From Clostridiales bacterium (GTDB lineage Bacteria; Bacillota; Clostridia; Christensenellales; DTU072), in NCBI GenBank assembly GCA_012838805.1, contig DUON01000010.1, forward strand, positions 1,072 to 65,071: DNA of 64,000 nt, given 5' to 3'. The position numbers and the translations under genes are program-made. Positions 1 to 64,000 of this stretch are shown here, piece after piece (within the stretch, counting starts at the first letter, position 1; every line of letters starts with the position of its first letter). The notes beneath the pieces were generated by a model, which had not been told where the DNA came from, did not search any database, and was given only the letters and a program-made list of their open reading frames with translations.

Positions 1-2
1 AG

Positions 3-203
3 GACAGAATATCCGCCCTCAAAGCGCATAAGAGCCAGTTCTTATCCAATGAAAAGTTGGAACAAGAATTCAAAATGATGCAGCTATACTTTAAGTTCAC
101 GGCAATAAGACATGGGCTAAAGAGATTTTACAAATACGCTGACGCTTATAGAGTGCTTTCCGTAATACATACCCATTGTGCGCCTGAAGGCTCAATTATA
201 TAA
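3..203 (+). CDS. C-terminal fragment of a PIG-L/LmbE-like deacetylase (5' end outside the window)
   Basis: Frame 3 is open from the window edge to TAA at 201-203. The translation DRISALKAHKSQFLSNEKLEQEF... resembles the AL-x-AH-x-SQ C-terminal motif of PIG-L family proteins. It is absent from the ORF track because it has no in-window start. Confidence 0.35.
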   Translation, partial: DRISALKAHKSQFLSNEKLEQEFKMMQLYFKFTAIRHGLKRFYKYADAYRVLSVIHTHCAPEGSII

Positions 204-573
204 AAAGCGGACTTACCGTATAATTTCTTTTTAGCGAAAAAAATCCATTCCCTATTATCATTCAACTATAAAGAGCTGTCGGTATGTAAAATTTCACTTT
301 TTTTGCAGAAAGCCAAAAACAAATATTTCGGCATAATTGACCGCTCTTAACAAAGAAAAAATCCGTTCAAAGCGTCTCTGTCTTAATGAAACCTATCTCT
401 TTTTAACCGCTTTTTTTTCGTTTGCTGACTATTATCACAACAACAATGGCGATAATAACGAAAATTATTTTTTTATCTTTTTTGCTAAATAAGAAAAATC
501 AAATAATATACTTGGTAAATTTTCTATTATATAATACAATAGAGGTAACTAAAGAACAAAAAAAGGGGATTTT

Positions 574-972
574 ATGGACAAAGAAAGGATAAAGTCGCCT
601 GAAGAATCAAGAACCGAACACACCCAAATAGTATTTTCTGAATATATCAACGGAGTGGGAAGGCTTTTTGGCGGAAAGCTTGTGGAATGGATGGATATTG
701 TCGCTGCGGTGGTGGCAAGAAGACATTCGGAATGCGAAGTGACCACTGCTTGTATAAACAAAATGGACTTTGCCCTGCCCGCTGAACTCAATGATACCAT
801 AGTCATTATCGGAGAATTGATTTCCGTGGGCAACACCTCTATGAATGTTCAAATAACCGCCTATGTGGAAAAACTGGGAGGGAAGAAGATAAAAATATCC
901 ACTGCGAATTTTGTTATGGTGGCATTGGGAAAAGACGATATCCCCTGCAGAGTGCCCAGACTGTCGCAATAA
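574..972 (+). CDS. acyl-CoA thioesterase (hotdog fold, YciA-like)
   Basis: 132-aa ORF with the signature [22 protein letters not shown] typical of acyl-CoA hydrolases. A G-rich SD lies about 5 nt upstream of the ATG. Confidence 0.8.
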
Positions 973-985
973 AGGAGATAAAGAT

Positions 986-3076
986 ATGAAAAATGTAACT
1001 GAAATATTCGGCTCGCTTGTATTTAACGACAAGGTCATGAGAGAAAGACTTCCTCAAGAGACCTACAAGGCTCTAAAGAGGACGATTTTTCATGGAGAGC
1101 CGTTGTCCGAAAATATTGCGGACACCGTCGCCGATGCCATGAAAGAGTGGGCGATTGAGCATGGTGCAACACATTATACCCATTGGTTTCAGCCCATGAC
1201 GGGAATCACCGCAGAGAAACACGACAGCTTTATTTCTCCCACGAAAGACGGCAGAGTTATTATGGAATTTACTGGGAAATCGCTAATAAAAGGCGAACCT
1301 GACGCCTCAAGCTTCCCCTGCGGGAGCCTAAGGGCTACTTTTGAGGCAAGGGGCTATACGGCGTGGGATCCCACATCTTATGCCTTCATTAAGGATAAGT
1401 CCCTTTATATCCCCACTGCTTTTTGGTCTTACAGCGGAGAGGTGCTGGACAAAAAAACTCCGCTTCTAAAATCTATGCAAGCTATCAATAAACAGACCAT
1501 GAGGATACTTCGATTGTTCGGCACATCCGCCACAAATGTTAATATTACGGTGGGGGCGGAACAAGAATATTTTCTTATTGACCGCAATATGTTTAGGAAA
1601 AGACCCGACCTTATCTATTGTGGAAGAACGCTTTTTGGCGCCAAGCCCCCCAAAGGTCAAGATTTGGACGACCATTATTTTGGCGCGATAAAGCCCAAAA
1701 TATCCGATTTTATGTGCGAGCTTGACGAAAAGCTTTGGGAACTTGGGGTATTCGCAAAGACCAAGCACAACGAAGTCGCTCCCTCCCAACACGAGATAGC
1801 GCCCGTCTTTACTACTGCGAACACCGCCACCGACCACAACCAAATCACAATGGAGACCTTACGGACTCTTGCGGATAAGCACAACCTTGCATGTCTTCTC
1901 CACGAGAAACCTTTTGTAGGAGTCAATGGAAGCGGAAAGCATCTCAATTGGTCCATGAGCACCAACAAGGGACGCAACCTATTAGAGCCTGGCGATACCC
2001 CCGAAAAAAATGCACAGTTCTTATTGTTCCTTACAGCAATAATAAAAGCCGTGGACCTCTATCAAGATTTATTGAGGCTTAGCGTCTCCACTGCGGCGAA
2101 TGACCATAGATTAGGAGCCAATGAAGCTCCGCCCGCCATAGTCTCTATATTCTTAGGCAACGAACTGACTGATATCTTGACTGCTATTGAAACAAAGTCC
2201 AGCTTCAACCAAAAAGCCAAACTCTGTTTGGAAGTGGGCGTGGACACCATGCCCAAGCTGCCCAAGGACACTACTGACAGAAACAGGACAAGTCCTTTCG
2301 CTTTCACGGGAAACAAGTTTGAGTTCAGAATGCCGGGGTCAAGCCTTAATATAGCAAGTCCTATCATTGTGCTTAACACGATAGTAGCCGACATATTAAG
2401 CCAGTTCGCCGACCAATTGGAAAAAACAGAAGATTTCACAGCGGAACTCAACAATATCATTCGCGACACGATAAAAAACCACAAGAGAATAATTTTCAAC
2501 GGCAACAATTATTCCCAAGAATGGATTGAGGAGGCAAAAAGAAGAGGTCTTTTGAATTTGAAAAACACTTTAGAGGCTCTTCCCGAATTCAAAAAGCCCA
2601 AGAATTTGGAGCTCTTCAAAAGGCACAATATCTTCACCGAACAGGAGATTTCTTCAAGGCAAGAAATACTCTATGCCAACTATTGCAAGACCATACATAT
2701 AGAGGCTCTTACCATGCTGGATATGGTGAAGAAAGGCATCGTCCCTGCGGTCATCTCTTTTTCCAAAGAGCTTTCAGAGCTTATCTTAAACAAGAAATCT
2801 CTGAATATGCCCGTACAAGACACCCTTGAAAAGAATCTCTTGGATAGGATATCCCAATTGTCCTTTAAACTTGACGACAAAATAAACGCATTGGAAAAGG
2901 CGGTCTCTGCGACCAACGGGGAAAAGAACTCACACCAATCCGCCAAGTACTATCACGACAAGATATTCTTGACAATGCAAGAACTTAGAGAAATAGTCGA
3001 CGAATTGGAAACTATAGTAGGCAAAGATTATTGGCCGTATCCCTCATATGGAGATATCCTATATAGCGTAAGCTAA
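986..3076 (+). CDS. glnN: glutamine synthetase type III
   Basis: About 696 aa. The N-terminus [23 protein letters not shown] and overall length fit GS type III. AAAGGAG lies 8 nt upstream of the ATG at 986. The track start at 911 overlaps the upstream gene and lacks an SD. Confidence 0.9.
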
Positions 3077-3088
3077 TATAATTAAAAA

Positions 3089-3120
3089 AGCGTATCCAAA
3101 ACTGAATACGCTTTTATTTT
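3089..3120 (+). terminator. rho-independent terminator after glnN
   Basis: Stem AGCGTAT / ATACGCT with a 10-nt loop, followed by TTTTATTTT. Confidence 0.6.
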
Positions 3121-3226
3121 GAAAACGCTTATTGCAAAAGACCTAATTTTTGGGTCTTTTTATCTTAACAAAATCACTTATAAAGCTAAGCATAGCGGGC
3201 TTTTTTATGCTTTTATCTTAACAAAA

Positions 3227-4087
3227 TCATTTTTTAAGCACCACTTCGGATATTATCGGAAAATGGTCTGAGGGATAGTTCCCTTCCTCGTCGGAGTCCC
3301 TAATAATCTTATGGCTATGCGCCTCAAAATCTTTTGTAGTGAAAATGAAATCTATGGGCTTATCAGAATTAGGAGTCCCAAAACCGTTATATGTGCCGCC
3401 CGAATCGCTGTTTTCTTGTGGAGACTGATATTTGGTATCCACAAGGTTTTGGTCAAGTATCAGCTGATATCTATCCGTGCCTTCAGAGAAATTAAAGTCT
3501 CCCGTCAATATGGTAGGCAAGGCGCTTTCTTCAATTCTATTTAAGATAAGTTTCAAGCCTTCGGTACGCGCGACTGTGCCCTTATGGTCCAGATGAGTAT
3601 TAAAATGAGAAAAGGTCTGTTTGCTTAGTTTATCCTTGAATGTCACTCTGGTACAAATCCTTTCCAAATCTGCGTCCCAACCTTTAGACATTTGATTGGG
3701 GGTTTCAGACAGCCAGAAAGTCTCCTTTTCCAAAGCTTCGAACCTGTCCTTTTTCCAAAAAATTGCCGCCGCTTCCGAAGTGAGTATAAACGGTCCGCGG
3801 TGTTCGCCATAATAGCCGTATCCTTCCAAGTTCTCTTTTAAGAACACATACTGGCCTTCTTTAAGCTCTTGAAACCCAATGATATCGGGGTCATAGTCTT
3901 TTATAAGCTGAAGAACTCTGTCCTTTCGGTTCACCCACATATTATTCAGCTCTGGCTCAAAAGCTATGCAACGGATATTAAAGCTCATGACCTTTATCGG
4001 ATATTCCTTTTTTTCGCATGAAGAGCCAACCACACAAAACGCAATCGCAAATATCAATATCAAAAATGCGCTCATTATCTTTTTCAT
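3227..4087 (-). CDS. endonuclease/exonuclease/phosphatase (EEP) family lipoprotein
   Basis: Signal peptide with lipobox (…CVVGSSC). EEP motifs SFNIRC, GFQEL, GDFN and SDHFPI are present. Confidence 0.8.
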   Translation of the reverse strand: MKKIMSAFLILIFAIAFCVVGSSCEKKEYPIKVMSFNIRCIAFEPELNNMWVNRKDRVLQLIKDYDPDIIGFQELKEGQYVFLKENLEGYGYYGEHRGPFILTSEAAAIFWKKDRFEALEKETFWLSETPNQMSKGWDADLERICTRVTFKDKLSKQTFSHFNTHLDHKGTVARTEGLKLILNRIEESALPTILTGDFNFSEGTDRYQLILDQNLVDTKYQSPQENSDSGGTYNGFGTPNSDKPIDFIFTTKDFEAHSHKIIRDSDEEGNYPSDHFPIISEVVLKK

Positions 4088-4204
4088 ATATAAGTGCCTT
4101 TTTCTTTTTATTTTAACACATCAAAGCGGTATAATCAATCATCTCTTTCTACCTTTAATTTTACTTTGTTGCCAAGTGTCAATAATGCTGATAATATATA
4201 TTAT

Positions 4205-5734
4205 ATGAAGACAATAAAAGACCTGAAGATACCCTTAGATAAGGATACTGAATTAAAGGAAATCGCCGCCCGAAAGGTCGGCTTAAAGCCTGAGTCCATA
4301 AAGACTTTTAATATAATAAAAAAGTCCATTGACGCCAGAAAAAAATCTGATATCAAATTTATATATTCCTTGGAATTGTCGGATAAGTTCATTCCCCCAA
4401 AAGAAGTATTCTTCCCTAAGGCAAAAAAGAGCGGCGACAGACCTATTGTTGTGGGGAGCGGACCTGCGGGGCTCTTTTGCGCCTTGTATCTAAGCCATGC
4501 GGGGCTAAAGCCTATAATTTTGGAGCGTGGCTCTAAGGTGGAAAAAAGAATAGAGGATGTCGGGAATTTCATTAAGACTGCGGTCTTGAACGAACAGAGC
4601 AATATCCAATTCGGCGAGGGCGGATCGGGTACCTTTTCGGATGGCAAGCTGACAACGATGACAAAAAGCCAATATCGAAAGGATATCTTAAGGCTGTTTG
4701 TCAAGTTCGGCGCACCCGAAGAGATACTGTATTTGAACAAGCCCCATATCGGCACAGACAACCTGATAAGGGTATTGAAGAATATCAGAGGAGAAATCAT
4801 AAGCTTGGGCGGAGAGTTTCATTTTGATACTTTAGTGGACGACATAATAATAAAGGATAACAAAGCTTTGGGCGTAAGAGCCAACAACAAAGAATTTATA
4901 AGCTCGCATATTGTCCTTGCCATAGGTCACAGTGCCAGAGACACATATAATATGCTGTACAATAAAGGCGTGTTCATGGAACAAAAAGAATTCTCGGTAG
5001 GTTTTAGGATTGAGCATTCGCAAAAGCTTATCAATCTAAGCCAATACGGCGAAAGATTTCATAACCATACGGCATTGGGGGCGGCGGATTATAAATTTGT
5101 CAGCCATACTCCCATAAGAAGCGTATACACCTTTTGTATGTGTCCGGGCGGTCAAGTGGTAGCGGCTGCAAGCCAAAAAGGAATGCTTGTCACCAACGGT
5201 ATGAGCACATACGCAAGAGACGGCAAAAACGCCAACAGCGCCATTCTTATAAACATTAAAAAAGAGGATATGGGCTCCCAAAACCCGCTTACGGGAATAC
5301 TTAAACAACAAGAATTTGAAAGGAAAGCTTTCCTATGGGGCGGCGAAAACTATATGGCGCCCGTTCAGCTTGTGGGAGACTTTTTAAGAGGCATCCCTTC
5401 CAAAAGCATAGGCGAAGTTAAGCCGTCGTATCCTATCGGAGTGAAACTATCGCCCCTTCATGAATTTTATGACAAGAGCTTTTATCAAAGTTTTTGCTTT
5501 GCCATAGAGGATATCGCCAAAAAAATGAAATACTTCAATATGTACGACGCCGTACTAACCGCAGCGGAGACAAGAAGTTCCGCACCTTTGAGAATTACAA
5601 GAGACCATACCTTTCAAAGCGTCTCCACAAAGAATCTTTATCCCGTCGGCGAAGGTTGCGGATATGCGGGGGGAATTATGAGCTCGGCAGCGGACGGCGT
5701 GAAAACAGCTTTATATATAATAGAAAACTCTTGA
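4205..5734 (+). CDS. FAD-dependent oxidoreductase (COG2509-type uncharacterised dehydrogenase)
   Basis: Dinucleotide-binding motif VVGSGPAGLFCALYL. The N-terminus MKTIKDLKIPLDKD... is the likely true start at 4205. The track extension from 4094 is AT-rich leader. Confidence 0.8.
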   Translation: MKTIKDLKIPLDKDTELKEIAARKVGLKPESIKTFNIIKKSIDARKKSDIKFIYSLELSDKFIPPKEVFFPKAKKSGDRPIVVGSGPAGLFCALYLSHAGLKPIILERGSKVEKRIEDVGNFIKTAVLNEQSNIQFGEGGSGTFSDGKLTTMTKSQYRKDILRLFVKFGAPEEILYLNKPHIGTDNLIRVLKNIRGEIISLGGEFHFDTLVDDIIIKDNKALGVRANNKEFISSHIVLAIGHSARDTYNMLYNKGVFMEQKEFSVGFRIEHSQKLINLSQYGERFHNHTALGAADYKFVSHTPIRSVYTFCMCPGGQVVAAASQKGMLVTNGMSTYARDGKNANSAILINIKKEDMGSQNPLTGILKQQEFERKAFLWGGENYMAPVQLVGDFLRGIPSKSIGEVKPSYPIGVKLSPLHEFYDKSFYQSFCFAIEDIAKKMKYFNMYDAVLTAAETRSSAPLRITRDHTFQSVSTKNLYPVGEGCGYAGGIMSSAADGVKTALYIIENS

Positions 5735-5772
5735 TATTCATATTATTCTCAAAGAATTTTGACTATAAAAAT

Positions 5773-6241
5773 AATTAGTTAGAACCTCTAACCGATTGTC
5801 GCATAAATTAGTTAGAACCTCTAACCGATTGTCGAATAAATTAGTTAGAACCTCTAACCGATTGTCGAATAAATTAGTTAGAACCCTATTATCAAATTAT
5901 TAGTTAGTGCCTCTAACCAGTTTATCAAGACCAAAACTACAACCAATTAAGAATCTGGAACTAATTGTTAGTTAGAACCCCTTACTAATTGAAAATTCAT
6001 CAGTTAAAATCTATAACCAATTGTTAGTTAGAACTCCTAACCAATCATCAAATTAATTAGTTAGAACCTCTAACCAATTATCACTTTAATTAGTTAGAAC
6101 TTTTAACCAATTGTCAAATATAAATAGTTAGAACCTCTAACTAATTGTTAAAAATATAATCAATACCTACAACCAATTGTAAAATATAATCAATACCTCT
6201 ACCCAATTGTAAACTTTAATTAGTTAAACCTCAAACTAATT
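5773..6241. repeat. tandem array of about 15 palindromic units, consensus AATTAGTTAGA-ACC-TCTAACCAATT, period about 33 bp
   Basis: Read directly. GTTAGA-N3-TCTAAC type cores start at 5778, 5811, 5844, 5903, 5971, 6003, 6027, 6060, 6093, 6127 and 6223. Decayed copies sit at 5877, 5937, 6161 and 6191. The first three 33-mers are near-identical. Confidence 0.9.
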
Positions 6242-6265
6242 ATGATTACTATCCCTCTAAAAAAT

Positions 6266-6309
6266 ATCATAAAAAGACAAAAGCCGTTATCTTATGAACG
6301 GCTTTTGTC
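6266..6309 (-). terminator. rho-independent terminator of hsp20
   Basis: Perfect 13-bp stem GACAAAAGCCGTT / AACGGCTTTTGTC (6276-6309) with an 8-nt loop. A T-run follows on the minus strand. Confidence 0.75.
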
Positions 6310-6337
6310 AATCACTATGAAATTGCTTAATCGAAAG

Positions 6338-6748
6338 CTATTCGATTATGATTTGCTTTCTTTTTTTGTCCGCATCTTTTTTGGGAACGGTTATTGACAA
6401 TATTCCATCCTCATATTTCGCCTTTATGCCGTCGGAGTCGATATTAGGAAGATATACCGCTCTTCTTTGAGAGACGAATCTTCTCTCCTTGTGGATATAG
6501 TTCTGTTCCTTTTGCTCGCTCTCCTCATCCTGAAAAGCATGAATGACAAGCTGGTTGTCCTCGGCGTGGATATCAATATTGCTCTTTTTCATTCCCGGCA
6601 GTTCCGCGTCGATAATGTACTCCTTTTCATTCTCTCTGACATCAATCTTCATATCGTTCGCCTTGGCATAAAAGGGAAAATCGTTGAAGAAATCGTCAAA
6701 CATGTTATAAAGACTCATTTGGTTTCTTCTTGTTCTCATTGGTAACAT
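6338..6748 (-). CDS. Hsp20/alpha-crystallin family small heat-shock protein
   Basis: The alpha-crystallin domain pattern is recognisable (…DVRENEKEYIIDAELPGMKKSNIDI…GILSITVPK). AAAGGAGG lies 11 nt upstream of the ATG at 6748. The track start at 6760 is a GTG inside the SD. Confidence 0.9.
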   Translation of the reverse strand: MLPMRTRRNQMSLYNMFDDFFNDFPFYAKANDMKIDVRENEKEYIIDAELPGMKKSNIDIHAEDNQLVIHAFQDEESEQKEQNYIHKERRFVSQRRAVYLPNIDSDGIKAKYEDGILSITVPKKDADKKRKQIIIE

Positions 6749-6778
6749 ACCTATATACACCTCCTTTATTATATTTTG

Positions 6779-6805
6779 TTAGCACTCACAGCCTTAGACT
6801 GCTAA
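6779..6805 (-). promoter_or_regulatory. CIRCE operator (HrcA binding site)
   Basis: TTAGCACTC-N9-GACTGCTAA matches the CIRCE consensus TTAGCACTC-N9-GAGTGCTAA at 17 of 18 positions. It sits between the promoter and the hsp20 SD. Confidence 0.85.
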
Positions 6806-6809
6806 TAAT

Positions 6810-6837
6810 ATTATAACAGATAGATTTTTCTTGTCAA
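6810..6837 (-). promoter_or_regulatory. sigma-A type promoter of hsp20
   Basis: On the minus strand: TTGACA (6837-6832), a 16-nt spacer, TATAAT (6815-6810). Confidence 0.6.
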
Positions 6838-7048
6838 GAGTTTTATATAAATTTCTTCACAAATTTTGATATATAAAATAATTATGCCCAGCAAAACAAA
6901 AGGCAAACAGCTTCTCTAATAATATAATATGAAATTATGAGCCTTATTCTATCTTTGGCAATATTTTTTGGATTGAAATATCTGCTTTTCTATCTAATAG
7001 ATAAGCAAATTGTTCTTATAAAAAACTTTGAAATAAGAAATAATTTAA

Positions 7049-8428
7049 TTAATTTTTTATGTCAAAAAACCTTATCGCATTAAAGTAGCAGATATCCTTG
7101 ACCATTTTTTCAAGAATCTTTTTGTCATAATAGAATTCGCCCTTGGTTACCTTTTCGCCGATAAAATCGCAGAGAATTCTTCTAAAATAGTCATGGCGGG
7201 AGAAGGAAATAAAAGACCTTGAATCGGTAAGCATGCCTACAAACCTTGACAAGTTCAAGTTCGAAGAAAAGGTCTTAAGATGCGCTTCTATGCCGTCCTT
7301 ATGGTCTTGAAACCACCACGCCGCACCCAATTGGACATTGCTTTTGGAGTCGCTGAAGCAGCCGCAAAGAGCAGCCAAAGCTTGATTAAAGGCGGGGTTC
7401 AGATTGTAGATTATGGTATTGGGAAGTCTGTCTTGGCTTTTAAGCTTGTCAAGCAAGTCCCCCAACCCATCAATAAAGCCCTTGTCGCTGATACCATCAC
7501 ATCCACAGTCCTTGGACAGTCTTTCAAACAAAAGTGTGTTATTGTCTCTTGTCGCGCCTATATGAAGCTGAAGCGCCATTTTTCTTTTATGGATATGCCC
7601 GATTGACTTAAGAAGGATATAGGAGCTTAGCTTTTTTCTTTCAGAAGGCTGTATTTCTTGCCTTAAAAACTTATCAAAAATTTTGTCCGCATCCTCTTTT
7701 GAGATTATGGTAGGTAAATCTTCTATGGCGAAGTCGCTTGCCTTAGATTTATTCTCGCTGAAATAATCTATCCTTCTAAAAACAAGCTCCATATACTCGT
7801 CCAAGCTCTTTACTTTCTTTTGGTATTTCTTTTCAAGCTCATCCAAAAATTCTTTATTTATATTAATGGCTCTGTCCCCGCGGAATGTGGGATAAACCTT
7901 AACATTATAATTTTCCTGCCATAAAAGCTTGTGATATGTTAAATCGCTCATGGCGTCGTCGGTGGTGAACACAATATCGGCTTTGGAGAGCTTTAAGCAC
8001 TTCCTTGGAGAGAGCTTTGTCTGTTCCAATATTTTTGTGGACTCTTGCCAAATCTCCAAAGCGGTATCCTCTTTTATGGGCTTATGTATCCCAAAGTACT
8101 TTTTTAATTCCAAATGTGACCAAATATAAAGGGGATTGTGGACGGCGCTTTGTATGCTCTTGACATAGCATAAGAATTTCTCATAGTCCTCGGCATCGCC
8201 TGTGATATATTCTTCAGCGTATCCCGAACAGCGCATAAGTCGCCATTTGTAGTGGTCGCCCTTAAGCCAGAGTTCATATAAAGATTTGAAAGGCTTGTCC
8301 CGATAGATATCCTCAGTATCAAGGTGGGAGTGAAAATCCATTATCGGCAAATTTAACGCATAATCAAAATAAAGTTCTTTAGAAACTTCGCTACTTAAAA
8401 AGAATGTATCGCTTAAAAATTCTTTCAT
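7049..8428 (-). CDS. uxaC: glucuronate isomerase
   Basis: 459 aa. The N-terminus …LPIMDFHSHLD… and DHYKWRLMR are typical of UxaC. Confidence 0.9.
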   Translation of the reverse strand: MKEFLSDTFFLSSEVSKELYFDYALNLPIMDFHSHLDTEDIYRDKPFKSLYELWLKGDHYKWRLMRCSGYAEEYITGDAEDYEKFLCYVKSIQSAVHNPLYIWSHLELKKYFGIHKPIKEDTALEIWQESTKILEQTKLSPRKCLKLSKADIVFTTDDAMSDLTYHKLLWQENYNVKVYPTFRGDRAININKEFLDELEKKYQKKVKSLDEYMELVFRRIDYFSENKSKASDFAIEDLPTIISKEDADKIFDKFLRQEIQPSERKKLSSYILLKSIGHIHKRKMALQLHIGATRDNNTLLFERLSKDCGCDGISDKGFIDGLGDLLDKLKSQDRLPNTIIYNLNPAFNQALAALCGCFSDSKSNVQLGAAWWFQDHKDGIEAHLKTFSSNLNLSRFVGMLTDSRSFISFSRHDYFRRILCDFIGEKVTKGEFYYDKKILEKMVKDICYFNAIRFFDIKN

Positions 8429-8436
8429 GCCGCCCT

Positions 8437-10458
8437 CTATTTTATTTGATTGTCTTTTTCTTCAAACAAGTTTTTTAGGGTTTGATAGCCAAGCTTTTGA
8501 TTCATATCCTTGTCAAAAAGCCCTTTCATATTATAAAAAGGCACAAGGTTGGTATGGGTGTATTCGGGGCAAGGGAAGTCCTTGAACACCCATACCGCCA
8601 TACCGCTGAAGTTCGGGGAAAGCGATAGATTTTTCCATGTCTCTTTCAGATAATAGCTCTGATAGTCCTCGGAATGCTTATTTTTGGGAGGGTATCTCTC
8701 GTCCCTTAAACCGTACAGCGTGTCGCTTCCCGTCTCCGTAATGACCATAGGCTTGTCGGGATACCTTTTATAAAGACCTTTCGCCAAACCCCTTTTACCT
8801 TTTACCGAACCATAATACCAGCCATAATACTCATTTATACAAACCCAGTCCATAACCTTAAAGCTCCTTTCGCAAGGTTTTGTCAATAAAGGCATGGACA
8901 TGGAGGCATAATTCACTGCCCTGGACCTGTCATAGGACAACACCACATCCTTTAGCCATTTGCATACATATTCAGACGCCTTGTTTATCGACCAAAGCTC
9001 ATTGCCTATGCTCCAAGTGATTATTGAAGGATGATTGACATCCCTCTCAACCATTTTTATAAGCGACTGTGCCGCCTTTTTCAAAAGGGTTCTGTCAGCG
9101 ACAAGGGAAGTCTTTTTGATATTCTCAATAAACCTTAAAATATTAAGATTTATTTTCACATATCCAAATTCCTTGCCGAAGGTGTCATGGGTTATAGCAT
9201 GCCCCGCCTGATAAAACGGCACTTCTGCCCACACATAGAGCCCAAGATTATCGGCTATGTCAAGTGTGGATACGCTGTGCGGATAATGCGCAAGACGCGC
9301 AAAATTCCCTCTTGCTTTTTTTATAAGCTCCATTTCACGCTTGGCAGTCTTTATATCCGTGGCAAGCCCTTTTTCGCCGTTGTCCTCGTGGCGGCAAATT
9401 CCCTTTAAGAAAGTGTGTTCGCCGTTGATAAAGATTTTGCCGTCTGACCAAGAGATTTCCCTAAAGCCGAATTTGACATAGCTTTGCTCATAAGCCGATA
9501 TCATATTCATTTTGTATAGATACGGGGTTTTTTCCGACCAAGGCTTGATGTCTTTGCCAGCCTCTAATACAAATTCCCCTCCCGCCACCTTTGAGTCTTT
9601 TTCAAAATTAAAGCTTAATTTCTTTTCGCCGATTTTTTGTTCGCTGTCATCGCTTATAAAAAGAGAACATTCAAATTTAAGCCCGCTCTCTGCGTCGGGT
9701 CTTTCAAAAAGAAGTGCCGTTCTCACCTTCCATTCCTTATTCTCTAAGAATGGGATACAAGAAAGCTTAAATAGGGATACCTTACTCAGGTATTCGATAT
9801 ACACTTCTTTATGTATGCCGCTGTAATGATGCCAGCCGGGTCTGTGTCCCTCAAAAAGCTTTATGGGCAAGGTCTTGTCTGTGGTCTCATTGTTGACCTT
9901 GACCACTAACTTATGCTTTCCCTCTTCAAGATGACTGATATCAAAGCTGAAAGGCAAATAACCCTCACCGTTCTTTCCTATCAGTTTTCCGTCTATATAC
10001 ACTTCAGCTGTCAAAAAACAGCCCATAAAAGTAAGCCTAATGACGGGTTTGTTTTCTATTTTTTTAATTTCAAAATCCCTTTCGTACCATACATCTCCCC
10101 TATAATTTTCCAGATTTGTGCCCATTTTGTTATAGCAATAAGGCAACTTGACGATTTTATAACCGCTTCTTATGCCGTAGGGGGAGCATTTTTTGTTATG
10201 GATAGAAAATTTGTATCCGCTGTTCAATGGCTCTCTATGGCTGGTAAGGCTGTTTATTACGCCCTTATAGGGAAGACCCTTGTCCAATAGATATGGCACA
10301 CCGTTACATTCGGCTCTTATAAAGTCTTTGTCGTCTATTTGTGGAGGCTGGAACTCCTTATAAAGAACCGCCCTTGAAAACATCCATGCGATAAAAGCAA
10401 GTATGGCTAAAACAAAAGTCCCAAAAACAACCGCCGCAATAATAATGCCCGTTGTCAT
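8437..10458 (-). CDS. glycoside hydrolase family 2, beta-glucuronidase-like, with an N-terminal membrane anchor
   Basis: GH2 acid/base region WSIGNE and nucleophile region VITETG are present. YNMKGLF aligns with the N-x-K glucuronide-recognition motif. The first ~30 aa (IIIAAVVFGTFVLAILAFIAWMF) are hydrophobic. Confidence 0.8.
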   Translation of the reverse strand: MTTGIIIAAVVFGTFVLAILAFIAWMFSRAVLYKEFQPPQIDDKDFIRAECNGVPYLLDKGLPYKGVINSLTSHREPLNSGYKFSIHNKKCSPYGIRSGYKIVKLPYCYNKMGTNLENYRGDVWYERDFEIKKIENKPVIRLTFMGCFLTAEVYIDGKLIGKNGEGYLPFSFDISHLEEGKHKLVVKVNNETTDKTLPIKLFEGHRPGWHHYSGIHKEVYIEYLSKVSLFKLSCIPFLENKEWKVRTALLFERPDAESGLKFECSLFISDDSEQKIGEKKLSFNFEKDSKVAGGEFVLEAGKDIKPWSEKTPYLYKMNMISAYEQSYVKFGFREISWSDGKIFINGEHTFLKGICRHEDNGEKGLATDIKTAKREMELIKKARGNFARLAHYPHSVSTLDIADNLGLYVWAEVPFYQAGHAITHDTFGKEFGYVKINLNILRFIENIKKTSLVADRTLLKKAAQSLIKMVERDVNHPSIITWSIGNELWSINKASEYVCKWLKDVVLSYDRSRAVNYASMSMPLLTKPCERSFKVMDWVCINEYYGWYYGSVKGKRGLAKGLYKRYPDKPMVITETGSDTLYGLRDERYPPKNKHSEDYQSYYLKETWKNLSLSPNFSGMAVWVFKDFPCPEYTHTNLVPFYNMKGLFDKDMNQKLGYQTLKNLFEEKDNQIK

Positions 10459-10473
10459 TTTTACACCGCCTTT

Positions 10474-11301
10474 TTATACGCCCGAATACGCCAAAAATCC
10501 GCCGTCCACGGGAATGACCGCACCGGTGACAAACCCCGACATCTCGTCGTCGCAAAGGTATATCAATGTGCCCAAAAGGTCTTTTACTTCGCCCAATCTG
10601 TTGAGGGGAGTCTGCGATAATATCTTCTTTGTCCTTTGGGTAGGTGTGTTGTCGGAATTGAAAAGCAAGGCGTGGTTTTGGTTGGTGTCAAAAAATCCCG
10701 GTGTCATGGCGTTTACCCTAATATTGGAGGGCGCGAAATGCACCGCAAGCCACATGGTGAAGTTGGATATCGCCGCTTTCGCCGCGCTATAAGCCATAAC
10801 TTTGGTCATAGGGCTATAAGCACTCATGGACGATATGTTTAATATCGTTCCGCCTCTTGTCGCCATATCCTTGGCAAACACTTGAGTTGGTATAAATGTC
10901 CCCGTAAAGTTCAGCTGAAAAAGGTTGTTGATATTCTTAGGGTCCAAGTCAAAAAAGGTTGTGATATCTTTGTCATGCAAATGGGCGGTATCGAAGGTCT
11001 CATAGGTTGTGGTCGCCTTGGGGCTGTTTCCTCCCGCTCCGTTGATAAGTATGTCGCACATTCCCAAGTCCTTGTTTATCTTTTCTCTGACCGCCTCGAT
11101 ATTCGCCTTATCCAGCACATCCGCCTTATAATAAAAAGACACCCCGCCCTCTTTTCTTATGCTGTCACTGACCGCTTTTGCCGCTTCTATTCTCAAGTCC
11201 AAAACTGCGACTTTAGCGCCCTTTGAGGCAAGCTCTTTGGCGAACGCCGAACACAAAACCCCGCCGCCGCCTGTGATAACCGCTACTTTTCCTTTGATCA
11301 T
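10474..11301 (-). CDS. SDR family oxidoreductase, UxuB-like (fructuronate/D-mannonate oxidoreductase)
   Basis: Has TGGGGVLC cofactor motif and SDR architecture. It lies between uxuA and the GH2 gene, as in Firmicutes hexuronate operons. Confidence 0.7.
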   Translation of the reverse strand: MIKGKVAVITGGGGVLCSAFAKELASKGAKVAVLDLRIEAAKAVSDSIRKEGGVSFYYKADVLDKANIEAVREKINKDLGMCDILINGAGGNSPKATTTYETFDTAHLHDKDITTFFDLDPKNINNLFQLNFTGTFIPTQVFAKDMATRGGTILNISSMSAYSPMTKVMAYSAAKAAISNFTMWLAVHFAPSNIRVNAMTPGFFDTNQNHALLFNSDNTPTQRTKKILSQTPLNRLGEVKDLLGTLIYLCDDEMSGFVTGAVIPVDGGFLAYSGV

Positions 11302-12347
11302 TCTTTTCCTCCTTTTATTATCGCTTCCATTAAGCCATAAAGATACATCGCGCCCAAGGCTCTGTCATAAAGCCCATATCCCACTCTGTTGCCGCTTTCT
11401 GACCATATTTGCCTACCGTGGTCGGGTCTGATATAACAGTCAAAACCGTTGTCATAAAGGGTCTTTAATATCTTATACATATCCAAGCTGCCGCACTTTG
11501 AGGGGTGGGCGGTCTCCCTAAAGCTCTTTTCTCCCGTTATAAGCACATTGCGCATATGCACAAAATGTATCCTGCCCTTGGCTATCTCTATCATATCATA
11601 GAGGTTGTTTTTGTCCGTACTGCCAAAAGAGCCCACACAAAAGGTCACGCCGTTGTGTTCGCTCTCGTACAATGATAAAAACCGCCTCAAGTTGTCCTTA
11701 TTGCCGATTATTCTGGGAAGCCCATATATGCTCCACGGGGGGTCGTCGGGGTGTATAGCCATTTTGACGCCCGATTCTTCAGCCGCGGGAATTATCCTGT
11801 CCAAGAAGTATTTAAGGTTGTCAAAAAACCTGTCCTCGGTGAAGTCTTTATAGATATTTAACAGCTCTTTCATACGCTCTTTGCCTATGGTCTTGTCCCA
11901 AGCGGGGAGATTGAGGTCATCGGATAAATTCAATGGATTGAGCTTGTTGACAATATCATTATCATAAGCTAAAGAGATGGAGTCGTCCTCGTTTTTGCTG
12001 TGCAAATCACTTCTCATCCAGTCGAAGACTGGCATAAAATTGTAACAAATGACCTTGACTCCCGCCTTTCCCAGCCTTTTTATTGTCTTTGTATAGTTAT
12101 CGATATACCTATCCCTTGACGGTGCGCCAAGCTTGATGTCCTCATGGACGGGAACGCTTTCCACAACCTCGAACTCCAAGTTCTTGTCGTTTATTGTTTT
12201 CTTTAACCTCATGATGTCTTTTTCTTCCCACGCTTCGCCGGGGGGTGTGGAAAGAGCCGTCACTATGCCGTCTATGACGGGTATCTGCCTAATCTCGTCA
12301 AGGGTGACCTTGTCGTCTTCTCCAAACCACCTAAATGTCATTTTCAT
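11298..12347 (-). CDS. uxuA: mannonate dehydratase
   Basis: The N-terminus MKMTFRWFGEDDKVTLDEIRQIP is canonical for UxuA. There is a 4-bp overlap with the downstream SDR gene. Confidence 0.9.
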   Translation of the reverse strand: MKMTFRWFGEDDKVTLDEIRQIPVIDGIVTALSTPPGEAWEEKDIMRLKKTINDKNLEFEVVESVPVHEDIKLGAPSRDRYIDNYTKTIKRLGKAGVKVICYNFMPVFDWMRSDLHSKNEDDSISLAYDNDIVNKLNPLNLSDDLNLPAWDKTIGKERMKELLNIYKDFTEDRFFDNLKYFLDRIIPAAEESGVKMAIHPDDPPWSIYGLPRIIGNKDNLRRFLSLYESEHNGVTFCVGSFGSTDKNNLYDMIEIAKGRIHFVHMRNVLITGEKSFRETAHPSKCGSLDMYKILKTLYDNGFDCYIRPDHGRQIWSESGNRVGYGLYDRALGAMYLYGLMEAIIKGGKE

Positions 12348-12450
12348 TTAATTTACACCTCTTCTTGTTTTTTTAATATGCCCAAAAAGCCTTTCCTAAT
12401 AATGAATGGCTGTCAGTTGAGAAATGCCTTCTTCAAGCTTTTTTATTAGT

Positions 12451-13929
12451 TTATGCCAGCTCTTTAATTAGAGCTTTTCTTTCTTGTCTTTCTTCCTCAC
12501 TCAATTGGTCAAGTTTGTCTGCACGCTGACATTCCAAAAAGTATCTTATCCTTTCAAGCTTTTTGGAATTGACCTTATATCTAAAAGATGCAAACAAAGC
12601 AATAGATATCAAAAGGGATACCGTTCCGCCCATCATAACTCTTATCGCCAAAAGCACGCTGTCGGGCTGAATGGGTTTGGGCTGACCGTCTATTCCGGGA
12701 ATTTCTCCGCAAAGGGTGAGTACAAAGCCCACAATTGCAATAGCTATTCCCGAAGAAAGCTTCCTTGCGAATGTCATCATGCCGCTGAAGTTGCCTGTGG
12801 GGCGGTATCCCAATTTGAGTTCGGCGACATCTATGGTGTCGGGGAATATTATCCAAGGCATCATTTGCGTTCCGCCCAGACCTATACCCATAATCATAGC
12901 TCCAATCGGCACTACCCAGCCTGGGAAAGATGAGGGTACCACCGCAAGAAAAAGCGCTCCTATTATATAAAAGGGTATGCCCGCCCTAAAGGCGAACTGC
13001 TTGCCCTTTTTCCTGGTTATCAAATAAATGAAAGGTACCATTAGCCCTGCCGTAACCATAAGTGGAGCTATCACATAGAGCATGCTCATAGGACGACCGA
13101 AAATGGTCATATCCCTCAGAACATCAGAGGAATAGTACACCGCCAAAGCGGATACGATATCAATACAGATATATGCGGATATGTACATAACCAAAAGCCA
13201 CATATAACTCTTGACCAAAAATGGCTCTTTATATGACTTGAAGCTGAACTTTGTCTTATGGTCCAAATTCACATAGTTTCTTTCCTTGGTATAAATGCTT
13301 GCTAAAATAAGTGGAACAGAGAAGAATATGCCAAATGCGAATGTAATAATCAAAAAGAAAACAGTGGCGGAGATTTTGCCGTCCAAGTGCATTTCAAAGA
13401 TAAGGCTGGGTATCAGATAGCAAATACCCGAACTTATCATGGAAAAGACAAGTCTTAAGGAATTCGCCTTTGTCCTTTCCTCATGGTCGGGAGAGATGTC
13501 CGAAGACAATGAACTGTAAGGCACTTGAATTATTGTGGTGACGGTGCAAAAGACCAAATAAGCAGCTGTGGCGCTTGTGATTTTCAGCCAATAAGGAGCG
13601 GACGCTATCGGTGCAAATAGAAAGGCCAAAGAGGGTATAACCAACAATCCGCCAAAAAACATATATGGTCTTCTTCTGCCCCATTGGGTCCTTGTGTTGT
13701 CGCTTATTGCCCCCATAAGAGGGTCGGACACAGCATCCCAAATTTTGCTTATCATAATGATTGTTGAAGCAATGCCCGCTTCGATTCCCAGACTTTTATT
13801 CAAAAAAGCAAGCAGAAGCAATCCTATCATAGTGCCGCTTCCGCCGCCGAAAAAGTCAGCCATAGCGAATAAAAACTTTTCTTTGGATGGAATTCTGTCA
13901 CATTCCAAGGTCACTTTGGGTTTTGTCAT
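12451..13929 (-). CDS. glycoside-pentoside-hexuronide (GPH):cation symporter, probable glucuronide transporter
   Basis: 492 aa with about 12 TM segments. The motif DPLMGAISDNTRTQWGRRRPY is typical of the GPH/MFS-2 family. It is the first gene of the hexuronate operon. Confidence 0.85.
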   Translation of the reverse strand: MTKPKVTLECDRIPSKEKFLFAMADFFGGGSGTMIGLLLLAFLNKSLGIEAGIASTIIMISKIWDAVSDPLMGAISDNTRTQWGRRRPYMFFGGLLVIPSLAFLFAPIASAPYWLKITSATAAYLVFCTVTTIIQVPYSSLSSDISPDHEERTKANSLRLVFSMISSGICYLIPSLIFEMHLDGKISATVFFLIITFAFGIFFSVPLILASIYTKERNYVNLDHKTKFSFKSYKEPFLVKSYMWLLVMYISAYICIDIVSALAVYYSSDVLRDMTIFGRPMSMLYVIAPLMVTAGLMVPFIYLITRKKGKQFAFRAGIPFYIIGALFLAVVPSSFPGWVVPIGAMIMGIGLGGTQMMPWIIFPDTIDVAELKLGYRPTGNFSGMMTFARKLSSGIAIAIVGFVLTLCGEIPGIDGQPKPIQPDSVLLAIRVMMGGTVSLLISIALFASFRYKVNSKKLERIRYFLECQRADKLDQLSEEERQERKALIKELA

Positions 13930-14032
13930 ATGCAGTACCGCCTTTAGATATGAACTTATTATAACATAAAATTGACACGCACTTAATAGATAATTTTATA
14001 TAATCTATGAACAATACCTTTTTGGCTTGATA

Positions 14033-14065
14033 ATTAAAAAAGCCTGACCAAAAAAAGTCGGGCTT
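14033..14065 (-). terminator. rho-independent terminator after the C69 peptidase gene
   Basis: On the minus strand: AAGCCCGAC-TTTTTTT-GGTCAGGCTT followed by TTTTT. Confidence 0.6.
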
Positions 14066-14087
14066 AGACAGAATTTTTTATCAGATT

Positions 14088-15371
14088 TTATGAATATAAT
14101 ACTTTTGTCTTTTTCGTCCAGTATCTTCGATATGAAAGCTTGCCTTTTTGAAAGTCAAAATCCTTGTCTTCCAGAGGTTTTAAGTATTTTTCCCTAAGTT
14201 CGGTTGCCTTTTCCCATATCTCGTCTATTATCTTAAGCTTTTGCTCGTTATTTGCTTTTTCGAATTTTTCAAGATAGCTCTCTTCCAGCTCTTGTATGTC
14301 CTTAAGGTACGCCTGTTTATCGATTTGACCCGCAATAAGAAACCGCTTCAAGCGTTCTTCCCTAAGCCAGATTTCTTTCGCCTTGTCCTCGTCTTCGTGT
14401 GGTATGGGCATTTTGTCGCTTAAGATAAGGGGCTTGAACACGCTCATACAAGGCATGGACGACAAAGTAACATAATAATATTCGTCGTTTAAGCCCAAGC
14501 TTGCCACATAGCTTCCTGTGGTATGGTCGCCAATCAGCCCTCCTGCGTGCATGCACACAGAGCCTACGCTGTTGGTGTCTTCCTTGTAGTCGGGGGCGTG
14601 CGTCCTCAATACATCCATCATGGTTTTTATGGTGATGTTCTTTTTGTTCTTGTTCAAAATCTCGGTCGCAAGGCATCTTCTTTGTTTACTCTTTGCGAAA
14701 AAAGTATAAAGCTTGTCTGAAAAACACTTGGCAAAATCAAATTCTTCCATCATGTTTATTCTCTTTTTCTTTATGGCGTAAGATATGGCTTCGGGATGAA
14801 TGATATCATAGTCGCTCCCTATGGAAAGCCCGTTAGATATCGCATATATATCCTTGACCTTTTTTACGGCATAAAATTTGCCCGCCGTTTCAAGGACATA
14901 CGCCTCTTTTCTGTCGGCTATTAAGAAAGAGTTGTGATAGTGAAATTCATGGTCATATCCACAGTTTCCGCCCTGTCCGTATTCCTGCAGCAGCCAAATA
15001 ATGTATTCCATAGCCTCAAACGCCGTTTTGCACCTTTCCAAGGCAAGCCTCACCATGTCCATTCCGATAAGGCTGGGCTTTCCCCTTTTCTCCTTTGTGA
15101 ATACGGCTTCGTTCCCGATATTCAGCCCGAACTGATTAAAGCCCATTTCCGCGCCCCATATCCAGCTGGGTTTCATAAGCGTCACCTCATAAGTGTGTTC
15201 GGCTTGAGGCATCGTTATATAAGTCAATTTGACTTCAGAGCCCTTTTTATAGTCTTTTGCAGGGAATCTGACGGTCAATAAGGGCTCGTTCGCCGCTCTG
15301 TCCGAATTTTTGGCAAATAAAAGTCTCCCATCCTTAGTGGAATTGGGAAGGGCAACGATTGTGTCACACAT
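14088..15371 (-). CDS. C69 family (secernin-like) Ntn-hydrolase dipeptidase
   Basis: The N-terminus MCDTIVALPNSTKDGRLLFAKNSDR has a Cys2 nucleophile, typical of peptidase C69. Confidence 0.8.
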   Translation of the reverse strand: MCDTIVALPNSTKDGRLLFAKNSDRAANEPLLTVRFPAKDYKKGSEVKLTYITMPQAEHTYEVTLMKPSWIWGAEMGFNQFGLNIGNEAVFTKEKRGKPSLIGMDMVRLALERCKTAFEAMEYIIWLLQEYGQGGNCGYDHEFHYHNSFLIADRKEAYVLETAGKFYAVKKVKDIYAISNGLSIGSDYDIIHPEAISYAIKKKRINMMEEFDFAKCFSDKLYTFFAKSKQRRCLATEILNKNKKNITIKTMMDVLRTHAPDYKEDTNSVGSVCMHAGGLIGDHTTGSYVASLGLNDEYYYVTLSSMPCMSVFKPLILSDKMPIPHEDEDKAKEIWLREERLKRFLIAGQIDKQAYLKDIQELEESYLEKFEKANNEQKLKIIDEIWEKATELREKYLKPLEDKDFDFQKGKLSYRRYWTKKTKVLYS

Positions 15372-15391
15372 TTTTTCACCTCGCTATTTTT

Positions 15392-16093
15392 TTAGTCAAT
15401 ATTATAAATAAAATCGTCTTGGGTCACTTGATAATTTCTGTCGCCGTTGGTAGCGAAACTTGAGGCGGGGTCGCTCTTATAGATGCTGGAGAAGATGTTC
15501 GTCTCATTTTCAAAAATCGCCATTCTGCCCTCATCCCCTTGAATGACAAGCTGTAAGATGTCATAGCTTCCGTCATAGTTGTTCTTTGTGAACTGCATGG
15601 CGTATTTGACAATGGTCTCACCGTCGGATTCATGCTCAATCACGCTCTTTTCAAGAATAAACTCTAATAAACCGTTCTCCTCAATGGTCATATAAGAGCT
15701 TTTCTCGACGGTTTTTATGGTCACATCTTTTTGCGGGCTTGAGGAAGTGTCTGTTATGGAGTATCTCTCGTCATCCAGCTTGGTGACCATAATAGACCTA
15801 TCTTCATCGCTCTCATAGTCGTATGTGCCCAAAACCAAATAATAAATCGCCTCTTTGCCTTCGGCTTGCTTAAACATATCCATGTCCGCTTCAAAGCTTT
15901 CCTTTACACTCTGGTCAAGCCCCTTATCTTGGATAAGTGACAATGCCCTTTGTGAAAAAGCTGTTTTTGCCTCTCCAAAGTCTTTATTTGTGGCGGAGAA
16001 GTTTTCCATAACCTCAGGATTGGTGAGTTCACAGCCGCTAAGGCAAATAACCGCTATTATTATTACGGCGAATGCTATCCATATTTTTTTCAT
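15392..16093 (-). CDS. lipoprotein of unknown function
   Basis: Signal peptide plus lipobox (…VICLSGC). I recognise no family. Confidence 0.65.
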   Translation of the reverse strand: MKKIWIAFAVIIIAVICLSGCELTNPEVMENFSATNKDFGEAKTAFSQRALSLIQDKGLDQSVKESFEADMDMFKQAEGKEAIYYLVLGTYDYESDEDRSIMVTKLDDERYSITDTSSSPQKDVTIKTVEKSSYMTIEENGLLEFILEKSVIEHESDGETIVKYAMQFTKNNYDGSYDILQLVIQGDEGRMAIFENETNIFSSIYKSDPASSFATNGDRNYQVTQDDFIYNID

Positions 16094-16183
16094 ATCTCCC
16101 TCATGATATTGTTGTTTTATTAAGCTTTTTTAACAATATCTCATTAATTAAATGATAGCATAAGCCATAAGCTTATTCAATAT

Positions 16184-17581
16184 TTATTTTGTCAATATCT
16201 TCTCTTGAAGCATGAGAATAGGGTTGTCTTTTAGGATTTTATTGTAGCGGTCGACCACAATAAACATATGAACAAGCATCGCCACAAAAGGCAGGGGCAC
16301 AAAGTATCCCACATTGACCATAGAATATCCCGCAAAACCAGCAAGCGACAAAAGTGTAAAAAGATTAAAGCGGCTTCTAACTTTCAATAGGGTGACTATC
16401 CTCACAATCTCTTGATAGGTATATGCGATAAGCCCCACTATGCCAAGACTGCCTAAGATTTGAAAAATTGTGGAATGATACCAATACATGCACCATGCCT
16501 CGGGGCGGTAGTACTTGCCCCCGTCATAGGCAAGCCCTTTGCCGAAAATCGGATATTCCAAAAAGTTCTTCCATGCAAGCTTATAGAGGTTTATTCTTGC
16601 CTCGCCTTCCCTTATCTCCACCGAAGTGGTTATTTTCTCCCAAATAGAATCTGAAAGGGAATTTAGAGCCAAATATATAAGCCCTGCCACAATAGCCAAG
16701 ATGACAAGAAAGTTCACTCTGTCTTTTTTCGCGATAATAAAAGTAGCCACCAAAGCGATAGGAAAGACCATTGTGCCAAAGAGGATGCCGCCTCTTGAAA
16801 AAGACAAAAGCAGCGCAATATACTGTAAAAGCCCGACAATAAAATAAAAAAGTGAATTTTTGCCTTTTGTGGCAAGATAAAAGGCAAACGGCATGCTCAG
16901 CAATAGGTTGTTGGAAAGGTTGTTTTTCCACTGCATCATGCTTCTAAAATATGAAAACCTGATTTCGATAAGCTCGCTGTTTTTGATGTAGTGCATTGTT
17001 ATCATGGCTATGCCCATAACCCCTATGCCCACCATCATCTTTGCAAAATATTCGGCTATCTTGGCTTTGTCGTACGGTGTATCCGATTGAATGACCATAT
17101 AAATAAGCAGCATCCCAAATCCGAGCCCGAATATATAATACATGGCGGGCATGGAAAAGTACTCCTTGGGGGTGGTGTAGAAAAGCCCTCCCAAAGTTAC
17201 CGCAACAGCAACCGCCAAAGTGGTGAAAAAGAACTTGTTGACTTTGAAGGTCGGGGGATGAAGTATCATATGGATAATAAAACAGGGAATCAAGACATAG
17301 CCCAAATAATATACTGGGCCAAAGTAACCAGCTTCGCCATGCCTTGCAAGAGGCGTCATCCCTATCATCGCCAGCGCCAAAAAACTGGGCATAATGTCTT
17401 TTGAGAGTATCCAATTTATTCCCGCTATGATACCTATGGCGTATATCGCATGGATTTCTAATTTATAAATAAATCCGATTATGCCGATTATTGTAATAAG
17501 CGCTATATAAATTTCGGAATAAAAAAATTTGTCGGCGACTGTCGCCACTTTGACAAATTTTTTTCTAATAGCCTTTATCAT
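16184..17581 (-). CDS. O-antigen ligase/polymerase (Wzy_C) family membrane protein
   Basis: 465-aa polytopic membrane protein with the characteristic LLSFSRGG loop motif. Confidence 0.7.
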   Translation of the reverse strand: MIKAIRKKFVKVATVADKFFYSEIYIALITIIGIIGFIYKLEIHAIYAIGIIAGINWILSKDIMPSFLALAMIGMTPLARHGEAGYFGPVYYLGYVLIPCFIIHMILHPPTFKVNKFFFTTLAVAVAVTLGGLFYTTPKEYFSMPAMYYIFGLGFGMLLIYMVIQSDTPYDKAKIAEYFAKMMVGIGVMGIAMITMHYIKNSELIEIRFSYFRSMMQWKNNLSNNLLLSMPFAFYLATKGKNSLFYFIVGLLQYIALLLSFSRGGILFGTMVFPIALVATFIIAKKDRVNFLVILAIVAGLIYLALNSLSDSIWEKITTSVEIREGEARINLYKLAWKNFLEYPIFGKGLAYDGGKYYRPEAWCMYWYHSTIFQILGSLGIVGLIAYTYQEIVRIVTLLKVRSRFNLFTLLSLAGFAGYSMVNVGYFVPLPFVAMLVHMFIVVDRYNKILKDNPILMLQEKILTK

Positions 17582-17652
17582 CTATTCTCCCAACGAATTT
17601 CTTATCTTTTAATAATATCACCTTAAATATATAATGTCAAAAAAAAATTGAT

Positions 17653-17814
17653 TTAGGCTATTTGTTTGACTTCTACTTCAAAGATTTCTCCCCCTTGTAT
17701 TTTTACCGAAAAACAAAAAGCGTCATTTTCTTTTTGTTCCTCGATGCTCTCGACTTCCTCTATGTTCATAAAAATCGCTTCACTTAGTTTATCACAAAAT
17801 TCTTGGTATTTCAT
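17653..17814 (-). CDS. small hypothetical protein (53 aa), below the ORF-track cutoff
   Basis: Translated by hand as MKYQEFCDKLSEAIFMNIEEVESIEEQKENDAFCFSVKIQGGEIFEVEVKQIA. AAGGAG lies about 11 nt upstream of the ATG. Confidence 0.35.
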   Translation of the reverse strand: MKYQEFCDKLSEAIFMNIEEVESIEEQKENDAFCFSVKIQGGEIFEVEVKQIA

Positions 17815-18144
17815 TTGTACTTCTGCTCCTTATATAATAGTTCTTATATTATAATGTATCAATGTCGTAAAAGCAATAAACTGGGGCTTTTATTATGTCA
17901 ATAAAGGTAATAAATTGTCGAAAAATGTCTAAAAAGAAAAAGAAATAATACGGGAAAAAGATTTTTCTTGTTTTATGGAAAAATTCATCCCATGACCTAT
18001 ATGTTGCCGTTTTGTGGCACTATTAATTAATCTTTTTTATCGCCAAATCTTAAGTCTAAGGCATCCTCTTTTGCCGCATCCAATTAACCGACAGGGTCAA
18101 GATTTTTTCTTGGGCAAGTAAAGATTTCTTTTGTAGAGCTTTTT

Positions 18145-18942
18145 TTATCTTAACAGCAAAAGACTTACTGCCATAACCGCCATTCCCCCAAGCATTCCGT
18201 AAATAGCAAGATGGTGTTTACCGTATTCCCTTGCCGCCGGCAATAGTTCGTCCAAGGCTATGAATACCATTATTCCCCCTACCGCGGCGAAGATTATTCC
18301 AAACAGCGTGTCGTTGATAAAAGGCATAAGTATAAGGTATCCTATCATAGCGCCCAAGGGCTCGGCAAGCCCAGAAAGAAAGGAATACAGTAGTGCCTTT
18401 TTTCGACTGCCCGTGCCGTAATAAACGGGAATGGAAACGGCTATTCCCTCGGGGATATTGTGTATGGCGATAGCCACCGCTATGGGAATGGCAAGCGCTG
18501 CATCGTGCATAGCCGCCATAAAAGTCGCCAAACCTTCGGGGAAGTTATGGATAGACACCGCCAGCGCTGTCATTAATCCCGTCCTCATAAGTTTCTTATT
18601 TAGCGGTTTTCTCTCTTGCATATCCTCGACTTTTTGCACCTCGTGTGGGTTGATGTCTTCGGGTATGAATTTATCTATGACCGCCACCAAGATTATGCCT
18701 CCAAAAAAGCTGGCTACGGTTATCCAAGTTCCCAGTTTCTCTCCAAGACCGGCGACCAAAGCTGCCTCCGCCTTGAAAAATATTTCAATAAACGATACAT
18801 ATATCATAACCCCAGCAGCGAATCCCAAGCTAACCGAAAGGAAATTCTTGTTTGTTTTTTTGGTTAAGAACGCCATTAAGCTTCCTATTCCCGTGCTTAA
18901 TCCTGCAAACAAAGTCAGTAAAAAAGCATAAAGAACGCTCAT
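18145..18942 (-). CDS. zupT: ZIP family zinc transporter
   Basis: 265 aa with the IHNFPEGLA and IHNIPEGIA repeats typical of ZupT. A strong SD (AGGAGG) precedes the start. Confidence 0.9.
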   Translation of the reverse strand: MSVLYAFLLTLFAGLSTGIGSLMAFLTKKTNKNFLSVSLGFAAGVMIYVSFIEIFFKAEAALVAGLGEKLGTWITVASFFGGIILVAVIDKFIPEDINPHEVQKVEDMQERKPLNKKLMRTGLMTALAVSIHNFPEGLATFMAAMHDAALAIPIAVAIAIHNIPEGIAVSIPVYYGTGSRKKALLYSFLSGLAEPLGAMIGYLILMPFINDTLFGIIFAAVGGIMVFIALDELLPAAREYGKHHLAIYGMLGGMAVMAVSLLLLR

Positions 18943-19064
18943 AAAACCTCCTAATAATTTTCTGTTGATATAATTTTTATATTCATAAGGCTTTTTTTAG
19001 GTGATTAAGCCGTGTGCGATTGGTGCCCTTTTTTTGCTCATTTTGTCATACTCTCTTAGTTCCA

Positions 19065-19094
19065 ATTATAACGGCAAGGTTTGTGCGGTGTCAA
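19065..19094 (-). promoter_or_regulatory. candidate promoter of zupT
   Basis: On the minus strand: TTGACA, an 18-nt spacer, TATAAT. Confidence 0.5.
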
Positions 19095-19138
19095 TAACGA
19101 CAAATTTTTTATGTTCAGGCCTTAGAGGTACAGCTTAA

Positions 19139-19167
19139 TTGACCTTAGGCAATTATAGGTATATAAT
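19139..19167 (+). promoter_or_regulatory. candidate promoter of the FAD-dependent gene at 19193
   Basis: TTGACC, a 17-nt spacer, TATAAT. Confidence 0.5.
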
Positions 19168-19192
19168 ATAAAAGGATGAAAACAATCTATTT

Positions 19193-20593
19193 ATGAGGTC
19201 AAAATTGCAAGCAAAACACAATCACTATGATGTAATCATCATAGGCGGAGGCATAGGCGGCTTGATGACGGCTTATGCCCTTAGAAAAAAAGCAAAAGTT
19301 CTTTTAATAGAAAAAGGCAATCCCTTAAGCAAAAGGAATTGTCCTATCATAAGCGGAAAGAACCCGGTCTGCATGGGCTGTTCGCCTTGTGCGATTATGC
19401 AAGGGCTTGGGGGAGCGGGAGCTTATTCTGACGGAAAATATATCATTTCCACCGAATACGGCGGCTGGCTGACTTCTTTTTTAGATGCGGATACAGTTAT
19501 GAAATATATCCGAAAAGCCGACGATATCTTGGTCGAACACGGTGCTGATGCCAAAAAATACTTTCCAAATGATGACCTCAAACTCATGTGCTTAAAACAC
19601 GACTTGCATATGCAACAAGCAAAACTAAAGCATTTGGGCACTGACGAGAACTTCAATACAATGGTCAATTTGGTCAATACCATAAATGAGGATGTGGAGA
19701 TACTCACCCTTACTGACGCTTATGACATCGATAAAGAAACCAATACGGTATTTTATAAGAACAAGACCTCCTCTTCGGAGGTTAAAGGCAACAATATCGT
19801 CATCGCTGTAGGCAGAGCGGGAAGCGGTTTTTTGGTCAATTGGTGCAAAAAGAACGGTGTCAAGCTTTCAAACAACCAAGTGGATATCGGGGTGAGGGTG
19901 GAGCTTCCTCACCTGATATGGAAAGAGTTTAGTCAAAAGATATATGAGCCCAAAATTTGGTATAGAAGCAAGAGTTATGGCGATGTGACCAGAATGTTTT
20001 GCTTTAACGAAAGAGGAAGCGTGGTCGTGGAAAATACCGAAGGGGTGCTGACCGTCAACGGACATGCCTTCAAGCAGGAAGAAAAAAAGACCGAAAACAG
20101 CAACTTTGCCTTGCTGACCACCACAAAGTTCACACAGCCCTTTAATGAACCCATAGAATATGCCAAGTATGTGGCGTCGCTTGCCAACAAGATAAGCGGG
20201 GGCAGCGTACTTGTGCAAAGACTGGGTGACTTGATTATGGGCAGACGCTCAACCCAGCACCGCCTTATGGCGTCCACCACAAGACCCACATTGAAAGCAG
20301 TTCCCGGAGACCTAAGTCTGTGTATGCCTAAACGGCAGCTGGATAACATTGTGGAGACGCTTTATGCCCTTGACAAAGTCGCCCCCGGCACCGCCAACCA
20401 CGATACGCTGCTTTACGGCGTGGAATGCAAGTACTATTCGGCAAGACCTGAAACTCAAGAGGGCTTCAAGCTTAAGGGCGCAAACAATATCTACGCCATT
20501 GGCGACGGCGCGGGCTTTACAAGAAGCTTGTCACATGCCGCCGCTCATGGGCTTATTGTTGCGGATAATATTTTGTCGGCGAATGCTAAATAA
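19193..20593 (+). CDS. FAD-dependent oxidoreductase (second COG2509-type paralogue)
   Basis: Has YDVIIIGGGIGGLMTAYAL dinucleotide motif and a C-terminal IYAIGDGAGFTRS motif. The architecture matches the gene at 4205. Confidence 0.8.
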   Translation: MRSKLQAKHNHYDVIIIGGGIGGLMTAYALRKKAKVLLIEKGNPLSKRNCPIISGKNPVCMGCSPCAIMQGLGGAGAYSDGKYIISTEYGGWLTSFLDADTVMKYIRKADDILVEHGADAKKYFPNDDLKLMCLKHDLHMQQAKLKHLGTDENFNTMVNLVNTINEDVEILTLTDAYDIDKETNTVFYKNKTSSSEVKGNNIVIAVGRAGSGFLVNWCKKNGVKLSNNQVDIGVRVELPHLIWKEFSQKIYEPKIWYRSKSYGDVTRMFCFNERGSVVVENTEGVLTVNGHAFKQEEKKTENSNFALLTTTKFTQPFNEPIEYAKYVASLANKISGGSVLVQRLGDLIMGRRSTQHRLMASTTRPTLKAVPGDLSLCMPKRQLDNIVETLYALDKVAPGTANHDTLLYGVECKYYSARPETQEGFKLKGANNIYAIGDGAGFTRSLSHAAAHGLIVADNILSANAK

Positions 20594-20640
20594 AGATATT
20601 GCCTTTAGGCTAACAATAATTTTTTAGAAATATTAATTAA

Positions 20641-20667
20641 GGCTGTCTATAGTGACAGCCTTTTTTT
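20641..20667 (+). terminator. rho-independent terminator, possibly shared with convergent hom
   Basis: GGCTGTC-TATAG-TGACAGCC followed by TTTTTTT. Confidence 0.7.
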
Positions 20668-20671
20668 GTGT

Positions 20672-21946
20672 CTATTCGACTCTTATAATTGAGTCCACGC
20701 TCTCCACCACAGATAGTTTCTCAATCTGGCTCATGGCTTTTTTGACAGCACTTTCATGCGTTTTATGGAGCATGAATATCACATAGGCTTTGTCGCCCAT
20801 TAATTCTTGCTGTATGGAATTGATGCTTATCTTTAATCTTCCAAATACGCTGGACACCGAAGCGATAACGCCGGGAAGGTCTTTTACAGTCATTCTGATA
20901 TAATATTCACATTCAAAGTCCTTGGAGAAGTACTTGCTTGGAGAGCTTAAGGTGTTTCTAAATGAGGTGTACTCGTGCTTTCTCTGCTGGGCGGCGTATA
21001 CTATGTCGGAGACAATGGCACTGCCTGTGGGCAAGTCGCCTGCACCTCTGCCATAGAGCATGATATCGCCCACATTGTCACCCAGTATGTGGACGGCGTT
21101 AAAGCTTCCCTTAACCGCCGCCAAGGGGTGTTTGTTGGAAATAAAGGCGGGGTGAACCCTGACTTCAATCTTATTGTCATGAGTTCTTTTGCCTATCGCC
21201 AAGAGTTTTAAGGTATAGCCAAACCTCTTGCCGAATTCTATATCTGTCTTGCTGATTGAGGATATGCCCTCTCTATAAATCTTATCCACGGGCACTCTGG
21301 TATGGAAAGCAAGAGAGCTTAGTATACTGAGCTTATACATAGAGTCATACCCTTCCACATCCGCAGTGGGGTCTTGCTCGGCGTAGCCAAGCTTCTGGGC
21401 TTCTTTCAAGACATCTTTATATTCCAAGCCCTCGTCCGCCATTTTGGATAGGATATAATTGGTTGTGCCGTTGACAATTCCCATAATGCACAAGATGTTG
21501 TTGCCCTGCATGCTTTCGGTAAGGGTGCGGATAATGGGTACGCCCCCCACACAGCTGGCTTCAAAATAAAGCCCTGCCCTGCCTTTTTTCGCCGCTCTTT
21601 GAAGCTCGTGCCAGTATTTGGCGAACATCTCTTTATTAGCTGTGACAACGGTTTTTCCTGCCAAAAGGCATTTTATGATATAGCTTTTCGCGGGCTCTAT
21701 GCCGCCGAAAAATTCCGCCACTATCTTTATTTCAGGATCATTTATTACATTCTCTATGTCGCAAGACACTATGCTTCCGTCTACGCCCAGTTCTTGGACT
21801 TTTTTCATGTCCTTTTCTATGATATGTCTAATTTCAATATCCACGCCGTAGTTGAGTTTTATGCTCTCATAATTATTTTTTAAGATGCGGTAGGTACCGC
21901 CTCCCACCGTTCCCAGCCCCAATAGGGCGACTCCTGTTTTTGTCAT
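20672..21946 (-). CDS. hom: homoserine dehydrogenase with C-terminal ACT domain
   Basis: 424 aa. The LLGLGTVGGG NAD motif and ACT-like tail are present. Confidence 0.9.
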   Translation of the reverse strand: MTKTGVALLGLGTVGGGTYRILKNNYESIKLNYGVDIEIRHIIEKDMKKVQELGVDGSIVSCDIENVINDPEIKIVAEFFGGIEPAKSYIIKCLLAGKTVVTANKEMFAKYWHELQRAAKKGRAGLYFEASCVGGVPIIRTLTESMQGNNILCIMGIVNGTTNYILSKMADEGLEYKDVLKEAQKLGYAEQDPTADVEGYDSMYKLSILSSLAFHTRVPVDKIYREGISSISKTDIEFGKRFGYTLKLLAIGKRTHDNKIEVRVHPAFISNKHPLAAVKGSFNAVHILGDNVGDIMLYGRGAGDLPTGSAIVSDIVYAAQQRKHEYTSFRNTLSSPSKYFSKDFECEYYIRMTVKDLPGVIASVSSVFGRLKISINSIQQELMGDKAYVIFMLHKTHESAVKKAMSQIEKLSVVESVDSIIRVE

Positions 21947-21954
21947 TTTTCCTC

Positions 21955-22725
21955 CTATTTGTTAAGTTCGTAAAGTATCTTCAAGCCTTTCAAAGACAAA
22001 GACCTATCTATAATCTGAATATCCTTGACATCTTCGTTCACAAGTAGGCTAAGTCCCCCCGTCGCTATGACTTTTACATCCTTAAAGCCCGCTTCCTTTT
22101 TTATCGTCTTTATAATATTGGACACCAGCCCCGCAAAGCCATATATGACGCCCGCCTGCATATTCCCTACTGTATTGTCTGAAATAATCTTTTCGGGCTT
22201 GACAAGTTCGATTCTCGGAAGCTTGGCTCCGGTGTTGACAAGGGACTCGGTGCTGGACTTTATGCCGGGGGCAATCGTTCCACCCAAGAATCTGCCCTCT
22301 TTGTCCACCACTCCGAAAGTCGTCGCCGAACCAAAGTCTATGGTAATCACCGGACCGCCATACAGCTTATATGCCGCAACCGCATTAATAATACGGTCGG
22401 CGCCCAAATCGTCGGGCTTGTTGTAGTTTATCGCCACGCCTCCCAAATTTATATGGGGAGAGACCATGATAGGCTTAATATTAAAATAATAAGTACACAT
22501 ATGTTCAAGCGTATAATTGATAGAGGGAGTGACCGATGAAATAATAATCCCCTCCACATCGCTGAACTTATAGCCGTTCTGACTGAGCAAGTCAAACAAT
22601 ATCATTCCGAACTCGTCAGCCGTCTTGGTGTAGTCTGTGGCTATTCTCCAAGTATATAGAATCTTTTCGCCGTCATCCAAACCAATCTTAATATTAGTAT
22701 TGCCGGCATCCATAAGAAGTATCAT
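21955..22725 (-). CDS. coaX: type III pantothenate kinase
   Basis: The N-terminus MILLMDAGNTNIKIG and the 256-aa length are typical of CoaX. Confidence 0.9.
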   Translation of the reverse strand: MILLMDAGNTNIKIGLDDGEKILYTWRIATDYTKTADEFGMILFDLLSQNGYKFSDVEGIIISSVTPSINYTLEHMCTYYFNIKPIMVSPHINLGGVAINYNKPDDLGADRIINAVAAYKLYGGPVITIDFGSATTFGVVDKEGRFLGGTIAPGIKSSTESLVNTGAKLPRIELVKPEKIISDNTVGNMQAGVIYGFAGLVSNIIKTIKKEAGFKDVKVIATGGLSLLVNEDVKDIQIIDRSLSLKGLKILYELNK

Positions 22726-22806
22726 TTGTTAAAAAATAATCCTTTATTTTTTAGCTATCGTATCATATATATTTTTCAATGTCAACTTTTTGAAAAGAAG
22801 CCGTTC

Positions 22807-23460
22807 CTAAAGAGGCTGTTGGTTTCTCAATATCTTCCTACTGGTTTTCCAATCGGGCATATACCCGTCAAGAAGGCTATAAAATCTTTTGTTGTGTCCC
22901 CTTTCCACAATGTGCATAAGCTCGTGTAATATCACATATTCAAGCTGTTTCAAGTCATAGTGAACAAGTCTTAGGTTAAGCCAAATACGCTTTTTGTCAA
23001 TATTGCAGCTTCCCCACCTTGTCTTCATGTCCTTTATCCTAAGCTCGTTTGCCTTAATACCCGTTTCTCGCTGCCATTTTTCTAATAGAAAAAGGGCTTC
23101 GCTTTTTAGACACTCTCTTAAGAACTTTTTTATTGCAAAATCGATTTGGCTTTGCTCTTTTACTGAAACCTGCAAGGTGTCGTCTTGAATTTGGACTTGA
23201 TTATGGCTTGATATACATATCTTTTTTTTATAGGGCTTTCCCCATATATATAAAAAATCGCCCTCGCCCCAATATCTTCTTTGGCTGTCAAGGTCTTTTA
23301 GGTGTTTCTTTATCCATGGCATCTTTTTGCTGACGAACTGCTGCGCCAAAAGTTTATCCATAAATAAAGGATGCTGGACCATGACCGTCTTATCCCTTTT
23401 TATAGTAATTCTTAAGTTTTTTACCCTTTTATGAATATAATTTATGATTATTTCATTCAT
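22807..23460 (-). CDS. YgjP-like (DUF45/M48-related) metal-dependent hydrolase
   Basis: Has the HELMH zinc motif with the downstream …HNKRFYSLL… pattern. Confidence 0.75.
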   Translation of the reverse strand: MNEIIINYIHKRVKNLRITIKRDKTVMVQHPLFMDKLLAQQFVSKKMPWIKKHLKDLDSQRRYWGEGDFLYIWGKPYKKKICISSHNQVQIQDDTLQVSVKEQSQIDFAIKKFLRECLKSEALFLLEKWQRETGIKANELRIKDMKTRWGSCNIDKKRIWLNLRLVHYDLKQLEYVILHELMHIVERGHNKRFYSLLDGYMPDWKTSRKILRNQQPL

Positions 23461-23464
23461 AGCT

Positions 23465-23495
23465 TAAAAAAAAGCGGCAAAGCTATTTGCCGCTT
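23465..23495 (-). terminator. rho-independent terminator of the alpha operon (after rplQ)
   Basis: On the minus strand: AAGCGGCAAA-TAGC-TTTGCCGCTT followed by TTTTTTT. Confidence 0.7.
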
Positions 23496-23503
23496 AAATT
23501 CTA

Positions 23504-24016
23504 TTATACCAGTTCAAGTATGCATCGTTCGGCGCCGTCGCCCCGTCTTTCGCCCAGTCTGATTATTCTGGTGTAGCCGCCGCCCTGACCTGTCTCTTGC
23601 TCTCTTTTGTCGTACTTGGGAGCGTACTCGCCAAATATCTTCTCTATAAGCGGATATTTGATGTCCCTTGTCCTTTCCCTAAAGGATTCCTTGGACTCCT
23701 TGGGGGCTTTTTGCTCTTTCAAATTCGCAAGCACCGCAAGCATTCTTCTTCTTGCCGCAAGCTTTTTTGGTCCGTCATTGGTATATTCGACGGGAATAAG
23801 CTCGTCCTTTTGATTTCTTTTCATCTTTGTGACAACAACGGTGTCTTTATAGTTCCTGACCCCAAGAGTAATCATTTTTTCGGCTACTTTTCTCACTTCC
23901 TTAGCTCTGGGAACTGTGGTCTCAATTTTACCGTACCACAAGAGCTGTGATGCTTGAGAGTATAACAATGCCGTTCTTTGGTCGGTTCTTTTTCCTAGTT
24001 TCTTATGCTTTGCCAT
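23504..24016 (-). CDS. rplQ: 50S ribosomal protein L17 (expanded, 170 aa)
   Basis: The N-terminus …LGKRTDQRTALL… and C-terminus GGYTRIIRLGERRGDGAE are canonical L17. About 50 extra internal residues are present. Confidence 0.9.
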   Translation of the reverse strand: MAKHKKLGKRTDQRTALLYSQASQLLWYGKIETTVPRAKEVRKVAEKMITLGVRNYKDTVVVTKMKRNQKDELIPVEYTNDGPKKLAARRRMLAVLANLKEQKAPKESKESFRERTRDIKYPLIEKIFGEYAPKYDKREQETGQGGGYTRIIRLGERRGDGAERCILELV

Positions 24017-24027
24017 ATCGTCTCTCC

Positions 24028-24981
24028 TTAATCTTCTTTTTTCACTAATTCAAGATTCAATTCTTTAAGTTTGCTGACGACCTCGTCCAAAGATTTGCGT
24101 CCCAGATTTCTGACCTTAAGCATGTCTTCTTCTGTTTTCTTAATTAAATCTTCGACAGTAAATATCCCCGCTCTCTTAAGACAGTTCAAGGGTCTTACCG
24201 ACAAGTCCAGCTCTTCTATGCTCATAAACAAAGCCTTTTGCTGCTGTTCGTCTTCACGGTTGACTAAAATGTCCATATCGTTCATGTCTTCCACAAGATT
24301 GATAAAGAGCTTGAGATGATCGCTCATAATCTTGGCGGCAAGGCTGATGACTTCTCTTGGCGTAGTCGTGCCGTTAGTCTTGACATTTATGGTCAGCTTG
24401 TCATAGTCTATGGACTGTTCCACACGCGTAGCCTCGACCGAATAGCTTGCTGAAAGCACTGGCGAAAACAGCGCATCTATGGGAATATAGCCAATGGGAG
24501 CCTTTTCCGGCTTGTTCATGTTCGCCGAAACATAGCCTCTGCCCTTGCCTATCGTCAGCTCCATATTAAAGCTGTGCCCCTCTTCCACCGTACATATAAG
24601 CTGTTCGGGGTTCTTTATTTCTATGTCGCTGGGAAGCTCAAGGTCTCCTGCCTTTATTTCACCGGCTTTGTCAATAGTCAGTCTTACGGTGTGCTTGTAT
24701 TCGGGGTCGTTTGAGTATACTTTGACATATACGCTTTTCAAATTCAAGACTATCTCAGCCACATCCTCTTTTATTCCGGGGATTGTGGAAAACTCATGAT
24801 TTATACCTTCAATTTGCAAGCCTATGATAGCCGCTCCGGGAAGCGCCGTATAAAGCACTCTCCTTATGCAATTTCCTATTGTTATTCCGTACCCTCTCTC
24901 AAGCGGCTCGATAACAAAGCTGGCTTGAGTCTTATGGGATGATTCCGTTTCAATAATTTTGGGTTTAAAGATTTCCATCAT
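24028..24981 (-). CDS. rpoA: DNA-directed RNA polymerase alpha subunit
   Basis: 317 aa with the ERGYGITIGNCIRRVL motif. It sits in alpha-operon position. Confidence 0.95.
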   Translation of the reverse strand: MMEIFKPKIIETESSHKTQASFVIEPLERGYGITIGNCIRRVLYTALPGAAIIGLQIEGINHEFSTIPGIKEDVAEIVLNLKSVYVKVYSNDPEYKHTVRLTIDKAGEIKAGDLELPSDIEIKNPEQLICTVEEGHSFNMELTIGKGRGYVSANMNKPEKAPIGYIPIDALFSPVLSASYSVEATRVEQSIDYDKLTINVKTNGTTTPREVISLAAKIMSDHLKLFINLVEDMNDMDILVNREDEQQQKALFMSIEELDLSVRPLNCLKRAGIFTVEDLIKKTEEDMLKVRNLGRKSLDEVVSKLKELNLELVKKED

Positions 24982-25011
24982 AGTGGTTCCTCCTCTTTCT
25001 TGGCGGTTATA

Positions 25012-25635
25012 TTACTTGGAATACAACTCGACTATCATATGCTCTTGAATATTCATATCAATGTCTTCTCTTGAAGGCAAAGAAATAATTTTTCCCGTCA
25101 ATGTCTTGGGGTCGAATTCCAGCCATTTCAATGAGTTCTTTATGCTGGACTCCTTAAGCTCCTTAAAGAAGGGCTTCTCTTTCTTATTCTCTTTAACGGC
25201 TATCTCGTCGCCGGGCTTAACTAAATATGAAGGGATATCCACTCTCTTGCCGTTGACGGTGATATGACCGTGGTTTACTATCTGTCTTGCTTGGGCTCTG
25301 GACACTCCAATACCCATTCTGTAAACTACATTGTCAAGTCTTCTTTCAAGCAATATAAGCATATTCTCGCCGGTAACACCTCTCATCTTGTCCGCCATGA
25401 GATAGTATTTATTGAATTGTTTTTCCATAAGACCATAAATTCTCTTGGTCTTTTGCTTTTCTCTAAGCTGAAGACTATATGGTGAGGGCTTCTTTCTTCT
25501 TTGACCATGGACGCCGGGGGCGTATTGTCTTTTCAAGATAGCGCACTTGCCGGAAAAACACCTGTCTCCCTTCAAAAATAACTTTTCCCCTTCTCTTCTG
25601 CAAAGACGACAATCTGCTCCTGTATATCTTGCCAT
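25012..25635 (-). CDS. rpsD: 30S ribosomal protein S4
   Basis: [26 protein letters not shown] is a canonical S4 N-terminus. Confidence 0.95.
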
Positions 25636-25649
25636 TTCTCTACCTCCTA

Positions 25650-26039
25650 TTACAGCCTTCTTCTCTTGGGCGGACGGCAGCCGTTATGGGGAATCGGCGA
25701 CACATCCTTAATCATTGTGATATCCACATCCGCCGCTTGGACGGCACGGATAGAAGGCTCTCTGCCTTGTCCAGTTCCTTTGATGTATATCTCTACTTTA
25801 CGGATTCCATGCTGCTTGGCGTCGTTGATTGCCCTTTCAGTAACCTGAGTCGCCGCAAAAGCGGTCTCCTTTCTCGCACCTTTGAGCCCCAAAATTCCAG
25901 ATGACGCCCAGCTTATGGTATTGCCGTTCATGTCTGTCACGGTAACTATGGTGTTGTTGTGAGTAGTATGAACATGCACTTGACCCTTGTCTATCTTTTT
26001 TAAGACCTTTCTTTTCCTTGTAGTCTTTCTTACTGCCAT
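25650..26039 (-). CDS. rpsK: 30S ribosomal protein S11
   Basis: 129 aa, with sequence and position typical of S11. Confidence 0.95.
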
Positions 26040-26050
26040 TTAACTCCTCC

Positions 26051-26422
26051 CTAAGACTTTTTGCCTCTTCCAATAGTCCGTTTCGGACCCTTTCTCGTAC
26101 GCGCGTTTTGCTTGCTGCTCTGTCCTCTTACGGGCAGACCTTTTCTATGTCTGATGCCTCTGTAACAGCCTATTTCCATAAGGCGCTTTATGTCCATCAT
26201 CACTTCTCTCTTAAGGTCGCCTTCCACGCGTATATTCTTGTCGATATAGTCACGAATGGTGACAATCTGGTCTTCCGTCAAATCCTTTACTCTGGTATTA
26301 AAGTCTATGTTCGTGGCTGTGAGAATTTTTTGGGACATGCTTCTGCCGATACCATATATATAGGTAAGACCAATCTCCACTCTTTTTTCACGCGGTAAAT
26401 CTACACCTGCTATACGAGCCAT
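26051..26422 (-). CDS. rpsM: 30S ribosomal protein S13
   Basis: [26 protein letters not shown] is a canonical S13 N-terminus. Confidence 0.95.
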
Positions 26423-26598
26423 TAAATAACCTCCAATTCTTTGTCTATGTTTTTATATATCAACCACCCAAGAATTATCTATAATTTTCAAGATAATCAG
26501 CCGCCTTAGGGTGCAACTTGCTTTTTCCTTTTCCAAAAAAGGTGAACTTTGTTATTATATCATATTCATATAAATATGACTAACAAATTCAAGCATTT

Positions 26599-26715
26599 TT
26601 ATCCCTGTTTTTGCTTATGTTTGGGATATTTCTTGCAAATCACCATGATTTTGCCTTTTCTTTTGATAACCTTGCACTTATCGCAAATAGGTTTTACTGA
26701 CGGTCTTACTTTCAT
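26599..26715 (-). CDS. rpmJ: 50S ribosomal protein L36 (38 aa, zinc-binding type)
   Basis: Translated by hand as [45 protein letters not shown] lies upstream. It is below the ORF-track cutoff. Confidence 0.9.
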
Positions 26716-26738
26716 CGTTCGCTCCTCCTGATTTTTAG

Positions 26739-26960
26739 TTATTGCTTGTTGCGATAAGTAATTCTTCCCTTTGTGATATCATAAGGGCTCATCGCTACTT
26801 TTACTTTATCTCCTACGCATACTCTGACCGTGTGCTGTCTCATCTTTCCGCATAAATAAGCTGTTATTGTGTGGCCGTTGGTTAGTTCCACCTTGAAATT
26901 GGTTCCCGGTAGGATTTCTTTTACTACTCCTTCAGCTTCAATAATATCGTCTCTTGACAC
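26739..26960 (-). CDS. infA: translation initiation factor IF-1
   Basis: 73 aa with an S1-like fold sequence. The start is GTG with GGAGG 5 nt upstream. Confidence 0.9.
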
Positions 26961-26971
26961 TCTTTCCTCCT

Positions 26972-27259
26972 CTATTGGGAATTATATCTTCTTATTATGC
27001 TATAAATCTCAGCGTCATAAATAATCTTCTTTTCCAAAAGCTTTTCTTTAATCTTTTGGTTGATGTCTCCTGTCGCTTTTAGATGTTTTATTTTCTTTTT
27101 CTTAGGCTTGGAAAGTCTTCTTATGTCTCCGTCCGCTATCATAACATAGTTGTCGTCGACTATTTCAATTACAATAAAGAACCTTCCGGCGTCCCGTCCC
27201 GCTCGGGAAAAGACGACTGAGCCCAGTTCAATAGGTTTCAACAATTTTTCTTCCCTCAT
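26972..27259 (-). CDS. KOW-domain RNA-binding protein (conserved map-infA intervening gene)
   Basis: 95 aa with a KOW-like GSVVFSRAGRDAGRFFIV segment. Its ATGA start overlaps the map stop. Confidence 0.75.
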   Translation of the reverse strand: MREEKLLKPIELGSVVFSRAGRDAGRFFIVIEIVDDNYVMIADGDIRRLSKPKKKKIKHLKATGDINQKIKEKLLEKKIIYDAEIYSIIRRYNSQ

Positions 27260-28002
27260 AATGTCAATATTTCTACGCCCTCTGCGGTTATGACCACTGT
27301 ATTTTCATAATGCGCCGACGGCATGCCGTCCGCAGTCACCACAGTAAAGCCCTTTTCCTCAAAAATCACTTCTTTTTGCCCCAGGTTTATCATGGGTTCG
27401 ACGGCTAAGGTCATATTCGCTGTAAGCCTAACTCCCCGTCCCGCCATTCCGAAGTTTGGAACATTGGGTTCTTCATGAAGCTGTCTGCCTATACCGTGCC
27501 CCACAAGAGCCCTTACCACGCTGAATCCGTGACTTTCCACAAAACTCTGTATAGAGTATCCCAAATCGCCAAGTCGCGCTCCCTCTCTGAGTACTTTCAT
27601 GCCTTCGAAAAAACTTTCTCTACATACCTCAAGGAGCTTTTTCTTTTCTGAGGACACTTCCCCAATCGCAAAGGTACGCGCCGCATCTGCATGGTAGCCG
27701 TCTATATAAGCTCCTGCGTCTACCTTAAAGAGCTGACCTTCTTTGAGTATCTTCTTTTTTGAGGGTACGCCGTGGACGACTTCTTCGTCTATTGACGCGC
27801 ATATAGAGCCCGGAAATCCTCCATAGTTTAGAAAAGACGGTTGGGCGCCTTGTTTGGTGATATAGTCATATGCCAGCCTGTCCAAGTATTTTGTGCTGAC
27901 ACCTTCTTTAGCGTGTTCTTCAATAAGGTTGAGAACATCTCTTACGATTGCTCCCGCCCTTTTCATCTTTTCAATCTGCTCTGAACTCTTTATTGTTATC
28001 AT
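27256..28002 (-). CDS. map: type I methionine aminopeptidase
   Basis: 248 aa with the metal-ligand pattern (…VDAGAYIDGYHADAAR…HGIG…EP…). Confidence 0.95.
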   Translation of the reverse strand: MITIKSSEQIEKMKRAGAIVRDVLNLIEEHAKEGVSTKYLDRLAYDYITKQGAQPSFLNYGGFPGSICASIDEEVVHGVPSKKKILKEGQLFKVDAGAYIDGYHADAARTFAIGEVSSEKKKLLEVCRESFFEGMKVLREGARLGDLGYSIQSFVESHGFSVVRALVGHGIGRQLHEEPNVPNFGMAGRGVRLTANMTLAVEPMINLGQKEVIFEEKGFTVVTADGMPSAHYENTVVITAEGVEILTL

Positions 28003-28613
28003 TCTAGCAGCTTTTGCACTTGCTCAAAGGTTGCCTGTATGCTTATACTGCCGTTGACATCTTTGAGAATTCCTTTGTTTTTATAGTATTCAATAAGAGG
28101 TGCGGTTTGCTTGTTATAGACTTCTAAGCGGTTGGCGACCGTCTCCACAGTGTCGTCCTTTCTCTGATAAAGCTTGCCGCCGCATGCCTTGCAGGTATCG
28201 CTTGAATAGGTGGTAATATGATATGTGGCTCCGCAAGCGCACATTCTTCTGCCTGTTATGCGGTCGATTATCAAATCAAAATCCACAACTATGTTTATTA
28301 CAATGTCAATTTCCGTGAGCTTGTCAAGCGCTTTCGCCTGCTCAATTGTTCTTGGAAAACCGTCAAGCAAAAATCCTTTTTTGCAGTCCTCTTCTTTTAT
28401 GCGGTTGGCGACGATGTCCACCACCACTTCGTCTGGCACAAGCTCGCCTTTGTCCAAATACTCCTTGGCGAACTTCCCAAGCTCTGTCCCCTGTTTTATG
28501 TTGGCTCTTAAGACATCGCCTGTGGAGATGTGAGGTATGCCGTATTTTTCGGTGATTATCGCCGCCTGGGAACCCTTTCCTGCTCCCGGTGCGCCCAGTA
28601 ATATAATTTTCAT
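27999..28613 (-). CDS. adk: adenylate kinase (zinc-lid type)
   Basis: Has the GAPGAGKGSQA P-loop and a lid with CACG…CKACG cysteines. Confidence 0.95.
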   Translation of the reverse strand: MKIILLGAPGAGKGSQAAIITEKYGIPHISTGDVLRANIKQGTELGKFAKEYLDKGELVPDEVVVDIVANRIKEEDCKKGFLLDGFPRTIEQAKALDKLTEIDIVINIVVDFDLIIDRITGRRMCACGATYHITTYSSDTCKACGGKLYQRKDDTVETVANRLEVYNKQTAPLIEYYKNKGILKDVNGSISIQATFEQVQKLLE

Positions 28614-28614
28614 T

Positions 28615-29931
28615 TTATTTCAAGAATCCTTTATTGTGTTTTACCAATAGCTGCGATTCAAGCTGTTTCTCAAACTCAAGCGCCACGCTGACCACAATCA
28701 ACAGTCCTGTCGCGCTGAAAGCGTTCGCGAATCCAAATGAGGCAAAGCCTTGAATTTGCAAGATATATGTGGGTATAATCGCCACAAACGCCAAGAATAG
28801 AGCCCCGAACAGGGTTATTCTATTGTTTATCTTTCTCAAATGGTCGCTGGTGGACTTGCCGGGTCTTATGCCGGGGATAAATCCGCCGTTTTGCTGTATC
28901 ATACGGGCTATGTCATCGGGATTGAACTGTATCTGAGAATAAAAATAGGCAAAGAATATGATAAGCAAGAACATGAACAAAGGATAAATCTTTCCGCCTA
29001 CTCCCATCCATTCATACCACCATAGCACAAAGCCCGATGTGGTGTTGCCCACAAACTGCATTATCATTTGGGGGAACATAATCAACGAACTGGCAAAGAT
29101 TATGGGCATAACTCCGCCGCTGTTGACCTTAATAGGTATATGCGTGGACTGTCCGCCGTACATCTTGTTGCCCTTGATTTGTTTGGCGTACTGAACGGTA
29201 ATCTTTCTGTCCGATAGGTCTACAAATACAATCAGCATAAACAAGAGCACTACCAGAAGTAGAAACGCCAATAAGAACCAAATTCCCGCTGTGCCCTCTC
29301 CCGCTCTTATTTGGGCGGGGATTGTGTTAATAATGGCTCTGCCTATGGACAAACCTAAAGATGAAACGATACCGATAAATATAATAAGCGATGTGCCGTT
29401 GCCCACGCCGTATTCGGTTATTCTTTCGCCCAGCCACATGACCAAGGACGAACCCGCAGTCAATATGATGACTATGCATATCATAGTGAATATCTCGCTC
29501 GCCTTACCGTCTCCGAATACGGGTACGATAGAGTTTCTCCAGCTGAACATAACGCCGATAGCTTGTATTATTCCAAGCCCTATCGCCAAATATCTTGTAT
29601 ATTGCGTAATCTGCTTTCTGCCTTCCTCTCCTTCCTTTGACAATCTTTCAAGCTTGGGTATAACTAAGGTCAAAAGCTGCATAATAATAAAGGAATTTAT
29701 AAAAGGAATAATGCCCAAGGCAAAAATCGTACCGTTTTGCAGCGATCCGCCTGTTATCATATAGAGCATTTGCATAAAGTCATTCTCTTGACCTGAACTG
29801 AATGTGGTGGGGTCTAAGCCCGGCACGGGTATAAAGCATCCTATTCTGTAAATGAAGATTATTGCCAAAGTGAATAGAATCTTTTTCCTTATATCAGGCG
29901 CAAGAAAAGCATTTTTTAATGTTTGCAGCAT
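28615..29931 (-). CDS. secY: preprotein translocase subunit SecY
   Basis: 438-aa polytopic protein in the canonical position after rplO. Confidence 0.95.
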   Translation of the reverse strand: MLQTLKNAFLAPDIRKKILFTLAIIFIYRIGCFIPVPGLDPTTFSSGQENDFMQMLYMITGGSLQNGTIFALGIIPFINSFIIMQLLTLVIPKLERLSKEGEEGRKQITQYTRYLAIGLGIIQAIGVMFSWRNSIVPVFGDGKASEIFTMICIVIILTAGSSLVMWLGERITEYGVGNGTSLIIFIGIVSSLGLSIGRAIINTIPAQIRAGEGTAGIWFLLAFLLLVVLLFMLIVFVDLSDRKITVQYAKQIKGNKMYGGQSTHIPIKVNSGGVMPIIFASSLIMFPQMIMQFVGNTTSGFVLWWYEWMGVGGKIYPLFMFLLIIFFAYFYSQIQFNPDDIARMIQQNGGFIPGIRPGKSTSDHLRKINNRITLFGALFLAFVAIIPTYILQIQGFASFGFANAFSATGLLIVVSVALEFEKQLESQLLVKHNKGFLK

Positions 29932-29932
29932 T

Positions 29933-30373
29933 TTATATTACCTCTACTTTACCGCCTGCCTTGAGAATTTTTTCTTCGGCGGATTTGGTGAATTTCTTGG
30001 CTTTAACTATCAATTTCTTAGTTAGAGTTCCGTCGCCTAATACTTTAAGCCCATTCGGCTCAATTTTGCTTATCACACCTTTTTCCAATAGAGCTTCGGC
30101 TGTTATCACAGCACCGTCTTCAAAAGCTTCAAGGTCGGAAAGGTTGACTATGGAATATACTTTCTTAAAGATATTGGTAAAGCCTCTTTTGGGAATTCTC
30201 CTAATCAGCGGCATTTGACCGCCTTCAAATCCGGGTCTTACGCCTCCGCCGCTTCTGGCTTTCTGACCTTTGTGGCCTCTTCCCGAAGTCTTGCCGTGTC
30301 CCGAACCTATGCCTCTGCCTACTCTCTTTCTATTTTTTGTTGCTCCCTCTGCTGATATAGTATGTAGCTTCAT
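29933..30373 (-). CDS. rplO: 50S ribosomal protein L15
   Basis: Sequence (…[24 protein letters not shown]…) and position fit L15. Confidence 0.95.
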
Positions 30374-30402
30374 ACTCGCTACCTCCTTAATACTCTTGAA
30401 AA

Positions 30403-30585
30403 TTATACTTCTTCGTACTCGACAAGATGATTGACCTTGTCAAGCATGCCACGAAGCGCAGGACTGTCCTCGAACACCTTGGATGAACCCACTTTCTTAA
30501 GACCTAAAGCCTCAACAGTACCTTTTTGCGCTTTGATACAACCAATAGTCGATTTCTTTAATGTAACCTTAAGTTGTTTGCTCAT
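30403..30585 (-). CDS. rpmD: 50S ribosomal protein L30
   Basis: 60 aa, with sequence and position typical of L30. Confidence 0.9.
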
Positions 30586-30587
30586 TT

Positions 30588-31145
30588 CTATTCTCCTTTT
30601 TCTACGGGTACTCCTCTGAGCGCGCTTACCATTTCCGCTGTCCTAAGCGCCTTCAACCCTTCAAGAGCCGCCTTTACGCTGTTTATCGGATTGTTTGAGC
30701 CTATGGATTTGGCTCTGATATCCTTTATGCCGCTGACTTCCAGCACCGCACGCACAGCTCCACCGGCAATAACTCCAGTACCTTCCGCAGCGGGCATAAG
30801 TATAACCTTTCCGCCGTCAAACTCGCCTTGTATGGCGTGAGGAATGGTCGTGCCCTCCATAGCAATCGGGAACATAGCGTTCTTGGCAAGCTTGGACGCC
30901 TTTTCTATGGCTTCGGGAACCTCTCTTGCTTTTCCCAAACCCGCTCCCACTCTGCCTTGACCGTCGCCGGCGACGACTAATGCGGCAAAACGCATATTTC
31001 TTCCGCCTTTGACGACTTTGGTGACACGGTTTACGGATACGGTCTTGGTGATTATGCCATCGTCCGTATCTTCTTGTCTTCTTCTTCTTGTAAACTTGTC
31101 TCTGGGCTTGAATTCGCCTTTCCTTTCCTTATTTTCAATAGCCAT
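30588..31145 (-). CDS. rpsE: 30S ribosomal protein S5
   Basis: Has [21 protein letters not shown] core. At 185 aa it carries a modest basic N-terminal extension. Confidence 0.95.
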
Positions 31146-31153
31146 AATGCCTC

Positions 31154-31534
31154 CTAAACCTTCAATCCGCCTTTGCGCGCTCCTTCGGCTACGGCAGCTA
31201 TCCTTCCGGTATAGCGATAACCGCCTCTATCAAACACAACTTCTTCAATACCCTTTTCCTTAGCTCTCTTAGCTACGATTTCGCCGACGACTTTTGCCGC
31301 ATCTACTTTCTTTAAGCCCTTTACCTTTTCGGCGACTTCTTTTTCTACTGTCGAGACACTAAGTATGGTATGTCCTTGACCTTGATTGGCAGTATCGTCA
31401 ATCAACTGCGCGTATATGTGGCTCAATGACCTAAATACATTGAGTCTGGGTTTTTGCGCGGCGCCGCTAAGCGTAAACCGCATACGATTATGCCTCTTTT
31501 TTCTGATAACATTTTTGTCTGGTTTCTTAATCAT
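31154..31534 (-). CDS. rplR: 50S ribosomal protein L18
   Basis: Sequence and position fit L18. Confidence 0.95.
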
Positions 31535-31548
31535 AATCCTTTGCTCCT

Positions 31549-32091
31549 TTAACTACCTGCTGTTTTGCCTTCTTTTCTCAAAATGGTCTCGTCTTTGTAT
31601 CTGACGCCATAACCATGATAAGGGTCAGGCTTTCTGGCAGATTTTATGTCAGCAGCGCATTGACCCACTGCTTGCTTGTCTATGCCTTTAACGGCTATTT
31701 CCGTTGCCGAAACACATTCTATACTGACGCCCGCGGGCGGATCAATAGTCACGGGATGAGAATAGCCGATATTAAGCACCAGCTTGTTGCCTTGCATTTG
31801 CGCCCTATAACCCACGCCGTTTATGACAAGATTTTTAGAAAATCCCTTCTCCACGCCCTCGACCATATTGGCTATCAATGACCTATAAAGACCGTGAGCG
31901 GCTCTGGTTTCTTTCTTGTCGTTCTTACGGGTGACAAGTATCTCTTCCTTAGTGATTGATAAATCTATGTCAGAGTTTCTTATTTCCTGCGAAAGAGTTC
32001 CCAAAGGTCCGGTTACTACGATTTTGCCGTTTGTCATCTCTGCTTTTACTTTGTCGGATAATGCTATTAGCAATTTACCTATTCTTGACAT
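31549..32091 (-). CDS. rplF: 50S ribosomal protein L6
   Basis: [15 protein letters not shown]… and position fit L6. Confidence 0.95.
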
Positions 32092-32100
32092 TGCAACCTC

Positions 32101-32586
32101 CTACCATACATAGGCGAGAACTTCGCCGCCTGTGCCCAGCTTGCGGGCTTTTTTGTCTGTCATGATGCCTTTGGAAGTGGAAATAATCGCAATCCCCAGT
32201 CCGTTAAGTACTTTTGGCAGTTCGTTGTGCTTGGCATATACTCTCAAACCGGGTTTGGATATCTTCTTAAGCCCGGTAATAACTTTCTGGTTGTTGGGGG
32301 CATATTTGAGTTCTATGACTATGTTGTCATAGAGTTTTCTCTTTTGCTGGCGCTTTGCCACCTTTCTGTCAATACTGCTGCGGGGCTGGTTTGCATCAGC
32401 CATTCCCGCTTCGCTGACATCTTCTTTCTTTAATAAAGTGGCACTTTTGATATAGCCTTCCTCTACCAAAATCTTTGCTATCTCCATTTTTTCTTTTGAT
32501 GCGGGTATATCCACACTCTCATACCTTGCGCTAAGGGCGTTTCTGATACGAGTGAGCATATCTGCAATCGGGTCTGTTATAGCCAT
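32101..32586 (-). CDS. rpsH: 30S ribosomal protein S8 (expanded, 161 aa)
   Basis: The canonical ends [13 protein letters not shown] and GGEVLAYVW are present. About 29 extra internal residues are present. Confidence 0.95.
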
Positions 32587-32598
32587 ATTATACCTCCA

Positions 32599-32784
32599 TT
32601 ACCAGCTTGCTTTTTTTACTCCGGGAATCTGACCTTTATATGCCAATTCCCTAAAGCAAATTCTGCAAACACCGTATTTTTTCAAAACTGCATGCGGTCT
32701 TCCACACAAAGAACATCTGGAATATCTTCTTGTGGAAAACTTTGGCTTTCTTTTTTGTTTGTTAATCAATGCTTTTTTTGCCAT
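32599..32784 (-). CDS. rpsZ: 30S ribosomal protein S14 type Z (zinc-binding)
   Basis: 61 aa with CSLCGRP…CRIC. Confidence 0.95.
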
Positions 32785-32799
32785 TTGCCAATCAACCTC

Positions 32800-33381
32800 C
32801 TACCTGCTAAAAGGCATTCCAAGCTGAGCCAACAGCTCCTTTGCCTCTTCGTCCGAACCTGCTGTGGTCACTATACAAACATCAAATCCTCTGACCTTTT
32901 CGATATGGTCATAGGATATCTCGGGAAATACAAGCTGTTCTTTTATGCCCAGCGCATAGTTTCCTCTTCCGTCAAAAGACTTGGGGCTGACGCCTCTGAA
33001 GTCTCTAACACGGGGAAGAGCGATAGATATCAGCTTGTCAAGAAAATCCCACATTCTTGTTCCCCTTATGGTCACCTTAGCGCCCACTTTCATGTTTTGC
33101 CTGAGCTTAAAGTTGGCGACCGACTTTTTGGCTTTTGTGACTATCGCCTTTTGTCCGGCTATAAGTTCAAGCTCTTTTACAGCGTTTTGCAAGCTCTTCT
33201 CATTGTCCTTGACATCGCCTAAGCGCATATTGAGTATAATCTTTTCCACTGTGGGAACTTCCATAATGTTCTTATATTTGAAAGTCTTTTGAAGAGCGGG
33301 GATTACTTCCTCTTTATATTTGGTCTTAAGTCTGCTTTCATATTTCTCGGCTTTTTCAACCTTTTCAATCGCTTTCGCCAT
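32800..33381 (-). CDS. rplE: 50S ribosomal protein L5
   Basis: Sequence and position fit L5. At 193 aa it has a short N-terminal extension. Confidence 0.95.
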
Positions 33382-33396
33382 GGGTTAACCTCCTCT

Positions 33397-34077
33397 CTAT
33401 TCCTCTTTGTCCTTAGCGGGTTCTTTGGCTAAGGTCTTATCTGTTCCCTTTTCAGCGGGCTTTGTTTGAGCTTTTTTCGCCGTGGGTTTTTCTTCTTTCT
33501 TTGCCTCAACTTCCTTTTTCTCCGCAGGCTCTTCTTTCTTAACGGTCTTTTTGACAACGGTAGCTTGGGCTTTAGGTTTGTTTTCAGCGGGCTCAGCCTT
33601 CACCTCGGCTTGGGGCTCTACTTTAGGCTTCACTTCGGCTTCGGGCTTGTCGGTCTTAACCTCTTCTGCCTTGACCTCATCGGCTTTGACTTCGGAAGCC
33701 TTTTTGCTTCTCTTTCTTACCGTCGCGGCGGCTTTCTTTTCCTCAACTTTCTTGGTCTTAAGGATTTCGCCACACTTTACGCATATCCTTTCTTTCTTGC
33801 CGTCCACAATCTTATGTCCCACTCTTGTGGGCTTGTCGCATGCCGAACAAATAGGCATAAGATTGCTTATGGATATAACCGCTGGAAATTCTATTATGCC
33901 GCCTCTATCTGTCGCCTTTCTTGCCTTGACGGCTTTTTTCCTTGGGGTCACGCCCTTGCCCTCTATATAGGCGATTTGCTTCTTGGCGTCAATCCCCAAG
34001 ACTTGGGCTGTCTTGCCTTTGTCTTTTCCTGCGATTATCATTACATAATCTTCTTTTTTTATACTTACTTTAGCCAT
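33397..34077 (-). CDS. rplX: 50S ribosomal protein L24 with C4 zinc-ribbon-like motif and a ~120-aa low-complexity C-terminal tail
   Basis: An N-terminal KOW core (IIAGKDKGKTAQV) is present, followed by CSAC…CVKC and then a Lys/Glu/Ala/Pro/Val-rich tail. Total length is 226 aa. Confidence 0.9.
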   Translation of the reverse strand: MAKVSIKKEDYVMIIAGKDKGKTAQVLGIDAKKQIAYIEGKGVTPRKKAVKARKATDRGGIIEFPAVISISNLMPICSACDKPTRVGHKIVDGKKERICVKCGEILKTKKVEEKKAAATVRKRSKKASEVKADEVKAEEVKTDKPEAEVKPKVEPQAEVKAEPAENKPKAQATVVKKTVKKEEPAEKKEVEAKKEEKPTAKKAQTKPAEKGTDKTLAKEPAKDKEE

Positions 34078-34086
34078 ATCTTCCTC

Positions 34087-34455
34087 CTAAAGTACTTCCG
34101 GAGCAAGAGATATGATTCTCATATAGTCTTTTTCTCTAAGCTCCCTTGCTATTGGTCCGAAAATACGGGTGCCTCTGGGCTGTTTCTGATTGTCGATAAT
34201 AACGGCGGCATTGTCGTCAAACCTGATATGTGAGCCGTCTTTTCTCATTATGCCCTTGCTTGTTCTGACAATAACAGCTTTTACTATGTCGCCTTTCTTA
34301 ATCGGAGTGTGGGGGGTTGCGGATTTAACGCTTGCCACTATGACATCGCCTATATTGCCACTTCTGACATAGGCCCCGCCCAAAACTCTTATACACATTA
34401 TTTCCTTGGCGCCTGAATTGTCCGCCACCTTAAGTCTTGATTGTGGTTGTACCAT
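34087..34455 (-). CDS. rplN: 50S ribosomal protein L14
   Basis: The [22 protein letters not shown] sequence is canonical L14. Confidence 0.95.
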
Positions 34456-34467
34456 CGTTTGCTCCTC

Positions 34468-34722
34468 CTACTTTGCCTTCTCTATTATTCTTACAAGTCT
34501 CCAGCACTTATCTTTAGAAAGAGGTCTGGTCTCGGCAATTTCGACATAATCGCCTATTCCGCATTCATTCTTTTCGTCGTGCGCTTTGAACTTCTTGGTT
34601 GTCTTTATATACTTTTTATAAAGAGGATGTTTGAATTTTCTGACAACTTCCACAACTATGGTCTTGTCCATTTTGTCGCTTACTACCGTTCCCAATCTGG
34701 TTTTTCTCAAATTTCTTTCCAT
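34468..34722 (-). CDS. rpsQ: 30S ribosomal protein S17
   Basis: Sequence and position fit S17. Confidence 0.95.
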
Positions 34723-34738
34723 TTAAAATCATCCTCCT

Positions 34739-34981
34739 CTATTTGGAACTCTTTTTGGCTTTTGATTTTTTCTTTTCGGGTTCAAAGCTGATTCCCAACT
34801 CTCTTTGTCTGAGAATGGTCATAACGCGGGCAATATCCCTTTTGCATTCGACCATGGTCATATGATTGGTTAACTGATTTGTGGCGTGCTTAAAGCGTAG
34901 ATTAAAAAGCTCCGCCTTGAGCTCGGTTAATTTATCCTGAAGCTCCTTTGTGCTCATTTCAAAAAACTTTATCGCTTTCAT
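34739..34981 (-). CDS. rpmC: 50S ribosomal protein L29
   Basis: Has STKELQDKLTELKAELFNLRF core. At 80 aa it carries a Lys-rich C-terminal extension. Confidence 0.9.
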   Translation of the reverse strand: MKAIKFFEMSTKELQDKLTELKAELFNLRFKHATNQLTNHMTMVECKRDIARVMTILRQRELGISFEPEKKKSKAKKSSK

Positions 34982-35413
34982 TTAGACCTCCCCGCCCTCT
35001 GCATAATCTGATTTCTTGGCAAATCTGCACTTAACGGGCAATTTATGAGCAGCAAGCCTTAAGGCGTTGCGGGCAACTTCTTCGCTGACGCCAGCCGCCT
35101 CGAAAAGCACTCTGTCGGGCTTAACTACCGCTACCCAGTACTCAGGAGAACCCTTTCCGCTTCCCATACGGGTTTCAGCGGGCTTTTGGGTTACAGGTTT
35201 ATGGGGAAAGATATTCAGCCAAACCTTTCCGCCTCTTTTCATATGTCTTGTCATCGCCACACGGGCGGCTTCTATCTGATTGCTTGTCACCCAGCCGGAC
35301 TCTAAAGACACAAGAGCGTATTCGCCGTAAGTTATCTTATTGCCTCTGGTGGCTCTGCCTTTCATCCTGCCCCTGTGCTGCTTTCTTCTCTTAACTCTCT
35401 TAGGCATTAACAT
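34982..35413 (-). CDS. rplP: 50S ribosomal protein L16
   Basis: The canonical N-terminus [15 protein letters not shown] starts at 35413. GGAGG lies 11 nt upstream, inside the end of rpsC. The track start at 35518 overlaps rpsC. Confidence 0.95.
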
Positions 35414-35414
35414 A

Positions 35415-36071
35415 TTAGTCATTACCTCCTTTTCCTGCTTTGGTGAAAATTTCACCCTTATAAATCCAAACCTTAACGCCCAATATTCCATAGGTGGTCT
35501 CGGCTTCTGCAAAACCATAATCTATATTTGCTCTTAAGGTTTGTAGAGGAATGGAGCCTTCGTGATAGAATTCGCTTCTGGCTATTTCTGCGCCGTCCAG
35601 CCTTCCGCTGACCATCGTCTTGATTCCCTTCGCTCCGCTCCTAATGGACCTTTGCATCGCTTGCTTCATAGCTCTTCTGAACTGTACTCTCTTCTCAAGC
35701 TGAGCGGCTATGGATTCCGCCACAAGCTGGGCGTCCAAATCGACTTTCTTTACTTCGTGTATATTTACATTGATTGTCTTTCCTTTGCTGATTTTTTCTA
35801 TGTCCTTTTTGATAAGGGGAATGCCGGCAGCTTGCTTTCCTATCGCCACTCCCGGTCTTCCGCAATACATATTCACAGTTACGCTGTTTGAGGCTCTTTC
35901 AATCGTTATCTTGGAAATAGCCGCGGCATAGTACTTCTTCTTCAACATTGTTCTTATCTCGTGGTCTTCCTTGATATTCTTTCCGAAATCTTTCTTGTCG
36001 GCATACCATTGGGAATCCCAACCTTTAATTATTCCTATTCTTAAACCGTGCGGATTTACTTTTTGACCCAT
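35415..36071 (-). CDS. rpsC: 30S ribosomal protein S3
   Basis: [24 protein letters not shown] is a canonical S3 N-terminus. Confidence 0.95.
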
Positions 36072-36080
36072 TTTATCCTC

Positions 36081-36467
36081 CTACTGCCTTTCGTCCAAGA
36101 TAATTGTGATATGACTTGTTCTTTTCAATATTCTTCCCGCTCTGCCGTGGGATTTGGCGATATATCTTTTCAGCGTCGCGCCCTGATCGGCAAAACATTC
36201 CGCAACATATAAATCGTCTTTGTTCATTTCAAGGTTGTTCTCGGCGTTTGCTCCCGCTGATTTCAATACTTTCAGCACTGGCAGCGATGAAGACTTGTTG
36301 AGGTTTGTCAAAATAGCTTCCGCCTCAAAATAGCTCTTGCCGCGAATTAAGTCCAATACGGCTCTGACCTTGAACGGAGAAATACGGATGTACTTCGCAC
36401 GTGCGAAAGGTCTTTTGTCGGCATTTTCTTTTCTTAATTTAGCTTTTTCCCTTATTCTGGTCGCCAT
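36081..36467 (-). CDS. rplV: 50S ribosomal protein L22
   Basis: Sequence and position fit L22. At 128 aa it has a basic N-terminal extension. Confidence 0.95.
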   Translation of the reverse strand: MATRIREKAKLRKENADKRPFARAKYIRISPFKVRAVLDLIRGKSYFEAEAILTNLNKSSSLPVLKVLKSAGANAENNLEMNKDDLYVAECFADQGATLKRYIAKSHGRAGRILKRTSHITIILDERQ

Positions 36468-36481
36468 CTATTGAATACCTC

Positions 36482-36760
36482 CTATTTCTTGCCGGTCGTC
36501 TTGCTGCCGGCATGTCCTCTGAAAGTTCTTGTCGGAGCGAATTCACCAAGCTTCATTCCGACCATATCCTCAGTAATGTATACGGGAACATGCTTTCTTC
36601 CGTCATGAACGGCTATCGTGTGTCCCACAAATTCCGGGAAGATAGTCGAAGCTCTTGACCATGTCTTGACGGGTTTCTTCTGACCCGATTCATTGAGAGC
36701 TATTATCTTTTTCCTAAGGCTGTCATGCACATAAGGACCTTTTTTTATTGACCTAGACAT
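36482..36760 (-). CDS. rpsS: 30S ribosomal protein S19
   Basis: [11 protein letters not shown]… is canonical S19. Confidence 0.95.
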
Positions 36761-36774
36761 TAGCTATGTTCCTC

Positions 36775-37602
36775 CTAATTAATTCTCTTTATAATAAACT
36801 TATCGCTTGTCTTGTTCTTTTTGCGGGTCTTGTATCCCAAAGTGGGTTTGCCCCAAGGTGTAACAGGAGTGGGCATTCCTATCGGGCTCTTGCCCTCGCC
36901 GCCACCGTGCGGGTGGTCGCAGGGGTTCATAACCACGCCTCTGACACCGGGTCTTACGCCCATGTTTCTCTTTCTTCCCGCTTTTCCAATGCTGATAATC
37001 TCATGTTCAATATTGCCCACTTGACCTATCGTCGCCTTGCAAGCCAAAGGCACGTATCTCATCTCTCCCGAAGGCATTCTCAAAGTCGCTCTCTTGCCCT
37101 CTTTCGCCATAAGCTGGGCGCTTGTTCCCGCGCTTCTGGCTATCTGTCCGCCTCTTAAGGGCTGAAGCTCGATGTTATGCACCATTGTGCCCACGGGTAT
37201 ATCTTCAAGCTTTTTGGCGTTTCCGGCTCTTATTTCAGAGTTCTCTCCGCTCATGACCGTATCCCCTACATTAAGTCCCACTGGCGCAAGTATATATCTC
37301 TTCTCGCCGTCCGCATACGCCAGCAGTGCGATATTTGCGCTTCTGTTGGGGTCGTATTGTATGGACTTGACCTTGGCGGGGATGTCGTCCTTGTCTCTCT
37401 TAAAGTCAATAATTCTGTATTTATTGCGGTTGCCGCCGCCGATATGGCGTACGGTGATTCTGCCCATATTGTTTCTGCCGCCTGTGCGCTTTTTGGGGGC
37501 AAGCAGACTTCTTTCGGGTTTGTCGGAAGTGATTTCCTTAAAATCCGATACTGACATAAATCTGCGGGCAGGACTTGTTGGTTTATATCTTTTTATCGCC
37601 AT
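36775..37602 (-). CDS. rplB: 50S ribosomal protein L2
   Basis: [14 protein letters not shown]… and the …HPHGGGEGK… motif are present. Confidence 0.95.
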
Positions 37603-37621
37603 TTTTTATCCTCCTGAAGAA

Positions 37622-37912
37622 TTAAGACAAGCTCTCGAAGAACTCGATGGACTTGGAGTCATCCGTCAATTTGACATAAGCCTTTTTATAGGACGGTCTT
37701 CTTCCCTCGTTTCTTCCCATTCTTTTAAGCTTTCCTTGATAGTTGACAATATTGACTTTTTCTACTTTCACATTGAAGATTTCTTCAACTGCGGTCTTGA
37801 CTTGGCTCTTTGTCGCTGCTTTGTGCACTATGAAAGTATATCTTTTATTGGCAATGCCGTCATAACTTTTTTCCGATAATACCGGCTTAATAATGATATC
37901 GTAAGAGTTCAT
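37622..37912 (-). CDS. rplW: 50S ribosomal protein L23
   Basis: Sequence and position fit L23. Confidence 0.95.
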
Positions 37913-38532
37913 TAAATATTTACCTCCTCAAGTTTTCTGACGGCTTCTTTGGTGATAATGCATTTGCCGTTTCTGACAAGGTCGTATACATTGATAAGGT
38001 CGCTTTGGGTGATGCTCACGCCTTCAATGTTTCTTGCGGCTCTGATTATTGTCTGATTGTTGTCGGGCAAGATAAGAAGGGTCTTGCCTTTCAGTTCGAA
38101 ATTCTTGAGTATCGCCGCCATGAATTTGGTCTTTGCTTCGGGAAGAGCAAAGTCTTCTATCACAATAAACTCATCCTGTCTGACCTTTTGGCTTAAAGCG
38201 CTCTTCAACGCAGCGGTCTTCATCTTTCTGTTGATTTTTTTGGAGAAGTCTCTGGGCTTGGGAGCGAACACCACTCCGCCCTTTCTCCATTGCGGTGAGC
38301 GAATAGAGCCTTGTCTTGCCCTGCCCGTACCCTTTTGTCTGTATGGCTTGGCTCCGCCGCCTCTTACTTCTGCACGGGTAAGAGCGGACTTTGTGCCCTG
38401 CCTTTTATTGGCAAGCTGAGCCACCACTATTTGATGTATAAGCGCCTCTTTGTATTCGGCGTTAAAGATTTCATCGCTTACTGTAATTACGCCAGTTTTC
38501 TTACCGTCTGTATTATAAACATTCAATTCCAT
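37912..38532 (-). CDS. rplD: 50S ribosomal protein L4
   Basis: Sequence (…[19 protein letters not shown]…) and position fit L4. Confidence 0.95.
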
Positions 38533-38545
38533 AACCTACACTCCT

Positions 38546-39175
38546 TTAAGCCTTCTGCGACTGCTTCACGATGACAAAATTGTTCTTTGCTCCGGGAATG
38601 CCGCCTTTAACAAACAGCAAATTCCTGTCTTTGTCCACCTTGACCACTTCAAGGTTCCTTATGGTCACTTGCTCGTTTCCATAGTGTCCGGGCATCTTTC
38701 TTCCCTTAAAGACTTTGCCGGGGGACGCACAGCCAGACATAGCTCCCACGCCTCTATGATATCCCGAACCATGCGACATAGGACCTCTGTGCATATTCCA
38801 TCTTTGAATGGTGCCTGTGAAGCCTCTTCCTCTGGTCATGCCTGTAACATCGACTTTCTCGCCTTTTGTGAAAATATCGCAAAGGATATTTTGTCCTATC
38901 TCAAACTTGTCGCCCTCTTCCGTTCTGAATTCCCTTAAGTATCTGGTGGGTGCTACTTTACCCTTTTTGAAATGACCTTTCAAGGGCTTTGAGACATTCT
39001 TTTCTTTCTTTTGTCCAAATCCAATCTGGATAGCCGAATATCCATCTTTTTCCGTTGTCTTAATCTGGACAACAGGACAAGGGCCAGCCTCGATTATTGT
39101 CACCGGAATAACTATGCCTTCAGCGGTAAATATTTGACTCATACCGAGCTTTTTACCTAATATAGCTTTCTTCAT
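38546..39175 (-). CDS. rplC: 50S ribosomal protein L3
   Basis: MKKAILGKKLGMSQIF… is canonical L3. Confidence 0.95.
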   Translation of the reverse strand: MKKAILGKKLGMSQIFTAEGIVIPVTIIEAGPCPVVQIKTTEKDGYSAIQIGFGQKKEKNVSKPLKGHFKKGKVAPTRYLREFRTEEGDKFEIGQNILCDIFTKGEKVDVTGMTRGRGFTGTIQRWNMHRGPMSHGSGYHRGVGAMSGCASPGKVFKGRKMPGHYGNEQVTIRNLEVVKVDKDRNLLFVKGGIPGAKNNFVIVKQSQKA

Positions 39176-39188
39176 ATAAGTCCTCCTG

Positions 39189-39497
39189 TCACAGCTTTAT
39201 CTGTATGTCAACACCTGCCGGTAAATCAAGCTTCATAAGAGCTTCTACGGTTTTCGATGTTGAGTTATAGATATCTATCAGTCTCTTATGGGTTCTTAAC
39301 TCAAACTGTTCGCGGCTGTCCTTATATATATAGGGCGACCGCAAAATAGTGATTATTTCCTTTTCTGTGGGTAAAGGTATGGGTCCGGATATGCCGGCAC
39401 CTGTTTTCTTGACCGATTCCACAATCTTTTCACAAGAACTGTCAATAAGATTGTGGTCATAAGCCTTTAACTTAATTCTGATTTTTTGACTTGCCAT
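39189..39497 (-). CDS. rpsJ: 30S ribosomal protein S10
   Basis: The canonical N-terminus [15 protein letters not shown] starts at 39497 with AGGAGG 7 nt upstream. The track start at 39527 is an upstream extension. Confidence 0.95.
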
Positions 39498-39675
39498 GTT
39501 CGTTCCTCCTGTTTTCCTAACTCTCACACTTACCCGTGTGTGTCACGCCGCTTTTTTTTATAAAAAGGTCTTAGCCTTTTTGAGTTAGTCGCCCGCGTCT
39601 TATGCGCCTGGCACTTGTCCGCGGAAATTCTCCCTTTTTAGGCAACCTCCCGCTTCATCCCTAAATTTGTGCAGC
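39498..39675 (-). promoter_or_regulatory. structured 5' leader of the S10 operon (candidate r-protein autoregulatory/attenuator element)
   Basis: About 180 nt lie between the promoter and rpsJ. Locally GC-rich helices are visible (CCGCG…CGCGG; CACAC…GTGTG), plus AAAAAGG-CTAAGA-CCTTTTT followed by an A/T run. Confidence 0.4.
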
Positions 39676-39681
39676 CTAATA

Positions 39682-39710
39682 AATATATCATAGTATAAAT
39701 AAGGTGTCAA
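39682..39710 (-). promoter_or_regulatory. extended -10 sigma-A promoter of the S10 operon
   Basis: On the minus strand: TTGACA (39710-39705), a 17-nt spacer ending in TGA, TATATT (39687-39682). Confidence 0.6.
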
Positions 39711-39770
39711 ACAATTTTATAAATAAAATCCAAGAAAATTAAAAAAAACGCCCAATAAGCCCTATCTTTG

Positions 39771-40313
39771 TCATATTCTAAGCTTTTCAAGCATTCTATT
39801 AAGCTCGTCATTGGGTAAAATATCGTCTTCAATCACCTTTTCTTTTGCTTTTTCTATAATTTTCTGATAGTTCAAACAAGGTTCGCCGTCTATTCTCTCC
39901 CTTTCATAAATATAGCTATCCGCCACATTTTGATTAATGCCTAAGTCGGTATACAGCATATCCTCAAGCTGAATTTGGCATTCCTTCAAGACTTGATTGG
40001 TTCTTTCGATATCCTTTGCCAGCGTTCCCGCCTTGTCCTTGTCCTTTATATACCTAAGCCACTTGTTCCTATATACTCTAAGCCTTTCACACTCCAGAGC
40101 GTATTTTATTTGGGCTTCTTGAACAAGCTCTTCAGACTTCTTCTTGGCAAACGCCAAAGCCTGAACTATTTCTCCGTCCTTTTTGCGGTATTCTTCAAGC
40201 GATATGCTTAAATCGTTGATTTGCTTTTTTAATTCTATTATCCTCTGCGCCTGCTCTTGTATAACCTTATTTGAGTTCTTGATAAGCTGGCAATCTTTGC
40301 ATTTTTTTCTCAT
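39771..40313 (-). CDS. coiled-coil protein with DivIVA-like segment
   Basis: 180 aa with heptad-rich sequence. The stretch …EEYRKKDGEIVQALAFAKKKSEELVQEAQ… resembles the DivIVA domain. The family call is tentative. Confidence 0.5.
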   Translation of the reverse strand: MRKKCKDCQLIKNSNKVIQEQAQRIIELKKQINDLSISLEEYRKKDGEIVQALAFAKKKSEELVQEAQIKYALECERLRVYRNKWLRYIKDKDKAGTLAKDIERTNQVLKECQIQLEDMLYTDLGINQNVADSYIYERERIDGEPCLNYQKIIEKAKEKVIEDDILPNDELNRMLEKLRI

Positions 40314-40579
40314 ACAAAGTAATTATAAACTGTTCTATTTGTATTTAAACACTTTTATTGATTATTTTTGTCTTTTCCTCCCGACAAAATTTATATATGT
40401 TTTATTTATTTTTATCATTATATATATAGGCTTTCGATTTTATAATCCGAAAGAGTATGTCGGCAATCGGTTTTTGTTTTTTTTATTGATTTTATAAATC
40501 AAGGCACAAGTAACAAAAAAATCTTGGAACTAATAAAATGGTAATGACGCAAATATGCGCTACAAAGGAGAAAATGATT

Positions 40580-40816
40580 ATGTACGATTGCTTAGATAAA
40601 AAACCTTGTTCAGCTAGCTGTTTTGGGAAGGAAATCCATCCCGTAAACTTGTTTCTTGTAGAACAAAAGAAATGCTGCAAACCCTGCTGCTGCAAACCCT
40701 GCTGCAAACCCTGCTGCAAACCCTGCTGCTGCAAACCCTGCTGCTGCAAGAAACCCTGCCCTCCAAAATGTTTTTGCATTCCGCTGCTTTTAGTGCTTTG
40801 TGGCAACTGCTGCTAA
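40580..40816 (+). CDS. small cysteine-rich CCKP-repeat protein (78 aa, 24 Cys)
   Basis: AAAGGAG lies 9 nt upstream of the ATG at 40580, and a strong terminator lies 23 nt after the stop. The protein is MYDCLDKKPCSASCFGKEIHPVNLFLVEQKKCCKPCCCKPCCKPCCKPCCCKPCCCKKPCPPKCFCIPLLLVLCGNCC. Confidence 0.7.
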   Translation: MYDCLDKKPCSASCFGKEIHPVNLFLVEQKKCCKPCCCKPCCKPCCKPCCCKPCCCKKPCPPKCFCIPLLLVLCGNCC

Positions 40817-40838
40817 ACGGTTAGCTTAAATATTCAAA

Positions 40839-40868
40839 GTGGCTGTCATATCACAGCCACTTTTTTTT
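40839..40868 (+). terminator. rho-independent terminator of the Cys-rich gene
   Basis: GTGGCTGT-CATATC-ACAGCCAC followed by TTTTTTTT. Confidence 0.8.
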
Positions 40869-40912
40869 ATAATCGTTTTCAAGGTAAATGAACTATTATA
40901 TGTTATGAAGTC

Positions 40913-41950
40913 TTAGCTTGCAACAAAACTATAATTTATATTTATCTTTTTTTGCGATTTTACATGCTCTATATAGTCTATTACCGAATTGGAGCAGATA
41001 GCAAAGCCCAATCCTTCATTGACCATGGACTCTATTATCTTAAACGATACCACACCGACAACCTCGCCATAGATATTAAAAAGCGGGCCGCCGGAGTTTC
41101 CGGGATTTATGGTGGTATTTGTCTGCAAAACACGAATGGTTTTATAACTCCTTGGTGTGTTGGAGACTACGCCGGTAGTTAGCGATATCCCCAAGCCTTG
41201 AGCGTTTCCGATTGTCGCCACTTCCTCGCCTAAATTGACCAAATCAGCGTCGCCAAAGGTCACCGACTTTAACTTGGCAGGCGGATTGACAAACTTGATT
41301 ATGGCAAGGTCCTTTTCAATATCATAATCTATCACTTGCATTTGATACTCTTGAGAGCTGTTGCGATAATTGGCTTTGATAGTTGTATAAACCTTGGTTT
41401 CCGTTCCTATGGGAATGCGGAATCCGCCTAAGTTTTGATAAATTGTTTCCTCGTAAGTGACAACATGGGCGTTTGTGATAGCGTAGCCTTGCTGGTTTAT
41501 TATAAAAGCTGTCGCCTGAGAAGAACTTGAGCTTGAACTTGAAGAGGCTTTGACTTCCAAAACCGAATCGACATTCTCCGCTGCCTTAAGCCCTACGCTG
41601 AAATAGCCCTCTGGAAGATTGTACTCTCTCTTAAAATTATCAATGACCTCTTCGGTTATATATTCGCCCAAGAGGATTGTGGCCGATTGGGTGACTTCAT
41701 CGGTGATGTTGTCGGAGACCATTTCGGATATCTTGGTCGTCAGACGATTGGCAAGGGCGTCGTCAATTCTGTCGTCCAAGCTGTCCATCGCCGTTTGGAA
41801 GTCTTTGTCAAGCTTTTTTTGCATGCTTTGAGAAATCACCGCATACATTATCCCATTGAAAACAAAAGTAACAATAATCGCCGTTATTATTATGACAGTT
41901 ATTTTCTTTTTTTCGGCTTTTTTAGCGTAATGGTTGTCTTCATAGTTCAT
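40913..41950 (-). CDS. membrane-anchored trypsin-like (S1C/HtrA-type) serine protease without PDZ domain
   Basis: An N-terminal TM helix and a poly-Ser linker are present. Catalytic motifs TNAHVV, DLAIIK and GNSGGPLF are present. Confidence 0.85.
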   Translation of the reverse strand: MNYEDNHYAKKAEKKKITVIIITAIIVTFVFNGIMYAVISQSMQKKLDKDFQTAMDSLDDRIDDALANRLTTKISEMVSDNITDEVTQSATILLGEYITEEVIDNFKREYNLPEGYFSVGLKAAENVDSVLEVKASSSSSSSSSQATAFIINQQGYAITNAHVVTYEETIYQNLGGFRIPIGTETKVYTTIKANYRNSSQEYQMQVIDYDIEKDLAIIKFVNPPAKLKSVTFGDADLVNLGEEVATIGNAQGLGISLTTGVVSNTPRSYKTIRVLQTNTTINPGNSGGPLFNIYGEVVGVVSFKIIESMVNEGLGFAICSNSVIDYIEHVKSQKKININYSFVAS

Positions 41951-42128
41951 TTTTCCACCTCAATAAATTTAAGTTCTCTGAAAAATTATTATATTTTTAA
42001 ACCTTAATATAATATTAAGTCATCTTTTAGATTCTATTAATATCTTTTGACTTTTTTATAGATTGATTATACAATTACTTAGCTATTAAAATTGTAATCG
42101 TTAATAATTTTATAGTCAAGGAGATAGG

Positions 42129-43508
42129 ATGGACGACAAAGGATTGAGATCTGACAAGATGAGAAACCAACCAATGGGAAGACTGCTTTGGGGCATGTCC
42201 TTGCCGCCCATGCTTTCCATGCTTTCTCACGCACTTTATAATATTGTGGATTCCATATTCGTTTCCCATTACAATATGAAAGCTTTGGAGGCTATCGCAA
42301 TCGCCTTTCCCCTGCAAATGCTCATTATTGCCTTTGCTACGGGCATAGGCACAGGCTCCAATGCCCTTGTGGCAAAAAAATTGGGAGAGAAAAAGAAAAA
42401 AGAGGCTTCCCTTTCCGCTCAGACAGGACTTTTAATTACTCTTATTTCTGCGGCGCTGTTTATAATAATCGGCGTATTCACCACCAAACCCTTTATCAGC
42501 AGCTTTACCAACGACCCCGAAACAATTTCTTTAGGCGTTCAGTATCTGTCAATCGTGCTTATCTTCAGTCCGTTTGCGTTTGTGGAAATTCATAATTCAA
42601 AGATATTCCAAGCCACCGGCAATATGAAAGTACCCATGATAACCCAGACTTTGGGAGCGGTCATAAATGTCATCTTCGACCCCTTGCTTATTTTTGGAAT
42701 TGGGTTTTTTCCCGAACTGGGAATTAGGGGTGCGGCGATAGCCACCGTCGGCGGACAATTTTGTTCCATGCTTGCGGGGATACTTTTCTTTAGGTTCACC
42801 AAGCAAGATGTTAAACCCTTTTTTGGAAAAGGTTTTCGTTTTAATAAAGAGATAGTGTGGGGAATTATGAAAGTGGGATTGCCGACCACTATATTAAAAG
42901 GCGTGGGCAGCTTTACTGTCACCATACTCAATACAATATTAAGGACATACATAAACGCCATTATGGTCATGGGAATTTATATCCGTCTTCAATCTTTTGT
43001 CTTTATGCCAGTATTCGGGCTCACCCAAGGCGCTTTGCCCATAATGAGCTATAACTATGGCGCCAAGAATAAAAAGAGATACTATAAAGCACTTAAACTC
43101 TCACTTATTGCAGCGGCGGCGATTATGGCGATAGGAACCTTGGTCTTTCAGTTTTTCCCTCAGGCTTTGCTGTCGCTTTTCAACGCCGAAGGAGAGGTCA
43201 TGGCTTTGGGCGTACAAGCTTTCAGGCTGTTAAGCATAAGCTTTATCTTTGCGGCGGTTGGCATTATGCTGACAATAATCTTCCAGTCGCTCACCAACGG
43301 ACTTGCTGCGCTTTGCCTTTCGCTTATGCGTCAAATCGCGCTCTTGATACCTCTTGCTTTTCTATTGAGTCATTTTATCGGACTAAACGGCATATGGCTG
43401 AGCTATTCCATAGCGGAATTTATAAGCATAGCGGTTTTTGTGCCTATAGCTCTGGCTTTCATTAGAAAAAAATTTGATTTAAAAAACAGCGGTCATGAAG
43501 AAATATAA
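42129..43508 (+). CDS. MATE family efflux transporter
   Basis: 459 aa with 12 TM segments and typical MATE N-terminal motifs. AAGGAG lies 5 nt upstream. Confidence 0.9.
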   Translation: MDDKGLRSDKMRNQPMGRLLWGMSLPPMLSMLSHALYNIVDSIFVSHYNMKALEAIAIAFPLQMLIIAFATGIGTGSNALVAKKLGEKKKKEASLSAQTGLLITLISAALFIIIGVFTTKPFISSFTNDPETISLGVQYLSIVLIFSPFAFVEIHNSKIFQATGNMKVPMITQTLGAVINVIFDPLLIFGIGFFPELGIRGAAIATVGGQFCSMLAGILFFRFTKQDVKPFFGKGFRFNKEIVWGIMKVGLPTTILKGVGSFTVTILNTILRTYINAIMVMGIYIRLQSFVFMPVFGLTQGALPIMSYNYGAKNKKRYYKALKLSLIAAAAIMAIGTLVFQFFPQALLSLFNAEGEVMALGVQAFRLLSISFIFAAVGIMLTIIFQSLTNGLAALCLSLMRQIALLIPLAFLLSHFIGLNGIWLSYSIAEFISIAVFVPIALAFIRKKFDLKNSGHEEI

Positions 43509-44610
43509 TTTGGCGCTTACGGCGGCTTCGGGAGTGGAGGGCGTCACAAAGAATGAGCTTAAAAGAATTGGGATAGATCTGTCCCAAGCCATAAACGGAA
43601 AGATTCATTTTCAAGGCTCGCTAATAGACTTGGCAAAGTGCAATATGTTCTTAAGAACGGCGGATAAAGCGCTTTTAGAGGTCGCTAAATTCCAAGCGTT
43701 GAGCTTTGATGAGCTTTTTGAGGGGACTTTTGGCGTCCCTTGGGAAGACTATTTGGACCCTGAAGCTAAGTTTATAATTTACGGCAAAAGCTCAAAAAGC
43801 AAACTTTTTGCTGTAAAAGCCTGTCAAAGCATAATTAAAAAAGCCATTATTGAAAGGCTTAAAAAAAAGACACGCCACAGTGTATTTGAAGAAAAAGGAT
43901 CAAGATATTATATAGATTTCTATATACATGAAGATATCGTCATGCTTTCATTAAACGCTTCGGGAGAGGGCTTGCATAAGAGAGGATATAGAAAGCTTGT
44001 AGGCGAAGCCCCATTAAGGGAAACCCTTGCGGCGGCGATTATTCTGTTGTCCGAATGGAAAAGCGACACCCCTTTCATAGACCCTTTTTGCGGCTCGGGT
44101 ACCCTGCCCATTGAGGCGGCGTTAATGGCTAAGAACATCGCTCCCGGTCTAAATCGAAGTTTTGCTATGGAAGACTATTTCTTTATTGATAAAAAGATTA
44201 TGCAAGATGTTCGACAGAGCGCAAAAGAACAAATCGAATACGATAAACCCCTTCGTATAAGCGGTTTTGATATCGACAAAAAGGCAATAGAACTAAGCGT
44301 TCTTCATGCCCAAAAAGCAGGCGTTAAGGAAGATATTCACTTTCAAGCACAGGATATTTCCAAGTTGTCTTCGAGGTTTTCCCTTGGTACGATAGTAACA
44401 AATCCGCCCTATGGCGAAAGGCTTATGGACAAGTCTTCCGTCATGGACTTATATATAAGGTTGGGCGAAGTTTATAAAAGCCTTGATAGATGGACATTTG
44501 CGGTCTTGACATCCCATAGGGATTTTCAAAGACTTTTTGGGAAAAGGGCTGATAAAAACAGAAAGCTATATAACGCCAAAAAAGAATGCAGGCTATATAT
44601 CCTTAAATAA
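43495..44610 (+). CDS. THUMP-domain class I SAM-dependent RNA methyltransferase (RlmL/YpsC-like)
   Basis: Has an N-terminal THUMP-like region, DPFCGSGTLPIEA SAM motif and TNPPYGERL catalytic motif. Confidence 0.85.
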   Translation: MKKYNLALTAASGVEGVTKNELKRIGIDLSQAINGKIHFQGSLIDLAKCNMFLRTADKALLEVAKFQALSFDELFEGTFGVPWEDYLDPEAKFIIYGKSSKSKLFAVKACQSIIKKAIIERLKKKTRHSVFEEKGSRYYIDFYIHEDIVMLSLNASGEGLHKRGYRKLVGEAPLRETLAAAIILLSEWKSDTPFIDPFCGSGTLPIEAALMAKNIAPGLNRSFAMEDYFFIDKKIMQDVRQSAKEQIEYDKPLRISGFDIDKKAIELSVLHAQKAGVKEDIHFQAQDISKLSSRFSLGTIVTNPPYGERLMDKSSVMDLYIRLGEVYKSLDRWTFAVLTSHRDFQRLFGKRADKNRKLYNAKKECRLYILK

Positions 44611-44611
44611 T

Positions 44612-45256
44612 TTATAGAATATCTTTTATGTCAATAAGATTGTCAACCACAATTGCACCAGTGTTTAATAAATCCTCTTTTTTATTATGACCGCCGCTAA
44701 AGAGAATGCAGTCTATGCCCATATCTTTTGCCACATCAAAGTCATGAGCGGTATCGCCTATCATAAATGCTTTTTTGCCCTTTCCCTTGGTCTTTCTCCA
44801 TTCGATACCTAAATGAGCTTTGCTTTCGGCGTAGACATTGTCAAGCGCAAGTATATCCTCAAAATATTTTTTGATATCAAAGTGAGATAGCTTTTCTTCT
44901 AAAATCGTCTTTTCTGACGCCGATAAAATCGACTGACCTATCCTTTTTTTATGAAAATAGTCCAAGAGTTCTTTTACACCATTATGCAAATGCGCGGACA
45001 TGCTTTCTTTCTTGTAATTTTCAATAAATTCATGCGCAAGTATTTGGTACTCGTTGTCTTCAAACTCAAATCCTATTTTTTTATAGAAGTTTTCTATCGG
45101 GAAACTAAAGAGCTGAAGATACTTTTCTTTGGTTAAGGGGGAGAGGTTTTTCTTTTTTAAGGATATGTTTATGGCTTTTATGTTTTCCTCAATATCGTCA
45201 AAGAGGGTGCCGTTCCAATCCCAGAGGATATGGTCGTACCTATCTCTTTTCGCCAT
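44612..45256 (-). CDS. HAD family hydrolase (phosphoglycolate-phosphatase-like)
   Basis: Motif I is LWDWNGTLFDD and motif IV is MIGDTAHDFD. Confidence 0.8.
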   Translation of the reverse strand: MAKRDRYDHILWDWNGTLFDDIEENIKAINISLKKKNLSPLTKEKYLQLFSFPIENFYKKIGFEFEDNEYQILAHEFIENYKKESMSAHLHNGVKELLDYFHKKRIGQSILSASEKTILEEKLSHFDIKKYFEDILALDNVYAESKAHLGIEWRKTKGKGKKAFMIGDTAHDFDVAKDMGIDCILFSGGHNKKEDLLNTGAIVVDNLIDIKDIL

Positions 45257-45812
45257 GGGATATTCCTCCGTGGTATTGGTTGTATAAGTCTATCTTTTCG
45301 CCCAAGAGCTTTATCATTTCTTCCGCACTGGAGACGGGATAGACCATGTCGTCCTTGATGTTTTCGTACCTTATTCTGTTGTCGATTTTCTTTCCCGCCA
45401 GCTTTCCGCTCCAGCCGTCCACATTTTCATACCCAATAATTAGCCTCTTCAGTGCCCATGCGTGGGCAAGCTCTGAAAGGGTGCCGCTGCCACCGCCTAT
45501 GGCAACCACAGCGTCGGCATTCGCAACTATTACATTCCTATAAATATCAAGACCTGTGGCTACCACAATGTCCGAATACTTGTTTGCCCAAGAACTATCA
45601 AAACAAGGCAAAATCGCCAATGTGTCGCCTTCCTTATAGTTCTTTGAGGACTTTGCACCATGAAAAGCGGCTTCCATAATACCCTTTAAGCCGCCGCTTT
45701 GAACTCTGTAACCGTTATCTACAAGAGCTTTGCCTGCCTCAAACGCAAGTTTATATTTTTCGGAATCGAGTTCTATTATTGCGTCTCCTATTATTGCTAC
45801 TATTTTTCTCAT
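45240..45812 (-). CDS. LOG/TIGR00725 family Rossmann-fold protein
   Basis: The motifs …GGLKGIMEAA… and …AIGGGSGTLSELAHAW… are typical of the family. Confidence 0.7.
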   Translation of the reverse strand: MRKIVAIIGDAIIELDSEKYKLAFEAGKALVDNGYRVQSGGLKGIMEAAFHGAKSSKNYKEGDTLAILPCFDSSWANKYSDIVVATGLDIYRNVIVANADAVVAIGGGSGTLSELAHAWALKRLIIGYENVDGWSGKLAGKKIDNRIRYENIKDDMVYPVSSAEEMIKLLGEKIDLYNQYHGGISHGEKR

Positions 45813-45950
45813 CTTTAACCGTCCTTTGTTAGTTAAATGGTATCTTTCATTATATTCTTTTTGCTTTTATTATTGTTATTATATTACAAAAAATACATTT
45901 GGCTATTTGGACTTGTCGCCCAGCCATTTCCACCAAGTAAAGCCATATAA

Positions 45951-46127
45951 TCAAGTAAGACAAAGGCTTTCCATAACCTTATAGCCATAGAGCCTGCCTT
46001 TTGGGATGCCTTTCCAAACCGCTTCAATCGAATGGATTGTGAACATGCCAAGGGCGAAAATGCCAAGCGCCAAATAAAATAATCCATTGTATATGGATAG
46101 AATCTGTCCAATCAATGCCTTTTTCAT
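45951..46127 (-). CDS. possible small membrane protein (58 aa)
   Basis: MKKALIGQILSIYNGLFYLALGIFALGMFTIHSIEAVWKG… has one clear TM segment. Only a weak SD (GGAAAG) is present. It is the 3' part of a longer track ORF that otherwise overlaps a tRNA. Confidence 0.3.
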   Translation of the reverse strand: MKKALIGQILSIYNGLFYLALGIFALGMFTIHSIEAVWKGIPKGRLYGYKVMESLCLT

Positions 46128-46253
46128 GTGTTTTACTTTCCAAATGTTTTTACAAATTATACCATAGCCAAATTTTTTTTTCAACAAATACAGAGTTTGA
46201 TTTGCATATTGGGAATTTTGATAGTAATATATATAACAACAAAATATTAACGC

Positions 46254-46344
46254 GGAGAGTTGTCCGAGTGGTTGAAGGTGTGGCTCTCGAAAAGCCATAG
46301 ACTTTAATAGAGTCTCTAGGGTTCGAATCCCTAACTCTCCGCCA
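46254..46344 (+). tRNA. tRNA-Ser (anticodon CGA), CCA encoded
   Basis: Cloverleaf read by hand: acceptor GGAGAGT/ACTCTCC, anticodon arm TGGCT-CTCGAAA-AGCCA, long variable arm, T arm TAGGG-TTCGAAT-CCCTA. Confidence 0.9.
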
Positions 46345-46562
46345 CCAAGATACACGAAAAAGGAGCGTATGAACTCGCCCCTAATGTGTGTCTTTTTTGT
46401 TGTTTTTCGCTTGATTTCGCCTATTTTTAGCAACCAACTTACACTCTTTTGATAAATATTACATATCGTTCATTTGGTCTTTGCTAAATTAGGGATATGT
46501 ACCCGCCCATCTATCCGAACAATATCGCTCACATTTTGACCATATCGAACGAAAAGGCTGAC

Positions 46563-47099
46563 TCATTTGTTTTGGCTGTCAAAGCTTATTACATGGGTAT
46601 TGCCGTATTGATCATCAAAGTCGTTCAACTCGTTTATTGCAAAGAGGTTTGTTACTGAATATGTCTGATTCGTGAAATCAAATTCATACAGTGTGGCAAA
46701 GCTGCTATCTTCAGGAATTATGAAATAAGCCTTACCATTGGTTTCGTTGATTTTAGGTCTGATATATGCCATTCGGGTAAACGGGTCTTCGCTGTCGTTA
46801 TTCTGAACTTGTTCGCTTTTATATAATTCGTCGCCCGTATCATACTTAAACAGATAAATAAAATCGGTTACAACAAGCACTTTATCGTTTTGTACGACGA
46901 CTTCGGCTGGACCGTGCTGCCTTATCGTGGATTTGCCAGCCACTTGCTTTCCCCATACAAAATTACCGTCATTGTCAATACATATAAGTTTACAGCTTTG
47001 CCGTGAGAGTATCTGGATGCTGCCTTCATAATCCGTAACCCTTCCCATATCCGCCAGAAAATATAAATATCCCTTATACAAGGCAACATTGGAGCGCAC
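46563..47099 (-). CDS. hypothetical protein, possibly a 5'-truncated fragment
   Basis: 178-aa ORF with only a GTG start. The frame stays open upstream to a stop without an ATG or SD. I recognise no family. Confidence 0.3.
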   Translation of the reverse strand: MRSNVALYKGYLYFLADMGRVTDYEGSIQILSRQSCKLICIDNDGNFVWGKQVAGKSTIRQHGPAEVVVQNDKVLVVTDFIYLFKYDTGDELYKSEQVQNNDSEDPFTRMAYIRPKINETNGKAYFIIPEDSSFATLYEFDFTNQTYSVTNLFAINELNDFDDQYGNTHVISFDSQNK

Positions 47100-47193
47100 T
47101 TCTCCGCCTGTTATAAAGGTATTTGTTATACTTTTTGTGCTGAAAAAGAAGCCTTATTTATATAAAGAATTGGGTTATCTAAAAAGAGAATCA

Positions 47194-47694
47194 CTAATCT
47201 TTTCTTCTCATAAGTATAAATTTATTGACAGGGAATATCAATAAAAACCCGGTGACTTGGGCAATTGTTTTGGCTATCAGACCAGCAAGGTCGGCGTTGT
47301 CGACAACCTTGCAAAGCTCTTTGTTCAAAAGACCGCCTACATAGAGATTGAGGCCGACGACAATAACAATCGCCATTAATGCAAAACCAATGGCGCTCAA
47401 AAAGATGTTGTTGGTGGATTTGAAAGTCTTTTTGAAATTGGTGATGAACTTCAGGGCTTGCCCAACCACGGAAGATACAATAAAAGCGATAAAAGCACCC
47501 AGTCCGCCGGCTTCGGTGGGATAAACAAAGACAAACCAGTTTATAGGTCGGTCAATACCATTTTTTGGCAAAACAGAGTTCAATATCACAAAAACGACAA
47601 GCTCCAGCAGTCCTCCTGTCACCGAAAAAATCGTATATTTGGCGAATTCCCATGCCGTTGGATTTTTAGAGAAAAATTCTTTTATCCTTGCCAT
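47194..47694 (-). CDS. GtrA-like small polytopic membrane protein
   Basis: 166 aa with 4 TM segments. The N-terminal …FAKYTIFSVTGGLLELVVF… resembles the GtrA family. Confidence 0.55.
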   Translation of the reverse strand: MARIKEFFSKNPTAWEFAKYTIFSVTGGLLELVVFVILNSVLPKNGIDRPINWFVFVYPTEAGGLGAFIAFIVSSVVGQALKFITNFKKTFKSTNNIFLSAIGFALMAIVIVVGLNLYVGGLLNKELCKVVDNADLAGLIAKTIAQVTGFLLIFPVNKFILMRRKD

Positions 47695-48001
47695 ATCGTC
47701 ATTCCTCGGCTACATTATAAATGTCTTGCCCCCACCCGTCAAGCCCGATTAAATAAAGCGGTTGCGTATAGCGAAACAAATAAGATTTTATTCCCATTTG
47801 AAAAGAGAGTATTATATGCTCATATTTGGCAATTATCAAAGAAAATACGACCGCTTCAATATTCAAATATTGCCATATGACGCCGACCATCGGAAGGAAA
47901 TATGGCTCAAAATACATGTAAAATAGGTATATTTTACAATGGGCGGATGAATTTTTTTATAAATGCTGATAGATTTTCTTAAAAATTTTTTGAAAAACCG
48001 A

Positions 48002-48030
48002 TTGAAATATAGGATAGGATTTATTATAAT
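48002..48030 (+). promoter_or_regulatory. sigma-A promoter of tRNA-Val
   Basis: TTGAAA, a 17-nt spacer, TATAAT. It ends 13 nt before the mature tRNA 5' end. Confidence 0.65.
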
Positions 48031-48043
48031 ATATTTCAGCGAC

Positions 48044-48119
48044 GGGCAATTAACTCAGCTGGTAGAGTGCCTCCGTCACATGGAGGAAGTCAGGGGTTCG
48101 AGTCCCTTATTGCCCACCA
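48044..48119 (+). tRNA. tRNA-Val (anticodon CAC), CCA encoded
   Basis: Acceptor GGGCAAT/ATTGCCC, D arm ACTC…GAGT, anticodon arm CCTCC-GTCACAT-GGAGG, T arm AGGGG-TTCGAGT-CCCTT. Confidence 0.9.
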
Positions 48120-48146
48120 AACGAGCCAAGCACATCATAAGGTGTG
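48107..48146 (+). repeat. direct repeat copy 1 (last 13 nt of tRNA-Val plus 27 nt downstream)
   Basis: The 40-mer TTATTGCCCACCAAACGAGCCAAGCACATCATAAGGTGTG recurs perfectly at 48262-48301. Confidence 0.9.
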
Positions 48147-48155
48147 CTTTTTTTT
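48129..48155 (+). terminator. rho-independent terminator of tRNA-Val
   Basis: AGCACA-TCATAAGG-TGTGCT followed by TTTTTTT. Confidence 0.75.
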
Positions 48156-48261
48156 AGGCAAAAGATAGCGTGGATTGCTTGCAAGACGAGCGGCTTTTGC
48201 TTAATAAAAAAATGCACCCGTCAGGGTGTATTCGCGAGTGCGACAGGGCACGAACGTTTTG

Positions 48262-48301
48262 TTATTGCCCACCAAACGAGCCAAGCACATCATAAGGTGT
48301 G
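48262..48301 (+). repeat. direct repeat copy 2 (orphan copy of the tRNA-Val 3' end)
   Basis: It is a perfect 40/40 match to 48107-48146. The match ends inside the terminator stem, so this copy has no terminator. Confidence 0.9.
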
Positions 48302-48368
48302 AGGCTATATATTACATCATTTTTGTTATTTTAGCCTTATTGTCTCCAATGGCTTTATCTACCCATTT

Positions 48369-48856
48369 CTAAATTGGCGTATAGTCACAGTATGAACGCC
48401 AATCACAATCAGTTCTATATTGACATGAGACACACAATCTGTATCCGCTAGAGACTTGAAATTTTTTCTCTGCCAGTTCTTTTTTTGCGGCTTCCTTAAT
48501 TTCTTTATATTGAGCCATAAATTTGGTTTTTATCAAATCTGCGGTTTCTCGATCTGGTATCAAATACTCCGCTTTTTCATAAAAGTGGTATACTCTGGAA
48601 GTATCCTTATCTGAAATGTTTAGCAGATACCTATAATTCATAAAAAATTCTACGATTGCGTCAGCGATACCTTCTTTAGTCAAGGCTCCACTTCTTACTT
48701 TTCTACTCAAAGCATAATAATCAAGTTCAACAGTCATTGTCGGCGATAGCAAAATATTGAAATTAATGCTGAACAATAAATCGTTGCACGCCGTAAACAT
48801 AAGAGCAAGAATTATTACGAAAATTGTAAAAAAACTGATTTACTTGATTTTCTCAT
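48369..48856 (-). pseudogene. lipoprotein-like gene interrupted by a frameshift in a T7 (plus-strand A7) tract
   Basis: The ATG at 48856 has GGGAG 8 nt upstream and encodes MRKSSKSVFL, then stops. One extra T in the run at 48828-48834 would give MRKSSKSVFFTIFVIILALMFTAC-NDLL…, joined in frame to the 143-aa track ORF. Confidence 0.6.
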
Positions 48857-49008
48857 GACTTTTTCTCCCATTTTTTCATAAGTCTTCATCAAATAGCATG
48901 AAAATTAGCACCAATTTATTGGTACCCTAATAATCTAAATTAAAGAGTGTTGATTTATACCCTCTTATGTGCTATACTGCAAACGATATTTTCCTATTGA
49001 GGTTAAAG

Positions 49009-50289
49009 ATGATTGCCGCCGTCATTCTTTTTGTTTTGACCTATGCACTTTTACTTATTTTCCCAAATTATCGGGCATATATCGCGTTAGTGTCGGCGAT
49101 TATTTTTGTAGCCGCAGGGATATTGCCAATACATAAGTTCTTATTTTCTATAGACTGGAATGTGCTGATGATGATAGGGGGCACAATGGGGATAGTATCG
49201 CTTTTTATTGCGTCCAAAATGCCTTCTTTGCTTGCGGATTTGATAATAAAGAAAATGCCAAATGTGCGCTGGGCAATCATATCTTTGGCGCTGTTTGCCG
49301 GTCTTATTTCAGCGTTTGTAGACAATGTCGCCACGGTGCTTATGGTAGCTCCGGTCGCTATCACAATCTGTAAAAAACTTGATATCTCCCCAGTAAAAAG
49401 CATAATCACCATAGCCATATCCTCTAATCTACAGGGCGCCGCCACGCTTGTGGGGGATACCACTTCGATACTGCTCGGCGGATATGCAGGTCTTGATTTC
49501 TTGGATTTTTTCTTTTTCCGCGGAAAAATGGGAATGTTCTGGGTTGTGCAAATAAGTGCCATAGCCTCAGCTTTGGTGCTGGCATGGTTTTTCCGTAAAG
49601 ATAATCAAAAGATTTCTATTGACGACAAGACTGAGGTTAAAGATTATTTTCCAACTGTGCTGCTTGTCGGCATGATAGTACTGCTTATTATCGCCTCTTT
49701 CAGCCCATACAGGTTGCGCATAAGGGAACAAGACATAACCAACGGCGCGATCTGTGTAGTGCTTTATATTATTGGATTAGTCCGCGAAATCATAAAGAGC
49801 AAAAAATTCAGCGCAGTCAAATCTTCATTAATGGAAATAGATTTCTTTACATTGGCGCTTTTGGGCAGCCTCTTTATTGTCATAGCGGGCATTGCTGAAG
49901 TCGGCGTAATAGACAAAATAAGCGGTTTCTTTGTCAAAGTCAGCAAAAATAATCTCTTTGTGATATATACTATTTTGGTCTGGGCATCGGTGCTTTTATC
50001 GGCTTTTATTGACAACATTCCCTATGCCGCGACTATGCTCCCGGTAGTGCAAGGCATCGCTGGGATTATGGGCATTGATCCAATAATACTTTATTTCGGA
50101 CTGCTTTCGGGCGCTACTTTGGGCGGCAACCTCACTCCCATAGGCGCTTCAGCTAATATAACGGCACTGGGAATACTCCGTAAGAACGGTCATGAGGTCA
50201 AGGCGTGGGATTTTATGAAAATAAGTGTACCCTTTACTCTTGCTGCGGTCAGCGTGGGATATGTGCTCATTTGGGTGGTTTGGGCTTAA
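49009..50289 (+). CDS. ArsB/NhaD (citrate-transporter-like, IT superfamily) permease
   Basis: About 426-aa polytopic protein with the motif SAFVDNVATVLMVAPV repeated as SAFIDNIPYAATMLPV. GAGGT lies 5 nt upstream of the ATG at 49009. Confidence 0.75.
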   Translation: MIAAVILFVLTYALLLIFPNYRAYIALVSAIIFVAAGILPIHKFLFSIDWNVLMMIGGTMGIVSLFIASKMPSLLADLIIKKMPNVRWAIISLALFAGLISAFVDNVATVLMVAPVAITICKKLDISPVKSIITIAISSNLQGAATLVGDTTSILLGGYAGLDFLDFFFFRGKMGMFWVVQISAIASALVLAWFFRKDNQKISIDDKTEVKDYFPTVLLVGMIVLLIIASFSPYRLRIREQDITNGAICVVLYIIGLVREIIKSKKFSAVKSSLMEIDFFTLALLGSLFIVIAGIAEVGVIDKISGFFVKVSKNNLFVIYTILVWASVLLSAFIDNIPYAATMLPVVQGIAGIMGIDPIILYFGLLSGATLGGNLTPIGASANITALGILRKNGHEVKAWDFMKISVPFTLAAVSVGYVLIWVVWA

Positions 50290-50314
50290 GGATAAAAAAT
50301 ATATAAAAGGTTTT

Positions 50315-50939
50315 TTACGGCTCCAACTCTATCTCGAAATCAATCTCTTTGCCTTGAATAGGGAATTGGACGCCGTCTACATTAATTGAGTATTCTATTT
50401 CTTTGCCGTTTAGGGTCACTTTTTTAATTTTTTTGTTAGTCCACTGCCTGCCTTATATCTTCAGCCCATTGATAGGGAGTTTTTGCCCCCTCTTTGTCGT
50501 TAGCATACTCCAACATCTTGGCGAATATATCGAAAGCGTACGCCGCAATCGCCGAATTGAGCATGGATTCTCCCTCTCTGCGTACGGTTTTGATCTGTGT
50601 GATTGGTACTCTACCGTATACTGCTTGGTCGTTCCAATCCCCTGTTTTCATTCTGATTAAGCCGTGAGGTCCTTTGCCCACATGGCGGACAGCATAGTCA
50701 AAAGCAAGCATGACACCCTCTTTTACCGTCCGCTCAATCGGTTTATTGTTATGATAAACGGTATATTTTTCGTCTAAAAACCGCTTATCCACGGTAAAAA
50801 TCATTACCCAAAAGGTCATAATGATAATTTTTCTTACGATGAGCTTGAGCTCCCCTTGTTTGTCGGTATCGCCATACGCTCTCCTTTTTAGGAATAAGGC
50901 TCTATGATTAATATTTAACACAAAAAGAAGTCTCGTCAA
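50315..50939 (-). pseudogene. degraded remnant of a GH94-like (cellobiose/chitobiose-phosphorylase type) gene
   Basis: …FDYAVRHVGKGPHGLIRMKTGDWNDQ…EGESMLNSAIAAYAF… matches the region around the GH94 catalytic DWND motif. Only about 90 aa precede it. A C-terminal tail (KKVTLNGKEIEYSINVDGVQFPIQGKEIDFEIELEP) continues in another frame down to 50315. Confidence 0.55.
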
Positions 50940-51047
50940 TATTGGACTTAAAAAAGAACCACTCTTTAAGCGGTTTTTTAATGATTAATGGTTGAACAAT
51001 ATGAATAAAGGTTAGAATGCTCTCTAACTTAAACCCTAAAAAAATGG

Positions 51048-51578
51048 TTATTTCTTTATGTATCCGCCTTTTAGGACTTTTACATCTGTTACGGTAATAA
51101 CACAGTTGGGAAGGTTTTTATTAATAAGCCTTATTGTGGAAGCAATTCTATTTCTTTTTAAGTGAATTTTGAGGATATGTCTCTTGCCCTCTTTACCCTC
51201 GCCAATTGTCACCGTTACGCCAAGATTGTTGGCACGCAACACTTCCACTAAATTGCCCGTATCGTCTGTGGTGATTATTTCAATCGTGCTAAGCCCTAAG
51301 GCGATTTTATTTTCCAGCCATGAGCCTAAATAATTTCCAAGAGCGAACGCAAGCACAAATACCGCCACCTTAAGAGGGGCTTTTTGGAACCCTACCAGCA
51401 CAGTCCCGGTGACATAAATCCATAAAAACACCTCAATTAACGCCACCAAAGAGCCCTTTACACGCTCCCCGCGGTTTATCAGCACTATGCGCAAAGTGGC
51501 GAAGGTCACCTCGGTGATTTTGCCAAAAAAGATAATAAAATATATCCAAATGCTGTCGCTTTGTAAAAATTTTAACAT
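51048..51578 (-). CDS. UPF0316/DUF2179-domain membrane protein
   Basis: Three or four N-terminal TM segments are followed by a C-terminal DUF2179-like domain (…GVTVTIGEGKEGKRHILKIHLKR…). GAGGT lies 4 nt upstream of the ATG at 51578. The track start at 51746 adds an AT-rich extension. Confidence 0.7.
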   Translation of the reverse strand: MLKFLQSDSIWIYFIIFFGKITEVTFATLRIVLINRGERVKGSLVALIEVFLWIYVTGTVLVGFQKAPLKVAVFVLAFALGNYLGSWLENKIALGLSTIEIITTDDTGNLVEVLRANNLGVTVTIGEGKEGKRHILKIHLKRNRIASTIRLINKNLPNCVITVTDVKVLKGGYIKK

Positions 51579-51757
51579 CAGTACCTCATATAATGAACTC
51601 ATGAATATTATATAAGATATTTTTTTATAGTCAAACGATATTTCTTTAATAGCTAAATACAGATAGATAACCTTATAATATATTTTGAAAATGCTATTCA
51701 GAAGAAGAATCATGTTATAATATTGATAATCATTGATATTTGTCATAGGAGGCTTTT

Positions 51758-52069
51758 ATGGAATACTCTCTGATTATGACCACATGTGAAAATAAAGAAG
51801 ATGCACGGGAAATTATAGAGGCTCTTCTTGAAAAAAAGCTTGCAGCATGTGTTCAGATAAAGGAGATAGAGAGCTTTTATACTTGGAAAGGAAAGGTGGA
51901 AAACTCTAAGGAGATATTGCTTCTTATTAAGACCAAATCAGAGCTCTATAAGGAAGTCGAAGAGGCTATATTGAAAATGCATAAGTATGAAACGCCGGAG
52001 ATAGTCCAGATACCGTTTGCAAATGGTCTTAAAGAATATCTCAATTGGATAGACGAAGTTACTAAATAG
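51758..52069 (+). CDS. cutA: divalent-cation tolerance protein CutA
   Basis: 103 aa. The sequence …LAACVQI…SFYTWKGKVE…YETPEI… is canonical CutA1. Confidence 0.85.
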   Translation: MEYSLIMTTCENKEDAREIIEALLEKKLAACVQIKEIESFYTWKGKVENSKEILLLIKTKSELYKEVEEAILKMHKYETPEIVQIPFANGLKEYLNWIDEVTK

Positions 52070-52292
52070 ATAAAAACTCGTTTTTCAAAAGCCCTTATTC
52101 CGTAACTTAAAGGGCTGTTCAAGATTATATACATGTGCCGTTATTTTTCACCAAAAAAACCAAGGCTCTTTATGGATAAGACATAGCGCTATAGATTTTT
52201 GCACAATTTCATACTCTATAAACATATATGGTATCAAGGGGTTTTCTGTTTTACAATCCCAATTATAAAAAAGCTATTAAAGGAGTGCGATT

Positions 52293-52862
52293 ATGGTTTC
52301 ACAATCTTTCTACCCTAATCGCGCGGGAATGTCGCGCGCACAATTAGAGGTATCAAATACTATGAGACGCCTTTGGATGGAACATGTGCTTTGGACGCGG
52401 TTTTTTATTGTAAGCTCAGCGTTCAATCTGCCCGATTTGCAATTTGTTACCGAGCGCCTGCTAAGAAATCCGCATGATTTCGCCAACGAATTAAGGTCGC
52501 TGTACGGTCAGCAAATTGCCATGAGGTTTGACAATCTTTTCACCAGCCACTTAACAATCGCGGCAGAATTGGTAAATGCCGCCAAAGAGGGCGATTCGAC
52601 AGAAGTAGAAAAACAACGCGAGCTTTGGTATCAAAATGCAAGGGATATCGCCAAATTCCTTGGGTCTATAAATCCTTTCTGGAGTGAAAGAACCTGGAGG
52701 GAGATGCTATTTGAACATCTTAAGATGACCGAAGACGAAGCCGTTCAGATACTGACGGATAAATACCAAGAGAGTATCAAGCAATATGACAGCATCCAAG
52801 CCCAAGCCTTGTCTATGGCGGACCTGATGACTTATGGTCTGATTCGCCAATTCCAAATCTGA
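52293..52862 (+). CDS. hypothetical helical protein
   Basis: 189-aa ORF with AAAGGAG 7 nt upstream and a terminator downstream. I recognise no family with confidence. Confidence 0.6.
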   Translation: MVSQSFYPNRAGMSRAQLEVSNTMRRLWMEHVLWTRFFIVSSAFNLPDLQFVTERLLRNPHDFANELRSLYGQQIAMRFDNLFTSHLTIAAELVNAAKEGDSTEVEKQRELWYQNARDIAKFLGSINPFWSERTWREMLFEHLKMTEDEAVQILTDKYQESIKQYDSIQAQALSMADLMTYGLIRQFQI

Positions 52863-52896
52863 TTACATACTAAATTTTTTGCGAAATTTTCTACTT

Positions 52897-52928
52897 AACA
52901 ACGCTCCCATTAAGGAAGCGTTGTTTTC
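52897..52928 (+). terminator. rho-independent terminator
   Basis: AACAACGCT-11 nt-AGCGTTGTT followed by TTT. Confidence 0.6.
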
Positions 52929-52975
52929 ATAATTAGCATTTCAAAAGGTCTTTCCAAACGCTTAAGGGATACTGT

Positions 52976-53209
52976 CTACAGCTCTTTCACTTGCGTTTTT
53001 AATACTTTATACCCCAATTTTTCTATGGCGTTTTGGATATCTTGTATGGTGACTTTTTCTTCGTCAAAATTCACTCTCACTTTGCTTGAATTAAACAGCA
53101 CCTTTAGGCTTTCTTTGTCCACTCCCTGCAAAGACTTGACTCCGTTTTCTATCTTTAACATACATGACGGACAAACTAAGGTTTCCAATTGAAGCGTTGC
53201 TTTTTTCAT
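52976..53209 (-). CDS. heavy-metal-associated (HMA) domain metallochaperone, CopZ-like
   Basis: 77 aa with the CPSC metal-binding motif in a ferredoxin-like HMA layout. It overlaps the ATPase stop by 4 bp. Confidence 0.85.
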   Translation of the reverse strand: MKKATLQLETLVCPSCMLKIENGVKSLQGVDKESLKVLFNSSKVRVNFDEEKVTIQDIQNAIEKLGYKVLKTQVKEL

Positions 53210-55095
53210 TTTTCCTCCTTTATTATCTTTGGGATTTTATTCTTTCTTAATTTATAGCGCAATAGTCTCATGCCGTTCAAGATTACTACCAATATACTTG
53301 CCTCATGTGCCAGCATTCCTATGGACATATTCATCCATGGAAAGAACAAGCTGCCAAAAAGTATAAGCACAACGCCTACTGCGATAATGATATTTTGGCG
53401 CATATTATTTGCCGTCACCTTTGTCAAGCCCAAGGCATGAGGCAGACGCGTAAAGTCCGAATTCATTAAGACCACATCCGAAGTCTCTATCGCCACATCT
53501 GTTCCACTGCCCATTGCTATACCTATCTGAGCCAAAGCTAATGAAGGACTGTCATTTACTCCATCGCCCACAAAAGCCACGATTTTTCCTTTTGATTTTA
53601 ATTCCTTAATATAATTTGATTTATCCTCGGGCAGCATGTTCCCGTGAGCCTCCGTTAAGCCTAATTCCTTGGCTACGATATCCACCGTGCCTTGGTTGTC
53701 GCCGGAGAGGAGCACCAGATTTTTTACGCCCAGTTTCTTAATGCTTTGAAGTACTTCCTTGACCCCGTGTCTAATTTGGTCACGGACGCCCATTAAGAGC
53801 TTCAATTCGCCGTCAACCGCTGTTAGCACAAGAGAGTTCCCCTTTCTTTCAAGTTCAGCAATATCCGCAAGCGCCTCTTCACTTAAGGCGATTTTTTCCT
53901 TTTCCATTAAGCTGACATTCCCCACCGCAACCCTATGACCGTTTACTTGAGCGACAATTCCGCTGCCCTTCATGACATCTGTTTTTTCAACGGGGTGTGT
54001 TTTTATATCGCCTAGATATTCAATAATGGCTTTGGCTAACGGGTGGTCGGATTCTTTTTCCACGCTGGCAAGGTATTCCAGAGCTTCGTCAATATCTTGG
54101 GTATAATATACCTTGTCGCCCACCTTGGGATTCCCGATAGTAAGAGTTCCCGTCTTGTCAAAAACCATTGTGTCCAATTTGCTAAAATCGCTTATGACCT
54201 CGCTGCCTTTTAGAAGTACTCCATGTCGCGCACCGTTGCCTATGCCCGCCACATTGGACACCGGCACCCCAATAACCAGCGCCCCCGGACAACCCAATAC
54301 CAATATAGTAATCGCAAGCTCTACATTCCTTGAAATCAGTCCTACAATAAGTGCAATCAATAGTACTGCGGGAGTGTAGTACTTGGAGAACCTGTCAATA
54401 AAACGCTCGGTTTGGGATTTTGAATCCTGCGCCTCTTCCACAAGCTCTATGATTTTGCCAAAAGTAGTGTCTTCACCTACACGGTCGGCGGATATTTGCA
54501 GAGTACCGTTTTCTAATATAGTCCCTGCGAAAACTTGAGAACCTTTCTTTTTGCTTACCGGCAAAGACTCGCCGGTTATGCTTGCTTCATTAATATGCCC
54601 TTCGCCCGACAACACAACGCCGTCTACGGGGATTTTTGCTCCCGTCTTGACAAGCAGTATATCCCCCACATCGACTTCGTCTATCTCCACTTCCTCAAAT
54701 TCGCCGTCCTCCATTTGTTTTAGAGCGCTTTCAGGAGCCATTTGTGTCAATTCTTTAATTGCCGAACGCGTTTTGTTAAGCGTGCGAAGCTCCAAGTACG
54801 CCCCGAACAAAAACAAAAAGGTGACAATAGCCGATTCTTCATAATTTTTAATGATAAAAGCGCCTATCACTGCGATAGTAACCAATAAATCAATGCTGAC
54901 GACCTTTACCCTCAATGCCTGAAAGGCTTGAATGGCTATTGGAAGAACGCCAAAAACAGAAGCGATTATTAGCGCCCATTCGGCGACTTTTTCTTGTCTA
55001 AAGGCATATTTCGCAATAAAAGCTGCGGCTATCAATACCGCGCCCAAAATGGCAATATATTTTTTCCTATCTAAAATAAACTTTTGTATCTTCAT
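53206..55095 (-). CDS. P1B-type heavy-metal translocating ATPase, P1B-4-like, no N-terminal metal-binding domain
   Basis: Has DKTGTLT, GDGVNDSPSLA and TGES motifs. The TM motif is GCPGALV and the last TM carries HEASILVVILNGMRLL. At 629 aa it has a short N-terminus. Confidence 0.9.
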   Translation of the reverse strand: MKIQKFILDRKKYIAILGAVLIAAAFIAKYAFRQEKVAEWALIIASVFGVLPIAIQAFQALRVKVVSIDLLVTIAVIGAFIIKNYEESAIVTFLFLFGAYLELRTLNKTRSAIKELTQMAPESALKQMEDGEFEEVEIDEVDVGDILLVKTGAKIPVDGVVLSGEGHINEASITGESLPVSKKKGSQVFAGTILENGTLQISADRVGEDTTFGKIIELVEEAQDSKSQTERFIDRFSKYYTPAVLLIALIVGLISRNVELAITILVLGCPGALVIGVPVSNVAGIGNGARHGVLLKGSEVISDFSKLDTMVFDKTGTLTIGNPKVGDKVYYTQDIDEALEYLASVEKESDHPLAKAIIEYLGDIKTHPVEKTDVMKGSGIVAQVNGHRVAVGNVSLMEKEKIALSEEALADIAELERKGNSLVLTAVDGELKLLMGVRDQIRHGVKEVLQSIKKLGVKNLVLLSGDNQGTVDIVAKELGLTEAHGNMLPEDKSNYIKELKSKGKIVAFVGDGVNDSPSLALAQIGIAMGSGTDVAIETSDVVLMNSDFTRLPHALGLTKVTANNMRQNIIIAVGVVLILFGSLFFPWMNMSIGMLAHEASILVVILNGMRLLRYKLRKNKIPKIIKEEK

Positions 55096-55098
55096 ATC

Positions 55099-55377
55099 TT
55101 ATTTATGGTAGGCTATATCTAATTCTGCCAACATATGATATACCGCCTCATAGCTTTCGCATACATCAGACGGAACTTTATAGTTATCCGTAATTTCTCT
55201 TAAATCAGAAAATTCTTTTGTCAAATCGGGCTTTTTATTGTTCTTTATCTTTTCTTTTATTTGGTCATAAATCCTATGAACTTCATGAAATTCGGGATGA
55301 CTGCCTCCATGAACGCGCGCCACAATGGGTATATATTGTGCCAATAATTTAAGAGTCTTTTGATTTATTTTATCCAT
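55099..55377 (-). CDS. small protein with RIC/ScdA-YtfE hemerythrin-like similarity
   Basis: 92 aa and first gene of the ATPase operon. ARVHGGSHPEF and NYKVPSDVCESYEAVYHMLAEL resemble two helices of di-iron RIC proteins. The similarity was judged by eye only. Confidence 0.45.
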   Translation of the reverse strand: MDKINQKTLKLLAQYIPIVARVHGGSHPEFHEVHRIYDQIKEKIKNNKKPDLTKEFSDLREITDNYKVPSDVCESYEAVYHMLAELDIAYHK

Positions 55378-55644
55378 AACTTGATACCCTCTCTATTGTT
55401 TTGAAAAATAAGTATTTGGTTTCTTCTTTTTTCTTTCTGGCTCGCCCTTATGCCCATACAATCTCCAAAAAAAGTCTTATAATTTATACTACCCTCAATT
55501 CCCGCAGTTGTCAAATAAGAAAAATCGATATCATTTTGTGAGATATAGGTTCAATAAGGAGCTTGCTCATCTTATGTCAATTCACTCACCCTATTAAGGC
55601 GAATATAAAAAAGGGCTATCTAAAATTCAGACAGCCTCTTTATC

Positions 55645-55732
55645 TGGCGGAGGAATAGGGATTCGAACCCCAGGATGCTCTCGCATCAACGGTTTTCAAG
55701 ACCGCCGCAATCGACCGCTCTGCCATTCCTCC
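55645..55732 (-). tRNA. tRNA-Ser (anticodon TGA), CCA encoded
   Basis: Reverse-complement cloverleaf: acceptor GGAGGAA/TTCCTCC, anticodon arm GCGGT-CTTGAAA-ACCGT, long variable arm, T arm with TTCGAAT loop. Confidence 0.9.
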
Positions 55733-55830
55733 ATATTTTTTTATTAAGCTATATTATTATCTAAAAAAACACCCCGATTGTCAAACGCTTTTGTCGGTTT
55801 TTATTCTTGCCTCCCCAAAAAAAGTTGCTT

Positions 55831-57249
55831 TCAATGCTCTGAATGAATTAATTTATGCTTAAGGGCATATAACTTGTCGCTAAGGTCTACCTTGTATATA
55901 TGCGGATTGATAAGCCTCTTGTGCTCTTCGCTGAATTCGCTCAAACTCTTCTTTGTATAAGCCTTTACCTCTTCCAATTTGGGAAAGTCATAAACAAGCT
56001 CTCCGTTCCTTATGATATCCGTCATAAGGTCTCTCATAGAGTGTTTATGGAAAGTTGTCTTTTTCCATGTCTCAATAGGATGAAATATAGTCAAAGGCTT
56101 GTCGGTGTCAAAAGTCTCATCTTTTAAGCAAATAAGGTCCGCTGCAGCTAAGCCCTCTTCGTCATAAATCCTATAAGTGGTTTTCAGCGCAGGGTTAGTA
56201 ATCTTCTCTTCGGTATCCGATATCTTAAGTTTGGGAATCCATTCATCCCCTTCCTTGATTGCTGCGAGCTTATATACTCCGCCCAAGGATGGATTATGTG
56301 CGGATGTAATAAGTTTGGTGCCTATGCCCCAAGTGTCGATTCTTGCTCCTTGCTGTATTAAGGATGAGAGAATATATTCGTCTATGTCCCCCGACGCCAC
56401 AATCTTAACATCCTTATGTCCAGCGTCGTCCAGCATTTGTCTTGCCCTTTTGGATAGATAAGCAAGGTCGCCGCTGTCAAGGCGTATTCCAAGTGGTTTG
56501 TGCCCTTTTTCCTTTAATTCGTCAAATACTTTTATGGCATTGGGCACGCCGGATTTCAAAGTATCATAGGTATCTACCAGCAGTACACAGGTGTCGGGAT
56601 GCACTTCAGCGTATGCTCTAAAGGCGTCTATTTCCTTATCAAAGCTCATGACCCAGCTATGCGAATGTGTGCCTGATACTTTTATATCGAACATCTTTCC
56701 CGCAAGCACATTGGATGTGGAGCCACATCCCCCTATTATCGCGGCTCTGGCTCCATAAATCCCCGCGTCTGGACCTTGCGCCCGCCTGAGTCCAAATTCC
56801 ATTACCGCACCCTCGGTCTGCTGTGTTATTTTGGCGGCTTTTGTAGCGATAAGCGTTTGGTGATTTATTATATTCAATAGTGCGGTCTCTATGAATTGAG
56901 CTTGATATAACGGTGCCTTAACCGTCAAAATAGGCTCATTGGGAAATATGACCTCGCCCTCTCTTATGGCATAGATATCTCCGGTGAACTTGAAATCTCT
57001 TATCACCTCAAAGAACTTGTCCGAAAAGATATTGAGGCTTTTCAAATATTCTATATCCTCTTGGCTGAAACGGATGTTTTTTATATACTCAATTGCGGTC
57101 TCCAATCCCGCAGCGACAGCGTACTCGATATATTGATTTTTTCGATAAAACAAGTCAAAAACGCTTTCTCTCTCGCTTATGCCGGTGGCGATATAGCCGT
57201 TAATCATTGTCAATTGATAAAGGTCCGTCAATAGGGATAAATTTCTCAT
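55831..57249 (-). CDS. pncB: nicotinate phosphoribosyltransferase
   Basis: …NLSLLTDLYQLTMINGY… is a canonical PncB N-terminus. The start at 57249 avoids overlap with lgt. The track start at 57282 is an alternative. Confidence 0.9.
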   Translation of the reverse strand: MRNLSLLTDLYQLTMINGYIATGISERESVFDLFYRKNQYIEYAVAAGLETAIEYIKNIRFSQEDIEYLKSLNIFSDKFFEVIRDFKFTGDIYAIREGEVIFPNEPILTVKAPLYQAQFIETALLNIINHQTLIATKAAKITQQTEGAVMEFGLRRAQGPDAGIYGARAAIIGGCGSTSNVLAGKMFDIKVSGTHSHSWVMSFDKEIDAFRAYAEVHPDTCVLLVDTYDTLKSGVPNAIKVFDELKEKGHKPLGIRLDSGDLAYLSKRARQMLDDAGHKDVKIVASGDIDEYILSSLIQQGARIDTWGIGTKLITSAHNPSLGGVYKLAAIKEGDEWIPKLKISDTEEKITNPALKTTYRIYDEEGLAAADLICLKDETFDTDKPLTIFHPIETWKKTTFHKHSMRDLMTDIIRNGELVYDFPKLEEVKAYTKKSLSEFSEEHKRLINPHIYKVDLSDKLYALKHKLIHSEH

Positions 57250-57250
57250 T

Positions 57251-58132
57251 TTATTTTGTCTTTCCTTCCTTGTATATTCCATATTTTGCGGGCTTTATGA
57301 GCTTGGGCGGAATTTTATCCTTATACCACACCCTGTTGCCCTTTTTCTTTTCTCTTATTATCATATAAGCCAAAATTCCTCCGCCTATAAGCCATGCCAC
57401 AAGAGTTATTATTCTTATGACATTTACTTCATAATAGACATTGGTATTGTATCTAAAGAATTCCATAATAAATCTTATTAAGCCATATGTGAACACATAA
57501 AGCGGCAGACTGTGCCCTCTGACAAGCAACCGTCTGGACACAAAATACATAGCAAGGAATCCCAAGAGGTTCAATACTGATTCATAAAAAAAAGTCGCCT
57601 GATGAAAAGCTCCCTGCCGTGCGATATATACCGCCATGGGAAAAAACTGCAAGGATTCATTTGTTATGGGCATGCCATAAATTTCTTGGTTGAAAAAGTT
57701 TCCCCACCTGCCTATTGACTGGCACAATAAAACAATACATAGCACGGCGTCGCCAAGCCTTAAAATATCGACTTTCCGCCACCTGCACCAAATATAAGCG
57801 CCAAGAACACCCCCGGGAACACCCGTCAAAATAGTCAGTCCGCCGTCCCATATCGCAAATATCTGGATAAAATCGTTGAAATCAAATCCCTTGACAAAGA
57901 AGTCCGAAGCATGGGCGAACACAAAACCCAGTCTTGCGAATAAGACGGCAAAAGGTATGGCGAACAAGAACATCTCCAGAATGTCGTCGGAATTTAGTTT
58001 TATTTTCTTAGCCAATTGAATTGCGCCCAAAAGCCCCACTATCATGGAAAAAGTGACTATTATGCCGTACCACGCCACATCCCTACCAAAGATAGTAAAA
58101 GCGATGGGCTCTATTTTCCCCGTCCAATGCAT
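57251..58132 (-). CDS. lgt: prolipoprotein diacylglyceryl transferase
   Basis: Has the GRWGNFFNQEIYG signature in a polytopic protein. Confidence 0.9.
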   Translation of the reverse strand: MHWTGKIEPIAFTIFGRDVAWYGIIVTFSMIVGLLGAIQLAKKIKLNSDDILEMFLFAIPFAVLFARLGFVFAHASDFFVKGFDFNDFIQIFAIWDGGLTILTGVPGGVLGAYIWCRWRKVDILRLGDAVLCIVLLCQSIGRWGNFFNQEIYGMPITNESLQFFPMAVYIARQGAFHQATFFYESVLNLLGFLAMYFVSRRLLVRGHSLPLYVFTYGLIRFIMEFFRYNTNVYYEVNVIRIITLVAWLIGGGILAYMIIREKKKGNRVWYKDKIPPKLIKPAKYGIYKEGKTK

Positions 58133-58136
58133 GTTG

Positions 58137-59387
58137 TTATACCTCCACTCTTGTCACGCCCGCTTGGCGCATTCTGAGAACAAAAATTTTCTCCTTGTCA
58201 AAATAATTATTCATATACTTAGAAAAGTCCTCGACCATATCTTTTCCCACAAATACAAGTATGGTGCCCGCAAAGCCTCCGCCATGCACCCGCAAAGCCT
58301 TGACTTTTTCAAATCTCTGTGCCATTTTCAGAGCATAGGGTATATTCTGTTCGGCGTCGCCTTTTATAAAGCAGTTTTGAAGCTGTTCATAGCTTGATGC
58401 CCCAGACGAATTTATTATATCCACAAAGACCTTTTCATCCCTATTGTTTATTGCCAAAAAAGCGTCCCTTACTCTATTGTTTTCTTCAAAAAAGTGCTTG
58501 GCTCTCAAGACAGCTCTCCCGCCGCAGCTTTTCTTTATCTCATTTATATTTTCATAAAATTGGACTTCCGAAGTCTGCCTTAAGGTTGAGCCGCCCAAAG
58601 CTTTGGCAACGCTTTTCATATCTTGTTTTATTTCAGCGTATTCTTGGGTAAGTCCGCTGTGGTCGCCTCCGCAATTTATTATCATCGCCGCCAAGTCCTC
58701 AAACGGCCAGACTATCTTATCCACTTCGGGGATATCTTCTTTGAAATCCATATAGTTGACTCCGCCCGAAGATATTGTCAGCTGGTCCATAAGCCCCGAA
58801 GGCTTACCGAAATAATGGTTTTCGGCGTATTGCGATATGATAGCTTTTGTAATAAAGTCCATTCTGCCTTGGTTATAAAAAACATTGAGAATCTCGCAGA
58901 TTAAAAGCTCAAAAGCCGCCGAAGAGCTGACTCCCGCACCTTTGAAGATATTGGAATGGGTATTGGCGACAAAACCGCCAATTTGGTATCCCCTCTCTAT
59001 GAAGCCTTTGAGAATGCCTCGTGCTATAGCGGAGCTTTTATTGTATTCGCTGTCTCTAACTTCCAAGTCGTCAATATCAATTTCAATGGGGGAGTAACCC
59101 AAGGAATTTATGATTACTTTTTTTGAAACAGGCGTCTTTTGCGCCGCCGCAACGGTATCAAGGTCTATGGTTGTGGCAAGCACCAATCCGTTGTTGTGGT
59201 CGGTATGGTTTCCCACTAGCTCAGCTCTGCCGGGAGAGGAGAAAAAAGTAATCTCGCCCCCAAGACCCTTTGTCAGGTCGGAGTATCTTTCAGCCACTTC
59301 AGATAGCGGCACAGAATAGGCGTTTTCCGCCCATTTTTTGAAAAAATCGTTCTTTTCAAGTTCATTTGCGGATAAAGTTCTTGTCAT
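58137..59387 (-). CDS. galK: galactokinase
   Basis: Has the GRAELVGNHTDHNNG galactokinase signature and the GHMP motif GAGVSSSAA. Confidence 0.9.
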   Translation of the reverse strand: MTRTLSANELEKNDFFKKWAENAYSVPLSEVAERYSDLTKGLGGEITFFSSPGRAELVGNHTDHNNGLVLATTIDLDTVAAAQKTPVSKKVIINSLGYSPIEIDIDDLEVRDSEYNKSSAIARGILKGFIERGYQIGGFVANTHSNIFKGAGVSSSAAFELLICEILNVFYNQGRMDFITKAIISQYAENHYFGKPSGLMDQLTISSGGVNYMDFKEDIPEVDKIVWPFEDLAAMIINCGGDHSGLTQEYAEIKQDMKSVAKALGGSTLRQTSEVQFYENINEIKKSCGGRAVLRAKHFFEENNRVRDAFLAINNRDEKVFVDIINSSGASSYEQLQNCFIKGDAEQNIPYALKMAQRFEKVKALRVHGGGFAGTILVFVGKDMVEDFSKYMNNYFDKEKIFVLRMRQAGVTRVEV

Positions 59388-59473
59388 AATCTTTCCTTTA
59401 GGGTATAATGGCTATGGTTTTATTTTAATATAATAACATGAAATAATTAACATATCAAGAATATGAGGAAAGT

Positions 59474-60979
59474 ATGGAAATTAATAAATTAATAGAAAAC
59501 CTTATCTTTTATGCAAAGGACGAATTGGGCTTGGGCGAAGAAGACAGTATCTATGCCAAAAACAGCCTATATTATCTTTTCAAAAGTGCGCCAACCTATG
59601 AATTGGCTGACAAGGTCGAGCTTCAGTCAGAAATCCTAATCCCCATGGTTGAATATGCGATAAAGAAAAATATCATTGCCCCCGAAGAGGCGTTGAACTT
59701 TGAAACAACAATCATGGGTATAGTCACTCCCTCTCCCAATTTGGTAATAAACCGTTTTAATGAGCTTCAAATATCCCACAACAGCAAAAAAGCCACTGAG
59801 TATCTATATGAACTTTCCATAAAGAGCAACTATATCAGATTATTAGACATCAAGAAAAACATAAGGTGGATTACACGCGGACCAAACGGCGATATAGGCA
59901 TTACTATCAATCTTGCCAAGCCCGAAAAAGACCCCAAACAAATTCAAAAAGAAAGCGTATCATCAAATGAAAGATATCCCAAATGCCCTCTTTGCTTGGA
60001 GAATTTGGGGTTTTGGGGAGACGGTAAGACTCCCGCAAGACACACCTTAAGATATGTTCCCATCACCTTGAACGGAGAAAAATGGCATTTGCAGTATTCG
60101 CCATATGTGTACTATGACGAACACTGTATAGCCTTATCTGACAGACATATCCCCATGAAAATTGATGAAAACGCTTTTGCAAGGCTGCTGGACTTTGTCA
60201 GTCAATTCCCGCATTATTTCATAGGCTCCAACGCCGACCTTCCCATAGTCGGGGGCTCTATTCTCTCACACGACCATTATCAAGGCGGCAAAAAGGTGCT
60301 GCCCATGTTCAGCAGACCTTTGAGAAAAAAATATAACTTCAGGCGCAATGCAACGATAGGCATAAGAGACTGGTATAACAGCGTCATTCATATAGCCGCA
60401 AAAAACAAATTCGAAGTATTGCAAATAGCCGAAAGAGTGCTGAAGAAATGGCAAAATTTTTCTGACGAGGAGATAGGGATATTATCTTATACCGATCAGC
60501 CCCACAATACCATAACGCCCATAGCTTCCATAAACAGTCATGACGAATATTGTTTAGACTTGATACTGCGAAACAACCGAACGGACAACGAACACCCCTA
60601 CGGCATATATCATCCCACCGAGGACTTACACAATATCAAAAAAGAGGGAATTGGGCTTATTGAAGCAATGGGCTTGTTTATTCTTCCCGGTCGCTTAAAG
60701 AAAGAAATCGCCCTTATGATTGAGCTCTTTACCAATCAAAGCATTGATTTTAAGAAACTAAACGAGGATGAACATCTTTCAAAGCATTTGGCAATGGTAG
60801 CCCAAATAGCCAACAACGAAGGGCTGGGACTGGACAAAAAAACCGCGCGGGACGCCATATTCTCTTATATAAACTCCGCTTGCATAAGAATTTTGGAATG
60901 CACCGCAGTCTTTAAGAACAACACCAAAGGTATGGCGGCGTTTGACCGATTTATGAAAATCGTGCAAGACAGCCTGTAA
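59474..60979 (+). CDS. galT: UDP-glucose--hexose-1-phosphate uridylyltransferase (type 2 GalT)
   Basis: About 500 aa, the Firmicutes-type GalT. It is divergent from galK. Confidence 0.9.
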   Translation: MEINKLIENLIFYAKDELGLGEEDSIYAKNSLYYLFKSAPTYELADKVELQSEILIPMVEYAIKKNIIAPEEALNFETTIMGIVTPSPNLVINRFNELQISHNSKKATEYLYELSIKSNYIRLLDIKKNIRWITRGPNGDIGITINLAKPEKDPKQIQKESVSSNERYPKCPLCLENLGFWGDGKTPARHTLRYVPITLNGEKWHLQYSPYVYYDEHCIALSDRHIPMKIDENAFARLLDFVSQFPHYFIGSNADLPIVGGSILSHDHYQGGKKVLPMFSRPLRKKYNFRRNATIGIRDWYNSVIHIAAKNKFEVLQIAERVLKKWQNFSDEEIGILSYTDQPHNTITPIASINSHDEYCLDLILRNNRTDNEHPYGIYHPTEDLHNIKKEGIGLIEAMGLFILPGRLKKEIALMIELFTNQSIDFKKLNEDEHLSKHLAMVAQIANNEGLGLDKKTARDAIFSYINSACIRILECTAVFKNNTKGMAAFDRFMKIVQDSL

Positions 60980-60984
60980 ATTGA

Positions 60985-61008
60985 AAAGCCGCATGAAACG
61001 GCTTTTTT
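60985..61008 (+). terminator. rho-independent terminator after galT
   Basis: AAAGCCG-CATGAAA-CGGCTTT followed by a T-run. Confidence 0.75.
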
Positions 61009-61069
61009 ATATTATCTGTAATCAAGCCGTTATTGACCTTAAGGTGAATAAATAGTATAATAAATTTAT

Positions 61070-61888
61070 ATGAAAGACATTGTAACAAAACGGATATACG
61101 CCAAAATCAATCTCTGCCTTGCCATAAAAGGTATATGCGAAGATATGCATATTATCGACACGGTTGTGACCAACATAGGGGTTTTTGACGAAATAACAGT
61201 AAAGAAAAGAAACGATGACCAAATTCTCATAAGCTATGATAACCTAAAAGAAAGGATAGAAAACGATACAGCGGAAAAAGCCGCCAAACTCTTACAACAA
61301 GAGTATTCGCTCAAGGGAGCGGACATAACCATAAAGAAAAACATCCCCTTTTCCGCCGGTCTGGGCGGCTCTTCAGCCGACAGCGCGGGAGTGGCGAAGT
61401 GCATGGAAGAGCTTTATGGTCTTAGGCTGAAAAAAGAAATCCTCCTAAAAATGGGAAGCGATGTACCTTATATGTATCAAGGAGGAATGAAGAGGATAAG
61501 GGGACTGGGAGAAACCATACATGAGGTCAGCCTGCCTCCCCTCAAATACGCCGTATTAGTGTGTCCGGGGGGAATGAATACAAAAGAGGCATATGAATTA
61601 TATGACAAAATCGGCGGAGATAATCCCGATGTGGATGAATTTCTTGAGAATATAAACAGCGGTCGCCCTTATATACTATATAATGCTTTGCAAAAAGCCG
61701 CAATAAGGCTGAATCCAAATATAAAAACCGGACTTAAGATGCTGAAACAAAGCGGATTTTCGTCTGTCGTAATGACAGGAAGCGGAAGTGCCGTTATCGG
61801 GGTTGAGCAAGATGAAAAGAAATTTTTGGAAAATGCCGAAATGCTAAAGAGAATAATAAACAACGACTATAAATTATTACTGACATAA
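61070..61888 (+). CDS. ispE: 4-(cytidine 5'-diphospho)-2-C-methyl-D-erythritol kinase
   Basis: Has AKINLCLAIKG and the GHMP motif PFSAGLGGSSADSAG. Confidence 0.9.
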   Translation: MKDIVTKRIYAKINLCLAIKGICEDMHIIDTVVTNIGVFDEITVKKRNDDQILISYDNLKERIENDTAEKAAKLLQQEYSLKGADITIKKNIPFSAGLGGSSADSAGVAKCMEELYGLRLKKEILLKMGSDVPYMYQGGMKRIRGLGETIHEVSLPPLKYAVLVCPGGMNTKEAYELYDKIGGDNPDVDEFLENINSGRPYILYNALQKAAIRLNPNIKTGLKMLKQSGFSSVVMTGSGSAVIGVEQDEKKFLENAEMLKRIINNDYKLLLT

Positions 61889-61898
61889 AGGGAAAAAA

Positions 61899-63803
61899 AT
61901 GGCGAGAAATACTTATGACTATCCGGTATATCTTTTCAACGAAGGTACAAATTATGCCGCATATAAATTCTTTAAACCCAGCTATGTAGTAAAAGACTCC
62001 AAGAAAGTCTGGAGGTTTAGGGTATGGGCGCCCAATGCCCGTTCGGTCTCAGTGGTAGGGAACTTTAATGACTGGGACCCTGAAAAAAATAAAATGACGC
62101 CTTTGGGAAATTCAGGCATATGGGAAACGCATATAAGAGGGCTTAAGAAATACGACATCTATAAATTTTCTATCCAATGCCCGAACGGTGAAATTAAACT
62201 AAAAGCCGACCCTTTCGCCCTGCATACGGAGACGCCGCCTCATACAGCGTCCAAGATTTATGACATAATGGGCTTCAAATGGACGGATAAAAAATATTTA
62301 GAAAAGCGCAAAAAGAAAAACCACTATCAAAGCCCTATGAATATCTATGAAGTGCATTTGGGCTCATGGAAGAAATATAGGGATAATAACTTCTTTTCAT
62401 ATAGAAAAATGGCGGATGAACTCATACCATATGTCGTAGAAATGGGATACACCCATATAGAGCTGCTCCCCATAACAGAACATCCCTATGACGGCTCTTG
62501 GGGATACCAAACTACTGGTTTATATGCCCCAACTTCAAGGTTTGGCACTCCGCATGACTTTATGTACTTTATAAACAAATGCCATGAAAACAACATAGGG
62601 GTGATTATGGACTTTGTTCTTTCGCACTTTCCAAAAGACGAATTCGGGCTTATCGAATTTGACGGAACTTGCCTTTTTGAATACTCCGACCCTTTTAAGC
62701 AAGAACACAAGGGCTGGGGCACAAGGGTATTCGACTATGGAAAAAATCAAGTGAGAAGCTTTTTGATATCTGCGGTTATGCTTTGGCTGGAGTACTACCA
62801 CATCGACGGAATGAGGCTGGACGCTGTGGCGTCTATGCTCTATCTTGACTATGACAGAAAACAAGGCGAATGGATGCCCAACGAGCTGGGCTCAAATCAC
62901 AATCTTGAAGCTATCTCTTTCTTGAAAGCACTCACCAAAGCCGTATTATCCAAATATCCCGACATCATCATGATAGCCGAAGAATCCACGGCTTTTCCCA
63001 TGGTCACCATGCCCCCCGACTGTGGAGGCTTAGGCTTCAACTACAAATGGAACATGGGCTGGATGAACGACACTCTTGACTATATGAAAACCGACCCGTT
63101 CTTTAGAAAAGACCGTCACAATATGCTTACTTTTTCTATAACTTACGCTTTCACTGAGAATTTTATCCTGCCCTTTTCACATGACGAAGTAGTTCATGGA
63201 AAAGCTTCCATGATATCCAAAATGCCGGGAAGCTATATGGAAAAATTCGACAGCTTAAAGACCTTATACGCCTACCAAATTGCCCACCCCGGCAAAAAGC
63301 TCAATTTTATGGGAAATGAATTTGGTCAGTTTATCGAGTGGGACCACACCAAACCGCTGGACTGGATGCTCTTGGACTATGACTCCCACAAGTGCCTTCA
63401 TAGGTATGTAAGAGATTTGAACCAATTATACTTGGAAAACAAACCTTTATACGAATTGGACGGCACTTATGACGGCTTTAAGTGGACGGTTGTGGACGAC
63501 AACACCCAGAACATCTTGGCTTTCACAAGGTATGACAAAGAGGGCAACGGTATCATAGCGGTACTTAATTTTTCAAAAGTAAAGAGAGAGAACTATGAAA
63601 TAGGCGTGGAGCACAGCGGGACATACCAAGTCATTATGAATTCCGCCCACACCAAATACGGCGGCGAGGTTGAGGACTTACCTGCTATAAGCACCATTGA
63701 GAAAGCCAACCATAACCAAAGATATTCTCTTGTCTTAAACATACCCGGTAATTCGGCATTGTATATAAAAAAAATAAAGGAGAACAGAGTAGATGCTAAG
63801 TAG
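61899..63803 (+). CDS. glgB: 1,4-alpha-glucan branching enzyme
   Basis: 634 aa with a GH13 catalytic core (…[15 protein letters not shown]…, …IAEEST…, …SHDEVVHGK…). Confidence 0.95.
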
Positions 63804-64000
63804 AAAAGAATGTATTGCCATGCTGCTTGCGGGCGGTCAAGGTACGAGGCTTGGCGTATTGACCCAAGATGTAGCCAAACCTGCGGTGCCTTTTGGGGGG
63901 AAATACAAAATCATTGACTTCCCCTTGTCCAATACGGTGAACTCAGGCATAAACACAATAGGAATCCTCACTCAATACCAGCCTTTTGAGCTTAACCAGT
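63793..64000 (+). CDS. glgC: glucose-1-phosphate adenylyltransferase (3' end outside the window)
   Basis: Translated by hand as [47 protein letters not shown]…, a canonical GlgC N-terminus. It overlaps the end of glgB by 11 nt. Confidence 0.9.

What the first reader, a model, noticed from the sequence alone, without database searches (positions are those of the whole stretch)
5773..6241. Array of about 15 phased palindromic ~33-bp units filling a convergent intergenic gap
The ~600-bp gap between the 3' ends of the FAD-oxidoreductase gene (+) and hsp20 (-) is almost entirely tandem copies of AATTAGTTAGA-ACC-TCTAACCAATT, an 11-3-11 dyad with core GTTAGA-N3-TCTAAC. Intact cores start at 5778, 5811, 5844, 5903, 5971, 6003, 6027, 6060, 6093, 6127 and 6223. 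Decayed copies sit at 5877, 5937, 6161 and 6191. The first three units are near-identical 33-mers, which suggests recent amplification. Distal units have diverged in their linkers but keep the dyad, which suggests selection on the palindrome. Spacing is mostly 32-34 bp, about three helical turns, so sites would face the same side of the helix. The array is not a promoter, because both neighbours end here, and not a CRISPR. The organisation resembles plasmid iteron or centromere (parC-type) arrays, or a multi-operator platform for a dimeric DNA-binding protein. The upstream FAD gene has no terminator of its own. Read-through would therefore produce a string of about 11 stem-loops with ACC (plus strand) or GGU (minus strand) triloops carrying ACCUC / GAGGU motifs. 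That could act as a REP-like mRNA stabiliser or as a protein or ribosome-binding decoy RNA. I know of no described element with this consensus.
Basis: partly seen in the sequence, partly recalled or inferred. Interest (0 to 1): 0.75.

Follow-up and report, generated by a model that had tools for sequence, protein, structure and literature searches.

The report
Tandem array of MarR-operator-like palindromes
A 470-bp stretch between two converging genes of an uncultured digester Firmicute is a lineage-specific tandem amplification of one 25-bp palindrome that has the sequence of a MarR-type repressor binding site; it is real and unusual, but nothing shows that it does more than an ordinary minisatellite.

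Summary
Window 5773-6241 is a ~33-bp-period array of 15-16 units. Nine or ten of them keep the dyad GTTAGA-N3-TCTAAC, and the motif occurs nowhere else in the 64 kb.

The array lies between the stop codon of a FAD-oxidoreductase gene and a bidirectional terminator (6276-6309) shared with hsp20. It is therefore 3'-UTR DNA of the FAD gene.

It is specific to one clonal, uncultured Bacillota species. The nearest relative (73% FAD protein identity) has a single copy of the palindrome at the same place. Relatives at 59-61% have ordinary terminators there.

The array grew by local duplication: three near-identical units at one end, and decayed units that were themselves duplicated. One assembly lacks exactly one unit.

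The consensus is not unknown. TTAGTTAGA-N3-TCTAACTAA is the GTTAG-N5-CTAAC operator found in the own promoters of four FabT-like MarR regulators of Clostridia. It is one base longer in its spacer than the S. aureus MepR operator.

Best reading (confidence 0.4): an amplified, promoter-less cluster of MarR-type operator sites that would soak up such a repressor. No cognate MarR was found and selection is not shown.

Rivals are a neutral VNTR and a REP325-like string of 3'-UTR hairpins. Iteron, centromere, CRISPR and dispersed-REP readings are not supported.

The parts
4205..5734 (+). FAD-dependent oxidoreductase gene (509 aa from the ATG at 4205). The array lies in its 3' untranslated region.
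   Evidence: ORF. Pfam DUF8436, HI0933_like and FAD-depend_C. The exact protein is found on contigs in 80 collection blocks.
5773..6241 (.). The whole tandem array. It has 15-16 units of a 25-bp palindrome (consensus AATTAGTTAGA-ACC-TCTAACCAATT) plus a 1-11-bp linker (consensus about GTCAAATAT).
5773..5871 (+). Units U1-U3 (25-mers at 5773-5797, 5806-5830 and 5839-5863, each with an 8-bp linker). These are three near-identical 33-mers and the youngest duplication. One assembly (L004) has only two of them.
   Evidence: TRF reports 98% matches. Logan contigs break here.
5872..5885 (+). U4: left half-site only (AATTAGTTAGAACC). The right arm has decayed.
5898..5922 (+). U5: TATTAGTTAGT-GCC-TCTAACCAGTT. 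The GTTAG-N5-CTAAC core is intact.
5932..5966 (+). Two right-arm remnants (CTACAACCAATT at 5937-5948 and TCTGGAACTAATT at 5954-5966) with no left half-site.
   Evidence: Family D4.
5966..6046 (+). U7 (5966-5990), U8 (5998-6022) and U9 (6022-6046). Their cores carry 1-2 mismatches. U8 and U9 are only 24 bp apart and share an AATT.
6055..6146 (+). U10 (6055-6079, equal to the consensus), U11 (6088-6112) and U12 (6122-6146). These are the best-preserved old units.
   Evidence: Single-unit RNA hairpins fold at -6.3 to -10.6 kcal/mol.
6151..6210 (+). U13 and U14. This is a 30-bp tandem duplication of a unit that had already lost its left half-site (AATCAATACCTACAACCAATT). On the minus strand each reads as a weak promoter-like TTTACA-16-GATTAT.
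   Evidence: TRF period 30, 87% matches. Family D5 at 90%. Promoter scan.
6218..6241 (+). U15: the last unit, with a 1-nt deletion in the left arm and one mismatch in the right arm.
6276..6309 (.). Bidirectional intrinsic terminator (GACAAAAGCCGTT-N8-AACGGCTTTTGTC). It serves hsp20 directly and is the first terminator downstream of the FAD gene.
   Evidence: Inverted repeat I16, 13/13 pairs. Terminator scan. Folds at -20.2 kcal/mol, z = -7.5.
6338..6748 (-). hsp20 gene (136 aa as called on public contigs). Its perfect sigma-70-type promoter is at 6837-6810.
   Evidence: Pfam HSP20. Promoter matches 12/12 with TG.

Best explanation
**What it is**
The array is a lineage-specific minisatellite. 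It arose by repeated local tandem duplication (replication slippage or unequal recombination) of one 33-bp module. The module is a 25-bp palindrome plus a short linker.

**The palindrome**
The palindrome is of the MarR-family operator type. It has two GTTAG half-sites in inverted orientation, five bases apart, with AT-rich flanks (TTAGTTAGA-N3-TCTAAC[C/T]AA). This is the same site that lies across the transcription start of fabT-like marR-fabH operons in Clostridia. It has one more spacer base than the MepR operator of S. aureus.

**History**
A single copy stood just after the FAD gene's stop codon in the common ancestor with the nearest known relative. In this species it was amplified to about 15 copies, of which 9-10 still have both half-sites.

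**How it would work**
If the organism makes a GTTAG-recognising MarR dimer, which is likely for a Bacillota genome, the locus would bind up to about ten dimers. No promoter would be repressed there. It would act as a binding-site sink (decoy) for that repressor. It might also act as a protein roadblock in the 3' UTR of the FAD gene, upstream of the shared terminator.

**Shown**
- The anatomy.
- Growth by duplication.
- Confinement of the motif to this locus within the 64 kb.
- A single copy in the relative.
- Identity of the motif with MarR operators elsewhere.

**Inferred**
- That a MarR of this organism binds the units.
- That such binding has any consequence.
- That it is selected. I put the adaptive version at only about 0.15.
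For: **Array anatomy and confinement to one locus**
-.

**Growth by duplication**
- U1-U3 are near-identical, and decayed units are duplicated at 6151-6210.
- One MAG (L004) lacks exactly one 33-bp unit, while seven other contigs are identical.

**History in relatives**
- In L020/L021 (73% FAD identity), one palindrome AATTAGTTAGAAGTTCTAATTAATT starts 6 nt after the stop codon.
- The same MAG has a second, perfect copy with the same central triplet in L011.
- L022, L070 and L071 (59-61%) have ordinary GC-rich terminators there and no unit.

**Operator identity**
- Of 10 exact genome hits, three abut MarR-family genes in promoter position. Two of those are followed by fabH.
- Two more homologues, about 50% identical (L079, L080), carry TTAGTTAGT-AAA-ACTAAT just after their -10 box.
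- The MepR operator is TATTTAGTTAGATATCTAACTAAATA, with GTTAG as the recognised signature and AT-rich flanks for the wings (PMC3936728).

**Conservation**
- The 25-mers are better conserved than the linkers. About 0.85 against about 0.7 identity to consensus, and indels fall in the linkers (and my count).
Against: - No MarR-family gene lies in the 64-kb window or 5.8 kb upstream of it.
- The species' own FabT-like protein could not be identified among the best 120 of 791 family hits.
- The units are not in a promoter, which is where every documented operator of this type lies.
- Conservation is as high in the central triplet as in the half-sites. This fits plain common descent as well as it fits binding.
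- Five or six units have lost a half-site, and decayed units were duplicated.
- Spacing is not strictly phased (24-34 bp).
- Seven of the ten exact genome hits are not next to a MarR gene. One of them is a plain terminator hairpin (L012), so the sequence alone does not prove an operator.
- Within-species data carry no information, because all samples are clonal.
Confidence: 0.4

Rival explanations
1. Neutral minisatellite (VNTR). A palindromic sequence downstream of the FAD gene happened to be slippage-prone and was amplified. The units are decaying, nothing binds them specifically, and the resemblance to MarR operators is historical or coincidental.
For: - Conservation is uniform across arms, loop and flanks, and there are no compensatory changes.
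- Five or six of 15 units are decayed.
- Decayed units were duplicated at 6151-6210.
- One assembly differs in copy number.
- The array is absent from relatives at 59-61% and single-copy at 73%.
- No regulator gene is nearby.
- Spacing is irregular (24-34 bp).
Against: - An 18/18 match of the arms to a family-wide MarR operator is unlikely by chance for an arbitrary palindrome.
- The 25-mers are better kept than the linkers.
- A 470-bp non-coding array whose old units differ by 10-30% has survived despite the deletion bias of bacterial genomes. This last point is an inference.
Confidence: 0.3
2. RNA-level element. The array is transcribed as the 575-nt 3' UTR of the FAD mRNA. Its string of about 10 stem-loops acts like E. 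coli REP325, as a barrier to 3' exonucleases (mRNA stabiliser), as a partial terminator, or both.
For: - The array lies between the stop codon (5734) and the first terminator (6276-6309), and no terminator lies in between.
- In L020 the single palindrome occupies the place where more distant relatives have their terminator.
- Units fold better than shuffles, at -5.5 to -10.6 kcal/mol.
- Precedent: REP325 is a dual terminator and stabiliser in a 3' UTR (bioRxiv 10.64898/2026.03.23.713779).
Against: - The stems are AT-rich and weak, with an A.C mismatch on the plus strand in most units.
- There is no U-tract after the units.
- There are no compensatory substitutions. Changes break pairs (and inspection of each unit).
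- Nothing explains why a hairpin should carry the exact MarR half-site.
- A strong terminator follows anyway.
- Rfam finds nothing.
Confidence: 0.15
3. REP/REPIN- or MITE-like selfish palindromic element. It inserts at gene 3' ends and clusters locally.
For: - The relative's MAG has copies at two unlinked loci, L011 and L020.
- The L020 copy aligns best in the opposite orientation to the window units (25/28).
- The location is extragenic and 3' of a gene.
Against: - There is no copy outside the array in 64 kb.
- The relative's whole MAG has only one exact copy.
- All units have the same orientation, unlike BIMEs.
- No Y1-transposase (RAYT) or IS gene lies nearby.
- There are no terminal repeats or target duplications.
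- There is no match in plasmids, phages or viral contigs.
Confidence: 0.07
4. Replication iterons or a partition centromere (parC / tubC-type) of an integrated or former plasmid.
For: Only the general look supports this: many short repeats at a roughly regular spacing.
Against: - No rep, par or tub gene lies within about 10 kb. The neighbours are housekeeping genes in conserved synteny with relatives: GS-III, FAD, hsp20, uxaC.
- There is no plasmid or phage similarity.
- Cumulative GC skew runs straight through.
- The units are dyads, not direct iterons.
Confidence: 0.02

Closest known systems
MarR-family operators with the GTTAG signature: MepR of S. aureus and FabT-type fatty-acid synthesis repressors
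   Same: - Inverted GTTAG/CTAAC half-sites with AT-rich flanks.
- The extended arms TTAGTTAGA / TCTAACTAA are identical to the palindromised MepR site (PMC3936728).
- The 5-bp spacing equals that of the sites in the own promoters of four FabT-like marR-fabH operons.
- From my own knowledge, not checked here, it also equals the GTTTG-N5-CAAA(T/C) FabT site of S. pneumoniae.
   Different: - Known operators are single or double sites that overlap -35/-10/TSS next to the regulator or its target.
- Here there are 9-10 intact and 5-6 decayed sites in tandem, with no promoter, between two gene ends.
- No MarR gene lies within at least 58 kb on one side and 11 kb on the other.
- MepR uses a 4-bp spacer.
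E. coli REP clusters (BIME-2, e.g. REP325 between yjdM and yjdN)
   Same: - A tandem cluster of extragenic palindromic units with linkers in a 3' UTR.
- The cluster is transcribed with the upstream gene.
- It is documented to act as a partial terminator and mRNA stabiliser.
   Different: - REPs are GC-rich and stable, and present in hundreds of copies per genome.
- They alternate in orientation within BIMEs and are tied to RAYT transposases.
- Here the units are AT-rich and weak, all in one orientation, and not dispersed within 64 kb.
Intergenic minisatellites / VNTRs (e.g. mycobacterial MIRUs, pneumococcal boxB arrays)
   Same: - Head-to-tail units of tens of bp.
- Growth by local duplication.
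- A mix of young identical and old decayed units.
- A copy-number difference between strains.
   Different: - MIRU and BOX units belong to dispersed families and are not operator-like dyads.
- This array is, as far as seen, a single locus.
Chromosomal titration loci such as datA and the DnaA-box clusters (own knowledge)
   Same: The concept is the same: a non-promoter cluster of high-affinity sites that sequesters a DNA-binding regulator.
   Different: - Those bind DnaA and have demonstrated function.
- Here the protein is unidentified and the function untested.
Plasmid iterons / parC-type centromeres
   Same: Many short repeats at roughly regular spacing.
   Different: - There are no adjacent rep or par genes.
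- The context is chromosomal and syntenic.
- The repeats are dyad-symmetric rather than direct units.

Membership tests
MarR-family (MepR/FabT-type) operator | Inverted repeat of GTTAG-like half-sites 4-5 bp apart with AT-rich flanks | tested here: met
   Nine units match GTTAG-N5-CTAAC with at most 1 mismatch. The arms equal the MepR palindrome and the sites before FabT-like MarR genes.
MarR-family (MepR/FabT-type) operator | Site overlaps the promoter or transcription start of the regulator gene or of a regulated gene | tested here: not met
   The array lies between two 3' ends. Only weak promoter-like matches (9 of 12) occur inside it.
MarR-family (MepR/FabT-type) operator | A cognate MarR-family protein is encoded nearby or elsewhere in the genome | tested here: inconclusive
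   None is found in the window or 5.8 kb upstream. The family search could not single out this species' protein.
MarR-family (MepR/FabT-type) operator | Specific binding by the dimeric protein | not testable with these tools
   Needs EMSA, DAP-seq or ChIP.
REP / BIME / REPIN elements | Tens to hundreds of dispersed extragenic copies per genome | tested here: not met
   There are no copies outside the array in 64 kb. The relative's MAG has one exact copy. A whole-genome count for this species was not possible.
REP / BIME / REPIN elements | Clusters made of units in alternating orientation; association with a RAYT (Y1 transposase) | tested here: not met
   All units are in direct register. No transposase appears among the called genes.
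Plasmid iterons / partition centromere | Adjacent rep or par/tub genes; plasmid or phage context | tested here: not met
   Neighbours are housekeeping genes in conserved synteny. There is no hit in PLSDB or INPHARED. No GC-skew turn occurs.
CRISPR array | Repeats of 23-50 bp separated by unique spacers of similar length; cas genes | tested here: not met
   Linkers are 1-11 bp and homologous to each other. No cas genes are present.
Minisatellite / VNTR | Head-to-tail units with evidence of ongoing duplication or deletion and copy-number differences between strains | tested here: met
   TRF results. Nested duplications. L004 lacks one unit. Only one variant was seen among about 8 full-length contigs, and an assembly artefact is not excluded.
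Intrinsic terminator / 3'-UTR stabiliser hairpins (REP325-like) | Lies in the transcribed 3' UTR downstream of a stop codon | tested here: met
   The stop is at 5734. The first terminator is at 6276-6309. Transcription itself was not observed.
Intrinsic terminator / 3'-UTR stabiliser hairpins (REP325-like) | Stable stem (GC-rich, U-tract for terminators) maintained by compensatory changes | tested here: not met
   Units fold at -5.5 to -10.6 kcal/mol against -20.2 for the real terminator. There is no U-tract, and all variant positions break pairs (and inspection).

The most novel reading that the evidence does not exclude
The array would be a naturally evolved transcription-factor sponge. About ten tandem copies of the operator of a FabT/MepR-like MarR repressor, kept away from any promoter, would buffer or set the threshold of that repressor's regulon (for example fatty-acid synthesis or efflux). 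When occupied, they would form a ligand-sensitive roadblock at the end of the FAD gene. Copy number, changed by slippage, would then be a heritable tuning knob.
Probability: 0.15. Interest if true: 0.7.

Novelty: new variant of a known kind. Interest (0 to 1): 0.35.

Why it matters
If a MarR-type repressor really occupies this array, it would be a rare natural example in bacteria of a promoter-less decoy-site cluster for a transcription factor. Its capacity could change by repeat slippage. That concept is known from datA/DnaA and from synthetic biology, but I know of no such case for MarR regulators.

If the array is only a minisatellite, it still shows how a single operator- or hairpin-like palindrome at a gene's 3' end can be blown up into a 470-bp array within one lineage. 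It would also be a usable strain-typing marker for an abundant, uncultured digester organism. Either way the biological weight is modest until binding or transcript data exist.

Tried and rejected
1. **Exact-pattern scans of public collections.** I scanned genome contigs and metagenome contigs for TTAGTTAGANNNTCTAACYRATT.
   - Both returned only single sites.
   - Neither recovered the window's own array, although it holds four exact matches.
   - The collection masks some repeats as N (seen in L011 4906-5004). The scans may therefore be blind to tandem arrays, and 'no other arrays' is not evidence.
   - Most metagenome hits are one gut Coprobacillaceae terminator hairpin.
2. **Plasmid, phage and viral searches**. 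No array turned up. Six single palindromes in viral contigs were not followed up.
3. **Rfam,** at permissive and gathering thresholds. Nothing meaningful.
4. **Finding the species' own MarR** by a family search and matching contig sizes. This failed. Only the best 120 of 791 hits are listed, and none has the species' contig signature.
5. **Within-species comparison**. All samples are clonal, so there is no variation to read selection from, apart from one missing unit.
6. **Whole-array RNA folds**. z is about -8 on both strands, but that is inevitable for repeated palindromes, so it is uninformative.
7. **Coding reading.** The 33-bp period would give 11-aa repeats, but only a 35-aa TTG ORF spans units 1-3. 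Rejected.
8. **Other operator matches by eye.** CtsR, CIRCE, OhrR and UxuR/ExuR operators were considered. Spacing or half-sites do not fit.
9. **Flank homology with the relative.** I tried to align the window array's flanks with those of the L020 single unit. Only the unit itself aligns.

Full report
**1. The observation**

Window 5735-6337 is the 603-bp gap between two converging genes. One is a FAD-dependent oxidoreductase gene (+, stop at 5734). The other is hsp20 (-, stop at 6338).

Tandem Repeats Finder reports three features:
- a 33-bp period at 5773-5885 (98% matches)
- a 33-bp period at 6024-6243 (74% matches)
- a 30-bp duplication at 6151-6220

The core GTTAGA-N3-TCTAAC, with up to 2 mismatches, occurs 10 times in the array. 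The only other hit in 64 kb is in a tRNA T-arm. Shuffles give 2.5 hits on average, and 0 of 100 reach 11. GTTAG-N5-CTAAC and the 9-mer TTAGTTAGA give the same picture.

By hand I align 15-16 units to the consensus AATTAGTTAGA-ACC-TCTAACCAATT plus a linker of about GTCAAATAT.
- Nine or ten units keep both half-sites.
- Five or six are half-units: 5872, 5937, 5954, 6154, 6184, and 6218 (which has a deletion).

The spacing is 24-34 bp rather than strictly phased. A strong bidirectional terminator at 6276-6309 was overlooked. Because of that terminator, the array lies in the 3' untranslated region of the FAD gene and not in the hsp20 transcript.

**2. Whose genome, and how old is the array**

The FAD protein is found unchanged on contigs in 80 collection blocks. 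These are metagenomes and MAGs labelled 'Bacillota bacterium'. The eight contigs that span the gap are identical over the array. The exception is GCA_049652505.1 (L004), which lacks exactly one of the three leading 33-bp units. Logan contigs break in those units. The species is clonal, so within-species comparison says nothing about selection.

No relatives were found between 100% and 73% protein identity.

| Relative | FAD identity | What follows the FAD gene |
|---|---|---|
| GCA_964626765.1, 'uncultured Christensenella sp.' (L020/L021) | 73% | One palindrome, AATTAGTTAGAAGTTCTAATTAATT, starting 6 nt after the stop codon. No other terminator. |
| L022, L070, L071 | 59-61% | Ordinary GC-rich terminators. 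No unit. In L022 the FAD-hsp20 gap is only 80 bp. |

The same 73% MAG has a second, perfect copy (AATTAGTTAGAGGTTCTAACTAATT, the same central triplet on the other strand). It lies in an AT-rich spacer upstream of a DUF6530 gene (L011).

A single unit at this position is therefore probably ancestral to the two closest lineages. The array is an expansion in the window's lineage. Only the unit itself aligns between the two species. It aligns slightly better in reverse (25/28), so independent insertion cannot be excluded.

**3. How it grew**

- U1-U3 are near-identical 33-mers.
- U13-U14 are a 30-bp duplication of a unit that had already lost its left arm.
- The remnant CTACAACCAATT recurs at 5937 and 6167.

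This is the signature of repeated local slippage or unequal exchange, with decay in between. In other words, it is a minisatellite.

**4. What the unit is**

I scanned one genome for each of 185,579 species for TTAGTTAGANNNTCTAACYRATT. The scan gave ten single sites in unrelated taxa.
- Three lie in promoter position directly beside MarR-family genes. Two of those genes are followed by fabH, the arrangement of fabT.
- Two further homologues, about 50% identical and fetched independently of the motif, carry TTAGTTAGT-AAA-ACTAAT just downstream of their -10 box.
- GTTAG-N5-CTAAC is thus the conserved operator type of this MarR subfamily.

The crystallographically studied MepR operator is TATTTAGTTAGATATCTAACTAAATA. 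GTTAG is the recognised signature, and the wings sit in the AT-rich flanks (PMC3936728). The array unit differs from it only by one extra central base.

The other seven genome hits are not MarR-linked. One, and most of the 47 metagenome hits, is a plain terminator hairpin of a gut Coprobacillaceae. The sequence alone is therefore suggestive, not proof.

**5. Tests of the readings**

*DNA-binding platform*
- The motif fits.
- The 25-mers are better conserved (about 0.85) than the linkers (about 0.7, with indels).
- Conservation is equally high in the central triplet and in the half-sites.
- The sites are not in a promoter.
- No MarR gene lies in the window or its upstream flank.
- I could not identify the species' own FabT-like protein.

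*RNA hairpins*
- The position in the 3' UTR fits. It recalls REP325 of E. coli, which is now described as a dual terminator and stabiliser.
- The stems are weak: -5.5 to -10.6 kcal/mol against -20.2 for the real terminator.
- There is no U-tract.
- Every variant position breaks a pair rather than compensating.
- Rfam finds nothing.

*REP-like dispersed element*
- No copies lie outside the array in 64 kb.
- All units have one orientation.
- There is no transposase.

*Iteron or centromere*
- There are no rep or par genes.
- The context is syntenic and chromosomal.
- There is no plasmid or phage match.
- GC skew runs straight through.

*CRISPR or coding*
- Excluded by linker length and stop codons.

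**6. Verdict**

What it is, with high confidence: a lineage-specific tandem amplification of a single palindromic module, in the 3' UTR of a FAD-oxidoreductase gene.

What the module is, with moderate confidence: a MarR-type (FabT/MepR-like) operator dyad.

How it works, inferred at about 0.4: its intact units would bind such a repressor away from any promoter. The locus would then behave as a sink of about ten sites, and possibly as a roadblock.

Whether this is selected is open; I put the adaptive version at about 0.15. A purely neutral VNTR (0.3) and a REP325-like 3'-UTR hairpin array (0.15) remain live.

**7. Caveat on the public scans**

Neither large scan recovered the window's own array. 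The genome collection masks some repeats as N (seen in L011). The absence of similar arrays elsewhere is therefore not established.

Noticed in passing
window 5829-5835 and 5862-5868 (also 5796-5802 with one change): The linkers of units 1-3 contain TGTCGAA, the canonical Spo0A '0A box' heptamer. It occurs twice exactly and once as TGTCGCA. This is probably chance, in a unit that was copied three times.
   Followed up: no
window 6151-6213, minus strand: The two decayed 30-bp units each read as a weak sigma-70-like promoter (TTTACA-16-GATTAT). They point towards the 3' end of the FAD gene. They match 9 of 12 positions only.
   Followed up: no
window 6810-6837, minus strand: hsp20 has a perfect consensus promoter, TTGACA-16-TATAAT with an upstream TG (12/12). 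No CIRCE- or CtsR-type operator was looked for in its leader.
   Followed up: no
window 40667-40754: A second tandem repeat of 12-15 bp (or 27 bp) units, TGCTGCAAACCCTGC, in 5.5 copies. It lies downstream of a trypsin-like protease gene, inside a 50-aa ORF called on public contigs.
   Followed up: no
L011 4400-4470 and 4600-5100: In the relative's MAG, the spacer that holds the single perfect palindrome also has a run of (T)ACTAAATT-like short repeats before the DUF6530 gene. It also has a roughly 240-bp tandem duplication that is partly masked as N in the collection.
   Followed up: no
L012 7200-7260 and about 30 human-gut metagenome loci (L023-L068): A common gut Coprobacillaceae species has the same TTAGTTAGA-N3-TCTAACTAA core. 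There it is the middle of a 19-bp-stem terminator hairpin between two converging genes (GGGAAACTAAATTAGTTAGA...TCTAACTAATTAGTTTCCC).
   Followed up: partly
window 42129-43508: A MATE-family efflux gene, the class that MepR controls in S. aureus, lies 36 kb from the array. It has no MarR gene beside it and no GTTAG dyad in its upstream region.
   Followed up: partly
window 19193-20593: A second, more distant FAD-dependent protein with the same FAD-depend_C domain, a paralogue of the gene that precedes the array.
   Followed up: no
L081-L086 (IMG/VR contigs): Six viral contigs each carry one perfect TTAGTTAGA-N3-TCTAACTAA palindrome. Their gene context was not examined.
   Followed up: no

Follow-up and report, generated by a model that had tools for sequence, protein, structure and literature searches.

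Locus and gene architecture

The window, i.e., the whole 64,000-nucleotide stretch of Clostridiales DNA analyzed here (GCA_012838805.1 DUON01000010.1:1072-65071), belongs to a 1.69-Mb genome (G000) with a GC content of 41%. Its plus strand carries an open reading frame (orf) at 40580..40816, stop codon included, that encodes a protein of 78 aa with 24 cysteines (30.8%), the highest Cys fraction among the 14,050 orfs of at least 30 aa in this genome; such a composition is beyond chance. A first-pass annotation, made from the sequence before any database search, had proposed the same translation, and we reproduced it exactly. The Cys gene is divergent from a gene for a 180-aa coiled-coil protein (39771-40313, minus strand), which adjoins rpsJ, and convergent with a gene for a membrane-anchored HtrA-like serine protease (40913-41950, minus strand). 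Beyond the protease lies a MATE transporter gene (42129-43508), and a P1B-type ATPase is encoded ~12 kb from the Cys gene. An orthologue is present in the congeneric MAG G005, and two further family members, on contigs L168 and L181, were reached by tracing the 180-aa neighbor protein through public assemblies; they lie at the same site in the same orientation. The features of the locus are as follows (window coordinates).

40510..40515, plus strand: −35-like hexamer GTAACA (GTCACA in relatives); GT.ACAAAAA is invariant in five aligned lineages and the same in L181
40532..40540, plus strand: −10-like element AATAAAATG, exactly 16 nt past the −35; TAATAAAATG is invariant in all six lineages
40548..40559, plus strand: short stem-loop or palindrome CGCA-AATA-TGCG near the predicted mRNA 5′ end; stem kept in four lineages
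40564..40570, plus strand: Shine-Dalgarno (SD) sequence AAAGGAG, identical in the window, G005, L168, and L181, those whose sequence reaches it
40580..40816, plus strand: coding sequence, 78 aa with 24 Cys; dN/dS 0.10 against the G005 orthologue, other frames not kept
40580..40672, plus strand: N-terminal module, aa 1-31, MxxC..K..PC...FGxxx(H/Y)P...hydrophobic...QKK; motifs shared across four family members
40673..40749, plus strand: in-frame array of 12/15-nt units coding for (C)CCKP repeats (Tandem Repeats Finder, TRF)
40766..40813, plus strand: greasy, Cys-bracketed C-terminal segment KCFCIPLLLVLCGNCC, conserved in G005 (KCFCFPLLILLCGCC) and recognizable in L168 (CCFPCICFLIGCCG)
40836..40871, plus strand: intrinsic terminator, fold energy z = −6.6
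40672-40824, +2 frame: wrong call in public annotation, 50-aa Leu/Gln orf
40492-40749, minus strand: wrong call in public annotation, 85-aa Gln/Gly/Leu orf

The first-pass description of a free-standing gene with a good SD and a strong terminator agrees with what lies here: the gene is monocistronic, the SD (40564-40570) sits 9 nt before the window ATG and 9-10 nt before the conserved ATG across lineages, and the terminator hairpin with its T8 tract (40836-40863) has an 11-bp stem and a fold energy of −18.3 kcal/mol (z = −6.6), with 0/200 shuffles as good. The terminator is probably bidirectional and shared with the convergent protease gene. We set aside another ATG at 40574 as the start codon because it lies too close to the SD (3 nt) and is not conserved in the relatives. 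The window protein returned a pLDDT of 35 with no predicted fold (AlphaFold2), and we propose that it is intrinsically disordered. Ser and Thr are absent from its Cys-rich core.

Several other features were observed around the gene. A promoter-like sequence, TTGCAA-17-TATAAT (10/12 matches; 40923-40895, minus strand), lies inside the 3′ end of the protease gene and points antisense toward the Cys gene; transcription from it would run straight into the shared hairpin terminator. Directly 5′ of the 180-aa gene, a block of ~70 nt (40314-40385; ACAAAGTAATTATAAACTG...TTTTGTCTT) is strongly conserved in four lineages and is presumably the promoter or leader of that gene. At position 39740, between rpsJ and the 180-aa gene, a homopolymer is one T shorter in the window than in all eight of the other same-species assemblies, which may reflect an assembly error in the window genome. 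In G005, the Cys gene adjoins a second HtrA-like protease paralogue (L002, 216-1415, plus strand), which is not found at this site in the window genome and carries collagen-like GQD and SAYDIAVxxGFEGSExEW repeats N-terminal to its trypsin domain. We rejected a functional link between the Cys gene and the adjacent protease because the protease is kept in congeners that lack the Cys gene and the G005 neighbor is a paralogue.

The Cys frame is conserved and under purifying selection

The G005 orthologue is 87 aa long, has the same synteny, and shares 74% aa identity with the window protein; the alignment has one 9-nt and one 21-nt gap, with synonymous differences at 22 codons and non-synonymous ones at 20 (dN 0.165, dS 1.62, dN/dS 0.10). 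The gene order rpsJ, 180-aa gene, Cys gene, HtrA-like protease is maintained in the relatives. The L168 family member (420..728, minus strand) has 102 aa, and that of L181, truncated where its contig stops, has at least 91 aa; the pair gives a dN/dS of 0.18. In both, an Asn/Gly/Tyr-rich insert is followed by CQPKPCC/CCPKPCC repeats, and L168 ends in a greasy, Cys-bracketed segment. Through these inserts the Cys content of the relatives goes down to 17%, and the G005 orthologue carries three Cys-to-Tyr replacements. Two short contigs, L163 and L166, end within the promoter and keep only that part of the locus.

Only the Cys frame is open in G005, L168, and L181; the 50-aa Leu/Gln frame and a 104-aa antisense frame are broken there, and it is the Cys frame alone whose SD and start codon are conserved. 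The first-pass annotation had singled out indels that are not multiples of 3 in orthologous loci as evidence that would count against the gene; instead, the indels are 9 and 21 nt and the dN/dS values 0.10 and 0.18. Taken together, these results show that the Cys orf is a genuine protein-coding gene under purifying selection.

The deposited gene calls read the locus differently. The species is present in at least 135 collection blocks; all seven same-species assemblies inspected (L152-L158) carry a wrong call, either the 50-aa +2-frame orf or the 85-aa antisense orf, and no gene is called at the locus in G005-type contigs. Thus, in every checked assembly that spans the complete gene, the gene is called in the wrong frame or strand or left uncalled, and the sole correct-frame call is on a partial contig of a relative. 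The Cys protein is missing from protein databases because public gene callers chose another frame or the opposite strand; as a practical lesson, gene finders systematically misread genes of this type.

Database searches and taxonomic range

Pfam and NCBIfam scans of the window protein and its relatives returned no family (Pfam-A hmmscan at E ≤ 1 for the window protein and E ≤ 10 for the relatives), and a PDB search gave only Bowman-Birk noise at E > 1, in keeping with the first-pass annotation, which could place the protein in no family. A word-indexed search of 5.8 G proteins found no match, an exhaustive HMM search of 1.84 G (billion) protein representatives gave 0 matches, and none of five start or orthologue variants was present in an exact look-up against a collection of 15 billion proteins. 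At the DNA level, a back-translated scan of genome contigs recovered the G005 contig only; the corresponding scan of metagenome contigs gave no match to the Cys gene, nor did tblastn against phage and plasmid collections. Rfam produced nothing near gathering scores at the locus.

A six-frame HMM search of 81 genomes of the family, which needs no gene calls, found the Cys gene in G000 and G005 only. With a 3-sequence profile, a six-frame search of 401 genomes of the order returned only noise outside the genus, and six-frame searches over about 700 order genomes confined the gene to a sub-clade of one genus. Weak matches from the first genome search (L003-L008) proved spurious. A tree of the neighbor protein groups the carriers of the Cys gene within a single sub-clade of the genus, which also includes G001 and G004; these two have other genes at the site (e.g., Fe-ADH), and we therefore consider the gene young and dispensable and the site variable. 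Congeners with SpoIVA also lack the Cys gene, and its product is therefore not a core spore component.

The repeat array is recent, and the protein rather than the repeat is conserved

TRF detected the in-frame tandem array of 12- and 15-nt units that had been described at 40672-40750, placing it at 40673-40749 with periods of 12, 15, and 27, 5.5 copies, and 90% matches. No DNA-level tandem repeat was detectable in the G005 orthologue. The window array was therefore homogenized recently in its own lineage, and since the Cys/Lys/Pro composition is kept in G005, it is the protein that is conserved and not the repeat. The repeat units are CCKP in the window, degenerate in G005, and of the CCPKP type in L181 and L168.

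The suggestion that repeat number could vary by slippage held in part. Between species the arrays differ completely; within the species no variation was seen, the locus being 100% identical in seven other assemblies. The latter comparison is a weak test because the strains are 99.8-99.98% identical over 5.5 kb, i.e., only 0.02-0.2% diverged. Whatever its product does, the gene is young, built of repeats, and fast-evolving: its coding body is being remodeled behind a regulatory region that stays frozen.

A candidate sporulation-type promoter

Two blocks upstream of the gene, GT(A/C)ACAAAAA and TAATAAAATG, are invariant across six lineages; the stretch between them varies in sequence and never in length, so that the spacing from GTmACA to AATAAAATG is always exactly 16 nt. 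Two invariant blocks at a fixed spacing form the pattern expected of a two-block promoter, and in its architecture this candidate resembles the putative sigK (GTAACA-16-CATATAATA) and dpaA (AACACC-16-CATATTATG) promoters of the same genome, as well as that of a second Cys-rich microprotein gene described below (GTAACA-16-CATAGTGTG). The −10 element departs from the CATAnnnTG class of this genome by one mismatch, at the first base (A for C): AATA replaces the CATA of the seven sigK-class promoters used for training, a departure that is itself invariant.

A position weight matrix built from these seven promoters, with the Cys gene left out, gave the site 12.6 bits, which places it at about rank 35 among 3.39 M genome positions. 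The genome contains six occurrences of the pattern GTMACA-16-NATANNNTR, and three of them lie ahead of sigK, the second microprotein gene, and the Cys gene; both tests were devised after the site had been seen. A weak sigma-A promoter (GTAACA-18-TAAAAT, 9/12 matches) is an alternative reading of the region, and sigma-A-like matches in the AT-rich spacer occur at chance frequency (6 found vs. 3.0 ± 1.8 expected).

The short stem at 40548..40559 shows one CG-to-UA compensatory pair, with 94% of cells paired, and L181 also has GTGC...GCAC. We discarded it as a significant RNA element, given 73/500 shuffles and a fold energy of z = −0.6, which is not significant.

Sporulation genes in the window genome

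SpoIVA (654 bits, cut-off 460), SpoVAD (415 bits, cut-off 412), and SigK (268 bits) all score above their cut-offs in the window genome. A DpaA match (186 bits) lies below its 261-bit cut-off, and a full-length Spo0A-like gene scores 166 bits against a cut-off of 200. Judging from this gene set, the uncultured gut bacterium is likely competent to sporulate; we call this likely and not proven because an alpha/beta-type SASP (PF00269) was not detected in the genome and Spo0A is below cut-off. Some Christensenellales MAGs are predicted spore-formers (PMC12536801).

Other cysteine-rich microproteins

The window genome encodes a second Cys microprotein (contig C10, 64246-64452, minus strand), of 68 aa with 14 Cys, in which an N-terminus rich in Gly, Phe, and Asn is combined with two greasy cores bracketed by Cys, CECLILLLLILCCCG and ICCILPWILILCCCC; we refer to it as the twin-core protein. 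Its promoter, GTAACA-16-CATAGTGTG, is of near-consensus sigma-K type. Relatives of the twin-core protein (L147-L151) were found in 6 of 151 order genomes, at least three of them with a similar promoter (G067, G018, and, by inference, G003), and those in other genera have (m)ACA-N16-CATAnnnT promoters. The twin-core family resembles the window Cys gene in occurring in the same genome, in its GTAACA-N16 architecture, and in a Cys-bracketed core of the ILPLLLIL type, and its Gly/Asn/Phe-rich N-terminus is like the inserts of L168 and L181; it differs in having two cores, no CCKP array, and a wider distribution. Homology between the window protein and this family is unsupported (hhalign probability 2.6%), the resemblance being confined to the level of the C-terminal motif.

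In metagenomes, a DNA pattern coding for CCKPCCKPCC gave at least 120 matches; judged by inspection, nearly all of them appear to be other 12-nt repeats read in the wrong frame, and we rejected these. Two genuine analogues were seen. One, on a low-GC metagenome contig (L135, 139-426, minus strand), encodes a 95-aa bacterial protein with 32 Cys and CCKPCCKPCCC and PPKPC repeats, and has as neighbors an AraC-type regulator and a metallophosphoesterase gene; it shows no homology to the window protein (BLASTP, E = 11). The other, a 65-aa orf with 29 Cys on an IMG/VR giant-virus MAG contig of 21% GC (L145, 1125-1322, plus strand; MCNCCKPICCKPICCKPCCKP...CCRPKCCC), is made up of CCKP units over nearly its whole length; it seems to have arisen independently in a virus, and it shares only this repeat with the window protein. 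The CCKP motif thus looks convergent.

A putative cross-linker of the spore surface

The reading that we favor, with a probability of roughly 50%, is that the Cys protein is a disordered, high-sulfur cross-linker of the spore coat or exosporium, expressed in the mother cell and analogous to CdeM and CdeC, the Cys-rich proteins of exosporium morphogenesis in Clostridioides difficile. The Cys gene would be transcribed in the mother cell late in sporulation, from the putative sigma-K/sigma-E-class promoter GTAACA-N16-AATAAAATG, and its monocistronic mRNA, with a strong SD and a strong terminator, would be abundant. The N-terminal ~30 residues and the greasy, Cys-bracketed C-terminus could attach the protein to the coat, the exosporium, or the outer forespore membrane as these assemble; there, the (C)CCKP array would present a dense field of thiols, and once oxidized, these thiols would form intermolecular disulfides that harden and cross-link the spore surface. 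A protein of this kind would be a bacterial counterpart of the keratin-associated proteins, functionally like CdeM/CdeC or the CotY/CotZ/ExsY proteins of Bacilli. The gene is a taxonomically restricted orphan, and we infer its function together with its sigma-factor dependence, the timing of its expression, the location of its product on the spore, and the disulfide cross-linking. The analogy with disulfide-cross-linked spore coat or exosporium proteins, first raised in the initial annotation, gains indirect support from the sporulation genes of the organism and the candidate sigK/dpaA-class promoter.

The same composition could serve a cytoplasmic, metallothionein-like thiolate peptide that binds or buffers soft metals (Cu(I), Zn, Cd), or a sacrificial thiol/redox buffer of the vegetative cell. 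The composition is comparable to that of metallothioneins: Cys makes up 31% of the protein, arranged as CC, CCC, and CxC together with Lys and Pro, there is no fold without ligands (pLDDT 35), and a P1B-type ATPase is encoded ~12 kb off. However, Pfam and NCBIfam gave no match to a metallothionein family, and the candidate promoter resembles the sigK/dpaA class. The locus was also checked for a metal sensor gene or operator of the SmtB/ArsR, CsoR, or MerR type, and none was recognized, the only palindrome having a 4-bp stem that matches no known operator. Metallothioneins do not typically have aromatic residues or a conserved greasy C-terminus such as those seen here, and in the relatives Cys is diluted to 17% by Asn/Gly/Tyr-rich inserts and swapped for Tyr. 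Tyr is the other classic cross-linking residue of spore coats. The inserts of L168 and L181, the three Cys-to-Tyr swaps of G005, and a repeat body freely remodeled behind a frozen promoter fit a cross-linked matrix better than a metal-binding site. The metal-sequestering option of the first-pass annotation thus found no contextual support in the absence of a regulator or operator and in the presence of the greasy C-terminus and the inserts, and we regard a metallothionein-like role as unlikely.

Another reading takes the protein to be a membrane-associated Cys-rich microprotein that its greasy C-terminus anchors to the cell or forespore membrane, where its function would be thiol/redox or other and not that of a structural coat component. 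In the twin-core microproteins, which occur in the window genome and in other genomes of the order, one core (CxCDILPLLLILCCCC) is similar to the C-terminal KCFCIPLLLVLCGNCC, and such a role is compatible with sporulation-specific expression. The greasy stretch, however, comprises ~10-14 residues including Pro, short for a transmembrane helix; a signal peptide is absent, and the hhalign probability to the twin-core family is the low value given above (2.6%). We consider this membrane reading improbable.

Much less credible is a RiPP precursor whose N-terminal ~31 aa serve as a leader and whose Cys-rich part is the modified, exported core, with the neighboring protease and MATE pump taking part. 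The leader-like segment followed by a Cys-rich core has the right layout, and the membrane protease (40913-41950) and MATE transporter (42129-43508) are adjacent; but the flanking genes include no radical-SAM, lanthipeptide, or other maturase gene, the core has neither Ser nor Thr, and NCBIfam shows no match to SCIFF or another RiPP family. Furthermore, the protease and the 180-aa gene are kept in congeners where the Cys gene is missing, and there is therefore no dedicated cluster. Finally, the idea that the locus is non-coding repeat DNA, or that its true product is the overlapping 50-aa Leu/Gln or 104-aa antisense Gln/Gly/Leu frame, follows the choice of gene callers in seven public assemblies and is refuted, because the Cys frame alone remains open, under purifying selection, in G005, L168, and L181, the SD and start codon are conserved solely for it, and G005 keeps the protein composition in the absence of a DNA-level repeat.

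Extending the spore-surface reading, one may speculate, with some doubt on our part, that the Cys protein belongs to a class of repeat microproteins, ultra-high in sulfur and made late in sporulation, that has so far stayed invisible in the uncultured Clostridia of the gut. Its members, analogous to the keratin-associated proteins, would arise and turn over fast by in-frame repeat expansion at variable genomic sites, would be misread by gene finders and missed by tryptic proteomics, and would together form a lineage-specific, disulfide-hardened outer spore matrix. Tryptic proteomics would miss CCKP-type microproteins because K-P bonds resist trypsin. If the spore-surface model is right, the spore surfaces of uncultured gut anaerobes hold lineage-specific, extremely sulfur-rich microproteins unseen by current pipelines. 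These could affect how resistant the spores are, the chemistry of their surface, and their interaction with the host, and would be a compact natural case of a disulfide-matrix material outside animals.

Comparison with known systems

The first-pass annotation had likened the protein to keratin-associated proteins and to metallothioneins, and in both cases the likeness turned out to be compositional only. Metallothioneins (bacterial SmtA/BmtA and MymT, and the eukaryotic MTs) share with the window protein their size, ~30% Cys, CC/CxC motifs, and a disordered apo-form, whereas the window protein has a greasy C-terminus and aromatic residues, no family match, and no evident metal-responsive regulation. 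Keratin-associated proteins (the Keratin_B2 families) and the sperm protein SMCP are built of short CC-x-P repeats with ~30% Cys and act as disulfide cross-linkers of a matrix. The resemblance to them is an analogy of mechanism, convergent and not homologous: their genes are eukaryotic, whereas the window gene is bacterial, with an SD, an intrinsic terminator, and a place beside the S10 ribosomal operon that several bacterial MAGs share. Neither Keratin_B2 nor Keratin_B2_2 was matched (0 Pfam-A families, a count in which HMMER bias filters may suppress low-complexity matches).

Among bacterial spore proteins, SscA (YhzE) of B. subtilis is small and Cys-rich. The B. subtilis gene yjcZ belongs to the sigma-K regulon (PMC517825). 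SscA and the YjcZ-family proteins are very small, late mother-cell (sigma-K) products, as we propose for the window protein, and the YjcZ type has a short greasy core that recalls its C-terminus. Both families are without a CCKP array, unlike the window protein, which gave no match to the YjcZ family (PF09680/TIGR01732) at E ≤ 1.

Homology to known coat proteins (CdeM/CdeC, CotY/CotZ/ExsY) was found neither in the sets of 5.8 G and 1.84 G proteins nor in Pfam, NCBIfam, or the PDB; the comparison with them is one of organization. CotY and CotZ (B. subtilis crust) and ExsY (B. anthracis exosporium) are cited as Cys-rich, disulfide-cross-linked, self-assembling proteins of the outer spore layers (in PMC6101409). 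These are folded proteins of ~150-160 aa in a conserved family, whereas the Cys density of the window protein is far higher and no homology links them. The closer parallel is with CdeM, which is monocistronic, driven by sigma-K, unique to one species, and located between housekeeping genes, and which contains Cys-rich CNCCNCCRK repeats in addition to NGNNGG repeats (PMC6101409). CdeM (161 aa) and CdeC (405 aa) are longer than the window protein (78 aa) and contain ~9% Cys instead of 31%, and their location on the spore is shown, whereas for the window protein we infer it. The likeness lies in a monocistronic gene among housekeeping genes, a sigma-K-type promoter (a candidate here), a narrow range, and the lack of conserved domains; the short Cys-rich repeats of CdeM and CdeC (CNCCNCCRK, CCRQGKGK) can be likened to the array of the window protein, and their Asn/Gly-rich repeats to the inserts of L168 and L181.
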